Of a stretch of 40,313 bases of DNA, positions 1 through 40,313 are shown in pieces. This DNA comes from Neophaeotheca triangularis (lineage: Eukaryota). The notes beneath the pieces are model-generated. The model had not been told where the DNA came from. It was given only the letters and a program-made list of their open reading frames with translations, and ran no database searches. Each line of letters starts with the position of its first letter. Positions within the stretch are counted from its first letter, which is position 1. The stretch is from positions 124,001-164,313 of the forward strand of contig BAAIJX010000050.1 in the NCBI GenBank assembly GCA_054600435.1. The letters are read 5' to 3'. The position numbers and the translations under genes were made by a program.

Positions 1-511
1 GAAGCCTAGGGCTGCGTCTCTACAAACAAAGCTCCTCTAAGTCACTGTCAACAATCCAAGAGACGCCAACTCTTTACCTAGTTAGAGCCCCCTAGAATAA
101 ATCAGTTCGAAAGGGAGGATATGCCAAGAACTATATACTCCTAAGCCTAGGCCTCTTATAGACATCCCACGATGCCGAGAAGCGCAAACAGAGATGTTGT
201 TGCATTAGAGCAAGGACCATCTCATAAGATACAAACTCTGTAGCACGAAGCTCCGAGTCACTTTTGCCTCACAACTCTCCGGCCTGTGGGGTCGGAGAAA
301 TGACGTTGGCGATTTTTGAGACGTTGCCAATCATCGTTCTCGGCCGAAACAAATACCCTAGCATTGTGCCGAACTCTGTAATTCTTTTTGCGGCAGTTCG
401 CATGTAGAGATCCCGATAGAGGTGGACTCTGCGCGAACTACTGAGAGGTGGCATCCTGTCGGGATCTGGGCACCCGGCGCGACTTTTGCTTAGCATACCT
501 AGGTAGGGGGC

Positions 512-1211
512 TTGTTGAGCCGCAAAATCCGATCAACTAGATCATCGTGCATCATCGTGCAATTGCGCAGATCAGCATTAATAACTCGCATGCTACTTAC
601 CTACACTCGACGGGACTCTGTTACGTACTATTTGGAAGGTCTGGCCACATCGGTAAGGGCGGAGCTGCAGCTGCAGCTGCCCAGGAGTGGCCGTATTCCG
701 GACAAAAGGCTTGCTCGGGAAGACTGGCCTAGGGGCCCTGATCGTCTACTTCTTTTTAGGAAGAGACCGACAATATGGCCAAAACGTTGTTGGGGCTCGA
801 CGACCACAAGTGACACCAGATAATTATGTTGGGCAGAGGAAACCAGGTAGCGAGAGTAGTCGTTAATACTTGACAGAGGTACGAGTCTACTTCTGACAGT
901 AGTACGTAGTAATAATATCAATGATTAATCTTTTATTATCATTCCATTTCACCAAACCAACGCGGCTTGTGGAGCAAGATCGATATTTCCCCTTGGGAGC
1001 ACCCCACAACGAATCGACGCTAAAACTTTACTTCATCATCACCATCCATTTCAGGTCAAGCAGTTGGACCTTGGAAGCCACTGGACAAAATTCAAATTCC
1101 ACAGTAAGCGATCGACAGCTGCTCCCGTTCCGCGTCAGCCAGACGATACACCGTACACGGCAGAGACCTGGGAGCTTTTGTAGACGAACTTCCAAGCTTA
1201 TTATGCGATGA
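512..1211 (+). pseudogene. Possible decayed (RIP-like) coding remnant
   Basis: Protein-like ORF fragments (512-823, 921-1211) are separated by a stretch with several in-frame TAA/TAG codons, in a region (1-1620) visibly rich in TpA/CTAG. No family is recognisable. Confidence 0.25.
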
Positions 1212-2368
1212 GAAGCCGGGAGAAGAGATTACTGGATGAATACCTAGTGTCGCTGCCGTGCGCCACTCACTAGGTAGCAGCGGGAGCGGCATTATTGTGT
1301 CTCAACGACAATAATCGGCCAGTTCTAGAAAAGATTCTCGGCCAGTTCGCAGCTTGTTGTTATCTCGAATTCGTCTATAAACCTCTTCCTGTCCGCCAAG
1401 ATGTTATGCGACCAAGAGTAGTAAGACAACCTTGGAAGGGCTACGAACGTGAAGAATAATACAAACTCCCCGAGTCCGCGCAAAGAAAGTGTACTAGGTA
1501 GTAGTAGTGTACCTCTAACCGCACTCGCTGCTAGAAATACTAACGATACCGGAAGCTTGGTAGTGTACCGTCTGTTGACCAACCCCAGCAACTGCACCTA
1601 GAGCGATAATAGTCAAGATTTGAAAATCTACAAGCATCATCATCTTCGGGACTTTTCTCTCTTAGCATGCATCCTACACCCATGTACCCTGCTCATCGAT
1701 AACTCAGTCCGCCAACAGTTGCTTTGCCTTCGTCGCAATGACGGACATGCGATTCGCCTCTCGCAGCTTCATCCTTGCTTACCATGCCTGTACATATCCC
1801 AAAGTGGGCAGCGTAACGAGCCAAAACGTCAGCAAGCCTCCCAACTCGTGCTTTTCATTACACAAATGCCACGATGTCGCTGAGTTATTCCCCAACAACG
1901 GGCCAATCTAACTGGCTGACTATTCTACGAGAACCCATTGAGCTTGCTTCTATTTGTGCAACAGACTGGTTAGACAAGTGTACCGCCGCCTCGCTTCCTC
2001 ATGGGCGGGTCCACAACGCATCCAATATCGCAGAATCTCAGCTCGATATCCTTCATGTAGGTCCTAGGGCATTGCCAGTCCTCTTTCCACTTTCTCCCTT
2101 CGAGCCCTACTTCGACAAGACGGCAGTTTACTTAAGATTATTGCGTCCTCGGCGTAAAGCAAGATACGCCAGCTCGAGCCACAGCGGCACTGGTCGAAGC
2201 CTTCTTTTAGAAAGGAATCTGTCTTCCCAAACTTTCCTCTGCTCTGCTCTGCACTCTCTTCCGGAACTGCCTCCGCCACTCGAGCAGCCTTGACTTATCC
2301 CCTCTTTCTGGATCAACTGGATCGCAACGAATCCTGGAAAGCTCTGGTCTACTCGGTACAACGTCATT

Positions 2369-4697
2369 ATGCCTTCCCTTCGGAACGGTTTCGCGCATGC
2401 GCTCCACGCGACAGGACGCATGTCGGGCGATACCTGGGGGTGCAACGATGCGGGGATGGCCGACAGTGCGTCTCAATCACGACTGCCGCCTCAGTGGGCG
2501 AATTACAGGCTAACAATACGCAGAGCTTCGTGAAAATCGCTTGTCTGAACTTGGAACATCCAAGCAACAAGCTTTTCCTGATTACATGACCAACAACCCC
2601 ATGCCCCACGGCAAACCGTGGGGACAAATGACCTCCAAGAACACGAACTACTACAGCCATCGTCCTGAGACGGGTACAACGCGCTACTACGACTGGACTG
2701 TCTCCAAAGTCAACGCATCACCGGATGGAGTCCAGGTTCCTATGCTGCTCGTCAATGATCAATACCCTGGGCCTACCATCGAAGCCAACTGGGGAGACTG
2801 GATCGAGGTGAAGCTGTACAACAACATCAGTGACGAGGGCACAGGTATTCATTGGCACGGTAACCTCCAGCAAGAGACACCTTACATGGATGGTGTACCT
2901 GGCGTCGGACAATGCCCGATTGCCCCCGGCAGCTCTTTCACGTACAGATTCAAGGCCGATCTTTATGGATCCTCTTGGTGGCACAGGTATGTCACAAGCT
3001 GTTACTATGGTGGCGCTTGACCCGTTCTAACATTTATAAGTCATTACGAAGCCCAGTATGGATCTGGGATGATCGGTCCAATGGTCATCTACGGACCCAA
3101 GAACATGGACTATGACATCGACGTTGGGCCCATCATGATCAACGACTTCTACCATTCCTATTACCAACCGATCGAAGAAGGCATCCTCTCTGTACCGGTA
3201 GAGGTCCCTTTCAGCAGCAATGTCCTCATCAACGGCAAAGGAACCTTTAACTGTAGTGACACTGACCTCCCATGCGAGGAGCACGCGCCGCTTCCCAGCT
3301 TCAACTTCACATCGGGCAAGGTCCACCGCCTTCGTCTGATCAACCCCTCCTCGTTTGCAGTACACAAAATCACCATCGACGGCATGAAGTTTAAGGTCAT
3401 CGCCAATGACTTTGTCGAGCTTGAGCCGTACGAGACTGATGTTATCACCCTTGCCGTCGGGCAACGATCGGATGTGCTTGTCTATGGTGATGGCGAACCT
3501 ACCGATTCGACTTGGCTCCGTGCGTGGATGAGCCCTGCATGTTCGCCCACCACAGCAGGCTACAGGGAGATGAAGGCAGCAATCTTTTACGAAGACGCCG
3601 ACCGCTCGCAACAGCCGACGACCGAACCCGGACCGAATGCCTACAACAACTACTGCGGTAACGATCCCCTCGAGCAGACAGTCCCCTACTACCCTCTTGG
3701 CTTCGAAGAGAACCCACCCGTGACCGAGGTTCTTCCCATCGAGCTCAAGAGCAACGGCAGCTCCATCATTTGGTACATGGCAAATCGCACAGCGCGCGTC
3801 AACTTCAACGAGCCCACCTTGCGCCAGGCTGAGACGGGTAACCTTGACTTCGAATATATTGAGAACGTGCACAACTACGGCGACAACAGCAGCATCCGCT
3901 TTATCGTGCAAAACACTGGCTTCCAGCCGCATCCTATGCATTTGCACGGCCACAACATGCAGATTCTCGCCGAAGGTCCTTGTACTGACAACAACACTGT
4001 CTTCCCGGATGGCAGCCCCATTCCCCCGGCTGTCATTCAAGGTGGTAACGCTGTGCCCAATGGGCCCGATCCGTTTGAAGAGCTGAACCGCGACGCCAAT
4101 GATGCAGCACCTGCAGCGGGACCACCCAGCAAGCGCGAAGCCAGCCCCTGGGGCAACCATGGTGGCAACGGCAACTACCAAGGCGGTGGCTCTGGCTCTG
4201 GGCATGGTGTTCATCAGAACCACCGCAACGGAGACCGCAGCGCCCAACAGTCCAGCTACAATGACAACAATAACGACAACGAAAACTCCGACGACAACTG
4301 CAACACCTCCGACCCAGCGGGCTGCGCACCACCCACAGCCTCCACCGTTCCCTTGCCCAACGCAAACAACACAGCCTCCGAAACCATGCAAACCTACGGC
4401 ATGTGCTGGGACGGTCACGTCACCAACCCCTCGAACCCCCAACGCCGCGATGTGCAAATGCTGCTCCCGGGCCACTACATCGTCGTGCAATGGAAGCAAG
4501 ACAACCCCGGCATCTGGCCATTCCACTGTCACATCGCGTGGCATCTGAGCGCAGGTTTCGTGTGGAATGTGCTCGAGGACCCGGCGGGGATCGCGAAACA
4601 GCATCCGGTTATTCCCGAGGTGCTGGAGCAGACTTGCCGGGATTGGGATCTCTGGACGCAGAACAATAGGCCTGATCAGATTGGCGATGGCATTTGA
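2369..4697 (+). CDS. Laccase-like multicopper oxidase (AA1), ~738 aa; exons 2369-2465, 2524-2986, 3041-4697
   Basis: All four copper-binding signatures are present: IHWHG, WWHSH (formed across intron 2, AG|T), HPMHLHGH and HCHIAWHLSAGF. Introns 2466-2523 (GTGCGT...GCTAAC...CAG) and 2987-3040 (GTATGT...TCTAAC...AAG) keep the frame. Exon 1 and the start codon are less certain than the rest. Confidence 0.95.
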
Positions 4698-5299
4698 GAG
4701 GGATGTGGTGAGATAGGGTGGAGGATGGTGGGTGGGGAGAGGGTAGCAGTGGCGCTGGGGGGTTTTGGTTGGAAAGGGGGAGGCTTTTTTTTTTCTGTTT
4801 TCTTTTTTCGTATACCTCTTGGACGCGGTTCAAAGGCTTTTCTCGCTACATAGCACGCACCTTCGACTGGGGCTGCATTTGTTGGTGTTTGGGCGGGTAT
4901 GAGGTAGACGACGGTCTTGCTGGCGGCGTTTCAATAGATTCAGATTTGAAAAAAAAGTGAACTACATCAGGACTGTCAGCCTCGTTCCTCGTGACTTGTA
5001 GAAATGTTGCATCGTTCAACAACTTACCTAGGTATGTCTCTCAAGGTGAATGTTTAATAATGCTACTACTGTAGGTTGTGCGTTTTCAGGCTGTCAGGCA
5101 TGAATCTTCTGGCAGATTCCAATCCCGAACTTCCCGAACCGCCGCCACCTCGAGCTCTGCTAGGTAGAGTAGTAACTAGACTGCTACAACAGTGACGCAA
5201 GCAAGCTTTGTCTACATATCCACGACCTCCTCGTCACCAACTTCCTTCTCCTCCTTTGTTCATCCATCGACATACAACTCTCGGGCCACACGCATCAAA

Positions 5300-6358
5300 A
5301 TGGCCTTCGTACTACGGCGACCCTTCGCCATCGCCAGCGCCATCCAAAAGGCGGCGCCACAAACCACCAACCAAACCCTCCGAAGCTTCCAAACCCAAGC
5401 GCAAAACACCACCACCAAAACCGCCTTCTCCCACCCATTCACCGCCAAATCGCCCGTCGCATCCCTACGAACCCTCAACACCAACCAGAATGTCTTTCGC
5501 AGGGCCTTCCACAGCTCCTCTCGCCGGGGCTACCAATCTCAAGCGCCCTCAAACCCCCTCGCCCAGGGCAATCTCACTCAACGCCTCCTTTACGGCGGCG
5601 CCATCTTCGGCGGCACTGTCCTCGCTATCAACATGATCTTCAACCGCGAAACCCGCGAAGACGGTGGAATGCCACCCTTTGAGCGCAGCTACCTCAACGA
5701 CACCTTCCTACACACTGGCCTGGGCATCGGCATCATTGGCGTTGCGGCTCGCGCTCTCCACATGAACGGCTGGAGCTACAGACTGATGTCGGCGAACCCC
5801 TGGCTCGTGCTGGGCGTCGGGCTCGTCGGTTCCATCGGCACCATGATGGGCTGCCGCATGACCTCCCCAGACAACTACGTAGTCAAGTACGGTCTCTGGG
5901 CAGCTTTCAACCTAACGCAAGCCGCGCTGCTGTCGCCGCTCATGTTCTTCTCCCCGGCCATCCTCGCACGCGCAGGCCTTTACACAGTCGGCATGATGGG
6001 CTCGATCGCTTTCGTAGGCGCGACAGCCAAGCAGGAAAAATACCTTTACCTCGGCGGCCCGCTGTTGGCGGGCGTGGCCATTGTCGCGCTGAGCGGTCTC
6101 GCGCCCATGGTCATCCCCGCTACCGCTGCCAGGACTCTGATGTGGACCGAGAACATTTGGTTGTACGGTGGCTTGGCGGTCTTTGGCGGGTTCACGCTTT
6201 ATGATATCCAAAAGATTCTCGCGCATGCGCGCATGGCCGAGAGGGGTATGATGAGGAGGGATACCGTGAACGAGTGTATTAGCTTGGAGCTGGACTTTAT
6301 CAACATCTTCGTGAGGATGGTGCAGATTTTGGCGCTGCAGCAGGGCAGGAGGAAGTAG
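5300..6358 (+). CDS. Bax inhibitor-1 (TMBIM) family membrane protein, GHITM/TMBIM5-like, with a mitochondrial presequence; intronless, 352 aa
   Basis: First ATG in the ORF is at 5300 (aaaATGG). The N-terminus is Arg/Ser/Thr-rich and lacks acidic residues. Multiple hydrophobic helices follow, ending in the TMBIM-type motifs FTLYDIQKI and ISLELDFINIF. Confidence 0.9.
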   Translation: MAFVLRRPFAIASAIQKAAPQTTNQTLRSFQTQAQNTTTKTAFSHPFTAKSPVASLRTLNTNQNVFRRAFHSSSRRGYQSQAPSNPLAQGNLTQRLLYGGAIFGGTVLAINMIFNRETREDGGMPPFERSYLNDTFLHTGLGIGIIGVAARALHMNGWSYRLMSANPWLVLGVGLVGSIGTMMGCRMTSPDNYVVKYGLWAAFNLTQAALLSPLMFFSPAILARAGLYTVGMMGSIAFVGATAKQEKYLYLGGPLLAGVAIVALSGLAPMVIPATAARTLMWTENIWLYGGLAVFGGFTLYDIQKILAHARMAERGMMRRDTVNECISLELDFINIFVRMVQILALQQGRRK

Positions 6359-7203
6359 ATTGGCTGAATAGTTGTGTGGATAGCGGGGACGAGAGGAGGT
6401 TTGAAGAGTGGTACCTAGCGGCATGTTTATGGAGTACTTGAGGCTCCTTTTTTATTTTTATCTCTGCTACACGTAGCTATAGTTGTGGCATTATTACTGA
6501 CGATCTCAGCTCTGATTGCATTGCTTTTCTACGACCATCTACAGTTACTGGGCGTCAACCTCGATTCCACGGCAAAACATCCGCCTGCGTTTGGAGGGAT
6601 CCGCCAGTATCCGATTGTTCCAAAGTGAAAGCAAGCCACATCCGACATCGCAGCTCGGCGATAGGGTTTGATTCGCGCATGGCAACGTCACGTTAAAGGC
6701 ATACAAACTTACCGCGAGACATCATCACTTTTACCACGTTTGTTCCATGCAGAGACGTCTTTTCCTGCAGCTTGGACGGGCCTTATCTGGCAATGATAAT
6801 GTACTAGTACCTTATAGTCAAGGTACGGCCATGGTAATGTCATCATGCGTTCCGCTATTCGGCCGGTTTCCTGCCTACCACCGCATGCCAGGTACAAGAA
6901 CGATGCCCTGTTGATAATGCTTCCTTCCTTCTTCCCTCTACCCGCCTCGTTGGTTCCGTTTCTTCTCCCGCCCGGTGTGTGTGTGTTTGTTTTATGCTTG
7001 TCTTTTGAAGATCTGTGATGATTGTCTGTTCATCTCTCTAGCAATCTACTACAACAACTACACCTGTTACACCTCATCGCCAACAGTCACCTAGCATTCG
7101 TTACCTGAACATATCTGTCACTATCGGCATTCCTCACGTACTAATCGGAACCCCCGCCTGCTAAACACTATCCCACCTATTCATCCTATCAACTTCGTCC
7201 AAA

Positions 7204-9390
7204 ATGTGCGGCATCTCGTGTATCCTCAGCCAAGATCATCCGAGCCATACCGGCTCCAGACCGGCCGCCAACGGCACAGTGCCAAACGGCTTCCACAGCA
7301 AACACGAAGCCACTCGAAACGCCATATCTCGCGAACTCGACGCCTCTCTGGATCAGATCCGTCACCGCGGGCCCGATAGTCGCGGGCAGTGGATTAGCGA
7401 TGACAACCGAGTCGGTCCTCTGCTCTCCTCTCCCCTGCCTCAGTCCGCGCACTCTCAAAGAAATCCTCACTAACGCGTTCTTCCCACAGCTCTCGGCCAC
7501 GTAAGACTTTCCATCAATGACCTCTCTCCTGAAGGCGCACAGCCTTTTCACTCCCCCAATGGCAAAATCCATGCAGTCGTCAATGGCGAATTCTACGACT
7601 ACGACCGCATCCGAGCCGAGCTTGAGAAACCGCAAGACGGCAGCCCCGGTTATCACTTCGCCAGCCACTCCGATTCTGAACTCTCGATAGCTCTGTACCT
7701 CCGCTACGGCCAAGATTTCGTCCAGCACCTGCGAGGCGAGTTCGCCTGTATAATCTACGACGAACCTCGGCAGCTCTTCCTCGCGGCTAGAGATCGGTAT
7801 GGCATCAAGCCCCTCTTCTGGACGCAGCAGAATGGTCGCTTGCTGCTGAGTGCCGAGATGAAGGGGTTTCTGCCGCTTGGCTGGCAGCCTGAGTGGGATG
7901 TGCGGAGTTTGAAGGACGCTGGGTGGAATTGCGATCAGCGGACTGTATTCAAGGGGGTGCGGAAAATTCGACCAGGGCATTTGCTAGTCTGCCAGAGTTT
8001 TGGTGGCGTTACTGAGCAGCCGTATTGGGATATGGAGTTTCCTGACAAGCGGGTTGTCAATCCTATTACCCCTGAGGAGGCCATTGAGGGGGTGAGGGAG
8101 CGGATGTTGCATGCCATCCGTCTTCGCCTGCGTGCTGACGTTCCTGTTGGCATTTATCTCTCTGGTGGCATCGATTCGAGTGTTATTGCCGGTATGGTCG
8201 AGCATCTTGTGCGCACTGAAAAGCTGTCGATGGGTTCTGTCGACGCCGACTCGAAGATTGCCGCTTTCAGCATCGCCTTTAACGAAGACTCCGGCTTCGA
8301 CGAGAGCAGCATCGCCAACCGCACAGCAGATTGGCTGGGAGTCAAGTACTACAAGAAACATATGAGCGAAGCAGAGCTGGCCAGACGCTTCGAAGACGCC
8401 GTCTGGCACTGCGAACACCACAATCCAGACCTCAACTTTGTCGGCAAATACGCACTTAGTGAAGTGCCAGCTGAGCACGGCTACAAAGTCGTCCTCACCG
8501 GTGAAGGCGCCGACGAGCACTTTGGCGGCTACCCAACCTATCTCTCCGACTTCCTACGCGAATCCGATGACTCTTGGCCCGCTCACAACCCTCTCCCCGA
8601 ACCCCTTCGCCAAGCACACTTCGACAAAGCCGAAGCACAAGCAAAAGCCTACTACGAAAGCGTCGGCGCCGATAGCAGCACGCGCGGCCCTTCCCTCGCA
8701 CGCCGCACTCTCAATAACATCTCCACCGTCAGCAGCATGGCGGCCTTCCAACCGGACCTCTTCAGCCCTTGGACTGCCCCCACCTACGGCGCCACAGACC
8801 CACAAGAAACAATCGCCACCTCGCACCCCGGCCTCATCCGCCAAAAGATCCAACACTCCTGGCACCCCCTCCACTCCGCACAATACGTCTGGGCCAAAGC
8901 CCACCTGCCCAACATCTTCCTCACCTGCCTGGGTGACCGCACGGAAATGGCCCACAGCATCGAAGCCCGCACGCCCCTCCTCGACCACGAACTGACCCAA
9001 TACGTCAACGCCCTCCCCCCAGCTTCCAAAATCCACTACGACCCGGCCACCGACGATTTTGTAGAGAAGTGGCTCCTGCGGGAAGCCGCCAAGCCGTTTA
9101 TCACCCGCGAGCTGTATTCGCGCAAGAAACACCCATACTCGGCGCCCACGGCCTATCCCGTGGACGGGCCGCTGATGCGGGTTTTGGGGGGTTTGGTCAC
9201 GAAGGAAGCGGTTGAGCAACTGGGGTTTGTGGAGTGGAGGAAGTGTGAGGGGTTGGTTGGCAGGGCTTTTGGGGCCGACGCTGATCCCGGGGCGTTGAGG
9301 CTGTTGCTGCTGGTTGCGGAGTGGGTTGTTCTTTCGAAGAGGTTTGGGGTTAAGAGGGCGGGGCCTGAGGTGGTGGTCGGGGAGGTTTAG
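7204..9390 (+). CDS. Asparagine synthetase-like glutamine amidotransferase (AsnB family), ~703 aa; exons 7204-7414, 7490-9390
   Basis: N-terminal Ntn nucleophile MCGI, followed by HRGPD, GHVRLSINDL (restored by splicing), VNGEFY, RDRYGIKP, the PP-loop LSGGIDSS, LTGEGADE and DRTEMAHSIEARTP. Intron 7415-7489 has a CACTAAC branch point and CAG acceptor but a weak GTCCTC donor. Confidence 0.93.
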
Positions 9391-9541
9391 GCGTGGGTTG
9401 TTTGTGGAGTATCCGGCGTGTAGGGGTGGGGGGTTTACCGGTGGAGTAACGGGTATAGCATTCCTTGGGAGGTTTGGCTGACCACGAAGTTTGGGATTGG
9501 CTGGGAGAGTGGCAGAGATGGTTCATGGCGGTGTTTTTGCT

Positions 9542-10813
9542 TTACAACCGTAGTTTTGCGAACATGGTAAGGTAGGCTTTTCCTTCTTGCTCGGCCACTT
9601 GCTTTCTTCCCCTTCCCCTCGTCCCGCTTGTCGTCTTTCTGTTGCTAGCTCGTCTCTGTTGCTTCTTTCCCTTGACCACTTCCGCTACCGACCATGTAAG
9701 CCCTCCTAGGTCGCGCTCATCACTGCGGCAGGCTACTGCCGATCTGTCCGATAATCGGACCAACGCTACAGTCCAGGCTTAACAGCCAATCCATAACTTC
9801 CCGGACCCCCTAAGCGAGCGCGGCAGGTGGTTTGCGACCCCGTCCCGGAGCACTGAAGCAAGCCGCAAGCCTTCACCAGTGGCAAAACCTCCCTCTCCAA
9901 CCCCTATCGAACATCTGACCGTCGCGCTCCTCCAAACCAGCGGCCCACGCGGCACTAGACCGCCGCTCAGAACGGACGGACACAGTGGAACTCGCGAACG
10001 AACCTGGGATCAGCAAGTCGAAGACTCGACAGCCGTCTTAGTTCATCTTCCCTCCTCTGAGTCTGGCTGAAGAAGCGAGAGGGAAGTGAGTGAGTGGGTG
10101 TTTAAACGGCTGAGATCAATTCCCCTGGCTTAGCTCAGAGGGCATCAAGGCAGGTACTCTCGCTCCCTTTGTCACTGAACCTCGTTTTTCGCGATGTCCA
10201 AGTTACAGTTGCGCTTTTGTGCTTTTGCTTCTTGTTCGTTTGTCGTTGGCTTTTGAACCTTGGGCTGTGCGTGTCGTTTTCTCTTGAAAACTTTTGGCTT
10301 GCCGCCTTCTTTGCTTCCCTCGCTTGCTTGGCTTCTGCCTTTCTCGTTCTCGCTACATATCGTTGCTACTACGCTAGGTGTGGACTCCCCTCTTGCGTTT
10401 CTGGGTCGCGTTTCTGTGGGTGAGGGCTATGCGGTAGGTCTGTGGACTTTGTTGAGTATGCACCCGGGTGTTTGGAAAGAGGCTAGGGTATCCCTGTGGG
10501 CTCGCGGCTCGTTTTGGAAGATTTTGGGATGTTTGAACGACCGTTCGGTCGGGTCGATTTTTGGGTGGGTGTTTGACGAGGTAGGTGAGGAATCTTTTAA
10601 CAGAGAAGGGGACGGGTTGTGTGGATTTTTCCAGTTCGCGCTGAGTCTTACCCTCTCTTTTTGGCTTGCATGACTGCCTTTCTCTTGCTCTCGACTGGTA
10701 ATGAAAATTCGAAGAAGTTTACGGCGGTTTATGTGATGGAGGATCTGATCGATGCTCGCTGGGCTCGTTGTGGAAGGGCGTCTGTTCACCTGTGTGCGTG
10801 AATCCGTTGGCAT
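9542..10813 (-). pseudogene. Possible decayed lineage-specific gene (basic, Lys/Arg/Glu-rich fragments)
   Basis: ORF 10813-10427 ends in TAG, but the same frame continues with protein-like sequence (PSPTETRPRNARGE...KVFKRKRHAQPK). More fragments follow down to 9542. No recognisable domain. Confidence 0.25.
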
Positions 10814-13541
10814 TTGGCATTTGCTCTCCGAAGACGCGTGAACTCATGCAAGGAGATTCGGGGGGCGCGGGTCGAAGGACGATGCAGTCGGTGGATGTTG
10901 CTCTTGACTGCGAAATGTAAGTCTTTTAGGTTTATTGCTGCTCCGAGGGCAGATTGTTGTTGACGACATCACGCGCCATTGACAATGAATACGGCAACGT
11001 CGAAGGTCCTTGAAGGTCCGTCTTGTTCGGCGTAAGGTCGCTGGGGGCCTTGAACGCGCTCTGCAATGAAACATGCTCTGGCGTGTGTGAGCAAGCATGG
11101 AAAGTCAAGACGCGGTTGCAGAATGATGGACCAGACAATAGTACGTGTAACAGGTTTGAGTAATGTTGCTATCTACTAACATGGCTTGCAGCTTTCTTGT
11201 TAGAGCACTTTGAGCGAGGTCTCACAACCGACCGCTAAGCGTCCGCCTTCAGGAAGAAAGTCTATCATCATGGCAAGCCGCAAGTCTGAAAGACCTCCCT
11301 AAATCGCGAAGACACATCATCATCTGTCCCCTGTGCTAACGCTTCTGTTCCTCAGGCTTTGGATGTACTTCACTGGCTGACAAGGGAAAACCAGACCTCG
11401 CCGAAGCGAAGCGGTTATCTCCCCAGCCTTCTGCATCAAGTGTAGTTTTGCTCATCATATGGAACGCGCTGCAAGCCCGAATGGCCTCCCCATCGACAGT
11501 CGTGGAGACGTGTCCTGGCCTGCTGCATCGAGCTTCGAAGCTGGTCTTCGTCTCTCCATTTTCTCAGACATAGAAACATAGTGTAATCACTGAAACCACT
11601 ACTAAGGAACAAGCGACCCTCGTGAGAGGAGAGGCAAGTTCCAAAGGGGTTACCGGCCTCAGCACAGAAAAGATTAGATTGTTGTTTGATCATCATGAAT
11701 GGAGGGCCAAGACGTGGCCACTCTGGTCCCAAAAGCCTTCAACACGTCCACGGGTCAGGTCTTCTGAGAAGCGAGACGACAAGGAGAGTGAGGAGAGGCA
11801 AGCCTAAAAATGTTAGCAGGGGTAGGGTGAAGGAAAACATACAAAACCCACCGAAGGGATGGAATGTATAGGTGAAAGGGCGAAAGGGAGTGAGAAGAAG
11901 GAGAGAAAGAGAGGTTGAAGAGGAGGCCTCGACTTTAACCTCACCGCCGCCCTCCAGCGCTATGACCCCCTTCTCACAATCACACGCACAATCACGCAGG
12001 CATCCCTTGGCACACTCACAGTCGTCGTCACGCTTGGCGTTGATTATCACCTGCAGGTGATCTTTCCAGGAGGTCCGTGTCCCCTTGCCCGGCGAGCGAC
12101 TATTTAATAGGGTCCTCCTTCGTTCCAATTCCTCTTCCCTTTCCTTTTTCTCTCCAGCGTTCTCAAGCCTTGGAGGGCACGCTCACAGATGTGACCCTCC
12201 CACAAGTCCTTGCCGGCATTGCACAACGCGGGCGGGTCTTGTGTCAGGCCACACCTTCGGGGGGTCTGTAGGCATAATTTTTGATGTACCCATTACCTGG
12301 CTGAGGGTTAAACAGCAATACCATCTTTTCATCATATTCTTGCTCATCGCGAGGCTTTGGAGAAGAGAGGCTGCTTCAAGCTTCGTGTGTTGTCGTTGCT
12401 GTTGGTACTCACGATTTACTACAGTAATTACACGAGTTCGCGCCAGCCCTGTGTGCCCTCACGCAGGCAACGCTCTTACTACCTTGCGTAGCGACAGCTT
12501 ACCGCGTGTTCTGTAACTCTGTTGTCGTGGAGCAAGATGTTGCGCCCTCGTAAAAGTAGGGGAACAACACACGTGCGCGTCAGGAGGCATTGGCTGCCCC
12601 TGTCACCGGTTGCGCCGTTGTCATTGGGAGGTGAAGCACCACAGTTCTTTGAGCTATTCCGCTGCTGGCAGTACTCACAGATCTCTTACGATGGGCCTTC
12701 TCACATAAAAGTGACCAAGGATTCTCCTGCTGCTAACAGAGCACAGTGAGCTCAAGCCTCCAGTTTGTATCACAACAAGACCCTCGCCAGCACACCGACG
12801 ACCTGCGCTTCACCTCTGGCATTTCCAATCGAAAAAGGATCAATATGGCTTGAACTGGCTGTACATAGATCAAAAACCGCCGGGCGGCCTTTGATTCAAG
12901 CAGTACTGGTTGCGAACGACTGTGCTGCACGAGCACTTTCTAGACAATCCACAGCCTTCTGCCACATCACCATACCGATAACTGTCTGTCTAAGCGGCTT
13001 CTAGCACGGCGTAAAAATAATGCCTCCTAGTAACAAAGCACCGCCGGCAACATGGAACCCCTGACTACGGCAAAAGCAGCAGTGGCGGATACATCATACG
13101 GGTGGGAGTGCCGGAAAGAGCTGGGAATACGAAGGAATGCTGGACACGAGCTTACATCACGATGGCGACTTATTGGAAGTCCATACTAGAACATCTTTCC
13201 AGTAGTGCTTGTGTGCTGGCATGCCAGATCGAACACCATTAGCTTTGAGAAAGACCCGACCAGACCTGGCCAAGTGCCCGGCGCTCCTTGACCGAGTCCA
13301 AATAAAGCACTAAGGGAGTGGACAGCTAAGTGACTTGGCGGACATAGTGCCTCGATATCCTGGACCGTGACGGCCACAAGAGCCGAGGACCTACCTTGTA
13401 CACAAGGCGGCCCTAATGTTCACACATCGACCACGAGGAGGCAATAGCTGCGGACCCGGCTGGCTCAGGGCAGTCTGGAAGTTGTTCAAAGATGCATCAG
13501 ATGATTGTATACTAGAAACCACGTCATTACCTCAGTAGTAC

Positions 13542-15176
13542 TCAGTAAACAAAGAAAGACGTAACCTCATCATCTGACATCCTCAACTTCTTGTTCCTAC
13601 GCTTCATCACAATCTTCCCGACCCAAGCCAACGCCAGCGTCGCAATCGAAAGCGCCGCGCTCGCTCCCAGCGCAATAGGGTAGCGCGGCGCATCACTGTC
13701 AAGCCAAAGATACGGCGTCCAGATGAAAGAAGCGTTCATGATCGTGCTAACGATGCTGATAGCGACGGATTTCTTCTCCTTGGTCTGTCCGCACGTGCTC
13801 CCGCACCAGCCGAGGATCAGGCTGTTGACGCCGTAGGTGCCGATGGTGAAGATGATCATGGCGACGTAGCGGCCGGCGACGTCGAGAGTGGCGGCCGCGG
13901 CGGCGAAGCCCACTGTTGCGACGAGTTTGGAGATGGTGATGTGCCAGGTGCGTTCGTTGAATTTGCCCGACGACCAGGAGACGGCGATGGTGACGGCGCC
14001 GGCGATGAGGTAGGGGGGGCAGGTTAGGACGAGGGTGATGGTTTGGGAGAAGCCGAGGGTTTGGACGACGGTGGGGAAGAAGTTCTTGAAACCGTTGGCT
14101 GCGAGGTGCATGTGCGCCATTGCGGCGAAGAGCCATACCATGGGGTCGTTGACGGCTTGTTTGAAACCTTCCCAGACGCCGGCTTTGCCTTCGTTGCCGA
14201 CCGTGTCGGCTTCGATGCGAGCGTGTGCGAGCTGTTTCTCTTCATCCGTGAGCCACCAGGTGGTTAGGGGGAAGTCGGGGAGAAGGAAGAACCCGACGAG
14301 CGCGATGACGAAAGTGACGACACCCTGGAGGATAAACAGCCTGGGATGAGGTTAGCGAGATACCACAGCCGATACAAACACGCTGGTACTAACCATTGCC
14401 ATCCGCTGATTCCAGCAACGCCACTTAGTCCTTCGAAGATACCAGCAGCGATTAAGCCGGCAAAAGCCGTAGCCAGAATGTTGCCTGTGTACAAGATAGC
14501 GATACGGGTGGCGATCTCCTTTTTGGTATAGAAACAACTAAGCAGCGTGGAACTCAAGGTCAGCGGAGTCCGACAGCACAAGATGTGTAGGGCACTAACC
14601 TAATCAAATAAACAGCGCCAGGATAGTAAGGAGCTTCAGTGACACCGAGGAAGAAGCGAGCAAGAAGTAGTCCGGTAAAGTCGTGTGCAAGAGCTGTACA
14701 TGCCGATACAATCGCCCACAGCATCATAGCAATACCCATGTACCTGGATGGTCTGACACGGTTGAGTATCATGTTCGAAGGGATCTGTCCAAGCAGGTAG
14801 CCGACGAAGAGAATGCTAACGCAGGTTTGGTACTCGCTGCCTTCGAGGCCTAGATCCTCGTCGATATTGTCGATCTTGGCCAGGGCGATGGCGTTGCTGG
14901 TGTACTCTCAGCTGCTGGCGTTCAACTGTGGGATAGTGAGTGACAGTTAACTTACCGGTCGAGATAATTCAGCCAGTACATGCCCCAGAGCATAGGCATG
15001 ATCCATCGATCGAGCTTTTTCACCAGGGCGATCTCTTTAGGGTCAGTCTTTTCGCGAGCACCGGAGTAGTCGGCTTTGCCTTCCACAGCGGGAACTGCTG
15101 GTTTCTCCATGTCTTCGATGTACGTAGGCTCGATAACCTTCTCAGGGAGAGGCTTGCTGGGACTGTTGTCCATCAT
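13542..15176 (-). CDS. MFS transporter, anion:cation symporter (Dal5/Tna1 allantoate/nicotinate permease-like) family, ~486 aa; exons 15176-14956, 14896-14600, 14537-14394, 14340-13542
   Basis: Family motifs LVKKLDRWIMP, NYLDRNAIALA, RFFLGVTEAPYYPG, FYTKKEIATR, GWQWLFILQG and LPDFP. Three GT-AG introns of 53-62 nt keep the frame. Confidence 0.93.
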
Positions 15177-17240
15177 GGTGGCGATGCGGGTGGGTAGTCC
15201 CTGTTGGGATTGATTGATGGCTTGGGTATCAGAAGGGAGCAGGACAAAGAGGGAAGTGAAAGCAAGCTGTGAGAGGAAAATGATTTCGTTGCCCTACTTG
15301 CTCAAAATGGATCCTCTTGGGGAAATGGAGAGCTCTATATACCTACCTCCCCCCACACGTATCAACGTTCCCGCGCATAGACTACCACTTCTCCATGGGG
15401 AACCTGCCGTAGTCTCTGAGAACATACAGGAAAAAATTGGCTTGCAACACAACCCGGAGCATTGGGCTGTGGAGTACCTAGCCTAGCGGCAAACGCTGTC
15501 CAGGTCAAAGCGACACCAGAGTTCAACGGTAGCAGGAGCATATCTCGACAGTCTGTCCAATGAATCTATACAAGGTCGCGGCATGCTACCCACCGCACTT
15601 AACGGAGAGTTGATCGAGAAGCCCTCGTGGGGTGCGTACCATGTATGTCGGTCTTGGTCCGGCCTTGGAAGAAGTCCACAAGCGTGAGCCAAGGCAAAGC
15701 ATAGTCGCAGCACTGTGGTGGCACAGGCTTGATCTATCTGACACACTGGAAATGGCTCACGAACGGCCGGAGAAAATAGGAATGGGACGGCCTGGCTGCT
15801 GTTAAGACTTCTTGGAGCAGCACAGACTGGTCGTGCCGCGAGCAGATAAACTTCAGCGGCCAAGGCTCTTCGCGTCTTGAGGAGCTTGATCCAGACGACT
15901 GCGTTACCCCCAGACAGCGCTGGTTTCGATGCAGCTCAGCTACCCTGCTCTTGAGGTATAGCTGTGCTTCTCAGTGCTCTAAGTGGCGTGATGATCGAAG
16001 GCCTGTCCGGTGTTTCCATTGTATGCTTCGAAGCGCTGCAACCCCTCCTGTACTACCCAGCCAGTCAAACACCGGCCACAGGGGCCACGGAGGTCCAGAC
16101 TCGAGAGACATTCCACAAAGTGGCTTCTCCAAATGGTGGCTTGCATTATCCAGTCCGGTGACCTTGCCGTAGTTTGCCCTGATATAGCGGCAGCCAACCC
16201 TTAGCGGAAAACATTTGGGAACAAGGTCAACGTGAACAGGAGCAAAACCCCAAACCTGCGGTCGAGCGAAGCACAAAAGCAAAGACTCCCCTCGGAAAGC
16301 GTAAGTTTCTTGGAAGGTGGAGTTTAGTTCCCCCACGCCAAGCCAAGCTCACGAGCGACACCCCGTGGAGGTAACGTGGAGGATATCCACAGGTGGATGC
16401 AAACAACATCGGCGTGTCACGTCTGCAATACTTTCCCGCTTTCCCTAGCATAGCCTGAATGCTGAGCCCTTGGCGGGCGGCACGCAAAAGGGTATACGTC
16501 TAGCCTGTAGTCATGATCCAATAGAGGTGGGGGCGATGGGAGGGGACTGAAGGCGGAATCCAGCACGCTGCTCACACAGGGAACGAGCGAGTCTTGGAGG
16601 TCTCTGTTTGGATTTAGAACTGTCAACCGAGATGCAATAAAGACGTAGGAAGTAGGAAGAAACAATACCGAGATTGGTGTTCCAGGTTGCTTTAGCCTGT
16701 GCTATAATTCGAGGCACACTTTGTGCCTTCAAACGCCGACAGGTGAGCTACTGTCCACACGTTCGACATGTTCACACGGCCCGACCTTCTTCGACCCTGA
16801 GGCTCAGCTACTAGCTAGGTCCGAGCCGTTGATAGCAGCGGCTCTAGCAGGAAAGCATGTCCCCTGCCTGTCACTGTCAAGCACGTGCAATGATAAGCGG
16901 CCGGGGGGTCCAAGATGTAAAGGATATAACGCCTATCTATACCTATCCAAATGCTGAAATGCTCGCCAATCCCGTGCTGATATAACCCGCCCCCAAACCC
17001 CTTGTCCACCAGTCTTCGTTGATTCATGCTTCGTACTCGCTCGATCGCTCTGGCATTCTTTCATGCCATTCCGTTGCCTGTCCAAACGCTTGCGACGAGC
17101 GCTGGGCTAAGTTTGGAGAGTCCAAACAGCTCGCCTGCTTTGTCGCTCCGTGGCAAAATCGATGTGACGAGGCCTTGTCTTGATCGAGTGACTCTTCGTT
17201 CTGTTGGCTCCGCTTGCACCTAGCTTAACAAATCGGGCGA

Positions 17241-17930
17241 TCAAGGAGATCGAGAGCGGGGGGAGCGGGGAGAGTGAGGGTCCTCGGGCTGATAAGGGGG
17301 AGACATCGCTCCTTCGACGGGCGGCTGGTAGGCTGGTGGTGGGGTTCTCGCCCGAACGACGCTGTGATAAGCAGGCGGAGCTTCGACAATGCTTGTAGTG
17401 ACAGCTCGTTGCTGAGTAGGTCGTCCAGCCCGCGTCTGTGTCGAAGGCCCTGCTTCGTCATCCTCGTCAAAGTATCTCGCCCAAATGCTAACTGCGGGCG
17501 TCCTGCCAGCCGTTGGCTCATTCGACGTCGCCGCTTGAACGGGTCGCGGCATGCTCGAGGATGCTTCCGGAACTGCTGTCCGCTGGGACGACTCCAGAGC
17601 CTCCTGCCTAGCTTCCTCTGCTTTCAAGTGTGCGGTGTCCCGGTCAATCTCCGTGCTGCTGGATGACTCGTCACTGTTCCTCCTCTGCCTCCGAAACTCG
17701 GTCATCCATCGTTCCCGCTCCCGCTCTTCCATGACTAGAAAGCGCACCCAATCGCTGCTGCTCAGCTCATCCGGCTCAATGTCACGCATGCGTAGCTGGC
17801 TTGCTGCGAGATGCCGCCGTGCTATGGAGAGTGGCCTGTTCGTGATGGCCTCGACTTGAAGGGCTCCGAAGCCGCCATTTCGAATATGGGGCGTGTTGTA
17901 CATCGCTGGGCGGGTCCTGCGGACAGGCAT
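17241..17930 (-). CDS. Hypothetical disordered protein with two PPxY motifs, 229 aa
   Basis: Uninterrupted ORF with a good start context (cacaATGC), a charged helical segment (EERERERWMTEFRRQRR) and C-terminal APPAY and PPPAY motifs. Confidence 0.6.
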   Translation of the reverse strand: MPVRRTRPAMYNTPHIRNGGFGALQVEAITNRPLSIARRHLAASQLRMRDIEPDELSSSDWVRFLVMEERERERWMTEFRRQRRNSDESSSSTEIDRDTAHLKAEEARQEALESSQRTAVPEASSSMPRPVQAATSNEPTAGRTPAVSIWARYFDEDDEAGPSTQTRAGRPTQQRAVTTSIVEAPPAYHSVVRARTPPPAYQPPVEGAMSPPYQPEDPHSPRSPRSRSP

Positions 17931-19649
17931 TGTGCTGAGATTGCCGCGATGTGTCGGGGAAAATATGGGTAGTGGAGGGTAGGTGTTGCCTTGAAGTTTG
18001 AATCTTCAGATTGCCCGGAGTATGGCGTCAATGGTGGTTGTCAGGTGGATGCCTGTGCAAACGATTGCTGCGCCGTTAGACAGGGTCACAGCCTCCACGC
18101 TCTTGACAGCTGAAGCCTCGTGACCTTTAGGTACGACTTTGTACCTGTTGAAGTGACTCGAATGATAAGCGTAAGCGAACGGTAAATGCTCTCGGGTTCG
18201 GACCCGGGGAATGGAAGAGATTGGTCAGTTGAGTGGGATTGATGGGGATATTGGAGGAACCTAGGGGTCTGGTAGAAAAGATGACAGCGAGGCCATTGCC
18301 TTTTGGATTATCAGTCGCTACAATCGTTCCAGGTTTGGCGGGAACATTAATACCGACTTGGACAACACAGCCAAGAACGAGGCTCATCGGGGCGCTCATA
18401 GTGGGGAAAGGTTGCCCTCAAGTCGTCACCGTACCAAGCCCACCTCTCGGGCTAGCCTTAGCCGAGCATGTGAAGGTTCACGACATCACGTGCTTCTTTA
18501 TTTCCTGTTGTCCAACGTACCTTACCTTGATTAACGCACCTCGAGGCATCCATGATATCAGTTAATGGCTCTCTCCATCGCTTCTGATGCTTGTCGAGCG
18601 ACATACTACAGATTTACATGCTTCTTGCTGGAACCGCAGCAGAAGTATGCCGCGTGCCAACTCCCTTACCGGTTCTCGGCGTCTGCGAGCATCTGCTTGT
18701 GCCCGCGGAACATGTCTTGGTAATCCGCATGGCGTGCCAAGCCTACCTGACGCGTTTCCAAGTTTCCTTTGCATATGGCGTATTGTTCGTTACATATATA
18801 CCTGCATTTCCAGCTCAAAACGAGAGCAAGCAGTTGAGAACGGCCATGACTATAGGCGACGAGACGCCGTCATGTCGTTTCCAATGCTCGTGGTTGCACT
18901 GGACAGCACGGATTAGTACACTTACCTCGCTCGAGGAGTGGTGTTGAAGGAAGAGTACCGTAGGTCTAGATCTAGACTCGGTAGACCGTAGCCGTGCTTC
19001 TCCTGTTGAAGCCAAGGTGGGTACTTGCTGCCCTGATACTGGGGTCTCCAAGCGCTATACTATACTCCCTACCATTATTAGGACTCTTGGTCAATGCAGC
19101 CACGTTCCGGTCAGCAAAATATCTAAGCTTCAGTACGGCATTGACAGCACTTCACGTCCTTTGTGGCGTACGCATGGCGCTATTTACCTAGGTATCGCTA
19201 TATGGGAAGTGCAAAGCCATGGCAACTAAAGCAGTGTGGTAGGCTACCTTGTCCATCACAACAATGGTGGAAGTCATCGTATCATCTTCATGTCTTTCTT
19301 GATGCCATCTTTACCCTTTGAACAGGCTGCTAACGACAACAATTAGCAGCCACCAATTGAAATATCCGTTCGGACCGTAGCATGCCGGTGAGCGAGGTCC
19401 ATGTGGCACCATGTGCCGAGAGCAAACCACAGATCATGGAATCAAGGACAACTACATGCAGACCAATACAGACTTGAGTGCTGCAGTGACTTCAATCAGA
19501 GGCCTCGAAATGATCGTTCTTGGTCATATTCACAGCAAAAACTCGCTAAATGCTCTGGGCAAAGAATGGTCGGACGCCACTCCCTGCATGGTCCCGGCCT
19601 CTACGAATCGATCACGTCGCTCTTCGCACAACTTGTAGACTGTTGGACT

Positions 19650-20300
19650 AGTCCCAAGATGGTAGCTTCCTCGTCACTATCACGCCTTGCCTTCCATTTG
19701 CATTATAGCCCGGATCAAGTTACAGTTCTCTGCAGTAGAGCAAAACTCTTTTGCGAGCTCAATCCCTCCTGTCAACTTGCCTGCTCCATCTCAGCGCCTT
19801 GAGACCTAGTCTGGACAAGCAGCAGTTCTTGCAGTCTACTGGACGAATGCATGATTGCCGCCTGTTCCAACATAGCTTTCCCTCCGCTCTCGCCAATCTC
19901 AGAGGCCGAGAACAAGATGAGCGCTCTACTGTGGTGGAAGAGCGTCTCTGACATCAGCTGAGTGCTTCTGTCGGCTTCTGCTTGCTCCCAGCTCCCAGCT
20001 CTTGTACGTCCCGTTGTATCCTGCGCTAGGCTTGCACAATTCTCAATATATGTCTCGCTGTTGCCTCTCTAATCATATTTGCTTATTACCTTCTCAGGGT
20101 CGCAATAGCCAGGAGTGGAACAACGTCTTCGTTTCATTGGCCAGAGCGTCTGTCCGCAGTTTCTCTCCCTGACTGTCATGAGCTGATTCTTCATCCAGGC
20201 GCCAATTGGTAAGAGCGTGGCCTACGCTGAGCGTGTCTTCTCTCTCTTCATCATCAAACTTTTTCCTTGTCTTCCGCAGTGATGGACACCTCAATTTCGT
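19650..20300 (-). pseudogene. Possible decayed coiled-coil gene fragment
   Basis: Short Glu/Leu/Gln-rich ORF pieces (20294-20094, 19954-19772) are interrupted by stops. No intact gene model can be built. Confidence 0.2.
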
Positions 20301-20735
20301 CGTAAGAGCCGAGAAAGCGCATGGAATCTGTTCGAGCTACGACAGACCAGATCATCAGCATCTAAAGTAGTCTTAATGGTCTTTGGCTACTCTGTTACAA
20401 CCTATTAGTCGTCCAGAGCTTATCTACTCTTGAGCCCTGAGTGCGAAAGGCATGTGTATGATTGACGCTGTTAGACGAACATCATGCGGATGTTAGAGAG
20501 GACGCTGCTCGTATGTTGTGTATACACATGCTCTTCTCTATCGATATCTCGGTATCTCCGTCCCTCTCTTCCACGCCCCTTCCCTGCTCTCGTACTCTCT
20601 ACTAACGGACAAGCCTGAAATATGGTCCCACCAGGGTGGTCGATAGGCACTCTACAAAGTATGGTTAGCTTGATTCTAACAGTTCATGTCGCGCACGTGG
20701 CCAAAAGGGATAGGGACTATAGTCACTGTTAACTG

Positions 20736-21140
20736 CTAATCGGTCTCGACGTGGATGGGACTGCCTGGCGCGCTCTCCCAGCGGACAACGCGAACCGTCC
20801 GACACATGGGAACGGTACGATTTGGCAGCCCAGTGTCAGTAGCCGCGTAGTAGAGGCCTTCGAGCTCGTGGCTCGGGTATCCGCTGAGGCTGCGGAGCAA
20901 TCGGCGACGCAGAGGTCTCCCCAGACTGTCCCCCGCAAGTCTTAGGCGCTGTGCCTCGCGTGTCGCTGCCGTGGTTGCGGCAAGTCGTGTGCCGCGTATT
21001 GCGACTGTTGTCTCTTGGGGTGGTGGTCGGGGTCGTGTGGTGGGTTGGAGGGCGCTGACTTTCACGGCCCAATGATATTCTGGCAGGATCTTGGGCTCGT
21101 TGGCCCTGAGGCGCATGTTCTGGCTGCCGTACAGAGACAT
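20736..21140 (-). CDS. Small hypothetical protein, 134 aa (MSLYGSQNMRLRANEPKILPEYHWAVKV...)
   Basis: The ATG at 21140 has a typical fungal context (cacaacaATG) after a C/A-rich leader, and the frame is open to TAG at 20736. No recognisable domain. Confidence 0.45.
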   Translation of the reverse strand: MSLYGSQNMRLRANEPKILPEYHWAVKVSALQPTTRPRPPPQETTVAIRGTRLAATTAATREAQRLRLAGDSLGRPLRRRLLRSLSGYPSHELEGLYYAATDTGLPNRTVPMCRTVRVVRWESAPGSPIHVETD

Positions 21141-22704
21141 TGTTGTGTGATTTGTCAGTGGAGGTGAAGGTGAGGTCGAGGTTGATGTGGTGAAATGAAT
21201 GTGCGAACAATAGAGGCATTGGCCTCGGCTTGGCAAAAGGGGGATGGCTCACGGTTCGAGTGTGCTTCAATGGCAATGCCAAAAGACATACACATGGCCT
21301 ACAACACTGTAATCAAACGCAACATGATTGTCTGTGTGTGACAGAAAGGTAGAGCATATGGCACTCGTGATTCTTGTGTCATGGAGAAAGTCTCATGAGC
21401 AAAAGGTGTGTTGACAGAAATTGAGCAAAAAAAAGATTGGTTCGATTAGACTTGTTTGTGGTCACCCACCCTACTCCGTGTCAGTTCGTTTTCTGCTTCC
21501 TCTCTCCGGGAGGGAGGGGACAGAGACAATCAACTCAGCTATAATTAAGCCAAGTCTTCCAAGCGGCCGCATTCGGTCGGTGGGTGCATCTGGTCAATTG
21601 ATGGTTCTTCTCTTCGTAATGAGGATAAGACTACAATTTGAGAATTGAATATATTGACTTACTACCACTTCGCAGGCATCATTCGCTTGGCGGGAACAGT
21701 CAGCACTGTCTGTGTGGTTTTGTCACAACCCTTTGCTCAGCACCGCGATATAGATCCACACTTCTTGCACAGCACATCCCTTGACTGTCTTCGCATTCAT
21801 ATGCTCCTTTTGCTCTGTATGCCATCGTCCGTGAGCCATCACACTTACCTGCAACCGCACGGGGCGTGCTAGCGACGTCGAGCCAACTCCACGGCACCAC
21901 AACAATCCTACCACATGGCGCCATAGCTTTCTGCCAGCTCCCACTCACATACATTCTGACTGCTGCGCCCACTCAAACAATCTCCTCCACACCCTGATCC
22001 CAGGCTGACAGGTAAAGGTCACAGCGACAATGTGAATCCGGACTGGCAACGACCGCAGGGACATGGCTCCACAGGCAGATAGACTGCAATCGAACAACCT
22101 CCACTTTCTTACCCACGCTCGCGCATAACGAGGCATGCTCTACACACGCAGCCACGTGTGGCTAAGGCAGGATCTCAGACGACGAGTAATTCATGTCCAT
22201 GCCACCCCTTGCTCTTGCAGAATCAGAATCGACATTCAGTCCGAGGCTCTGGTCGGCCACAAGGCTTTGCCCTTGTCTTGACGAGCTGCCTAGACCCAAG
22301 GGAGCGCAATTGGATTCGGCGTGGACACTAGGAGCGGATAGGACGTGTTGAGGCGCGCCAGCGTTCTTCGAGGGAAGTGCAGGACAGACATATTCGCTAG
22401 CGCATCATGGTATCGAAGTAAGATCGGAAAGCATTAATAGCATCGGGGTTGAAAGAGCAGTAAGAGTGCAACAAACAACGAGTACTGACAGTACTGACAG
22501 TCTCGCGGAAGAGATGTCGTCTGGTCTGTATCCGGACCGTCTCCACACCGACAACCGAAATCACCAACCATCTGTAAGCCGGGGAAAGTTCACCGATGAA
22601 GTAAGTGGATCACCTCGGCTTATCGGTTGGAACATGCCCCCTCTGCGAACGTCTCACAGACCAACGACCATGTGATTGAACAGAGAGAATGGCTCTGACA
22701 CACG

Positions 22705-24028
22705 ATGGTACCTGTGAGATCCGTCTGTCTAAGATCACAACTACCTTCGTATCACGTTGCGAGACACTTTTTGAAGGTACCATCAGCAGCCAGACCGTTC
22801 ACCATCGCAAGCCGCCTCGAAGATCAGGGTAAACAAAACGATCGTCTCCTTGCCGAAGCTCTTCGAGGCCAAACGATCTCAAACGGTGGAAACCCAATGG
22901 ACTACTCCAACAAGAATCAGAAGAAGGCCCCGCCGGTCCCGCGACCAAGCTCGAGGCAAGCATTACCCGTCAAGCAATCAATAAGCTTACAGGGTCAGAC
23001 GACAAAAGACTAACAGCAGGATCATCGCCAGCGTCCTCCTAATCTCGCCACAAAATCAAGTACTCCTGCTCCAAAGAGTAAAGCAATCCTCCTCTTTCGC
23101 CTCCGCCCACGTCTTCCCAGGCGGCAACGTCTCTCCCTTCCACGACGGCGAACCGCCAGCCCCAGACTCTCCAAATCGACATGTCGACAGCGAAATTTAC
23201 AGACTAGCAGCCATCCGCGAGACTTTCGAAGAATCAGGTATTCTGCTAGCGCGCAACAACGGTTTCGGACGCCTACTCGAAATCCCCGAAGCTGAGCGCG
23301 AAGAGGGCCGCAAGCTCGTCCATGGCGATACAACCAAGTTCACCGACTGGTTGGCCAAGAAGGGCGGACGGCCAGACCTCGACGGCCTACTACCGTTCAC
23401 GCGCTGGGTGACTCCAACCAACGTGCCGAAGCGCTTCACCACGCAAATGTATCTGTACTTCCTGCCCACGCTGGCGCCCATGCCATTGAGCGGCAGTGGC
23501 GAGGACAGCGAGCAAGAAACTACGATTCCCACGCCTACTCACGACGGTGGGGTGGAGCATACGCATGCGAGATTCTTGCCGGCGTCTGCGTGGTTGAGGT
23601 TGGCGCAGGAAGGGAGGGTCATCTTGTTCCCGCCCCAGTTCTTTCTGCTGCATCATGTGGCGCAGTTCTTTGACAACTTGCCCTCGCCGACGGCTTATGC
23701 CTCGCTGACTAGGGATCCTGTCGAGAGAGATGAGTTAGAGGCGAGACGGAAGCGTTTGATCGATTTTGTCAATGGTGGGCAGCCGCCTTGGACGGAGAAG
23801 TGTATTTCGCCTGTTGTACAGGCTTCTAGGGATGGTGGGAAGCGCGAGGATGGGAGGGTGGTCTTGGGCTTGAACAGGCCATTTCCTGAGGCGGAAATTG
23901 CCGACAGTAAGCGTGCTGGTGTAAAGGATCAAGTTGTGTTGGTGGACTTTAAGAAGGAAGGACCGAGAAGATTGATGGTGGTGTCGAGGGAGGAGGCTAT
24001 GGGGAGCTCTAAAGAGGCGAAACTATAG
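22705..24028 (+). CDS. Nudix hydrolase, NUDT19-like (acyl-CoA diphosphatase), ~415 aa; exons 22705-22955, 23032-24028
   Basis: Motifs PRPSSSVLLI (after splicing), AHVFPGG, the Nudix box AAIRETFEESG, RWVTP and RFTTQMYL. C-terminus is AKL (PTS1) and the N-terminus resembles a mitochondrial presequence. Intron 22956-23031 is GC-AG with a GACTAAC branch point. Confidence 0.9.
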
Positions 24029-24400
24029 AAGCTTCATATTGATGTTTACGTATATCACCAAGACGTTTAGGGCACGTATTTCAGTCATCTCTCGGCCTTG
24101 AAAGCGTCCAGGACCAACAGTTCGGGACAATTGCCGACATATGTATTCCCTTCACGCTGCTACATCTTCGTCAACGGCATCCACGCCCATTTTCTCGCTC
24201 TTCCGGCCTCTCCCAGAAACATTTCTCGTCCAAGAACTCTGCTGCCACGTCGATGCAATCTCGAAAACTCCCCACAGATGACATGAGCGATTTGCAAGTA
24301 CGACGCTCTGCCCCGGAGCACTAAACCTTCAACGCCCATCTTCCTTTCACGTTATCATCCCAGGAAACTTCGAACTCTGAGTGTGCAGCCCTCAGAAGCT

Positions 24401-25821
24401 TCAATAGGATCTGGGCAGATCCAGCACTTTCTCGGCGATATAGTTGAGGCACATCTCCCTGCTAACAGGCGCCAGCCGCGGTATAATTACCTCTCGAAGA
24501 TACCGCTCAACATGATACCTGATCAACACAGTCAGCCATCCAAGCCCGCACCAAGTCAGCAACAAAACATCACTCACTCTTTAGCATAACCCATCCCCCC
24601 CATGGTGCAAACAGCCGTCTCACAAGCCTGAAAAGCATTCTCGCCCGCAAGATACTTGACAGCATTCGCGTACTCCCCCGTAGCGAAACCCTCATCCCAC
24701 ATCTTCGCAGCCTGCATAATCATCAACCGCGTGCTCTCAAGCTGACACCAAGCCCTAGCCAACGGATGCGCGATGCCCTGATTCATGCCAATCGGCCTGC
24801 CAAAAACCACACGCTCTCGAGCATACCGCGCCGCGACGCGGAGAGCCGCGTAGCCCAGTCCGACGGCTTCGCCGGATAACAAAATGCGTTCGGCGTTCAT
24901 GCCGTGCATGATCTGCTTGAAACCGTCGCCCTCGGCGCCTATTCGATCCGCGACGGGGACGCGCCAGCCGTCGAAATGCAGTTGATTCGTGTCCACGGCT
25001 GCGCGGCCCATTTTCTTGATTTCAGTGACGGAGACTTGGGAGCGGTCTAGGGTGGTGTAGAAGAGGGTTAGACCCTGGGAGGGCTTGGTGACTTGGTCTA
25101 GAGGTGTTGTGCGCACGAGTATTAGAATCTTTTCGGCTACTTGCGCCGTCGATGTCCAGATTTTGCTGCCTTTGAGAGTGTAGTGGTCTCCTTCGCGCAC
25201 AGCTTGCGATTGCAGTTTCAGCGTGTCGAGGCCAGTGTTGGGTTCTGTGACTGCGAAACACGATCGTTCTCTTCCTTCGATCAGAGGGACAAGGAAGCGT
25301 TCCCGTTGCTCTTCTGTGCCATATTTGACCACTGGTGCCAGACCGAATATGTTCATATGGACAGCGCTGCTCGCTGTGCCGCCGCCACCACTCTCAGAGA
25401 TTGTTTGCATCATTACTGTGGCTTCTGAGAGGCCTAGTTCGCTGCCGCCGTACGCTGAGGGCATCATGATGCCTAGCCATCCTGCTTTGGCGATGGCGTC
25501 GGAGAACTCACTGGGCCAGCGGGCTTGGTTGTCGATATCGAGCCAGTAAGAGTCTGGGAAGTTTGAGCAGATTTTGCCGATGCTTTCACGGACAGTGGCC
25601 TGTGTTTCACTGTAATCTGGAAAGATTGGAAGATATTCCGTTGCTTTCGGGATAGATGCGTTGGTATGTGATGCGTGGAAGGGAGCAATCTGCTGGCTAG
25701 GATTCCATCGTCGTGTGTAAGTCAACTTTAGCAAATCCAGATCCTCTTTTTTCGGTCCTGATATCAGTCTAGGTCGAATCCGAGGACGAACAATGTGGGT
25801 TCCAAGTCGTGTACTAGCCAT
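24401..25821 (-). CDS. Acyl-CoA dehydrogenase family protein, ~453 aa; exons 25821-24578, 24518-24401
   Basis: Motifs FAVTEPNTGLD, GSKIWTS, HGMNAERI, RVVFGRPIG and MGGMGYAKEYHVERYLRE (joined across GT-AG intron 24577-24519), ending in ...AEKVLDLPRSY. The N-terminus is Arg-rich and presequence-like. Confidence 0.95.
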
Positions 25822-25859
25822 AATAGCCTCCAAGATGACCTCCCCGGTCTGGAAATTGG

Positions 25860-25897
25860 AATCGTCAAGCTCCAATCGTCAAGCTCCAAACGTCAGC
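25860..25897. repeat. 14-bp tandem duplication (AATCGTCAAGCTCC x2 plus a degenerate third copy) in the shared ACAD/CoA-transferase upstream region
   Basis: Seen directly at 25860-25873 and 25874-25887, followed by AAACGTCAGC. Confidence 0.8.
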
Positions 25898-26231
25898 AAA
25901 CACGCTGCTTCACGTTCATAAATATCACAAAGTCGAATTAGAGCTCGTGGTGTACAGACTCCTGCGTTTCGAACCAGGAAACGGACATAACTACAGTACG
26001 ATCCTAATGAGCAGGTATCACAGGAGTCTTGACGATCAACATTGAAGAGGGGAACGAAGCGACCTCGGCGTGCTCCCCGCACCGTTTACGACACAGCTGC
26101 ATGTCTGCAACCTTCTACTGGTACAGGCGTACTCATAGTCAACAGTCAGTAAAGAGCAGTAGAGTACCTACCAAGAACTGTACAGTGATCAAACGCGAGC
26201 TTCCTCCAGGCAGCGGATTTTCAAACCCAAG

Positions 26232-27614
26232 ATGAACATGACCAGCCGCATCGCAAGCAGGCCATCCGGCAGCAGAACCACAACGAAGGCCTTGAACAAT
26301 AAAGCGATTGCTCGCCACTCTCTCCCGGGACTCGCCACCCTCCTTGGAAAACCTTCCCGACACCATCCCCACTCCACCAAACAACAACCCTCACAAGGCC
26401 CCCTCACCGGCATAAAAATCCTCGACTTCTCCCGCATCCTCGCCGGCCCCTTTTGCACTCAAATCCTCGCCGACTACGGCGCAACTGTGACCAAAATCGA
26501 GCAACCCCTCACGGGCGACGAGACTAGGTCCTGGCAGAACGCGGGCGAAAGCTCAGCTTGGAAACAACCCGCCACGGGGCCGATGAGTCTGTACTTCGCG
26601 GCCGTAAACCGGAATAAAAGGAGTTTGACGCTGGACTTGAAGAAGCGAGAAGCGTTGGAGGTGGTGTATCGGCTTGCGGCGGAGGCGGACGTGGTTGTGG
26701 AGAATTTTGTGCCCGGGGGAGCGGAGAGGTTGGGGGTCGGGTGGGAGGCGTTATCGCAGCGGAATCCGAGGTTGGTTTATGCTTCTATTTCCGGGTATGG
26801 GGCTCAGGGACCGTATGCTGGGAGGGCGGGCTATGATGCCATTGCCGCTGCCGAGGGGGGTCTGATGCATATTACGGGCCATCCTGAGGGTGGGCCCGTG
26901 AGGCCGGGGCTGGGCATGACGGATATGTCGACGGGGTTATTTACGCATGGGGCCATTATGGCGGCGCTTTGGAGTCGTGAACGGACGGGGCGGGGCCAGA
27001 AAATCGATGCGAGTTTGTTTGAGACGCAGTTGGCGCTTATGATTAATGTCGGTGCGAGTTGGCTGAATTTGGGGGTCGAGGGGAAGAGGTATGGCGCTGC
27101 GCATCCGAGTATTGTGCCCTACAATACTTGGCAGTGCATGGATGGGGTTTGGTTGGCGCTGGCGGCGAATAATGAGAGGCAGTTTCGCGTGCTTTGTGAG
27201 CGGATTGGGAGGCCGGAATTGATAGGCGATGAGCGGTTCACTACTAACGCATTGAGGGTAGAGAATCGAGTCGCTATGGATGATATCCTAGATGAGCTCT
27301 TTGGCAGCAAGACGTCCGAGGAATGGCTGAAGATTTTCGATGGCTCTGGCCTCGCTTGTGGTCCGGTCAATACCATCCAAAAAGCCTTCGAGCATCCGCA
27401 GGCTATGGCGAGAGATATGGTACGACCGATGGAGTGGGACGCGACTAGCAGCGGTCAGTGGAAAAGTATCGGCGTGCCAGTCAAGCTAAGTGACACAAAA
27501 GGAGATATCAGACAATATCCGCCACGGCTAGGTGAGCATACTGAACATGTACTGAGCGAGGCTGGGTACAGTACCGAAGAGATAGAGAAACTTCGGACAG
27601 CCGGGGCTATATAG
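26232..27614 (+). CDS. Family III CoA-transferase (CaiB/BaiF; SUGCT-like), intronless, 460 aa
   Basis: Motifs PLTGIKILDFSRILAGP, LADYGA, NRNKRSLTLDLK, DVVVENF, SISGYG, the catalytic Asp in RAGYD and PPRLGEHT. The basic N-terminal extension is presequence-like. Confidence 0.95.
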   Translation: MNMTSRIASRPSGSRTTTKALNNKAIARHSLPGLATLLGKPSRHHPHSTKQQPSQGPLTGIKILDFSRILAGPFCTQILADYGATVTKIEQPLTGDETRSWQNAGESSAWKQPATGPMSLYFAAVNRNKRSLTLDLKKREALEVVYRLAAEADVVVENFVPGGAERLGVGWEALSQRNPRLVYASISGYGAQGPYAGRAGYDAIAAAEGGLMHITGHPEGGPVRPGLGMTDMSTGLFTHGAIMAALWSRERTGRGQKIDASLFETQLALMINVGASWLNLGVEGKRYGAAHPSIVPYNTWQCMDGVWLALAANNERQFRVLCERIGRPELIGDERFTTNALRVENRVAMDDILDELFGSKTSEEWLKIFDGSGLACGPVNTIQKAFEHPQAMARDMVRPMEWDATSSGQWKSIGVPVKLSDTKGDIRQYPPRLGEHTEHVLSEAGYSTEEIEKLRTAGAI

Positions 27615-27981
27615 CACGCCCGGCCTTATCTCTTTCCCTAGCTCGGGTGCATTCCCCAGTGCTGTGGGGTGGCATGAAAGCCCCGCCGTATAGGCCCTCA
27701 CCAAGGTTCTGACGGCTGCAAGGCTATCCGAACGACTCCAGAAAGACTGCAATTAAGTGAGCAACACGGACAGAGGAAATCTGAAGCGAAACCACAAGGC
27801 CGGTGTTAGGGAAGTTGTTCAATGTCAGCACGGCTTTTCGTTCGGTAACGTGGGTATCATAGTCTATAGATGCTGGCCTGTGAGCTGTATCCATCTATAG
27901 TCGATATCGTCGGACGCAGTGCCAGAAGTGTTTAACCTTTCTTCGCTCCTCTGCAGGCCCTCTTACTAGAAAATGCCGATC

Positions 27982-29019
27982 TCAAGGGCGGGTCTCTGCG
28001 GCAGCACCGCCAGCATTGCCTACCGACTGCGGTGCCGAGTTGGCGTCTTCCTGTGTCCTTCCAAGAGGCAGGTCCGCGTTCAAAGCCGACTCCTGGCCGC
28101 TCAGCAGGGTGTGAACGGGTGCATTGAGCTTCTCCCTGCCCTTGAGGAAGTCAAGCTCCATGAGGAAAGAGAAGCCAAGGAGATCACCTCCAAGATCCTT
28201 GACCAGCTTGCCAGCCGCAGAAGCACTGCCGCCTATCGCACAACTGTTAGCCACCGTGATATCCTCTCCTCATCCAAAGCCAAAGCCAAACTCACCAGTA
28301 GCAATGATATCATCCACAATCACAACCTTCTGGCCCTTACGAATAGCATCCTTCTGAATCTGGAAGAAATCCTCGCCATATTCCTTTTTGAAACCCTCAG
28401 TAGCCACCTCACCGGGCAGCTTACCCTGCTTCCTGACCGGTACGAACGCCGCCCCGAGCCTCAACGCCAACGTAGGGCCGTACAAAAAGCCCCTACTTTC
28501 TAACCCAACGACCACATCCACCTTGCTCTGCTCGCCCGTCCCCGTGCCAAAAGCAGCATCAAACTGCAACTCCAGCGCGCGAATGAGGCTGTTGTGCAGC
28601 GTGTGCGAAGCGAAGAGGGGCATGATGTCCTCGAAGAGAATACCCTTGGAAGGGAAGTCTGGGAACTGGCGAAGGCCCTTTTTGAGGGTAACCTTCAGCC
28701 TGCTCAGCTCGTCTACCGCGCCGGGCTGTTGGGCGGAACTGGCGGCAGAGGCGGCGGACTGTCCTGCTTCGGCGGCATGGTTGGCGCTGGGGTTGCTGGC
28801 TTGCGCGGCGTTGTCGAGGAGGGTTGCGTCGGCGTGCGTGCCCGTCTTGCCGGTCGGGGGGTGGAATTTGGGATGCGGTTCCGTCGTCGTCGGGTCGGGC
28901 TTCGTGTCGGGTGGGTGCGAGGCGGTGCTGGGCTTGTCGCTCTTTTGCGTGCTGGCGGAGGTGTTGTCGGGGTGGCCGTGGGGAGGGTGCGAATCGAAGG
29001 AGACGGGTGCGCCGGACAT
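27982..29019 (-). CDS. APT1: Adenine phosphoribosyltransferase, ~324 aa; exons 29019-28296, 28232-27982
   Basis: Motifs [29 protein letters not shown] and the PRPP-binding motif [12 protein letters not shown], which is restored across intron 28295-28233 (GTGAGT...GCTAAC...TAG). Confidence 0.95.
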
Positions 29020-30415
29020 GATGAAGGTCGTGGGGGGGGGTTAAATAGTTATTATATAGCTGTCTGTGTAAAGGTGGTGCGACTGGTTATCAAGATTATC
29101 GGAAGGGATTATTTTTCTGCGTCGCAGCACAAGCCAGCCAGGTCGACGTGTTGCCCGTTAGCAAGACAGCGCGGCGCGGAAGGTTACACGTGCTCGGTAT
29201 TGCGTGCGAATTGGTGCAGATGAATGTACGCAAGCTCCCTCCCGAAGCAGACAGACGATCGAGCAGGGTGGCAAGCGTCATCAGACGAGTTCTGATGTGA
29301 GGTTTGACGACCAATAGATTGAATCGACTGACGACTGATTACTGATTGCAAAGTGTTGAGCTGCTGCAGGCGTGAGCAGTGAACCTTCTTTGTCTGTCCC
29401 GCAATGTCGATATCGCATATATACGATAAGCCGATAAGCGGCGCCATAAAGAACTGCAGTCTTGTCTTGTACTCCTGGACATTATTGCTCCGATAGGATT
29501 AAGACCAATAGAACCCCAAAACCCCTCTCGCACGGCAACAGGCGAGACGCTGCAATGCAACATCCTCCGCTTGACAGAAGCTCAACAGACGCACATGTAG
29601 ACCTGCGCACAGCGATCCCCAAGCTTTGGAAGCTCTGCTCTGCAGTGTTACGGTATCAACGCCACTGCTGCTGGGCTTCAAATTGCGGTGAAACCTTTGC
29701 TTCGTTGATGGTCATTGATCATACGATCGAGCACTTCCATGCAGGGGGAAAACGCAATTCTTCTCCCACGTCGAATGACCTGCAATCTTCAGGCTGATGC
29801 AAAAGTGGCGTCGACTTCGGTCCTGCATACTCCACTTGAGCATCGCCGGGAATCATCCCGACATGCCATATCTTTCTCGCTCACGGCTCACCGCTCCTAC
29901 ATGGACTTTAAAACCATTAGACAGCAGTACACAGCAGCTCTTACCCAGCCTACCTACTTCTCTCGTTCAGCACAAAATAACGTCACCTGTGGGCTAATAC
30001 CAGCCCATCAAAGGCGGCGAGGAATGCTCCATTGATAGTCGATTGTCAGATCTCATTGATCAACAAAACTGACACTGAAATTGTCCCTCGGATACATGCA
30101 CAAGCAGTGTTCAAAGAAAGGAAGTTATCGCAGTGAAGATCTAGTACGTGACTGCTGCCGCATTGACTATGTCTCTGAATTAGCTCATCTTCCTACTCAA
30201 TTGCGACAGTCTTGCTTCATCTCAGCACTCCGAAGAGGTCGCTGATTATTATCAAAGAAAATCAGTGGCCTCCTAAAATGAATGCAATAGCCGTGTCTCA
30301 TCATCCAAGCTAGCTGTTGAAGCGTTCTGCGTGCGGCTGGGAGTTCCTAGCCCTAGAAAAGTGTGGTCGTTGAGTGTCCATGGCAGTGGAGATGGCTAGC
30401 TAAACTGCCCATGGA

Positions 30416-32053
30416 TTACCGGCCGAACTTCCTCAACTCGAGCCAACGAAGAGGCGGAAAAACAAGGCCAGCCCAGGCGAAACCAACGTAATTCCCCATC
30501 TACACACAGCAAATATTAGCAAGATTCAAGATAGCCGGGATCCGTCGCAATCCACTCACATCAGCCCCGTAATCCCCAACCAGCCCAGCCAAAGGCCCAA
30601 TATACCAAACCTGAGCCATGCACAAGATCGAGCCGATCCAGCCTACCAGAAAAGCAACGAGCGCAGCGATCCCAACAGGCAGTTTCGAGCGATCGTCCCA
30701 AGCGTCCCAATTCCAGCCTAGCTTCTTCCAACGGCGGAAGATGAGGTGCTCTTCCAGGCTGATGACCGCCCAACTGGAGACCCAGTACCCCATCAAGGCG
30801 AGGAAGTTGGTGAAGATGTCCGCCAAATTCGAGCGTCCGGCAATCGCACAGACCGTGTAGATGATGACGCCTATGGTGTTCCAGATTACTCGAGGTATCT
30901 TTTCGGGATATCGGCCTAGTACTTGGAAGTCCACTGAGGTGGAGTAGGTTGGGGGGATCATGTTGGCAATCAGTCCGAGGGCTATGACGACGCTGCAGAA
31001 GGAGCCAAAAGTGCCAATGGGGTTGAAGCCTTCCACTATGAGCGATCCCGGTGAGACGTTGTAGGCGTTTGACCAAGCTTGATTGTTGAGGATGCCAGAG
31101 CCGAGGCCAATGCCGACCATGAACGCGAAGGAGAAGCCTAAGCTCAAACCGATCATGGTGACCGTGAAGACTTTCCAGCGAGGCGTGTGTTCTGGGTAGT
31201 AGACAAAGTAGTCCGCTGCTCCGCCGGCCCAAGTGATGGCTGCCGCCAGACACAAACTGAAGAAGGAAAGGCGATTGCCGGCGATTGTTCTAGCAGTCTC
31301 CCCCTCTGAAGGTTTTGCGTCGAGATCAAAGTTTGGGCCTGCGACCCCTGCCAGGATAGCAAGTACTATCAGCTGCGGTAGCCAAGCGTAGCGCTCGTAG
31401 AGGTGGAAGATACTGTAGCCGAACGTCGTGATGACCCACGTGATGACAGCCACGATCACAATCCCCACAATGACGCTGAGGTCCCCGCTGACACTGACAG
31501 CGCTTATGATTTGTCCAGCTACCACCGCATCAATGAGAGCGTATCCAAGGAGAACGATGATGTTTAGGATGACAACCAGCTTGGCCGGCCACCAACCCAT
31601 AGTGTAGCGTGCAAACACCATACTCCTGTTGCCACTCCTAGGGCCAAAAGTCGCAATGTACGCAGGTACTAGGGACCCGACGAGCATCCCAAAGATGGCG
31701 CAGAGGCTGCTGTCCAGGAAGCTGAGGTAAAAGACTGCAGGCCCGAGCATTCCAAGGGTGACGTTGTTGGCAACGAGGTTGAAGCTGAACCACAAGACAC
31801 CGATCTGGGAGTAGCCTAGCTGGCTGAGGTCATGGCGTTCCTCTGGCAATACACGCTGGATGCCGCGTGCTTCGAGGTTGTACCGGATCAAGACGCGCTC
31901 AAAAGCTTGGAGGTTGCGTTTAAAGGCGCCGTCTGTCGATGCAGAGTTGTTGTTGACATCGTTGGAGGTTCTGACGGTAGGCGCCAGATTTGGCGCGCCT
32001 TTCTCGACATCACGGGTGCTCCGACGAGCGGGTTGCTGAGGTTGATCCTCCAT
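30416..32053 (-). CDS. NCS1-family purine-cytosine permease-like transporter (Fcy2/Tpn1 type), ~525 aa; coding exons 32053-30560, 30499-30416; predicted thiamine/HMP-related substrate
   Basis: Motifs EARGIQRVLPEER, WFSFNL, GPRSGNRSMVFARYTMGWW, HLYERYAW, AADYFVYYP, NFLALMGYW and MAQVWYIGP, ending in PPLRWLELRKFGR after intron 30559-30500. The substrate is an inference from the riboswitch in its leader. Confidence 0.95.
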
Positions 32054-32059
32054 GGTCAC

Positions 32060-32326
32060 CTGTGAGTAGCATCAGCAAAAGTATCAACTTGTCAGGGGAG
32101 CATGATCCTTTCGCCGGCATTGTCCGGTGCAAGTTCAAGAAAGCCGTATAATCTCAGCAAGACCTTCCAGTGCTGCGCCTTCTCCGGACGATACCTAGTC
32201 TTGGGTGGAAGGGCGCAGTCAACTGGTTGAGATCGAGCACCGGCTCATGCATATACGTCTCAAGAATACCTTGACCTCTAGACATGATCCTGCCAGCTGT
32301 CATCTTTGCTGCCTGGGAAAGCGTAC
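32060..32326 (-). other. 5'-UTR intron of the NCS1 permease with two candidate 5' splice sites (GTACGC at 32326, AAG|GTATTC at 32269) and one 3' splice site (CACAG ending at 32060)
   Basis: A TTTTGCTGAT branch point and CACAG| acceptor lie 6 nt upstream of the main ATG. Two same-frame upstream ATGs (32303, 32285) sit between the two donors. Confidence 0.75.
32100..32250 (-). ncRNA. TPP (thiamine pyrophosphate) riboswitch aptamer, fungal intronic type (cis-regulatory RNA)
   Basis: The minus strand reads GCAUGA-GCCGGUGC...(long P3)...GCUGAGAUUAUACGGC-UUUCUUGAA-CUU-GCA-CCGG-ACAAUG-CCGG-CGA-AAG-GA-UCAUGC. Pairings seen by eye are P1 GCAUGA/UCAUGC, P2 GCCG/CGGC, P3 including CUGCGCC/GGCGCAG and CCAGU/ACUGG, P4 CUU/AAG and P5 CCGG/CCGG. 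The hallmark CUGAGA, AUAC and GCGAAAGGA elements are present. Confidence 0.92.
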
Positions 32327-32470
32327 TGTCGTGGAGAGGTTCTAGTGGAGGGTGTCAGTGTGAGTCTTGAGTTACGACGGGTCACTCTGAAAGGTGGGAC
32401 GCTGTTGCCAGCCTACCTGAGCCGAGTACTAGCGCTGTTCGGATTGGAAAGGTTGCTTTGGACAAGCACA

Positions 32471-32550
32471 GTGAGGTCCACGGGTGTACAGTGAGGTTTA
32501 CGGGTGTGTGGTGACGTTCCTGGGTGTGTAGTGAGGTCCGCTGGTGCATG
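32471..32550. repeat. Four-copy 20-bp imperfect tandem repeat (GTGAGGTYYNYGGGTGT-like) in the divergent promoter
   Basis: Units are gtgaggtccacgggtgtaca / gtgaggtttacgggtgtgtg / gtgacgttcctgggtgtgta / gtgaggtccgctggtgcatg. Confidence 0.85.
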
Positions 32551-32908
32551 CGATGATATCGTTGAGAGCCGCAAATACAGGGGCTTGGCATACACGTGCA
32601 GAAATGGTAATATTTGAAGGGGGTGTAACCGTCGGGTGTATCGGATATCGCTGCCCATAGCTCTCGAGCTCTCCTGAAGTGGCTAGTGTAGTACTCCCCG
32701 CCCGTGAGTTACATACTTACCACGCAAGTAAACTTGTAATCATCATCCCTTCTTACCTACCTATACTCCGCTCACAAAACCCGTACAACGCGCTTTATCG
32801 TGCATATCGACGCGTGGATCGACGTCTCTTCTTGAATGGTTCTATGAACGGGAATCACGACACACGCTTCCAATCAACGGCACGTTCGGCGGGAAATCCC
32901 TAGTCAAG

Positions 32909-35221
32909 ATGCCTCGCCCACCAGATACGTACACTCACTCGCAGTTCGAGCCGGTCGAAAGCGACGCGAAGGGCGATACGGGACGGTGTGTTCATTGTCG
33001 ACACTGGACCGGCAATCTTCGCAACCTGGCGCGCAAAAAGGACCATCTGGCTCGCTGCTCGCCGTACATAGCATGGAGAGCGCAAGGAAATGGACAGGAT
33101 ATCCCCCCTGCCAATGCCTACAACAAAAGGACCTCTCAAACCGCCTTTGGCGCCGCTGATGAGTAAGTTACATACAACCTTACCATACACACATTTTACA
33201 CACATGTTCCGCCCCACTTTGTCCTCGACGGTGCGACCGACACTACGCCGAGCTGAAACAAAATAATAATCACGTTCTTTACGCGCGCTCGTCCCCTTGA
33301 TATTTCTGCCCTTCCCCGACATCATCAGCAACGACTTCCGCCCGCCGATTCTGCGCGTAACTCACCTCCCGTGCTGATATTGGCGTCTGTTTTTACAGTA
33401 ACGTTAGTAACTACGAATACCCCGACTACAACACCGACGCCGCCATGCAAGGCCAATCATACCAGTACCCGACCACCCCAACCCAGCCGCCGGTGCAACG
33501 ACAGTCTCATACTGGTAAGTGCCTATCCACAATAGACTGCATTTTTGCACTGTACTGACGCGAACATTTCAGAATTGACTTCAAAGGTATCGTCAGACGC
33601 GTCGCTCCAACAGATTAATATTCTCAATGAGGCGCCCTCGTCAGAACCAACGAATATCGCGCTGACGCTTACGCAGAATTTCAATGAGTTTTGGGATGAC
33701 GCCAACAACCAAAAGGTGGGTGCAAAATTGCCTATACTGGAGCAGGTGAAGCTAACCTTCTGTAGTGCATGCGTGTACGCTGTAAACACTGCGGCTTTCA
33801 ACGCGCGAAGAATTCCACACGCCAGGTCGAGCATCTGCAAAGCTGCAAAGAGTTCCTCAATACCACCGAAGGTCAAGCTGCACTCGCCAACGGTGAGCTG
33901 AACAACGGCCATCAAGCTATCCGGCCAGGTCCCACAGACGTCTACCGCGGTAACAAGCCCAACCCGGGCCTCTCTGTGCAGCGTCGGGCACCCGGCAGAC
34001 CTCGCGGTGGTGGAAACGCCGGTGCCGCAATGCGCCCTCCACCCACACCAACGAAGCCTATTCCTTCCTTGGCAAATCACCTCCTACTGCGTGAAGCTGC
34101 TGTCTTCAAGGTCGCCACTGAGCAGCCTTTCCTATCACACGCCGGATGCGGCACGCTCGGATCAACCCCTCTCTCGCAGTGGCTTGCGCAAGACGGCTAC
34201 ATCTCACGAGCCTTCATCTCATTCATTGGCACGCTCATTGGAAAGATCCGTCTTCCGGAGACTCAACAAAGCCACGCGAGCACGCCATATCGTGCACTGG
34301 ATCTGCTCATCAGCGCTCTGAACAATATCCGCCGTGAAATGACTTTCTTCGAGACGACGCAGCAAAAGTACGGCCTGCCTCCGTCAGCCGGCGACGCTCC
34401 TCGCCCAGCGACAAGAGGCTTCACAGACCTTCTCGCATCGGTATCCAGCCCGAGCGCTTCATTGTTGGAGGGTATGGTTGTTCTTTGGGCCACAGAGCAC
34501 GTAAGTGGAAGGTCCGCACCCTCCGGTCTTGGCCGTCATAGCTAATTCCTATTTGCAGTGCTATCGTACCTCGTGGACCCATGCCGCCAGCTTCACTTCT
34601 ACTGTCCCACGATCAAACTACACAGTTCCATCCTACCTGCAGCAAGGTCAAGGCGGACCAATCAGTGGAGGCCCCTACGGCCTCGGTGCCAACGCCAATC
34701 CAGACAGCGCCCACATTGCTGCTCTCCACCAAGCCCTCATCCCTAACTGGACCTCCTCAGCCTTTGCCAAATTCGTCGACGCTTGCCGCTCCATCGTAGA
34801 CGAGCTCGCCAATGGGCAAACTAGCGGTAACGGCAAGGAAGAAATGGTGCGCTGCGAAAGCGTCTTCAAGCAAGTTGTTTGGCTCTGGGAGCGCATCTGG
34901 CCCGAAGTCGACGGAATGGGCCAAGAAGACGAGCTCACGCCTGAGCACGCTCGGCACTCGAGCGTCTCGCACACACCTGGTGGAGGCGGACGGACTGCCA
35001 GCAGCGGTGCTAGGGTTCGTGGGGGTGGCGCGAGCGCTTCTGGGTCCAGTGGTGCTAATGGCAATAGAAGGACTTCGAACCAGCAGCCGATTGAGATTCA
35101 GGACGATGGTGACGATGATAATGATGGCCAGGACGACAGCAACCTCGATGCTCCGGCTGCGGATTCGCCTTACGGTGGGACAGGTCTGGGTGCTATTGCG
35201 GCTGCCAACCGTATTGATTGA
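32909..35221 (+). CDS. Fusion protein with two BED-like C2HC zinc fingers, an AT-hook-like motif and a TenA/THI-4/PQQC (heme-oxygenase-like) domain, ~606 aa; exons 32909-33162, 33399-33514, 33573-33586, 33677-33715, 33766-34500, 34559-35221
   Basis: Fingers are CVHC-x15-HLARC (32987-33058) and CKHC-x13-HLQSC (33781-33846), followed by RRAPGRPRG. TenA_E/Pet18-like motifs are ATEQPFLSHAGCGTL, SQWLAQD, NIRREMTFF, LWATEHCY, LIPNWTS and IWPEV. Five GT-AG introns with branch points give one open frame. The micro-exon region is the least certain part. Confidence 0.85.
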
Positions 35222-35984
35222 GAGCCATGTAGTAGTAACGGACTGCGGAGCTAAGGGATGTCTTGACGCGGTCACTGCTCATCAACTGGACGGCCGCCGA
35301 ATGGCATGGTGTTTGTCCTGTAGGAGGCGTGGCGTCTCGGGAAACTGTACAAGAGCGCGGCGTTTTATGGTGGATGGCTCAGGGATGTGGATGGTCTTAA
35401 TATTGATACCCCGGTCAGCCATGTTGGCATTTGCTTGCGGGGAGTCACGATACATGTGGTACCTCAGCTTCTGTATCCTTCTGACTCTGACCGATGTTTA
35501 GTGACTGTTCTGGGTCTTCTCGTGATCGCAGCCATGAGAATCCCGGTAAGAAGGTGTGCCCTCTTAGGGTTTGGGTTTGAGTAAAAAAGTACTCATACCC
35601 GTACATATCAATAGACAAGAGGAACAGACCCGAGGCTTGAGATTTATTTCAAGGGTTGCTGTTTGCTAACGCTGACGTTGGTATTCTGAGAGCCAGAGCG
35701 CGGAAACACCAAGCACTGTGAAGCTGGAAGCAAAGCACACTGCACCTACCCATCGCTTGCAAAGTGAAGCCTTCGAGGTCAACCTAACAGACTACTGGAC
35801 TGAGGTGTATCGTGATCCCTAATGCTCAGACTCGCGATCAGGGTAGAACTGCAAGCTTCGTCTCGACAGGGATGGGAAAAAAACACCATCATCATGCTTC
35901 GCTCAAGTTCCTTCGCCTCGTGTATGTATTTGCTATTTCGGCAGGCCGATATGAACGACAGGACCATTCGAGCGCGCTTAAGCC

Positions 35985-38345
35985 TCATTCCTTCGCATAC
36001 CAGTCCCCTTCCTCTTCCCCTTCCTCGTCCTCGTCCTCATACTCATACAGATCCTCCTTGTCCCCCACATCCCCCACATCCCCCGCATCCCTCTCGTCCC
36101 TTTTCAAAGCAGCATCCAACATCTCCCAAGCCTCCCCCGAACCCTCAAACAAACAACACTCCCCAGCCAGCCCCTCCAACTGCTCAACCTTATCCACAAA
36201 CCTCCCTTTCTCATCCGTCTTCGCTGCCCAAACCGCCGTTGCGAGATCGAAGACGTAGGTCTGGAAGCTACTTTCGGCGCTCTGTTCGCATTGGCAGCTG
36301 GCCGGGGTTGTGCATCAAAAGTGTGGGACGGTGTACCGAAAGGCGCGACGGAGATCTGATTGTGCAGCGCTGTCTGAGAAGCCGCGTTGGCTGCTAAAGT
36401 AAAACGATTTGCGGTCGTGCTGTCTTGCATTTGCGGAGATGAAGGTCCTGGAGGATAGACATTGCTCGTGATGGGCTTACTCCAATGTCCAACGGCATGC
36501 CGTTCGGTGCAAGTGGGACAAGCAGGGTCACTACATCTAGGAAGATTGTAGTCTCGTAGGTAGGCATCGTGCATTTCCTGAATTTGCCATTCCAATTGAC
36601 TCAAGTCGAAAAGCGGCTCTATGATCTGAATCATCCAGGGGTTCCAATGAAGCATCTTGTATATGATCTCACGTATGTGTCTGTCTTGCAATCCAAGAGC
36701 TATCTGTTGCGGGTCGAATTCTGGCATCTGAATCAGAGTGTAGAATAGTCCTGCTCGAGGGAATCGGCGTGATCCGTCCGACAAGGTGTAGTATAGCAGG
36801 GGCGCAGCCGGCTGTTGAGGTTCCTGTGGGTTGCTGGGATTTGAGGTGGGTGGATGTGGTACGGTTGGTTGCTGCTGGACATTTGGTGCCTTTGATTGAG
36901 GACCTTGATTTGCAGACTGTGCGGTTTGACTGGTATTGTCGCCACTTCCGTGAGAAAATGGAGGCCTAGTTGGTTGTCTCTGGTCGTTCAACGACAGGCC
37001 GTACCGAGAAGGCAGGATGTCGCTGAATGCTAGAAGCGCTTGTTTGAGTATGCTGATTCGCAGACCGAGTGATTTGAATAGTACCACCGCGAGGGCATGG
37101 AGGCACAGGTGGTAGGCTTTGGTCGCTCGCAGACGATTGTCCAAAGGGGGTCGAATGCTGCTCGATACTTGGCGCGCTTAGTTGGCTTCGCTGTGCGGCG
37201 GACTGAACAGCTGACTGTGCGTTGCTGACACATTTTCTGATGATAAGAGGCACGGCCAGTTGATCAGGACTTCTTGCACTTGTATCAGAATGATGTTGCA
37301 TATCTGGCCTGTGCTGTTGTGCACGAGGAGGTTTAGGTTGAGTAGTGTGATTAATGTTGTCGACTTCATTACTACGTACACAAGGCACGCCTGGTAGATA
37401 TTGTGACGAGTGAGTACTATTCTCCACTCGCTGGGCCACAGACTGAGAAGCAACTTGCGTTTCCAGGGTATTGGTGCCAGAATCCAATTGCGTGGTCGGC
37501 CTTGTCCGGGCAGCAGTAGATGCAGCGGGCTCACCTCCTTCTACTGGGTGCGCCCCTCGCTGGAGAAAGACACCATGAAGATGGTCGCAATTTACAGGAA
37601 CAGTGCCCGTCTCGGCTGCTATCTCGCGTTGGTGCAAACTATCTCGATCGCTGGCCTGAAACTTCCTTTTAGCAGGGTTCGAAGTAGTCGGTGATCGTAT
37701 GCCAGACGGAAGCTCCTGCTTGATCTTAGGAGCACTTTCCCGTAGTTCAGGCGATCGCGCGTTGCCAGTAGAGACTACTGGAGGTCCTACGTCCGACGCA
37801 GGCTTGTCGTTGCGACTGTCTCCAACGTCGGCTTCGGTAGCAGAGGCATTCTCCTGCTTGATTCGCGGAGCGCTTCGCTCATCGGTCACGTCTCTCTCAC
37901 CATTTATCTCGCGATTGTTCGGTCTCGGTAGATCAGCGACCTGAGTAGGAGCAGGGTTGGGGTTCCTCTCAGCCTCAGCCTGCCTTTCGCTGGGCCTCAG
38001 ATCCTAGGCGGTCTGGCTGGAAGGGTTTTCTTCATCCTTGATTGCTACGGTATCCTGAGAGTAGCTCGAGTACTCCGAAGCACCCAGATGTGCCAGTATC
38101 GCGCGAGGATCCCGAAAACGCCGCTTTGGACTTCTGAGGGCACCGTCAGGGTGGGAGGATTGATGCTGCGAAGAGAATGGTCGCGCTCGAACATTTCCTG
38201 CTGATGGGCCAGCTTGAGAGTCATGGAAACCTCGGAAAAGCCATTGGAACTGATCAAATTCCCCCCGCCCCCCCCCACTCAATCTTCGTCTTTTGGAACC
38301 GACCGCCATCAACAAGCGACTACTACTCTGACCCAACGCCGGCAT
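35985..38345 (-). pseudogene. Disrupted gene for a large low-complexity protein (in-frame stop plus apparent frame changes)
   Basis: ORF 38345-38004 and ORF 37889-36966 are in the same frame, separated only by a single TAG at 38006-38004. Protein-like sequence then moves to other frames (37144-36104, then the acidic tail ending at 35985) without splice signals that I could identify. Confidence 0.45.
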
Positions 38346-39114
38346 TCTGTGATATCATACCTATCCAGCAGTATCGACAAGTGAAGACATCCCTAAGCGA
38401 ATATCTCCCTCCCAGCTTGTCTATGCGAGTCCAGATTATCGCGGGGAACGTGCACTGCCGAAGTCTATTCTGACTTCAGCCATGAATGCTCGTGAGTCGT
38501 CAAGCATTCAAATCTTAATTGATCCACAACAAGAGTCGAGAAGTCACCGGTGCCTAGTAAGTTATGGGAAGTGATCGATGAGAATCCCGGTCACGCCCAC
38601 GCACGCAGCATCGATTCGCCGGTCTCGTGCTTCCACTTGCCAATTTTCACCTTCAACGAAGATTAACTCTTGTATGCGATGCGGTTAGGGGAGATCCGAA
38701 GTATCACAGACAGGTACCTGCCCACGTTGCGCCCAGAAGTAGGAACATACCTCGGTCTACGATGATTGACTTTGATATTGCGCGAGTAGGGTTTTAGATG
38801 AACCAAGTACGGAAAATCCTATTCGTCAATATCGACGTTTGTGTTTCTCCCGTCTCAACGATCTGTGGAGAGTCTGGACGACTTCACCCCCTCTTAAGTC
38901 TTCAGACCGAGGCCTGCGGAGAATGGCAACTTCTGCCCCTACCTTCGTGGCTTCGTTGAACCTAGCCAATGAGGCTATCCGTAGAAATATGAAGTCTGAG
39001 GGAAACGATGCTTGAAACGCTATATCTCTGCTCCTGCTCCGCTAACTTAACCTTCACACCTGGCACTTCGATCAATACCTTACACCCAAATTACAAAACT
39101 TCCAAGCCATCAAG

Positions 39115-39729
39115 ATGAAATCCTTTACCCTCCTCACCCTTGCCAGCGGCGCCTTCGCCGGCACTGCTCTAGATGTCTACAACGGCATCTCGAACATTGA
39201 CACCACCGCCAAAGACCTAACCCAGCAATGCCAAAACTACAACGGCGGCCAGGATGAGGCCCAACCCGTTTTCAATGCCGCAAACAGTGTTCATGAAGCC
39301 TACGGCCAGGCCTACGCCGACTGCGAAGGCGCGAAGAACTACAACAGCACCGAGTCCCACGTCATCGTCAAGTACGTCAACGAAACCATTGCCGTCGACA
39401 TCCCCGCGGGCCTCGAGGCTCTTCAGGAAAAGAAGGACCTTTTCGACCAAGCCGAGGTCTCCGGCGACATCTACGACATGATCAACGCGTTGAAGGCCGA
39501 TCATGAGGCATTCAGCTCCTGTGTCGGTGGGAAGTTGACTGCCGACAAGGTGCCTGCCGAGAAGGGCAAGGTTGCCTCCGCTCTTGAGCAAGCTAGCCAG
39601 CATTACGAGACTGCGGAGGGTCAGTACGGAGGACAGGGCCAACAGGGGGGTCAGCGATGGGGTAACAGGTGGGGTAACAGATGGGGTGGTCATGACAGTG
39701 GTCGAAACTGGGGTGGACGTGGCCAGTAA
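39115..39729 (+). CDS. Secreted HsbA-like (hydrophobic surface-binding / cell-wall mannoprotein fold) protein with a Gly/Trp/Arg-rich tail, 204 aa
   Basis: Signal peptide MKSFTLLTLASGAFA, then an amphipathic helical body with family-like motifs (YNGG, STESHVIV, LEALQEKKDLFDQA). Strong C-ending codon bias; intronless. Confidence 0.8.
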   Translation: MKSFTLLTLASGAFAGTALDVYNGISNIDTTAKDLTQQCQNYNGGQDEAQPVFNAANSVHEAYGQAYADCEGAKNYNSTESHVIVKYVNETIAVDIPAGLEALQEKKDLFDQAEVSGDIYDMINALKADHEAFSSCVGGKLTADKVPAEKGKVASALEQASQHYETAEGQYGGQGQQGGQRWGNRWGNRWGGHDSGRNWGGRGQ

Positions 39730-40313
39730 TCAATCACCCGAACCTTCTGGCCTTGAGGAGTCGACAGGATCAGATGAGAGCAGGCCATCAAGTGCATTCT
39801 GCACACCCAAAATTTCTTTCGCTTGAGTCGCATGAGGTGTGCAATTCGTAATTTTTGCAATTCCTTCATTTGAACGTACAGGGGTGTGTTGTACATATTT
39901 TAGTCAGTATTTGACCATCTTGAGTGTTTGCTCGAGACTTGCCACCGAACATGAGCATCTTCCAGGAGCCAAAGCCGGCTTCAGGATTACATTGACCCGC
40001 CAGCTGAGTGGAGTCATGCGTCTCCGATTCAGCTTCAAGCAACCGGCTACTCCGAAATGCCCAATCTCACATCTATACCTTGTCCGCAATTCGTGTGAGT
40101 AGTGTCTTCAGCGGCAAACGTGGGCTCACAAAAAAGTGTGTTCCTTGTCCATTCGTAAGGTAAAAATGCTGAGACCATATCGTTGGTAATGCGCTCGACA
40201 GTGACATCAACATTGATGGCATTTGATGCAGACTTCCACTCCTAGCACAAAGGGAAGGGGGGGGGGGGGGGGGGGGGGCCGGGGCAAATTTAAAAAAAAC
40301 CCCCCAAATTAAT

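Follow-up and report, generated by a model that had tools for sequence, protein, structure and literature searches.

A predicted TPP-riboswitch splice switch in the leader of an NCS1-family permease gene of Neophaeotheca triangularis

The permease gene and its relatives

The locus comprises the leader and gene of a dothideomycete NCS1-family (Fcy21/Tpn1-like) permease, with a TPP riboswitch in the 5'-UTR intron. It lies on the minus strand of the window, by which we mean the whole 40,313-nt stretch of DNA that was analysed, and all positions are given in window coordinates.

30416..32053, minus strand: coding sequence of the NCS1 (Fcy21/Tpn1-like) permease (Pfam PF02133, NCBI protein match, open reading frame listing)
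32010..32053, minus strand: main ATG (32053-32051) and stop codon TGA (32012-32010) of an overlapping upstream open reading frame (uORF) (sequence)

The coding sequence consists of a 517-codon open reading frame and a short last exon beyond one C-terminal intron. Its product is 100% identical to a 525-residue NCBI protein annotated as Neophaeotheca triangularis, which starts at the same ATG; the context of this codon is ACCATGG, and the annotated protein start is MEDQPQQ. The PF02133 profile matches the permease above its curated cutoff (59.9 bits, cutoff 23.5, E 2.7e-16), and the nearest named homologs are annotated as purine-cytosine permease FCY21 or vitamin B6 transporter. The score of the NCBIfam NCS1 subfamily model (152.9) is under its cutoff of 353.1, and the CytX model gives a weak match (30.4 bits, cutoff 309.85). 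The substrate of this permease family may be thiamine or a precursor.

Conservation was assessed in an alignment, A2, of 37 leaders, i.e. that of the window and those of 36 relatives of its permease gene from metagenomes. These leaders are related and thus non-independent, and the splice sites, acceptor, and main ATG of the relatives were placed by rule rather than from cDNA. An nhmmer profile found the 3' half of the aptamer at 60 of the 80 relatives' loci, some 100 nt ahead of the coding match (E<1e-4); it was used in place of a strict regular expression, which matched 12 of the 80 loci and gave one spurious minus-strand match (L069). One relative, L014, carries a plainly decayed copy of the riboswitch.

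The TPP aptamer

The aptamer, in its corrected register, is made up of the following elements.

32100..32250, minus strand: TPP aptamer (covariation, RNAalifold, canonical pairs)
32250-32245 with 32105-32100, minus strand: P1, GCAUGA with UCAUGC
32244-32241 with 32146-32143, minus strand: P2, GCCG with CGGC
about 32239-32158, minus strand: P3, long, about 80 nt
32157-32152, minus strand: J3-2, CUGAGA
32133-32131 with 32110-32108, minus strand: P4, CUU with AAG
32127-32124 with 32117-32114, minus strand: P5, CCGG with CCGG
32124..32133, minus strand: 5' strand of P4-J4/5-P5, CUUGCACCGG, the proposed partner-switching strand

At its gathering threshold the Rfam model RF00059 has no match in the window, the best hit (32089-32192) reaching 38.5 bits against 54.3 (E 7.7e-06). 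The Rfam alignment mispairs P1, the true P1 and P2 lying at 32250-32241, ahead of P3, and since the shortfall arises from the misplacement of P1/P2 inside the P3 insertion, it is not evidence for a missing core. Because of such long P3 insertions, standard Rfam scans at the gathering threshold miss these fungal aptamers. The core motifs are present between 32157 and 32110, namely CUGAGA (J3-2), ACGG (P2 3' strand), GAAC before P4, and GCG after P5; they form invariant or nearly invariant columns across the 37 leaders, and the window matches every invariant aptamer column of A2.

The helices are likewise borne out by the alignment. Cells of P1, P2, P4, and P5 are paired in 97.0% of cases over the 37 leaders, as compared with 92.2% after shuffling (reached by 0 of 500 shuffles) and 28-47% when the strands are slid. 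Compensatory changes are found in P2 (AU 18, GC 13, GU 5) and in P5 (UA 21, AU 13, GC 2, CG 1), and P4 is without covariation in the 37 leaders of A2. RNAalifold independently recovers P1, P2, and P5, and all 17 aptamer pairs of the window are canonical. J4/5 and P5 are unusual in the window (CA and CCGG); 30 of the 37 leaders have A at column 453 of A2 and U at column 470. Judged by sequence and covariation, the aptamer is real despite its low Rfam score, and it is predicted to bind TPP.

Splice sites and the upstream reading frame

Candidate splice sites and upstream ATGs (uATGs) surround the aptamer in a recurrent order.

32321..32329, minus strand: candidate distal 5' splice site ACA|GTACGC, GT at 32326-32325 (sequence and conservation)
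32283..32303, minus strand: two uATGs, 32303-32301 and 32285-32283, mutually in frame and lying between the donors (sequence and conservation)
32264..32269, minus strand: candidate proximal 5' splice site CAAG|GTATTC, GT at 32269-32268, exon end at 32270 (sequence and conservation)
32251..32256, minus strand: third candidate 5' splice site GAC|GTATAT, 6 nt before P1 (sequence, recurrence in relatives)
32060..32075, minus strand: branch-like CUGAU (32075-32071) and 3' splice site CACAG|G with AG at 32061-32060, exon 2 from 32059 (conservation)

The predicted intron from the distal donor to 32060 is 267 nt long, and splicing there would remove both uATGs; that from the proximal donor to the same acceptor is 210 nt. 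At the distal position, 29 of the 37 leaders have GTACG and 35 have GTA. A CTRAY followed by YAG is aligned in all 37 leaders, with a spacing of usually 8-14 nt, and the acceptor precedes the main ATG by 3-27 nt in the aligned leaders and by 6 nt in the window, so placed that the predicted intron would belong to the 5' UTR, as in the Type I class of fungal TPP riboswitches. Two alternative 5' splice sites flanking the uORF start, another trait of Type I, can be read from the sequence as well. At least one ATG lies between the distal and proximal donor positions in 37/37 leaders. Depletion of ATGs in the presumed first exon was not significant, as only about 2 would be expected across the 264 nt scored; the first ATG met upstream of the distal donor is 222 nt away.

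The first-pass annotation had given positions for the distal donor, the proximal donor, both uATGs, and the start of exon 2, and direct reading finds each of them where it was placed. Joining 32270 to 32059 likewise yields exactly the uORF peptide that it had given, ending at the TGA at 32012-32010 and out of frame with the permease. In 28 of the 37 leaders, the window among them, the predicted proximal product carries a uORF that runs across the main ATG in another frame; in 7 it ends 8-44 nt short of that ATG, and 2 are not scorable. A uORF that begins at the first uATG and shares the frame of the main ORF is found in none of the 37. By this geometry, the uORF of the proximal product would preclude the main ORF, as in Type I, and its effect is presumably inhibitory. 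Conservation in the relatives places the donors, the uATG, the acceptor, and the overlapping uORF beyond chance.

A GT 5-10 nt before P1 (GTAAAC, GTAACG, GTAAGC, GTAAAA) is found again in many relatives, and because of the third GT at 32256 a count of two donors may be incomplete. Splicing at 32256 would put a uORF stop (TGA) 2 nt before the main ATG. A further GT at 32194 (TAG|GTATCG) was rejected as a donor, as it sits in the terminal portion of the variable P3, and the relatives have no counterpart of it.

It could also be that TPP chiefly blocks removal of the intron, so that unspliced RNA with its uATGs accumulates and the distal donor is merely constitutive. Five further ATGs lie within 32269-32060, so retention would silence the gene too, and for Candida DUR31 the part of PMC5997356 consulted discusses thiamine control by way of riboswitch-intron splicing in which a switch of donors is unproven. 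Retention, however, has no need for a conserved GT after GATCAAG or just before P1, nor for a uORF phase that, when read from the first uATG, always avoids the main frame, and the complementarity between exon end and P4-P5 targets the proximal site. We regard retention as an improbable principal mode of control.

Pairing of the exon end with the aptamer

32270..32276, minus strand: exon-end element GGUCAAG, homologous to GAUCAAG of the family and complementary to the 5' strand of P4-J4/5-P5

GATCAAG stands exactly before the proximal site in 25 of the 37 leaders. The heptamer was found in 30 leaders, and in 25 of them it is followed by GTA, 12-21 nt upstream of P1; 5 leaders keep it without a following GT, and in 6 of the 30 it is in other reading frames. 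Family-wide, the pairing of the exon end with the P4-P5 strand has a median energy of -13.4 kcal/mol and outdoes every other site of the leader in 26 of the 37. Its cells are paired in 80.3% of cases in A2 as compared with 76.0% after shuffling (0 of 500 shuffles) and 8-47% when slid, and individual shuffle tests give p ≤0.01 in 24/37 leaders. Exon positions -2 and -3 vary solely from A to G, by which a wobble pair is kept. Two of the five measures for this alternative pairing in A2 were not above shuffles: both-side changes (4 pairs, reached by 189 of 500 shuffles) and further pair types (15, reached by 111 of 500).

In the window itself, the complementarity of GGUCAAG (32276-32270) to CUUG-C-ACC (32133-32126) that had been proposed as the aptamer-donor contact does exist, with 7 bp and one bulged C (GGUCAAG:CUUGCACC). 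At -8.1 kcal/mol (-9.7 when a 21-nt frame is used), this weak duplex is among the weakest of the family. Shuffling the donor region 300 times puts it within chance (z -1.18, p 0.11), and the same region set against a wider target, from the P2 3' strand through P5, gives z 0.06. Five other sites in the 350-nt leader of the window are stronger partners of this aptamer strand, and the pair probability of the duplex in the thermodynamic ensemble is about 0. What stands of the proposed contact, then, is its homologous position and a family complementarity that is conserved and significant; as a pairing in the window it is at chance level. Such a pairing may still mask the proximal donor here.

Other contacts were considered. 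Pairing of the branch-site region with the conserved AGTAGCAG of the relatives' uORFs, or with the segment before P1, was rejected as a general feature: the duplexes have a median z of -0.3 each, z<-2 occurs in 5/37 and 2/37 leaders, respectively, and RNAalifold gave no helix between either segment and the branch-site region. An 8-bp match of CAGCAAAG with UUUUGCUG in the window is, by estimate, at about chance level. The minimum-energy fold of the full leader joins the beginning of the intron to the region around the 3' splice site; it was not relied on, being a single-sequence prediction with long-range pairs.

The weak donor pairing, together with the sub-threshold Rfam score, the unusual J4/5 and P5 (CA, CCGG), and the existence of a decayed copy among the relatives, would fit a riboswitch that is a decaying relic, the gene being no longer regulated in this species. 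This we consider very improbable in view of an aptamer with 17 of 17 pairs canonical and every invariant A2 aptamer column matched, accompanied by intact donors, uATGs, branch site, acceptor, and Kozak-like main ATG.

A competing helix within the aptamer

32237..32243, minus strand: CCGGUGC, 5' strand of P2/J2-3, a candidate internal anti-aptamer (perfect 7-nt complement of GCACCGG at 32130-32124)

The duplex of CCGGUGC with GCACCGG has an energy of -15.1 to -15.8 kcal/mol and pair probabilities of 0.996-1.0 in a 296-nt ensemble. The corresponding P2/J2-3 contact amounts to -4.7 to -10.8 kcal/mol in 35 of the 36 relatives, and the helix is specific to the window. For the isolated aptamer domain, the anti-aptamer fold, at -54.1, differs little in energy from the aptamer fold, at -53.1, and ligand binding could therefore tip the balance. 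The altered exon end and P4-J4/5-P5 strand of the window lead both to the weaker donor pairing and to the internal complement to CCGGUGC.

These data raise the question of whether the ligand-free state is set inside the aptamer, with GCACCGG (32130-32124) bound to CCGGUGC (32243-32237) instead of the exon end. In that case the donor would be chosen by formation of P1 and the compact aptamer, not by masking of GGUCAAG|GU; the proximal donors and the branch site could be brought together, or the GTATAT donor could be exposed or hidden. This reading would account for the perfect complement, its advantage in energy over the exon-end pairing (-15.1 against -8.1 kcal/mol) and its high probabilities, for the near-equal energy of the two aptamer-domain folds, and for the position of the window as an outlier at -15.8 kcal/mol against 35 of 36 relatives. 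The prediction, however, is one of equilibrium folding, and cotranscriptional folding could give the exon end, which lies upstream, the advantage. The internal match is partly incidental, since P2 and P5 each contain the palindrome CCGG. The homologous exon-end element also persists, and its one A-to-G change suits the altered aptamer strand. On balance, we think it rather unlikely that the internal helix takes the place of the exon end.

A speculative extension, which we hold to be similarly doubtful, is that this lineage rewired its expression platform: the changes in J4/5 and P5 (CUUGCACCGG) would have reduced an ancestral masking of the proximal donor and made a self-contained 7-bp anti-aptamer with the P2/J2-3 strand of the aptamer itself, and formation of P1 and of the compact aptamer would then decide between the donors, perhaps by way of GTATAT, 6 nt from P1, in place of direct splice-site pairing. 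If true, this would be a natural case of a riboswitch family swapping its switching helix with the splicing output unchanged.

Proposed mechanism

The leader probably works as a splice switch like that of Neurospora NMT1 and the Type I class. At low TPP, the intron would be removed from the distal donor at 32326, giving an mRNA without uATGs from which the permease could be made. At high TPP, the folded aptamer would free or favour the proximal donor at 32269, and possibly also that at 32256. Proximal splicing would keep the uATGs at 32303 and 32285 in the mRNA, and the retained uORF would cross the main ATG out of frame (or end 2 nt before it), so that no permease would be made. The predicted splice sites are presumably the ones used, and by analogy with NMT1 the proximal donor may be the one that answers TPP, in the direction given here. 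The first-pass annotation had arrived at the same two-donor and uORF logic, with distal splicing as ON and proximal splicing as uORF-mediated OFF, and this fits both the published NMT1/Type I model and the conservation in the 36 relatives. Its statement that the full logic can be read from the sequence goes too far, given the third candidate donor and a TPP-responsive donor and direction that rest on analogy.

Comparison with known riboswitches

Fungal nucleoside-transporter TPP riboswitches have been classed computationally as Type I, a class to which 18 of the 27 'nucleoside transporter' rows consulted belong, Dothideomycetes among them (Mukherjee et al. 2018, PMC5882874, in part). The consulted portions of that paper and of Donovan et al. 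2018 (PMC5997356) describe the riboswitches of Tpn1/Fcy21-like transporters as the Aspergillus nidulans AN4526.2 group. In this group, as in the window, the gene is an NCS1 gene (PF02133) and the riboswitch occupies a 5'-UTR intron, some 100 nt ahead of the ATG. In the portion of the PMC5882874 supplement consulted, the Bipolaris maydis example has GTACG, ATG, GATCAAG|GTAA, GCATGAGACCGGTG, the aptamer, a CTAAT branch, TAG|G, and ATG, and the same blocks occur in the present loci; N. triangularis is absent from the published rows consulted in PMC5882874. The window differs from its relatives in the exon end (GGUCAAG versus GAUCAAG) and in the P4-J4/5-P5 strand (CUUGCACCGG versus CUUGAUC(A/U)GG in most of them). 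As to the Type I complementarity between P4-P5 and the proximal site, it is conserved and significant in the family, whereas the window has 7 bp with a bulge and a stronger internal competitor. Moldovan et al. 2018 is reportedly a further source on TPP riboswitches of fungal transporter genes. A bench test of this transporter riboswitch family was not found in the literature searched.

The NMT1 TPP riboswitch of Neurospora crassa was reportedly studied by Cheah et al. 2007. According to the parts of PMC3597705 and PMC5882874 consulted, NMT1 has an aptamer in a 5'-UTR intron, two alternative 5' splice sites, and uORFs that are kept in the TPP-induced product, and in the absence of ligand its P4-P5 strand is base-paired to nucleotides adjoining the second 5' splice site. 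An aptamer in a 5'-UTR intron, two donors, and a retained uORF are common to NMT1 and the window, in the latter as predicted features. NMT1, in contrast, is an HMP-P synthase gene and the window carries a permease, with a pairing of 7 bp and a bulge that is within chance.

In the NCU01977/DUR31 switch, a long-distance alpha-alpha' pairing, in which the P1 3' strand pairs with alpha, promotes a nearby distal site; the intron, of 650-900 nt, lies between coding exons of a urea-transporter (SSF) gene (Li and Breaker 2013, PMC3597705, in the part consulted). Both this switch and the window concern a transporter gene in which part of the aptamer pairs with a conserved element close to a 5' splice site, thereby directing alternative splicing, both pairing and effect being predicted in the window. 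Unlike NCU01977/DUR31, the window has an NCS1 gene, a 5'-UTR intron of 210-267 nt, a P4-P5 partner, and an element that abuts the proximal site. The NCS1 gene and the 210-267-nt intron upstream of the main ATG place the window outside Type II (NCU01977/DUR31).

In bacteria, CytX, an NCS1-type putative hydroxymethylpyrimidine transporter, is under TPP riboswitch control. CytX and the fungal permease both belong to the NCS1 superfamily under a TPP riboswitch, the mechanism of the former being bacterial and different. NCS1 permeases under such control suggest uptake of thiamine or of its pyrimidine precursor.

In summary, the window is a well-supported and ordinary new example, ordinary in that its architecture has already been published for this gene family (PMC5882874, in the part consulted). 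It adds a predicted example of splicing control by a eukaryotic riboswitch, in a permease family. The 60 riboswitch-bearing loci and the 37 aligned leaders provide a testable model for a family that, in the literature searched, is classified only computationally. At the core of this model is the conserved GAUCAAG heptamer, which would pair with the P4-P5 strand of the aptamer and which outlives loss of the donor that follows it.

The permease gene and its leader

The main ORF (30500–32053, minus strand) encodes a permease of the NCS1 family (Pfam PF02133, E 2.7e-16). Over 97% of its length it is 100% identical to an NCBI protein of 525 aa assigned to the dothideomycete Neophaeotheca triangularis; this protein starts at the same ATG and has one C-terminal intron. 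The closest named homologs are annotated as purine-cytosine permease FCY21 or vitamin B6 transporter; the bacterial CytX model (NCBIfam) matches weakly (30.4 bits, cutoff 309.85). The genes on the 3' side (window 24574–29019) encode an acyl-CoA dehydrogenase, a family III CoA-transferase (CoA-transferase III) and a phosphoribosyltransferase-domain protein, and no thiamine gene adjoins the permease among its neighbours in the window.

The donors, upstream ATGs, acceptor and main ATG of the first-pass annotation were all correctly placed on the minus strand. They are listed below with a third GT absent from that annotation; splice sites and ATGs are from sequence reading, and P1, P2 and P3 from comparison with relatives.

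Elements of the permease leader (slash, exon–intron boundary)
32326–32325, minus strand: GT of the distal donor, ACA/GTACGC
32303 and 32285, minus strand: two upstream ATGs, mutually in frame
32269–32268, minus strand: GT of the proximal donor, CAAG/GTATTC
32256–32251, minus strand: third GT, GAC/GTATAT, 6 nt before P1
32250–32245 with 32105–32100, minus strand: true P1, GCAUGA with UCAUGC
32244–32241 with 32146–32143, minus strand: true P2, GCCG with CGGC
about 32239–32158, minus strand: long P3, own fold −33.6 kcal/mol
32061–32060, minus strand: AG of the acceptor, CACAG/G
32053, minus strand: main ATG, ACCATGG context

Joining 32270 to 32059 yields the uORF peptide proposed earlier, which reads through the main ATG in a different frame and ends at a TGA at 32012–32010, and joining 32327 to 32059 leaves zero ATGs from the junction to the main ATG. 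With splicing from the third GT (32256), the uORF would terminate 2 nt ahead of the main ATG, at a TGA. A 20-nt unit in 3.5 tandem copies (76% matches) occupies window 32470–32539, about 150–210 nt upstream of the distal donor, and likely lies within the promoter or first exon.

Comparative set

Metagenome contig DNA was fetched via an alignment of 24 homologs, giving 130 stretches that encode a relative, from which 80 loci were retained. An nhmmer profile of the 3' half of the aptamer matched 60 of the 80 at the threshold of E<1e-4, and one more (L045) at 0.0026, all on the coding strand and about 100 nt before the coding match. At least 8 of the 19 loci outside the matched set start at a contig end, without a leader. 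After removal of 10 exact duplicates the 60 riboswitch loci gave 50 distinct leaders, 36 of which were aligned with the window (alignment A2). Left out were 14 near-duplicates or partial copies (L003, L006, L008, L011, L013, L014, L029, L035, L038, L039, L043, L061, L078 and L079). Since the 37 rows are related, counts on A2 are not independent events. Among the loci left out, L014 (2334–2503) has an aptamer without the segment from P4 to J4/5, ATACG at the distal site and CAAAGT at the proximal site, and by its sequence looks like a decayed copy.

Aptamer fold

RF00059 has no match in the window at the Rfam gathering threshold; at a permissive threshold it matches 32089–32192 with 38.5 bits (cutoff 54.3; E 7.7e-06) and non-canonical pairs in P1. 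This register of P1 and P2 is wrong, because comparison with relatives gives other pairing, and the supposed P1/P2 falls within the long P3. Across the family, the segment from P2 to CUGAGA (in essence P3) measures 28–100 nt. It is on account of the long P3 insertion that the Rfam TPP model misses the aptamer (window 32089–32250) and misplaces P1/P2, and standard scans may under-count long-P3 fungal TPP aptamers.

The comparison establishes the fold. P1, P2, P4 and P5 together are paired in 97.0% of cells on A2, against 92.2% in shuffles (0/500 as high) and 28–47% with slid partners. Compensatory changes are found in P2 (AU 18, GC 13, GU 5) and in P5 (UA 21, AU 13, GC 2, CG 1); RNAalifold independently predicted P1, P2 and P5, and all 17 aptamer pairs of the window are canonical. 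In one relative, L024 (2350–2427), an additional insertion of about 16 nt separates P4 from P5; the other 36 leaders have none.

Splice sites and uORF across the family

Each part of the leader is conserved. The distal position reads GTACG in 29/37 leaders and GTA in 35/37, with L044 and L046 devoid of a distal site; T never occurs at +6, so that the donor is suboptimal. Every one of the 37 leaders has one or more ATGs in the interval from the distal to the proximal position. A branch-like CTRAY and a YAG also align throughout the 37, with the main ATG 3–27 nt further on. An exact GATCAAG heptamer precedes the proximal GT in 25/37; a relaxed pattern finds the heptamer in 30/37, the GGTCAAG version being confined to the window.

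The uORF has an inhibitory geometry. With the acceptor of relatives taken as the first AG 6 nt or more past the last CTRAY, the uORF of the first upstream ATG after proximal splicing runs across the main ATG in another frame in 28/37 leaders, the window among them, and stops 8–44 nt before it in 7 (L022, L026, L031, L033, L046, L050 and L076). In-frame fusion to the main ORF occurs in 0/37, two of which (L047 and L056) could not be scored for lack of an ATG past the aligned acceptor in the stretch examined; their riboswitch intron may interrupt the coding region, the arrangement that PMC5882874 calls Type III.

Many relatives (e.g. L019, L034, L058 and L073) carry AGTAGCAG or close variants at uORF codons 4–6 (A2 columns 201–208). 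The motif, absent from the window, may be a conserved uORF peptide start, M-x-x-S-S-R; its pairing with the branch-site region gave energies no better than shuffles.

Pairing of the proximal exon end with the aptamer

Throughout the family the last 11 exon nucleotides (−1 to −11) complement the 5' strand of P4-J4/5-P5. Pairing extends to 80.3% of cells on A2 (shuffles 76.0%, 0/500 as high; slid partners 8–47%) and to 94.5% for the inner five pairs. There are 16 cells with both sides changed, where shuffles give 8.9 (0/500 as high). By two other measures the alignment does not exceed shuffles: pairs in which both sides change (4; 189/500 shuffles reach this) and further pair types (15; 111/500 reach this). 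The exon end is the best leader-wide partner of the strand in 26/37 (median −13.4 kcal/mol), and against donor-region shuffles the median z is −3.52 (p ≤0.01 in 24/37 and ≤0.05 in 28/37).

At exon −2 and −3 the only substitutions are A to G, which keep a wobble pair. Five leaders (L022, L026, L031, L044 and L046), whose sole nearby donor lies 9–25 nt before P1, retain the heptamer with no GT after it, which suggests an aptamer-pairing element rather than a donor exon end. Its frame relative to the first upstream ATG differs in 6/30. These three observations argue for a constraint on RNA and not on peptide.

The window is an outlier of the family in this pairing. The duplex of GGUCAAG (32276–32270) with CUUG-C-ACC (32133–32126) claimed in the first-pass annotation can form, with 7 bp and one bulged C, but it is weak (−8.1 kcal/mol; −9.7 in a 21-nt frame) and within chance (z −1.18, p 0.11; wider target, z 0.06). 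Five other leader sites pair better with the same aptamer strand. The best partner of GCACCGG (32130–32124) is CCGGUGC (32243–32237), the aptamer's own P2/J2-3 strand, in 7 perfect pairs of −15.1 kcal/mol. Its probability in the 296-nt leader ensemble is 0.996–1.0, that of the duplex claimed earlier about 0; these are equilibrium predictions for one sequence, and co-transcriptional folding may differ. The same P2/J2-3:P4-P5 contact is found in 35/36 relatives at −4.7 to −10.8 kcal/mol, L024 being the exception. When the aptamer domain is folded alone, the structure with the CCGGUGC helix (−54.1) differs little in energy from the aptamer fold (−53.1), and therefore ligand binding could decide between the two.

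Proposed mechanism and comparison with known systems

An NMT1-like Type I switch is the best-supported reading of the leader. The earlier observation is confirmed, and its splice-switch interpretation gains partial support: the aptamer fold, the conservation of the parts, the uORF geometry and the complementarity across the family are shown, use of the sites and the direction of the response are inferred, and the pairing in the window itself is within chance. Without TPP the proximal donor would be disfavoured, the weak pairing presumably still masking it, and the distal donor would be used, giving an mRNA without upstream ATG from which permease could be made. With TPP the folded aptamer would allow use of a proximal donor, or intron retention, and the retained upstream ATGs would divert ribosomes past the main ATG, so that permease would not be made.

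In NMT1, as summarised in PMC3597705, the nucleotides on the flanks of a 5' splice site are paired with P4-P5 when no ligand is bound, and uORFs are present in the TPP-induced product. The Type I class is defined in PMC5882874, where 18 of 27 rows for a "nucleoside transporter" are Type I, 8 are Type III and 1 is Type IV, Dothideomycetes contributing several; its printed example from Bipolaris maydis has the same blocks as our metagenome loci. PMC5997356 names the group (A. nidulans AN4526.2, Tpn1/Fcy21-like, function unknown), and an A. oryzae member is treated in silico in PMC8786325. The literature searched contained no bench test of a Tpn1/Fcy21-like permease switch; the exon-end pairing may already have been described for this family. 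The window element is a further case of the computationally described Type I kind, unusual in a single respect: its switching strand carries a change specific to the window.

Follow-up and report, generated by a model that had tools for sequence, protein, structure and literature searches.

What might a TPP riboswitch be doing in the leader of a fungal permease gene whose product is recorded simply as a hypothetical protein? The locus that raises this question lies on the minus strand of a 40,313-nt stretch of the genome of the black yeast Neophaeotheca triangularis (contig BAAIJX010000050.1; hereafter the window, to which all positions refer), where an initial annotation had placed a riboswitch in the 5'-UTR intron of an Fcy2/Tpn1-like permease gene. 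We find that minus-strand positions 32250-32100 are a genuine fungal TPP-type riboswitch aptamer, predicted to be a TPP sensor, and that the element, in the 5'-leader intron of an Fcy21/Tpn1-like NCS1 permease gene, is most likely an OFF switch of the NMT1 type.

The permease gene

The coding sequence starts at the ATG at 32053 with an exon of 498 codons (30560..32053, minus strand), recognized from its open reading frame, its PF02133 domain and its protein identity. A 60-nt intron near the 3' end of the CDS (30500..30559; GTGAGT...CTAAT...TAG) separates it from a second coding exon of 27 codons plus the stop (30416..30499), the translation of which fits the C-terminal consensus of the family. 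The intron, with its branch motif CTAAT, is confirmed by RNA: a contig from metatranscriptome run X1 (share of words 0.08) joins 30499 to 30560. Three contigs from this run, 95-99% alike, cover the locus and span 30339-31105 only. The neighboring genes encode a phosphoribosyltransferase, a CoA-transferase III, an acyl-CoA dehydrogenase and HsbA, and none of them is linked to thiamine.

The encoded protein scores 59.9 bits (cut-off 23.5) against Pfam PF02133, described as 'permease for cytosine/purines, uracil, thiamine, allantoin', and is 100% identical to the 525-aa N. triangularis protein P0001, annotated 'hypothetical protein'. The relatives that come next, 64-81% identical, carry the names purine-cytosine permease FCY21/fcyB, vitamin B6 transporter and NCS1 nucleoside transporter. 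The domain match and these names bear out the description of the gene as Fcy2/Tpn1-like. Against TIGR00800, an NCS1 subfamily model, the score is 152.9 bits, below the cut-off of 353.1, and a sequence search against solved structures gave no match at E <= 0.01.

Anatomy of the aptamer

The aptamer, as delimited by covariance models and an alignment of orthologues, is 151 nt long and occupies 32100..32250 on the minus strand. Several of its parts can be read directly in the sequence: the P1 strands GCAUGA (32250-32245) and UCAUGC (32105-32100), the CUGAGA of J3/2 that forms the pyrimidine sensor (32157-32152), the AUAC motif (32149-32146), and GCGAAAGGA (32114-32106), which holds the GCG of the J5/4 pyrophosphate sensor (32114-32112). 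The orthologue alignment supplies P2 (32244-32241 with 32146-32143), an 82-nt P3 (32238-32157), P4 (32133-32130 with 32111-32108) and P5 (32127-32124 with 32117-32114). The initial annotation, which had described a P1-P5 aptamer with CUGAGA, AUAC and GCGAAAGGA at this position, was correct to the base.

Both ligand-contact motifs, CUGAGA and the J5/4 GCG, are in place. The distance from G32130 to G32112 is 18 nt, which retains the G-to-G spacing in the pyrophosphate arm that is given as conserved in the text of PMC5882874 available to us. The sole deviation that we noticed is the J4/5 dinucleotide, which is CA in N. triangularis and AU in most orthologues and in the Rfam consensus.

When the isolated aptamer is folded under constraint, the canonical structure reaches -50.4 kcal/mol against a minimum free energy of -52.9 kcal/mol, a gap of 2.5 kcal/mol. 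In the minimum-energy structure P1 and P3 form, and the strands of P2 and P4/P5 pair with each other instead (z -2.1), CCGGUGC with GCACCGG replacing both P2 and P4/P5. For a fold that a ligand would stabilize, the minimum-energy structure of the isolated aptamer is uninformative.

Detection by covariance models

At its gathering score of 54.3 bits, the Rfam TPP riboswitch model RF00059 finds no match anywhere in the window. In E-value mode, with 601 nt searched, the same model gives 38.5 bits and an E-value of 5.1e-6, and it is the only credible Rfam match for the aptamer region. The sub-threshold alignment runs from 32192 to 32089 and misplaces P1-P3, setting them into the distal 3' half of the long P3. 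The gathering score is an operational threshold rather than a structural feature. We used two class-specific covariance models: R1, built from an alignment of the N. triangularis aptamer and 28 distinct orthologous examples, and R2, a leave-window-out model built from 48 orthologous metagenome leaders. R1 has one match in the window, at 81.8 bits, compared with 90-105 bits for many orthologues. R2, which had not seen the window, has a single match in its 40,313 nt, exactly at 32250..32100 on the minus strand, with 80.5 bits and an E-value of 3.2e-22.

What accounts for the low Rfam score is P3. Two orthologues with a short P3 (L038 and L040, each with a 99-nt aptamer) score 56.1 and 55.8 bits with RF00059, both above 54.3, and in both alignments P1 and P2 are placed as in the class alignment. 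Five loci with a longer P3 score 32.8-45.5 bits in E-value mode, and RF00059 reports nothing for L017 at E <= 0.01. A search of 20 orthologous loci with the gathering score as cut-off reported none of the 17 in which R1 recognizes the aptamer. Since the shortfall tracks P3 length, the sub-threshold score is a property of the model and of the 82-nt P3, not of the element. The check with RF00059 that had been proposed for this locus thus came out divided, negative at the gathering score and positive by E-value as well as with the class-specific models. The Rfam model at its gathering score misses a whole orthologous group when P3 is long, a limitation that is already in print: the part of PMC11683625 accessible to us states that RF00059 fails once P3 exceeds about 60 nt.

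Conservation and covariation among orthologues

How widely is the element shared? The sample comprised 80 metagenome loci whose products are related to the permease. Scanned with a simple motif (CTGAGA ... GCG.A.GGA), 33 of them showed it at a distance of 80-150 nt before the coding start. R1 found the element in 64, always on the coding strand and upstream of the permease, about 30 of these loci having escaped the motif search. Of the 16 loci that R1 did not report, ten lie on contigs in which the permease match has 109 nt or less of sequence ahead of it; in the remaining six (L020, L034, L043, L054, L058 and L059), with at least 765 nt upstream, the element is truly absent. The survey of orthologues for the same leader element that the initial annotation had suggested is therefore positive for 64 of the 70 orthologous loci that have leader sequence. 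Many loci are near-copies of one another, and the sample comes down to 56 distinct leaders and to 26 groups sharing <15% of their 8-mers.

The aptamers of the class share one architecture. P1 is GCAUGA/UCAUGC; P2 is (A/G)CCG/CGG(U/C), followed by a bulged G and a U-A pair; P3 is variable in length, so that whole aptamers range from 96 to 190 nt. After P3 come, in this order, CUGAGA, AUAC, GAAC, P4 with CUU(G)/(A)AAG, a P5 of 4 bp, GCG, GGA and the returning strand of P1. In a MAFFT alignment of 29 sequences (A2), 90.5% of the cells in 22 pairs are standard pairs, compared with 28-41% after displacement of the partners by 1-3 columns; both sides change in six of the pairs, and the covariation score was reached by none of 500 shuffles. 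An alignment of 47 distinct sequences fitted to the model, which leans towards the structure, is 89.5% paired and has eight compensatory pairs. The three-way junction of P1, P2-P3 and P4-P5 is thus backed by covariation, which is located in P3 and P5; P1, P2 and P4 say little because they hardly vary. The N. triangularis P5 has a compensatory C-G pair of its own where others have U-A or A-U, and its aptamer keeps all 41 columns that are invariant in the 29-sequence alignment, with every helix intact.

Are the six loci without the aptamer paralogues? A quick protein tree was made with this question in mind. It omits 11 rows whose longest ORF is <380 aa (L009, L012, L014, L025, L046, L048, L060, L061, L062, L063 and L069), and the rows for L033, L005 and L071-L078 are unreliable in it, the wrong ORF having been taken (branch length 10). 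Five of the six aptamer-less loci form one group in this tree (SH-aLRT 92), and L020 stands apart.

Predicted splice sites and upstream reading frames in the leader

The N. triangularis leader contains all of the motifs of an NMT1-type leader, in the right order, with the junctions predicted. Farthest upstream is a candidate distal 5' splice site, S1 (32321..32326, minus strand; ACA|GTACGC), 76 nt upstream of the aptamer, recognized as a conserved motif and presumably used as a donor. It is followed by two in-frame upstream ATGs (uATGs), at 32303-32301 and 32285-32283, and then by the predicted proximal 5' splice site, S2 (32268..32269; GGTCAAG|GTATTC), also a conserved motif, 19 nt upstream of the aptamer. 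Beyond the aptamer are the branch-site candidates CTGAC (32095-32091) and CTGAT (32075-32071), which match CTRAY, and the predicted 3' splice site AG at 32061-32060 (ACTCACAG|GTGACC ATG), placed by sequence and by comparison with orthologues. This AG, the first to follow CTGAT, is 40 nt past the end of the aptamer, the distance that had been given for it at the outset, and 6 nt before the main ATG (32053-32051). The predicted leader intron would accordingly measure 210-267 nt, with 210 nt from S2 to the AG.

The same layout recurs across the orthologues. We compared 53 of 58 distinct leaders, leaving out L029, L030 and L080 (no main ATG), L064 (no branch or 3' splice-site motif) and L015 (no S2 motif). 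In 44 of the 53, an S1-like GTA[CA][GA] precedes the aptamer by 65-87 nt, two of the nine misses being truncated contigs, and orthologous leaders have one or more ATGs downstream of this motif. All 53 have, 7-32 nt ahead of the aptamer, a donor-like G|GT(A/G) corresponding to S2; its commonest form is GATCAAG|GTA, and in most orthologous leaders it sits 10-20 nt upstream. Of the 53 leaders examined for CTRAY, 52 have it in the interval from the aptamer to the 3' splice site (L064 has none). In the orthologues the aptamer is followed by the 3' splice site at 34-64 nt, and from there it is 3-42 nt to the main ATG.

The reading frames opened by the upstream ATGs are placed where they would interfere with the permease. 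In the predicted S2-spliced form of the N. triangularis transcript, the two uATGs begin uORFs of 27 and 21 codons that overlap the ATG at 32053 out of frame and end at the TGA at 32012-32010, and splicing from S1 would remove both uATGs (32303 and 32285). In 51 of the 53 leaders, whichever uATG is combined with whichever S2, the uORF terminates ahead of the main ATG or reads across it in another frame; the exceptions are L039 and L047, where in-frame extensions would arise from some of the combinations.

Complementarity between the S2 flank and the P4/P5 arm

The exon-side flank of S2, UGGCAGGAUCAUGUCUAGAGGUCAAG (32270..32295, minus strand), is complementary to the whole of the P4/P5 hairpin and could act as an 'anti-aptamer'. 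RNAduplex pairs the two in N. triangularis through 17 bp in three helices, GGUCAAG with CUUG(C)ACC, UGUCU with GGACA, and UGGCA with UGCCG, at -15.8 kcal/mol; taken alone, this duplex is not significant against shuffles (z -0.9). In most leaders GAUCAAG pairs with CUUGAUC, and bases further upstream pair with the P5 loop and the 3' strand. Over 57 leaders, a few of them mis-parsed, the duplexes average -15.6 kcal/mol with a mean z of -2.2 against shuffles. The two segments co-vary: among 25 representatives, flank and arm from the same locus pair at -17.7 kcal/mol and those from different loci at -15.4 kcal/mol, and none of 10,000 permutations was as low. In this cross test N. triangularis takes 17th place out of 25 by row and 3rd by column.

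The S1-S2 segment might form a second helix with the stretch that separates the end of the aptamer from the main ATG. This helix is marginal and no more than a lead. Its mean z against shuffles is -0.44 (51 leaders), and in the cross-locus test with 26 representatives the own pairs average -21.9 kcal/mol and the cross pairs -20.5 kcal/mol, which is marginal at p 0.043; N. triangularis is 10th by row and 3rd by column. The helix is strong in some clades, reaching -35.2 kcal/mol in L045 and -40.1 kcal/mol in L065.

A model for regulation, and its alternatives

How would such a leader control the permease? In Neurospora crassa NMT1, according to the portion of PMC3597705 on which we draw, P4-P5 masks the proximal 5' splice site without TPP, and the uORFs of the high-TPP product preclude the main ORF; the accessible text of PMC5882874 calls this style of mechanism Type I. 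The layout of the N. triangularis leader matches the NMT1 mechanism, and for this reason we read the element as an OFF switch that would be repressed by thiamine. At low TPP the S2 flank (32295-32270) would pair with the P4/P5 arm and mask S2. Splicing would then run from S1, with its GT at 32326, to the AG at 32061-32060, both uATGs would be removed, and the permease would be translated. At high TPP the aptamer would close round its ligand and S2 would be freed. Splicing from S2, or no splicing, would keep the uATGs in the mRNA, where the 27- or 21-codon frame would cross the main ATG out of frame and permease synthesis would be blocked.

Not every part of this model need hold for the aptamer to be a working TPP sensor. 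The only leader intron might be the 210-nt one from S2 to the AG, with TPP controlling its retention or access to the branch site and 3' splice site, and the upstream GTACG might be no donor at all. Both donors are predicted from sequence, the RNA contigs covering 30339-31105; the GTACGC of S1 is non-consensus and the S1 motif is absent in 9 of 53 leaders; and the strong complementarity of the S1-S2 segment to the branch and 3' splice-site region in some clades (L045, L065) could affect branch-site access. We consider this arrangement unlikely, however, for 44 of 53 leaders have GTA[CA][GA] at a constant distance and always 5' of the uATGs, which fits a donor that removes them, and the branch-region pairing is marginal across the class (p 0.043) whereas the pairing of the S2 flank with P4/P5 is strongly supported.

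An element in decay would also resemble an aptamer, and N. triangularis might hold a relic that has lost TPP binding or regulation: its J4/5 is CA instead of the usual AU, its R1 score of 81.8 bits compares with 90-105 bits for many orthologues, and the family is known to lose the element, 6 of 70 loci being without it and five of these falling in one clade. Such decay would hardly be expected to have left all 41 invariant columns and the helices intact, to have produced a compensatory C-G in P5, and to have kept the uORF geometry, S2 and the 3' splice site in place, and we regard a relic as very improbable. That the similarity is due to chance, or to an unrelated structured element in the intron, is a reading for which the Rfam score below threshold might speak, but it has next to no probability in the face of an E-value of 3e-22 with the independent class model R2 and a single match in 40 kb, syntenic conservation in 64 of 70 loci, and two orthologues (L038 and L040) that exceed the Rfam gathering score. 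The NMT1-type OFF switch is the reading that we carry forward.

Relationship to known TPP riboswitches

A riboswitch in this transporter family is not a new idea, and the N. triangularis element is a member of a class that has already been described. Riboswitches of Fcy21/Tpn1-like 'nucleoside transporter' genes were reported in 2018, and the papers known to us on the class, which we cite from parts of their text, date from 2018-2024 (PMC5997356, PMC5882874, PMC8786325, PMC11683625). They describe riboswitches in Tpn1-/Fcy21-like genes of Stagonospora nodorum, Xylona heveae and Aspergillus nidulans (AN4526.2), Moldovan et al. being cited for more (PMC5997356), and a 'nucleoside transporter' riboswitch class in Ascomycota that works by alternative splicing with a uORF or an internal stop (PMC5882874); the name TPPsw-NUC is used for the class (PMC8786325, PMC11683625). 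What defines TPPsw-NUC, an NCS1/PF02133 permease of the Fcy21/Tpn1-like branch, is found in the N. triangularis gene. Compared with members such as AN4526.2, the third riboswitch of A. oryzae and those of S. nodorum and X. heveae, the permease is of the same PF02133 family and the aptamer has the same leader-intron position, and within the published text compared, only the species differs.

The resemblance to N. crassa NMT1, a gene of the THI5 type, extends to the aptamer lying in an intron upstream of the main ORF and to the presence of all the sequence prerequisites. Unlike NMT1, which encodes HMP-P synthase, the regulated gene is a transporter, and, as far as the published excerpts on NMT1 go, the N. 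triangularis complementary segment also differs in covering both strands and the loop of P4/P5 and in lying inside the uORF.

The initial annotation had pointed to the Neurospora gene NCU01977 as a precedent for a transporter. The parallel holds in that NCU01977 is a transporter gene with a riboswitch that controls splicing, and it fails in that the transporter belongs to the SLC5 family and the intron to the CDS, neither NCS1 nor 5'-UTR. In the sections of PMC5997356 and PMC5882874 used here, NCU01977 is a DUR31/solute-carrier-5 (SSF) transporter with the riboswitch in an intron of 650-900 nt within the coding region; it is assigned to Type II and works through a long-range alpha-alpha' helix with the P1 shoulder (PMC5882874, PMC3597705), and DUR31 is a proven thiamine importer (PMC5997356). 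N. triangularis thus shares with NCU01977 and Candida DUR31 a TPP riboswitch at a transporter gene, with control of splicing established there and predicted here. Unlike them, as they appear in these partial sources, it has an NCS1 gene, an intron of 210-267 nt in the leader and a bridging-helix test that is marginal (p 0.043), and the features of Type II are not those of this gene.

What the permease might carry

The initial annotation had also linked the transporter to thiamine metabolism, and the link is a reasonable one because of the PF02133 family, the names of the relatives and the conservation of the element in 64 of 70 orthologous leaders; the permease presumably takes up thiamine or a thiamine precursor. 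The NCS1 superfamily to which it belongs also includes bacterial CytX, plant NCS1/PLUTO and yeast Thi7. CytX (TIGR02358) is named 'putative hydroxymethylpyrimidine transporter', and its genes are located behind THI-box riboswitches. The N. triangularis permease is not a CytX equivalog, the similarity being weak (30.4 bits against a cut-off of 309.85). PMC7200797 reports HMP transport by plant NCS1, clustering of bacterial homologues with thiamine genes, and thiamine transport by yeast Thi7. According to PMC5997356, Thi7 is of the Fur branch and is missing from Pezizomycotina. The literature that we searched contained no substrate or uptake assay for the fungal Fcy21-like riboswitch clade.

Could this clade be the fungal counterpart of CytX and plant NCS1/PLUTO? 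We put forward, as a tentative and rather doubtful suggestion, that its members import HMP or another thiamine-related compound for salvage rather than thiamine or nucleobases, and that the leader may add to NMT1-type masking a clade-variable helix between the uORF segment and the branch and 3' splice-site region, which, in the manner of the alpha-alpha' helix of NCU01977, would either draw the distal donor and the acceptor together or block the branch site. The result also bears on annotation: a gene annotated as encoding a 'hypothetical protein', with relatives filed as purine-cytosine permeases or vitamin B6 transporters, would, on the evidence of its leader, belong to the thiamine-responsive gene set of N. 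triangularis.

Aptamer boundaries and structural variation in the leader

How would an Rfam search in E-value mode delimit the TPP aptamer in the leader intron of the NCS1 permease gene? The sub-threshold alignment of the Rfam TPP riboswitch model RF00059 to the window (32089-32192, minus strand) represents a truncated and mis-registered aptamer, in which the 'P1-P3' of the alignment falls within the true P3, and annotation from Rfam E-value matches would give wrong aptamer boundaries at 32089-32192. The pyrophosphate arm of the aptamer has a structural variant, in the leaders of the metagenome loci L026/L027 and L052, which contain an extra hairpin in the P5 loop region (e.g., ...GATCCCAGTAATGGGCTGCCGGCGTAATGGCCGCGCAAGGA); these leaders have the lowest scores with the covariance model built from aligned orthologous leaders, 62.8 bits for L026/L027 and 18.2 bits for L052.

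A possible second helix would involve the uORF segment. In many leaders (L045 and its relatives L038, L040, L053, L055, and L062), GAGTAGCAG lies inside the uORF and its complement, CTGCTACT(AAT), in the branch region. In the window, the complementary segments are GCAGCAAAG (32312-32304), ahead of the first uATG, and CTTTTGCTG (32080-32072), at the CTGAT branch-site candidate. Pairing of the two could create a bridging helix between the distal donor and the branch/acceptor region, or one that occludes the branch site. The pairing is strong in some clades, at -35 to -40 kcal/mol, and marginal across the whole class (p 0.043). Some 150-210 nt upstream of S1, the candidate distal 5' splice site, is a tandem repeat (32470-32539) with a 20-nt unit, 3.5 copies, 76% matches, and the plus-strand consensus AGTGAGGTCCACGGGTGTGT, presumably within the permease gene's promoter or 5' UTR.

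Gene expression, genomic context and probable riboswitch losses

Three contigs from X1, an aquatic poly(A) metatranscriptome, match the permease CDS (window 30339-31105) at 95-99%, with its 60-nt intron spliced; that sample contains transcriptionally active N. triangularis or a close relative. In the product of the next gene downstream of the permease (28270-29019, minus strand), a long low-complexity N-terminal region is followed by a phosphoribosyltransferase domain (PF00156, 39.6 bits), and beyond this gene are those for a CoA-transferase III (26232-27614, plus strand) and an acyl-CoA dehydrogenase (24574-25875, minus strand). None of these three neighbors (24574-29019) has a thiamine link.

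The aptamer is absent from six orthologous loci, each of which extends 765 nt or more upstream. Five of them (L034, L043, L054, L058, and L059) form one group (SH-aLRT 92) in a quick protein tree, adjoining the aptamer-bearing L057, and the sixth, L020, is separate from the other five and close to the clade of the window. This placement suggests that the riboswitch has been lost at least twice within the permease gene family.

Follow-up and report, generated by a model that had tools for sequence, protein, structure and literature searches.

A CA bulge in the pyrophosphate-sensor arm of a putative TPP riboswitch preceding an NCS1 permease gene in the black yeast Neophaeotheca triangularis

The TPP riboswitch of Neurospora crassa NMT1 was reportedly described by Cheah and co-workers in 2007. 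For fungi, a Type I arrangement in a 5'-UTR intron is described for NMT1, THI4 and transporter genes (Mukherjee et al., PMC5882874, section 7), and the same article reports TPP riboswitches with uORF-based splicing control on nucleoside-transporter families. The nucleoside-transporter class of fungal TPP riboswitches was named TPPsw-NUC by Vargas-Junior et al. (PMC11683625). A published Bipolaris member of the nucleoside-transporter type begins at GTACGG (supplement, PMC5882874).

The highly conserved nucleotides of the pyrophosphate-sensor arm are given as U59, G60, C77, G78 and A80, position 61 not being among them, and the metal that bridges the pyrophosphate is engaged by G60, C77 and G78 (PMC3764141). 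The spacing of 18 nt from G to G across the arm is described as conserved (PMC5882874). In Escherichia coli thiM, A61 stacks on G60 and C63, bonds C77 and contacts a Mg2+ ion; the A61U substitution shifts the TPP affinity from 0.74 to 2200 nM, a loss of about 3000-fold, and A61G (M1) switches better yet binds TPP with lower affinity (bioRxiv 10.1101/2025.01.21.634073).

The stretch of DNA analysed here (the window, 40,313 nt) carries a permease gene whose leader holds such an element on the minus strand. The features of the gene and its leader are listed below; the branch site and the acceptor were assigned from the sequence alone.

30503–32053, minus strand: main open reading frame, NCS1 (Fcy/Tpn1-like) permease (Pfam PF02133, E = 2.7e-16), with its AUG at 32053–32051
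32321–32326, minus strand: putative distal donor S1, GUACGC, upstream of both upstream AUGs (from sequence)
32303–32301 and 32285–32283, minus strand: two upstream AUGs (uAUGs), between S1 and S2
32276–32270 and 32269–32264, minus strand: putative proximal donor S2, exon side GGUCAAG followed by GUAUUC
32075–32071, minus strand: branch-site-like CUGAU
32061–32060, minus strand: putative 3' splice acceptor AG

Over 97% of its length the permease shows 100% identity to an NCBI hypothetical protein from N. triangularis, a Dothideomycete and black yeast. Its next relatives (P0002–P0004) are 77–81% identical, and named homologues are annotated as purine-cytosine permease FCY21 or vitamin B6 transporter. 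The last 27 or so amino acids of the open frame (30503–30590, minus strand) diverge from the consensus of the homologues, and the frame encodes 517 residues where the NCBI protein has 525, which makes a short intron near the 3' end likely.

The motif AGUACG occurs at the matching relative position in orthologous leaders as the counterpart of S1, and at S2 most orthologues read GAUCAAG on the exon side, followed by GUA. When the exons were joined in a script, the form spliced at S1 contained no upstream AUG within the 94 nt examined; the form spliced at S2 contained uORFs of 27 and 21 amino acids, in the +1 frame and overlapping the main AUG. Two putative donors flanking the uORF start, together with one acceptor just 5' of the main AUG, correspond to the Type I layout, and the aptamer would lie in a 5'-UTR intron of the NCS1 permease gene.

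The aptamer itself was delimited as follows.

About 32250–32100, minus strand: whole TPP aptamer, 151 nt (sequence, Rfam, our own model and fold)
32250–32245 and 32105–32100, minus strand: P1, 5' strand GCAUGA and 3' strand UCAUGC (sequence and fold)
32245–32237, minus strand: P2 5' strand and base of P3, AGCCG-G-U-GC
32238–32157, minus strand: long P3, about 80 nt, seen in the fold
32157–32152, minus strand: CUGAGA, pyrimidine-sensor junction
32146–32142, minus strand: P2 3' strand, CGGCU
32133–32130, minus strand: P4 5' strand, CUUG
32129–32128, minus strand: J4/5 bulge, CA
32127–32124, minus strand: P5 5' strand, CCGG
32123–32118, minus strand: L5, ACAAUG
32117–32114, minus strand: P5 3' strand, CCGG
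32113–32112, minus strand: J5/4, CG
32111–32108, minus strand: P4 3' strand, AAAG

P1 comprises 6 bp, P2 5 bp, P4 3 bp plus a G.A pair and P5 4 bp. ACGGCU (32147–32142) follows the pyrimidine-sensor junction, so that CUGAGA and ACGG are both in place; in an alignment of 27 orthologous sequences the columns of these two motifs are invariant. The arm, at 32133–32108 of the minus strand, reads CUUG-CA-CCGG-ACAAUG-CCGG-CG-AAAG, letter for letter as in a preliminary description of the locus, and the fungal consensus given there (CUU-GAU-CUGG-AUAAU.-CCAG-CGA-AAG) fits most of the orthologous leaders that were fetched. P5 pairing is preserved, as had been proposed, by a two-sided change from CUGG/CCAG in relatives to CCGG/CCGG in the window. 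The pyrophosphate-sensor contacts are kept, with G60 at 32130 and C77–G78 at 32113–32112, and the G-to-G distance (32130 to 32112) is 18 nt. The same aptamer layout was found in 38 other distinct orthologous aptamers.

Identification as a TPP aptamer was borne out by a match to Rfam RF00059 (THI element) and by a covariance model of the aptamer 3' half that we built ourselves. The RF00059 match scored 38.5 bits (E = 5.1e-6) against a gathering score of 54.3, no match being obtained at the gathering level, and the Rfam alignment misplaces P1 and P2 inside the long P3; our model gave 64.3 bits (E = 1.4e-15). Eight orthologous loci were also scanned with RF00059. Five gave matches, all sub-gathering at 45.8–50.9 bits, namely the canonical loci L004, L032, L050 and L038 (46–51 bits) and the GCU-type L024, and L001, L005 and L012 gave none at E <= 0.001. 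Since canonical orthologues are equally sub-threshold, the Rfam shortfall is typical of the class and is not due to the bulge; with canonical members of the fungal transporter class at 46–51 bits, scans at the gathering level will miss the class.

The preliminary description had singled out J4/5, which reads GCA where GAU is usual, and its frequency was determined in three samples. For the fungal orthologues, a metagenome scan with the permease alignment yielded 79 loci, in 51 of which the 3'-half covariance model placed an aptamer upstream of the gene at E <= 1e-3; these collapse to 34 distinct aptamers besides that of the window, a count that leaves out the relatives P0002–P0004. None of the 34 has the exact CA bulge. 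The first bulge position is A in 27 of them, mostly as AU, and C in six (14 of 51 by locus), three with CU (L001, L002 and L024) and three with a lone C (L005, L012 and L013); the remaining one, L016, is without the bulge stretch. After five loci with less than 60% coverage and eight duplicates had been dropped, 67 distinct protein rows went into a quick IQ-TREE. All C-type rows fall within one starred clade of 29 rows, where they are mixed with seven A-type rows; the bulge label requires four changes on this tree, at least three of them forced by starred branches. CA would be the form taken in this lineage by a polymorphism found across the clade, with C in the first place of the bulge followed by U, A or nothing.

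One subclade (L005, L006, L012 and L013) has a single-C bulge about 30–40 nt after CTGAGA, and its G-to-G spacing in the pyrophosphate pocket is 17 nt instead of 18. Some orthologous aptamers are damaged: L020 (2400–2455) reads CGGAGA and has lost GCG, L016 (2407–2452) is without the P4 5' strand and L058 (2271–2325) reads CUAAGA. Such sequences suggest that certain lineages have lost the riboswitch.

Supplement file 3 of PMC11683625 contains GAACTTGA at least 108 times and GAACTTGC at least three times, these string counts being lower bounds because the FASTA text is line-wrapped. Two of the GAACTTGC cases, both GCU, belong to transporter-type aptamers, one from Cladosporium cladosporioides and one from C. 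sphaerospermum; the third occurrence lies within a Mucor P3. The other C. cladosporioides aptamers shown in this supplement read GAU or GAA, and that of Hortaea werneckii reads GAA; Cladosporium does not appear in the main text of the article.

For prokaryotes, a pattern with the bulge left free was used. All 116 matches listed could be parsed, with the following bulges.

AU: 86 of the 116 matches listed
AA: 10
U: 5
AC: 4
A: 3
CU: 2
CA: 2
CC, UC, AGA and CUU: 1 each

A bulge other than AU was thus present in 30 of the 116 prokaryotic matches listed, as it is in the window. Six of the 116 have C at the first bulge position; they belong to five phyla (Alphaproteobacteria, Binatia, Actinomycetota with two, Planctomycetota and Bacteroidota). 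Among the matches listed, position 79 is A in all six C-type aptamers against 35 of the 110 others (Fisher p = 0.0015). These C61/A79 aptamers (L109, L143, L146, L178, L187 and L188) each read CGAAGG. A79 is also found in the window (32111) and in all fungal C-type aptamers, and most fungal aptamers carry A79 anyway. Four of five prokaryotic C-type aptamers examined exceed the Rfam cut-off. The open reading frames downstream are as follows.

CU-type aptamer: ThiC (the sole TPP aptamer found in that genome)
CU-type aptamer: ThiG
CA-type aptamer: TonB-dependent receptor
CA-type aptamer: ECF-type permease component
CC-type aptamer: open reading frame without a family

The frequency of GCA, which the preliminary description had left to be checked, proved to be low: exact CA is rare in these samples (0 of 34 other distinct orthologues and 2 of the 116 prokaryotic matches listed). 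Judged by these samples, AU at J4/5 is a consensus and not a defining feature of the aptamer, and C at the first bulge position is a recurrent, tolerated natural variant of the soft part of the pocket. The J4/5 bulge is, on the same comparison, a variable and soft part of an otherwise rigid pyrophosphate pocket.

A sequencing error was considered as the source of the CA bulge and is unlikely, as the contig of a second sample agrees (contigs, not raw reads, were compared). Assembly X1, perhaps the one from which the window came, shows no difference from it. The second sample (X2), from the same organism and study, has one contig over 31900–32422 (523 bases) with nine differences, none within 32100–32160 and none within 32237–32243. 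Two of the X2 differences, at 32287 and 32290, stand shortly 5' of the second uAUG, and three more, at 32057, 32064 and 32071, lie near the acceptor and the branch site; none alters the AG, the uAUGs or either donor.

Taken together, the locus is best explained as a working TPP riboswitch of the nucleoside-transporter class that would act by control of splicing, that tolerates the CA bulge and whose ligand is still TPP; judging by the sequence evidence, we put the probability of this reading at roughly 0.7. The aptamer would most likely be a TPP sensor of the ordinary kind. Judging from the sequence and from the Type I switches already described, splicing at low TPP would take place at the distal donor S1, both uAUGs would be removed with the intron and the permease would be translated. 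At high TPP the folded aptamer would free the proximal donor S2; use of S2 would retain the uAUGs, the out-of-frame uORF would overlap the main AUG and expression would fall.

The pairing between the arm and S2 was compared across the orthologues. In AU-type orthologues the S2 exon side GAUCAAG pairs with CUUGAUC, which is P4, the bulge and the first P5 base, and the contiguous helix that masks S2 has a median of 7 bp (range 0–11, n = 25); a comparison of L019 with L023 gave two-sided differences further into P5 within the S2–arm pairing. All seven distinct C-type leaders have an S2 helix of only 4–5 contiguous bp, with 5 in L012 and 4 in the other six, the window included. The contiguous register ends there because C stands opposite U. 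In the window, three further pairs (A-U, C-G and C-G) with GGUCAAG form only with the bulge C looped out, and the best duplex of S2 with the arm (-9.7 kcal/mol) is no better than those of shuffled arms (z = -0.1). As the bulge letters also pair with S2 in AU-type orthologues, a change in them bears on ligand sensing and at the same time on the expression platform, and the CA variant may tune the affinity or weaken the S2-masking helix.

The motif GAGUAGC is kept in the uORF of many orthologues, among them L034, L035, L050, L051, L053 and L063; it lies after the uAUG and 5' of S2, and appears to be the complement of GCUACU beside the branch site. Its counterpart in the window is CAGCAAA (32313–32307), complementary to UUUGCUG (32079–32073). 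Pairing of the S1–S2 interval with the branch-site region was tried and found no support: in a crude duplex test, in which several intron tails were mis-cut, the median z was 0.08 and z fell below -2 in 2 of 28 cases.

Several other explanations of the CA bulge were weighed. The C-type bulge might mark a markedly weaker or retuned sensor, such that the transporter would be repressed only at much higher TPP, or one whose preferred ligand is thiamine in a less phosphorylated form, or a precursor; we regard this as unlikely. The roughly 3000-fold loss in thiM A61U and the part played by A61 in stacking, in bonding C77 and in Mg2+ contact (bioRxiv 10.1101/2025.01.21.634073) speak for it and mean that normal affinity cannot be assumed; weaker TPP binding by the CA variant is possible. 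It would also fit that in C. cladosporioides GCU occurs only in the transporter-type aptamer, the other listed ones reading GAU or GAA, and that transport genes follow the two aptamers with exact CA among the 116 prokaryotic matches listed. The preliminary description had held that the junction coordinating Mg2+ and pyrophosphate differs, which is right for the two bulged letters (CA in place of AU) but not for the reported contacts, as G60, C77 and G78 are unchanged; the ligand is therefore most likely still TPP. Moreover, CU-type aptamers precede thiC and thiG, that at thiC being the sole TPP aptamer found in its genome, which argues for ordinary TPP sensing. The shift in ligand preference suggested earlier (TMP, thiamine or HMP-PP) thus gained no support, altered ligand identity being unsupported by the intact contacts and by the genes that C-type aptamers precede, and no TPP-aptamer subclass with an altered ligand is described among the papers listed in the literature search. 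The thiM result may not transfer in any case, since A79 is present in the window and in all six prokaryotic C-type aptamers listed, whereas thiM has U79; 'A61C' was not found in the literature searched, where only A61U and A61G appear as measured in thiM. A and C have been swapped at least three times within one clade of the quick tree, as expected of a nearly neutral site. A broader form of the idea, which we think improbable, is that in a Dothideomycete clade the stacking adenine of the pocket has become C in aptamers of NCS1 transporters, the second bulge letter then varying freely or being lost, while aptamers of biosynthetic genes in the same genomes keep AU, the former being retuned sensors. 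If this were so and thiM A61U carried over, the transporter aptamers would by nature bind TPP with low affinity, or would sense less phosphorylated thiamine, and the importer would stay on until the cell was well supplied; it would amount to gene-specific retuning of a eukaryotic riboswitch pocket, with C61 together with A79 (in bacteria) as a structural signature.

The preliminary description had also drawn attention to a possible competing helix of 7 bp, and GCACCGG (32130–32124) is indeed the exact reverse complement of the following segment.

32237–32243, minus strand: CCGGUGC, 5' partner of the competing helix, comprising the P2 5' strand and the first P3 pair

That this helix is a functional ligand-free fold and part of the switch is improbable, in spite of the exact complementarity of its arms. 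In RNAfold calculations on the isolated free aptamer it is thermodynamically competitive, as had been surmised, its mean pair probability being 0.52 and that of P5 0.47, and it appears in both the MFE and the centroid folds of the 276-nt intron, the overall stability of which is unremarkable (z = -1.02). When the bulge was changed to AU in the script, the competing helix fell to 0.00 and P5 to 0.28, the latter because the palindromic CCGG of P5 pairs elsewhere in P2. Against a function stands the probability of 0.00–0.01 given by RNAfold for the helix in all 38 other distinct orthologous aptamers, the GCU and single-C types included, with neither conservation nor covariation; the helix is thus probably a lineage accident, and the proposed extra fold bears no sign of selection. 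CCGGUG, being part of P2, is fixed in all orthologous aptamers of the fold comparison, so that the match hinges on three free positions, which by our own arithmetic amounts to about 1/64 per lineage or about 0.6 expected in 39 lineages, and one in 39 is close to chance. The 5' arm and its native P2/P3 partners would also be transcribed before the competing strand, in which case P2 should form first. X2 is unchanged in both arms and hence uninformative on the helix. Least probable of all, to the point of being hardly credible, is an aptamer that is decaying and no longer regulates. The sub-threshold RF00059 score, the weakened S2 pairing, the predicted mis-fold (about half of the ligand-free ensemble in a non-native helix, RNAfold) and the degenerate orthologous leaders L020 and L016 could be read that way; but canonical orthologues score equally low with Rfam, no damage is seen in the core motifs, in either donor, in the uAUGs or in the acceptor, P5 has changed on both sides, and two samples with nine differences in 523 bases have none in the arm.

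The preferred reading, a working TPP riboswitch with a tolerated CA bulge, can be set beside the described systems. With the TPPsw-NUC and Type I examples of PMC11683625 and PMC5882874 the window has in common the NCS1 gene family downstream and the leader order S1, uAUG, S2, aptamer and acceptor. The aptamer sequence of the nucleoside-transporter orthologues matches that of the window except in P3 and the bulge; against the class, the window has CA rather than AU, CCGG/CCGG rather than CUGG/CCAG in P5 and GGUCAAG rather than GAUCAAG on the exon side of S2. The NMT1 switch of N. crassa has a uORF between two alternative donors of a 5'-UTR intron (PMC5882874, section 7), an arrangement that the putative donors of the window share. 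In AU-type orthologues the 5' strand of P4/P5 can pair with the region of the proximal donor, as in the NMT1 model; the window departs from that model, its masking helix having 4 contiguous bp and three more only with the bulge C looped out. N. crassa NCU01977 (Li and Breaker, 2013, PMC3597705) likewise combines a transporter gene, alternative 5' splice sites and an alternative pairing partner; unlike the 5'-UTR intron of the window, however, its switch lies in an internal intron of about 550–650 nt, the 3' side of P1 pairs with a distant alpha element (RGCGGYRRY) and the gene belongs to the urea-transporter class. The pocket of E. coli thiM agrees with that of the window in G60, a two-nucleotide bulge at 61–62, C77 and G78 (bioRxiv 10.1101/2025.01.21.634073); thiM has an AU bulge and U79, the window a CA bulge and A79.

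On the present evidence the locus calls for no more than routine annotation: a TPP riboswitch belonging to the transporter class already described, together with splice sites and a uORF as its platform, in a little-studied black yeast. Its comparative value is modest: C at the first bulge position arose repeatedly, and always with A79 among the prokaryotic matches listed. The natural aptamers with AU, CU, C and CA would bear on whether evolution sets the TPP threshold at the bulge.

Follow-up and report, generated by a model that had tools for sequence, protein, structure and literature searches.

We describe a family of fungal proteins in which one zinc finger or two are joined to a TenA-fold domain within a single chain. 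The member described here, which has two fingers and also a basic patch and an acidic tail, is encoded in a 40,313-nucleotide stretch of the Neophaeotheca triangularis genome, hereafter the window (contig BAAIJX010000050.1 of assembly GCA_054600435.1, positions 124,001 to 164,313; all coordinates below are those of the window), and annotated homologues are present in Zymoseptoria, Cercospora, Pseudocercospora, Parastagonospora, Pyrenophora and Alternaria. We give an even chance to the reading that the protein is a thiamine-linked DNA-binding regulator of a previously undescribed kind; a literature search found no paper on this TenA-finger fusion family. The architecture, its conservation, the fold, the changes in the TenA pocket, the synteny and a riboswitch-like element beside the gene are matters of observation, and alongside them we infer DNA binding, a nuclear location, loss of catalysis, a ligand and target genes. 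A preliminary description of the locus had proposed a metabolite-sensing transcription factor, and every sequence feature that it listed was found where it had been placed.

The TenA-finger gene (32909..35221, + strand) consists of five exons (32909-33162, 33399-33514, 33573-33715, 33766-34500 and 34559-35221) running from a start ATG at 32909 to a stop TGA at 35219-35221, and has a 636-amino acid product. Splice sites were placed from the sequence; every intron is bounded by GT..AG and the frame closes. Once spliced, the product can be aligned over its full length with annotated homologues from Dothideomycetes, and in a relative (locus L050) finger 2 and everything from there to the C-terminus lie within a single open frame of 502 codons, which bears out the earlier proposal that fingers and TenA fold belong to one protein. 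It is extremely improbable that the finger exons and the TenA exons are separate genes joined by an artefact of the gene model. Such an artefact would be compatible with the RNA on the gene, which comprises two short contigs (165 and 259 nt, at least 99% alike) from one metatranscriptome run with 8% of the sampled words, both of them on exon 5 and with no junction spanned. Against it stand the uninterrupted frame of L050, the canonical splice sites that close the frame across exons 1 to 3, and exon 4, which is common to finger 2 and the N-terminal half of the TenA domain (it holds the first 60% of that domain). Furthermore, both fingers lie N-terminal of the TenA domain in 18 of 99 sequences, namely 17 homologues and the window model, the full set being 98 homologues plus the window gene model.

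Finger 1 (CVHC-x15-H-x3-C, aa 27-50, 32987..33058, + strand) was identified from an alignment of window exon 1 and from its AF2 model. It is limited to a two-finger (Capnodiales-like) clade, its motif being found in 21 of the 99 sequences, and when window exon 1 is compared with 22 finger-1-bearing homologues C27, H29, C30, W33 and H46 do not vary at all, while C50 is near-invariant. Finger 2 (CKHC-x13-H-x3-C, aa 177-198, 33781..33846, + strand) is family-wide (92 of 99 sequences) and has the near-invariant consensus C-x2-C-G-[FY]-x-R-A-K-N-[ST]-T-R-Q-x-E-H-L-x-x-C (alignments A2/A3). Phe, Tyr or Trp residues lie ahead of both fingers, with a near-invariant upstream F-x-E-[FY]-x-D, and the aromatic strand that precedes finger 2 is encoded by exon 3. 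Both fingers are modelled as three short strands followed by two helices, with confident pLDDT values of about 88-96, those over finger 1 in the AF2 model of window exon 1 being 84-88. The two C-x2-C-x13/15-H-x3-C fingers with preceding aromatics can be read directly from the protein, as had been described.

These fingers had also been called BED-like. BED is the best-fitting label for them, and it is below threshold throughout. Both follow the BED pattern of C-x2-C-xn-H-x3-5-[HC] with upstream aromatics, and they share with BED zinc fingers (PF02892; ZBED1/2/3; hAT transposases) the C-x2-C-xn-H-x3-C spacing, those aromatics and a strand-strand-strand-helix topology. Unlike BED zinc fingers, the family never reaches the Pfam cut-off, and the signature R-A-K-N-T-T-R-Q-x-E-H-L is peculiar to it. 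The zf-BED profile had no match at E<=1 on the window exons; 47 of the 98 homologues matched at E<=1, all below threshold (best E 0.026; top listed score 13.5 bits against a gathering score of 20.6), compared with at most four of 98 for each other finger family. A Foldseek search with the finger placed 2ct5 (E 2.1) and ZBED3 (9l4j_E, E 3.4) at ranks 2 and 3, with every E-value above 1. VIA-align gave 2djr a Z of 4.2 (rmsd 3.1 over 62 residues), joint first with non-BED fingers, and all its Z values were at most 4.2, a range that the tool labels a common arrangement; RNA-binding C2H2-like fingers scored similarly (Serrate/ARS2 4.2 and 3.2, TUT4 4.0, spliceosomal U1/U2-type 3.2-3.6). The nearest named language-model clusters were zf-BED or zf-BED_2 (scores 0.84-0.87), and the family profile matched no BED or other finger entry among PDB sequences. 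The earlier label agrees in spacing, aromatics and best fit, and BED identity, sub-threshold in every test, is putative. Descent from a hAT transposase is unproven, the pointers to it being these sub-threshold BED matches, and unlike hAT transposases the window gene has no hAT dimerisation or transposase domain nearby.

Between the fingers and the TenA domain lies RRAPGRPRG (aa 244-252, 33982..34008, + strand), an AT-hook-like GRP core on a conserved basic patch. The AT-hook noted earlier is present in the window, but its GRP core is lineage-specific, occurring in two of 99 sequences, and is not conserved among orthologues; the family consensus is RRGPNxKR, with the flanking Arg and Lys residues conserved. 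This RRGPNxKR-type patch is probably a nuclear localisation signal. The acidic C-terminal tail was likewise recovered (aa 595-613) and is followed by a conserved C-terminal motif, DSPYGGTGLGAIAAANR (aa 618-634), the two together covering 35093..35212 on the + strand. Both the two-finger clade and Aureobasidium-type members conserve this tail, a candidate activation or partner-binding segment. Taken at the level of sequence, the basic patch, acidic tail and end motif are compatible with a nuclear regulatory role.

The TenA_E-type helical domain spans aa 271-537 (34063..34921, + strand) and was identified by comparing the family profile with the PDB (1rtw, E 2e-9; 2f2g, E 1e-5) and from a homologue model. 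That model, an AF2 prediction for homologue P0002, has pLDDT mostly above 90 in the domain and matches 1rtw (Pyrococcus furiosus TenA) and 2f2g (Arabidopsis TenA_E) with a Foldseek E of 4e-8 and a target TM of 0.82-0.87. The all-helical, heme-oxygenase-like TenA fold recognised earlier is confirmed to this extent, the fold evidence coming from P0002, which is 60% identical to window exon 4, and not from the window's own protein. Pfam TENA_THI-4 (PF03070) was scored on single window exons, and the domain is divided by intron 4 (34501-34558), which falls inside the WATEHCY motif after WATEH; exon 4 alone gave 15.6 bits (E 0.014) against a cut-off of 22, and exon 5 gave no match. Orthologues P0013, P0031, P0055 and P0064 scored 38.8-43.1 bits over profile positions 10-205 of 210, P0002, the closest two-finger homologue, scored 21.1 bits, just under the cut-off, and 79 of 98 members matched at E<=1.

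The Glu of WATEHCY had been taken as a sign of a dead enzyme. This is not upheld: the Glu is no evidence of death because it is the hallmark of the active TenA_E, or P. furiosus, subclass, in which a nucleophile Cys is absent and a Glu is conserved in the same helix (subclass definition as given in the available text of PMC5623701 and PMC10277260). Both features are seen in the window domain, and Arabidopsis TenA_E is an active enzyme according to the accessible part of PMC10470507. In profile alignments, the family T-E-H corresponds to E128-E129-K130 of 1rtw and I-E-A of 2f2g. The domain has no Cys at the position of B. subtilis Cys135, as a TenA_C enzyme would; Thr414 and Glu415 occupy this stretch, and Cys417 aligns with 1rtw Ala131, three residues further on. 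Which 1rtw residue is equivalent to Cys135 is our assumption, made from sequence and from PMC5623701 and not from an alignment. TenA_E or P. furiosus-type proteins (1RTW; At3g16990, 2F2G) are the best profile and fold matches of the family, with a like signature helix (LWATEHCY in the family, FWAIEAVY in 2f2g), no nucleophile Cys, the Glu conserved beside it, and Tyr132 and Trp156 also kept. They differ in being stand-alone proteins of about 210-220 aa, whereas the window domain is fused to fingers, basic patch and acidic tail, has Trp for Glu198, Ile for Phe46 and Phe for Tyr105, and carries a loop insertion of about 45 residues ahead of the NWTS motif.

To follow the pocket through the family, we compared 158 stand-alone, 84 one-finger and 19 two-finger proteins, with equivalences taken from HMMER profile alignments. 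The Asp43, Phe46, Tyr105 and Glu198 positions contact HMP-P in 1RTW, and D44A, Y47F, Y112F and E205A impair B. subtilis TenA (both from the available text of PMC5623701). Asp43 is present in 142 of the 158 stand-alone, 72 of the 84 one-finger and three of the 19 two-finger proteins. The Phe46 position holds Tyr in 140/158 and 61/84, respectively, and Ile in 17/19; Tyr105 is found in 144/158, 21/84 and 8/19; and Glu198 is found in 141/158 and 47/84, with Trp in 18/19 two-finger proteins. The TenA_E Glu, on the other hand, is present in all 19 two-finger and 76 of the 84 one-finger proteins, and the stacking Tyr and Trp156 are largely kept. Judged from these alignments, the HMP pocket erodes stepwise from stand-alone through one-finger to two-finger proteins. 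The window protein has D, I, F, Y, W and W at Asp43, Phe46/Tyr47, Tyr105/112, Tyr132, Trp156 and Glu198/205, an incomplete set of HMP contacts. The decay of the TenA pocket that had been proposed is thus seen in the window's lineage, where HMP-contacting residues are lost. The reported W-E-R-I-W, with Trp in place of Glu, lies exactly at 34886-34900 and is representative of the two-finger proteins; the pyrimidine-binding QD, reported as kept, is indeed kept in the window, but as an exception in its clade. The Cys two residues past the Glu (E-x-C-Y) is found in 111/158 stand-alone, 65/84 one-finger and 11/19 two-finger proteins, and because it is conserved, though not at the B. subtilis Cys135 position, the two-finger domain may retain some residual chemistry. 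HMP itself is doubtful as the ligand of this domain because the pyrimidine-contact residues are lost. The fused family has also gained H296, C299, H316, H416 and H468, each at 93% or more in fused and 11% or less in stand-alone proteins; in the window protein, Tyr stands in for H316.

Closest to the fused TenA domain are stand-alone fungal TenA-family proteins from Aspergillus, Penicillium and lichen fungi (E 1e-67 to 1e-36 against the family profile; 40-47% identical to the stand-alone query P0136). They have the motifs WL.QD, LWATE.CY and WLEERFWP in common with the fused family, and differ in being 230-300 aa long with no finger and a canonical pocket in about 90%. They are annotated as 'transcription regulator PAB1642', 'thiaminase' or 'heme oxygenase-like', the 'regulator' name being a carry-over of old TenA annotation without experiment. 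Two further proteins, P0141 and P0309 (48% identity between them), carry a CENP-B/Tc5 HTH pair on a TenA domain of this subfamily, and their pocket motifs look intact. This fusion to CENP-B-type HTH domains is independent of the one to a BED-like finger. The proposed role of the window protein recalls that of yeast Thi3, a decarboxylase-fold TPP sensor that acts with Thi2 and Pdc2, in that an enzyme fold of thiamine biology is reused as a sensor; Thi3 has another fold and no DNA-binding domain of its own, whereas the window protein would have both parts in one chain. A regulatory, non-enzymatic role has been demonstrated experimentally for a TenA-fold protein, LysR2 of Streptomyces, which, in contrast to the window protein, comes from a bacterial biosynthetic gene cluster, lacks a DNA-binding domain and works by protein-protein contact, sequestering a PadR repressor (accessible part of PMC12817078).

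The gene is divergently paired with a gene for a 517-aa NCS1-family permease (30503..32053, - strand; ATG at 32053-32051). Its membership of the family follows from Transp_cyt_pur (PF02133; 59.5 bits against a cut-off of 23.5), and NCBIfam ncs1 (E 1e-44) and CytX (E 2e-7) match under their cut-offs. The permease leader contains a TPP-riboswitch-like aptamer (32096..32254, - strand), probably within a 5'-UTR intron that ends at CAG directly ahead of the ATG. In a 601-nt search the aptamer scored 38.5 bits with RF00059 (E 5e-6; gathering score 54.3), and five of five relatives scored 29.8-37.2 bits at the same place and on the same strand. Detection used E-value thresholds, after conserved blocks had been noticed, and neither the window nor eight related loci reach the RF00059 gathering score. 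The cores CUGAGA and CUGG..AAUGCCAGCG.AGGA are invariant across eight sequences; P1, P2 and P4/P5 are predicted, P3 is variable, and three pairs show compensatory change. We regard the element as a putative TPP-riboswitch aptamer of the permease, conserved though sub-threshold. Fungal TPP-riboswitch transporter genes described in Ascomycota likewise carry a leader aptamer, in 'nucleoside transporter family' genes; the window aptamer differs in falling below the Rfam gathering score, and the conserved divergent TenA-finger pairing goes unmentioned in the available text of that account (PMC5882874).

A divergent permease was found at nine of ten two-finger loci, which include the near-duplicates L060/L061 and L069/L070, and at one of 20 other loci. 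The thiamine link is drawn because a permease with a TPP-type aptamer adjoins the gene in nine of ten two-finger loci, and this link through the permease is limited to the two-finger clade; neighbours in the one-finger clade are a GH5 cellulase, a Kre9-like gene and unknowns, none of them thiamine-related. The shared intergenic region holds a 20-bp tandem repeat in 3.5 copies (32470..32539; TRF) that is absent from the orthologous intergenic regions, and no shared promoter motif was found in 8-10 orthologous intergenic regions beyond the riboswitch blocks and adjoining sequence. Other genes in the window encode a multicopper oxidase, a Bax inhibitor, an asparagine synthase, an MFS protein, a NUDIX protein, an acyl-CoA dehydrogenase, a CoA transferase, a phosphoribosyltransferase and an HsbA protein.

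The permease pairing could also be that of a salvage system, in which the protein is still a TenA_E-type amidohydrolase or aminohydrolase and the fingers are secondary, serving localisation or moonlighting; the permease would import a thiamine-breakdown pyrimidine and the enzyme would convert it to HMP. In bacteria, TenA genes cluster with pyrimidine transporters, and the faint CytX match of the permease is in keeping with such a pair. So are the conserved TenA_E Glu, Tyr132, Trp156 and E-x-C-Y cysteine, the full pocket of stand-alone homologues, the retention of most of the pocket in most one-finger fusions, and the activity of Arabidopsis TenA_E (PMC10470507, in its available part). We nevertheless consider a surviving enzyme unlikely: the residues replaced in two-finger proteins at Glu198/205, Phe46/Tyr47 and Asp43/44 are ones whose mutation impairs B. 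subtilis TenA, an enzyme would have no evident use for a pair of conserved fingers with a basic patch and an acidic tail, and a different DNA-binding module has been attached to this subfamily in other proteins. A transcription factor whose TenA-derived domain senses metal, heme or redox state through the gained His and Cys residues, or only oligomerises, would account for those gains, the loss of canonical pyrimidine contacts and the thiamine-unrelated neighbours of the one-finger clade, and the fold is shared with heme oxygenase and with di-iron enzymes, UndA and CADD among them, that rank further down the fold list. This is rather unlikely, as the window protein itself has Tyr for H316, spatial clustering of the gained residues is an assumption of such a model, and the conserved neighbouring gene with its TPP riboswitch speaks for thiamine.

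The similarly weak VIA-align scores of RNA-binding fingers (Serrate/ARS2, TUT4, U1/U2-type) would also suit a protein whose fingers bind RNA and not DNA and which acts on transcripts, for instance in splicing of the riboswitch leader, the more so since the permease is probably controlled through splicing of the riboswitch intron. We hold this to be quite improbable, given that all of those scores are in the common-arrangement range, that every sequence-based lead is BED and that activators typically have such an acidic tail. One might also imagine a TenA-derived pocket that, instead of sensing a free vitamin precursor, recognises or acts on DNA pyrimidines substituted at position 5. The base of 5-hydroxymethylcytosine is a near-isostere of HMP (4-amino-5-hydroxymethyl-2-methylpyrimidine), and transposase-type DNA-binding modules have been added to the TenA subfamily on at least two occasions (BED-like in Dothideomycetes, CENP-B/Tc5 HTH in P0141 and P0309). 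The chance of such a pocket seems very slight, with the aminopyrimidine contacts eroded in the window's clade and a TPP-riboswitch gene as its conserved neighbour.

The thiamine-linked regulator that we favour would be a nuclear protein specific to Dothideomycetes. A single ancestral BED-like CCHC finger, duplicated in the window's clade, would bind DNA together with the adjacent basic patch, and the acidic tail and conserved end motif would recruit the transcription machinery. In the two-finger clade the TenA_E-derived domain would no longer be a canonical amino-HMP hydrolase and would instead bind a ligand or partner, or drive oligomerisation. Predicted targets in the window's clade are the divergent NCS1 permease and the regulator's own promoter. 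If the protein targets the permease, whose mRNA would carry the TPP riboswitch, uptake of thiamine or of pyrimidine precursors would be controlled at two levels, with the protein acting on transcription and TPP on the RNA.

To our knowledge, transcriptional control of thiamine genes in fungi is known mainly from yeasts (Thi2/Thi3/Pdc2; Thi1/Thi5). Beyond yeasts, it is the TPP riboswitch that is described (PMC5882874, accessible text). Were the protein merely an enzyme with odd appendages, its interest would be modest, and were it to act on modified bases, the family would form a new class of proteins that read or erase them. As a regulator, it would mean that the TenA fold, to which the name 'transcription enhancer' was long wrongly given, has really been wired to DNA-binding modules. 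The erosion from stand-alone to one-finger to two-finger proteins offers a clean natural series of an enzyme becoming a pseudo-enzyme, and the permease with its riboswitch is a concrete candidate target gene. The TenA-finger family offers a candidate, open to experimental test, for the protein layer missing from thiamine control in a fungal class that includes major crop pathogens.

Reading of positions 32400-35800 and their frames revealed a five-exon gene on the plus strand (32909-33162, 33399-33514, 33573-33715, 33766-34500, and 34559-35221), with GT..AG introns throughout and a frame that closes to give a 636-amino-acid protein. All of the features listed in the preliminary description are present in the sequence. 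The protein contains two fingers with F/Y/W residues upstream (finger 1, CVHC-x15-H-x3-C, residues 27-50; finger 2, CKHC-x13-H-x3-C, residues 177-198), the basic patch RRAPGRPRG (residues 244-252), the motif WATEHCY (split after the His by intron 4), a QD motif, an acidic stretch close to the C-terminal end, and the motif WLWERIW, whose W-E-R-I-W part occupies precisely 34886-34900. Finger 2 and the basic patch share a single exon, exon 4, with the N-terminal 60% of the helical domain.

A search with exon 4 matched 102 longer proteins (E ≤ 1e-3), the best of them 60% identical. The named sources are Dothideomycete fungi, except for one record labelled Quercus suber, and annotations include "heme oxygenase-like protein", "Thiaminase-2/PQQC domain-containing", "putative transcription factor" (once), and "TenA transcription activator" (once). 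The exons align with homologues from end to end, and the match extends through the acidic tail to a terminal DSPYGGTGLGA motif. The finger 2 motif was detected in 92 of the 99 sequences and has the near-invariant signature C-x2-C-G-[FY]-V-R-A-K-N-T-T-R-Q-[IV]-E-H-L-x-x-C; finger 1 was detected in 21 of the 99, each from Capnodiales-like taxa. At a related metagenome locus (L050), a single 502-codon open frame runs from finger 2 to the C-terminus. Judged from these sequences, the gene belongs to a conserved family and is not a chance pattern. In three more divergent finger-bearing relatives (P0105, P0109, and P0114) the finger signatures are changed (for example CQSCGFVQPKNATWQAEHL) and Pfam gives no TenA match at E ≤ 0.01; these proteins may represent a branch in which the family has decayed still further.

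AF2 models of P0002, a two-finger homologue (34-row alignment), and of window exon 1 (23 rows) confidently fold both fingers into three short strands and then two helices. At E ≤ 1, the Pfam zf-BED family matched 47 of the 98 members (best E 0.026), and other finger families matched at most four members each. Foldseek placed ZBED1 and ZBED3 at ranks 2 and 3 (E 2-3). VIA-align gave ZBED2 a Z of 4.2 (62 residues, rmsd 3.1), a score shared by Serrate, with TUT4, ARS2, and spliceosomal fingers next. Among language-model clusters that have names, the nearest contain zf-BED or zf-BED_2 (scores < 0.9). These four independent lines agree yet each is weak, so "BED-like" is the best label but falls short of being established. 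BED is thus the nearest known type, as had been proposed, but the zf-BED cut-off was never reached among the 98 members and descent from hAT transposases was unsupported. The sequence proposed as an AT-hook is present in the window, but its GRP core occurs in only two of 99 sequences, the window's protein and its closest relative. The family-wide feature at this site is PNPNLQV-x-RRGPN-x-KR, most simply read as a nuclear localisation signal. The two-finger clade and Aureobasidium-type members both keep the acidic stretch and end motif.

The family profile matches Pyrococcus furiosus TenA (1rtw, E 2e-9) and Arabidopsis At3g16990 (2f2g, E 1e-5), and the P0002 model superposes on both (TM 0.82-0.87), with Bacillus subtilis TenA, yeast THI20, UndA, and CADD at lower ranks in the fold search. 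One-finger members pass the Pfam TenA cut-off (38.8-43.1 bits), but window exon 4 alone (15.6 bits) and P0002 (21.1 bits) miss it. The family motif L-W-A-T-E-H-C-Y aligns onto F-W-A-I-E-A-V-Y in 2f2g and L-Y-C-E-E-K-A-Y in 1rtw. According to PMC5623701, PMC10277260, and PMC10470507, TenA proteins divide into a class with Cys, as in B. subtilis, and a class with Glu, as in P. furiosus and plants, and the plant Glu-class enzyme is active on formylamino-HMP. The Glu in WATEH, previously taken as a sign of a dead enzyme, is therefore a mark of the TenA_E class and not of inactivity.

PMC5623701 lists Asp43, Phe46, Tyr105, Tyr132, Trp156, and Glu198 as HMP-P contacts (1rtw numbering), with mutation-sensitive equivalents in B. 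subtilis. We placed these positions via the 1rtw alignment and counted residues in a 262-sequence alignment, which revealed a gradient from stand-alone through one-finger to two-finger proteins. Among stand-alone fungal homologues (n = 158), position 43 is Asp in 142, 46 is Tyr in 140, 105 is Tyr in 144, and 198 is Glu in 141. The same residues occur in 72, 61, 21, and 47 one-finger fusions (n = 84), while the two-finger fusions (n = 19) have Asp in 3, Ile in 17, Tyr in 8, and Trp in 18, respectively. At these four positions the window's protein reads D, I, F, and W, and it retains the TenA_E Glu, Tyr132, and Trp156. The Cys of E-x-C-Y, two residues after the Glu, is present in 111/158 stand-alone, 65/84 one-finger, and 11/19 two-finger sequences. 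Four His and one Cys (H296, C299, H316, H416, and H468) are gained and conserved in the fused family and largely missing from stand-alone homologues; the window's domain (34063-34921) has Tyr at the H316 position.

Run against all 1.84 billion representatives, the family profile yielded 624 matches (E ≤ 1e-3). Ranked beneath the finger-bearing forms are many proteins of 230-300 amino acids without a finger. Named sources of these are Aspergillus, Penicillium, Thermoascus, and lichen fungi, with annotations that read "transcription regulator PAB1642", "thiaminase", or "heme oxygenase-like". Two proteins from public assemblies, P0141 (609 aa) and P0309 (446 aa), which are 48% identical, carry HTH_ABP1_N and HTH_Tnp_Tc5, DNA-binding domains of CENP-B/pogo type that each exceed the Pfam cut-off, ahead of a domain of the same fungal TenA subfamily. 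This architecture, found only in these two of 66 matches checked, is a second fusion, independent of the first, to a DNA-binding module of transposase type. Among the indirect arguments that this TenA subfamily works on or near DNA, such recurrence is the strongest. A further homologue, P0156, has a weak HTH match within its N-terminal extension.

The immediate upstream neighbour, transcribed divergently, is an NCS1 permease gene (30503-32053, minus strand; Pfam 59.5 bits). Among 80 metagenome loci with genes for relatives, the permease occupies this upstream place in 9/10 two-finger loci (counted with at least 2.5 kb of upstream sequence) versus 1/20 other loci; because some of the nine are near-duplicates, they represent about five lineages. 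Neighbours in the one-finger clade have no relation to thiamine. About 1.5 kb past the permease, a phosphoribosyltransferase-domain gene (28273-29040, minus strand) is a conserved neighbour in seven related loci, two-finger and other groups alike. Downstream of the finger-TenA gene, candidate open frames on both strands (35788-36400 and 36107-37177) are Pro/Ser/Gly-Arg-rich, of low complexity, and gave no Pfam match.

Alignment of the shared intergenic regions revealed three invariant blocks shortly before the permease ATG; on the permease strand these blocks read as the TPP-aptamer cores (GCAUGAGCCGGUGCU; CUGAGAU.AUACGGC; CUGG..AA.GCCAGCGAAAG.AUCAUGC). This TPP-riboswitch-like aptamer (32096-32254, minus strand) lies in the permease leader and is conserved in sequence and position across related loci. 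RF00059 is the window's best Rfam match (38.5 bits, E 5e-6, 601 nt searched) and, in a scan of five relatives, the sole match at E ≤ 1, at the same place in each of the five (29.8-37.2 bits), with all scores below the gathering score of 54.3, at which Rfam returned nothing for the window or relatives. P1, P2, and P4/P5 are predicted, and P3 varies in length with compensatory pairs. Branch-point-like and CAG sequences follow the aptamer just before the ATG, suggesting a riboswitch-controlled 5'-UTR intron. In Ascomycota, TPP riboswitches are known on "nucleoside transporter family" genes, according to PMC5882874. A 20-bp tandem repeat (32470-32539, consensus AGTGAGGTCCACGGGTGTGT, 3.5 copies) between the two genes was not found in the orthologous intergenic regions of relatives.

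A split-gene artefact as the source of the finger-TenA joining is very unlikely because of the end-to-end alignments, the conserved fingers, and the L050 open frame, and we give an erroneous gene model almost no weight. From its pocket residues, we conclude that the window's protein is unlikely to perform canonical amino-HMP chemistry and that its TenA-like domain is under strong selection for something else; residual or altered chemistry is possible. An active enzyme that works in salvage alongside its transporter is an improbable account. The gained His/Cys set could form a new metal or ligand site; a regulator sensing metal, heme, or redox through these residues ranks just after the salvage enzyme among the improbable accounts, and an RNA-binding factor is highly improbable.

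The kinds of component are already known, namely the TenA_E fold, the BED-like finger, enzyme-derived sensor domains, and a TenA-family regulator. Yeast Thi3 exemplifies an enzyme-derived sensor domain. LysR2 is a TenA-family regulator that lacks a DNA-binding domain (PMC12817078). No description of the finger-TenA combination or its evolutionary series was found in the literature searched, and the annotations of these proteins go no further than "hypothetical" or the fold.

The best reading, to which we give about an even chance, is a DNA-binding transcription regulator. TenA enzymes are oligomers, and the TenA-derived domain would bind a ligand or partner or mediate oligomerisation, with the finger(s) and basic patch binding DNA and the acidic tail activating transcription. 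On this reading, in the window's clade the protein would control the adjacent riboswitch-bearing permease, so that uptake of thiamine or its pyrimidine would be gated at two levels.
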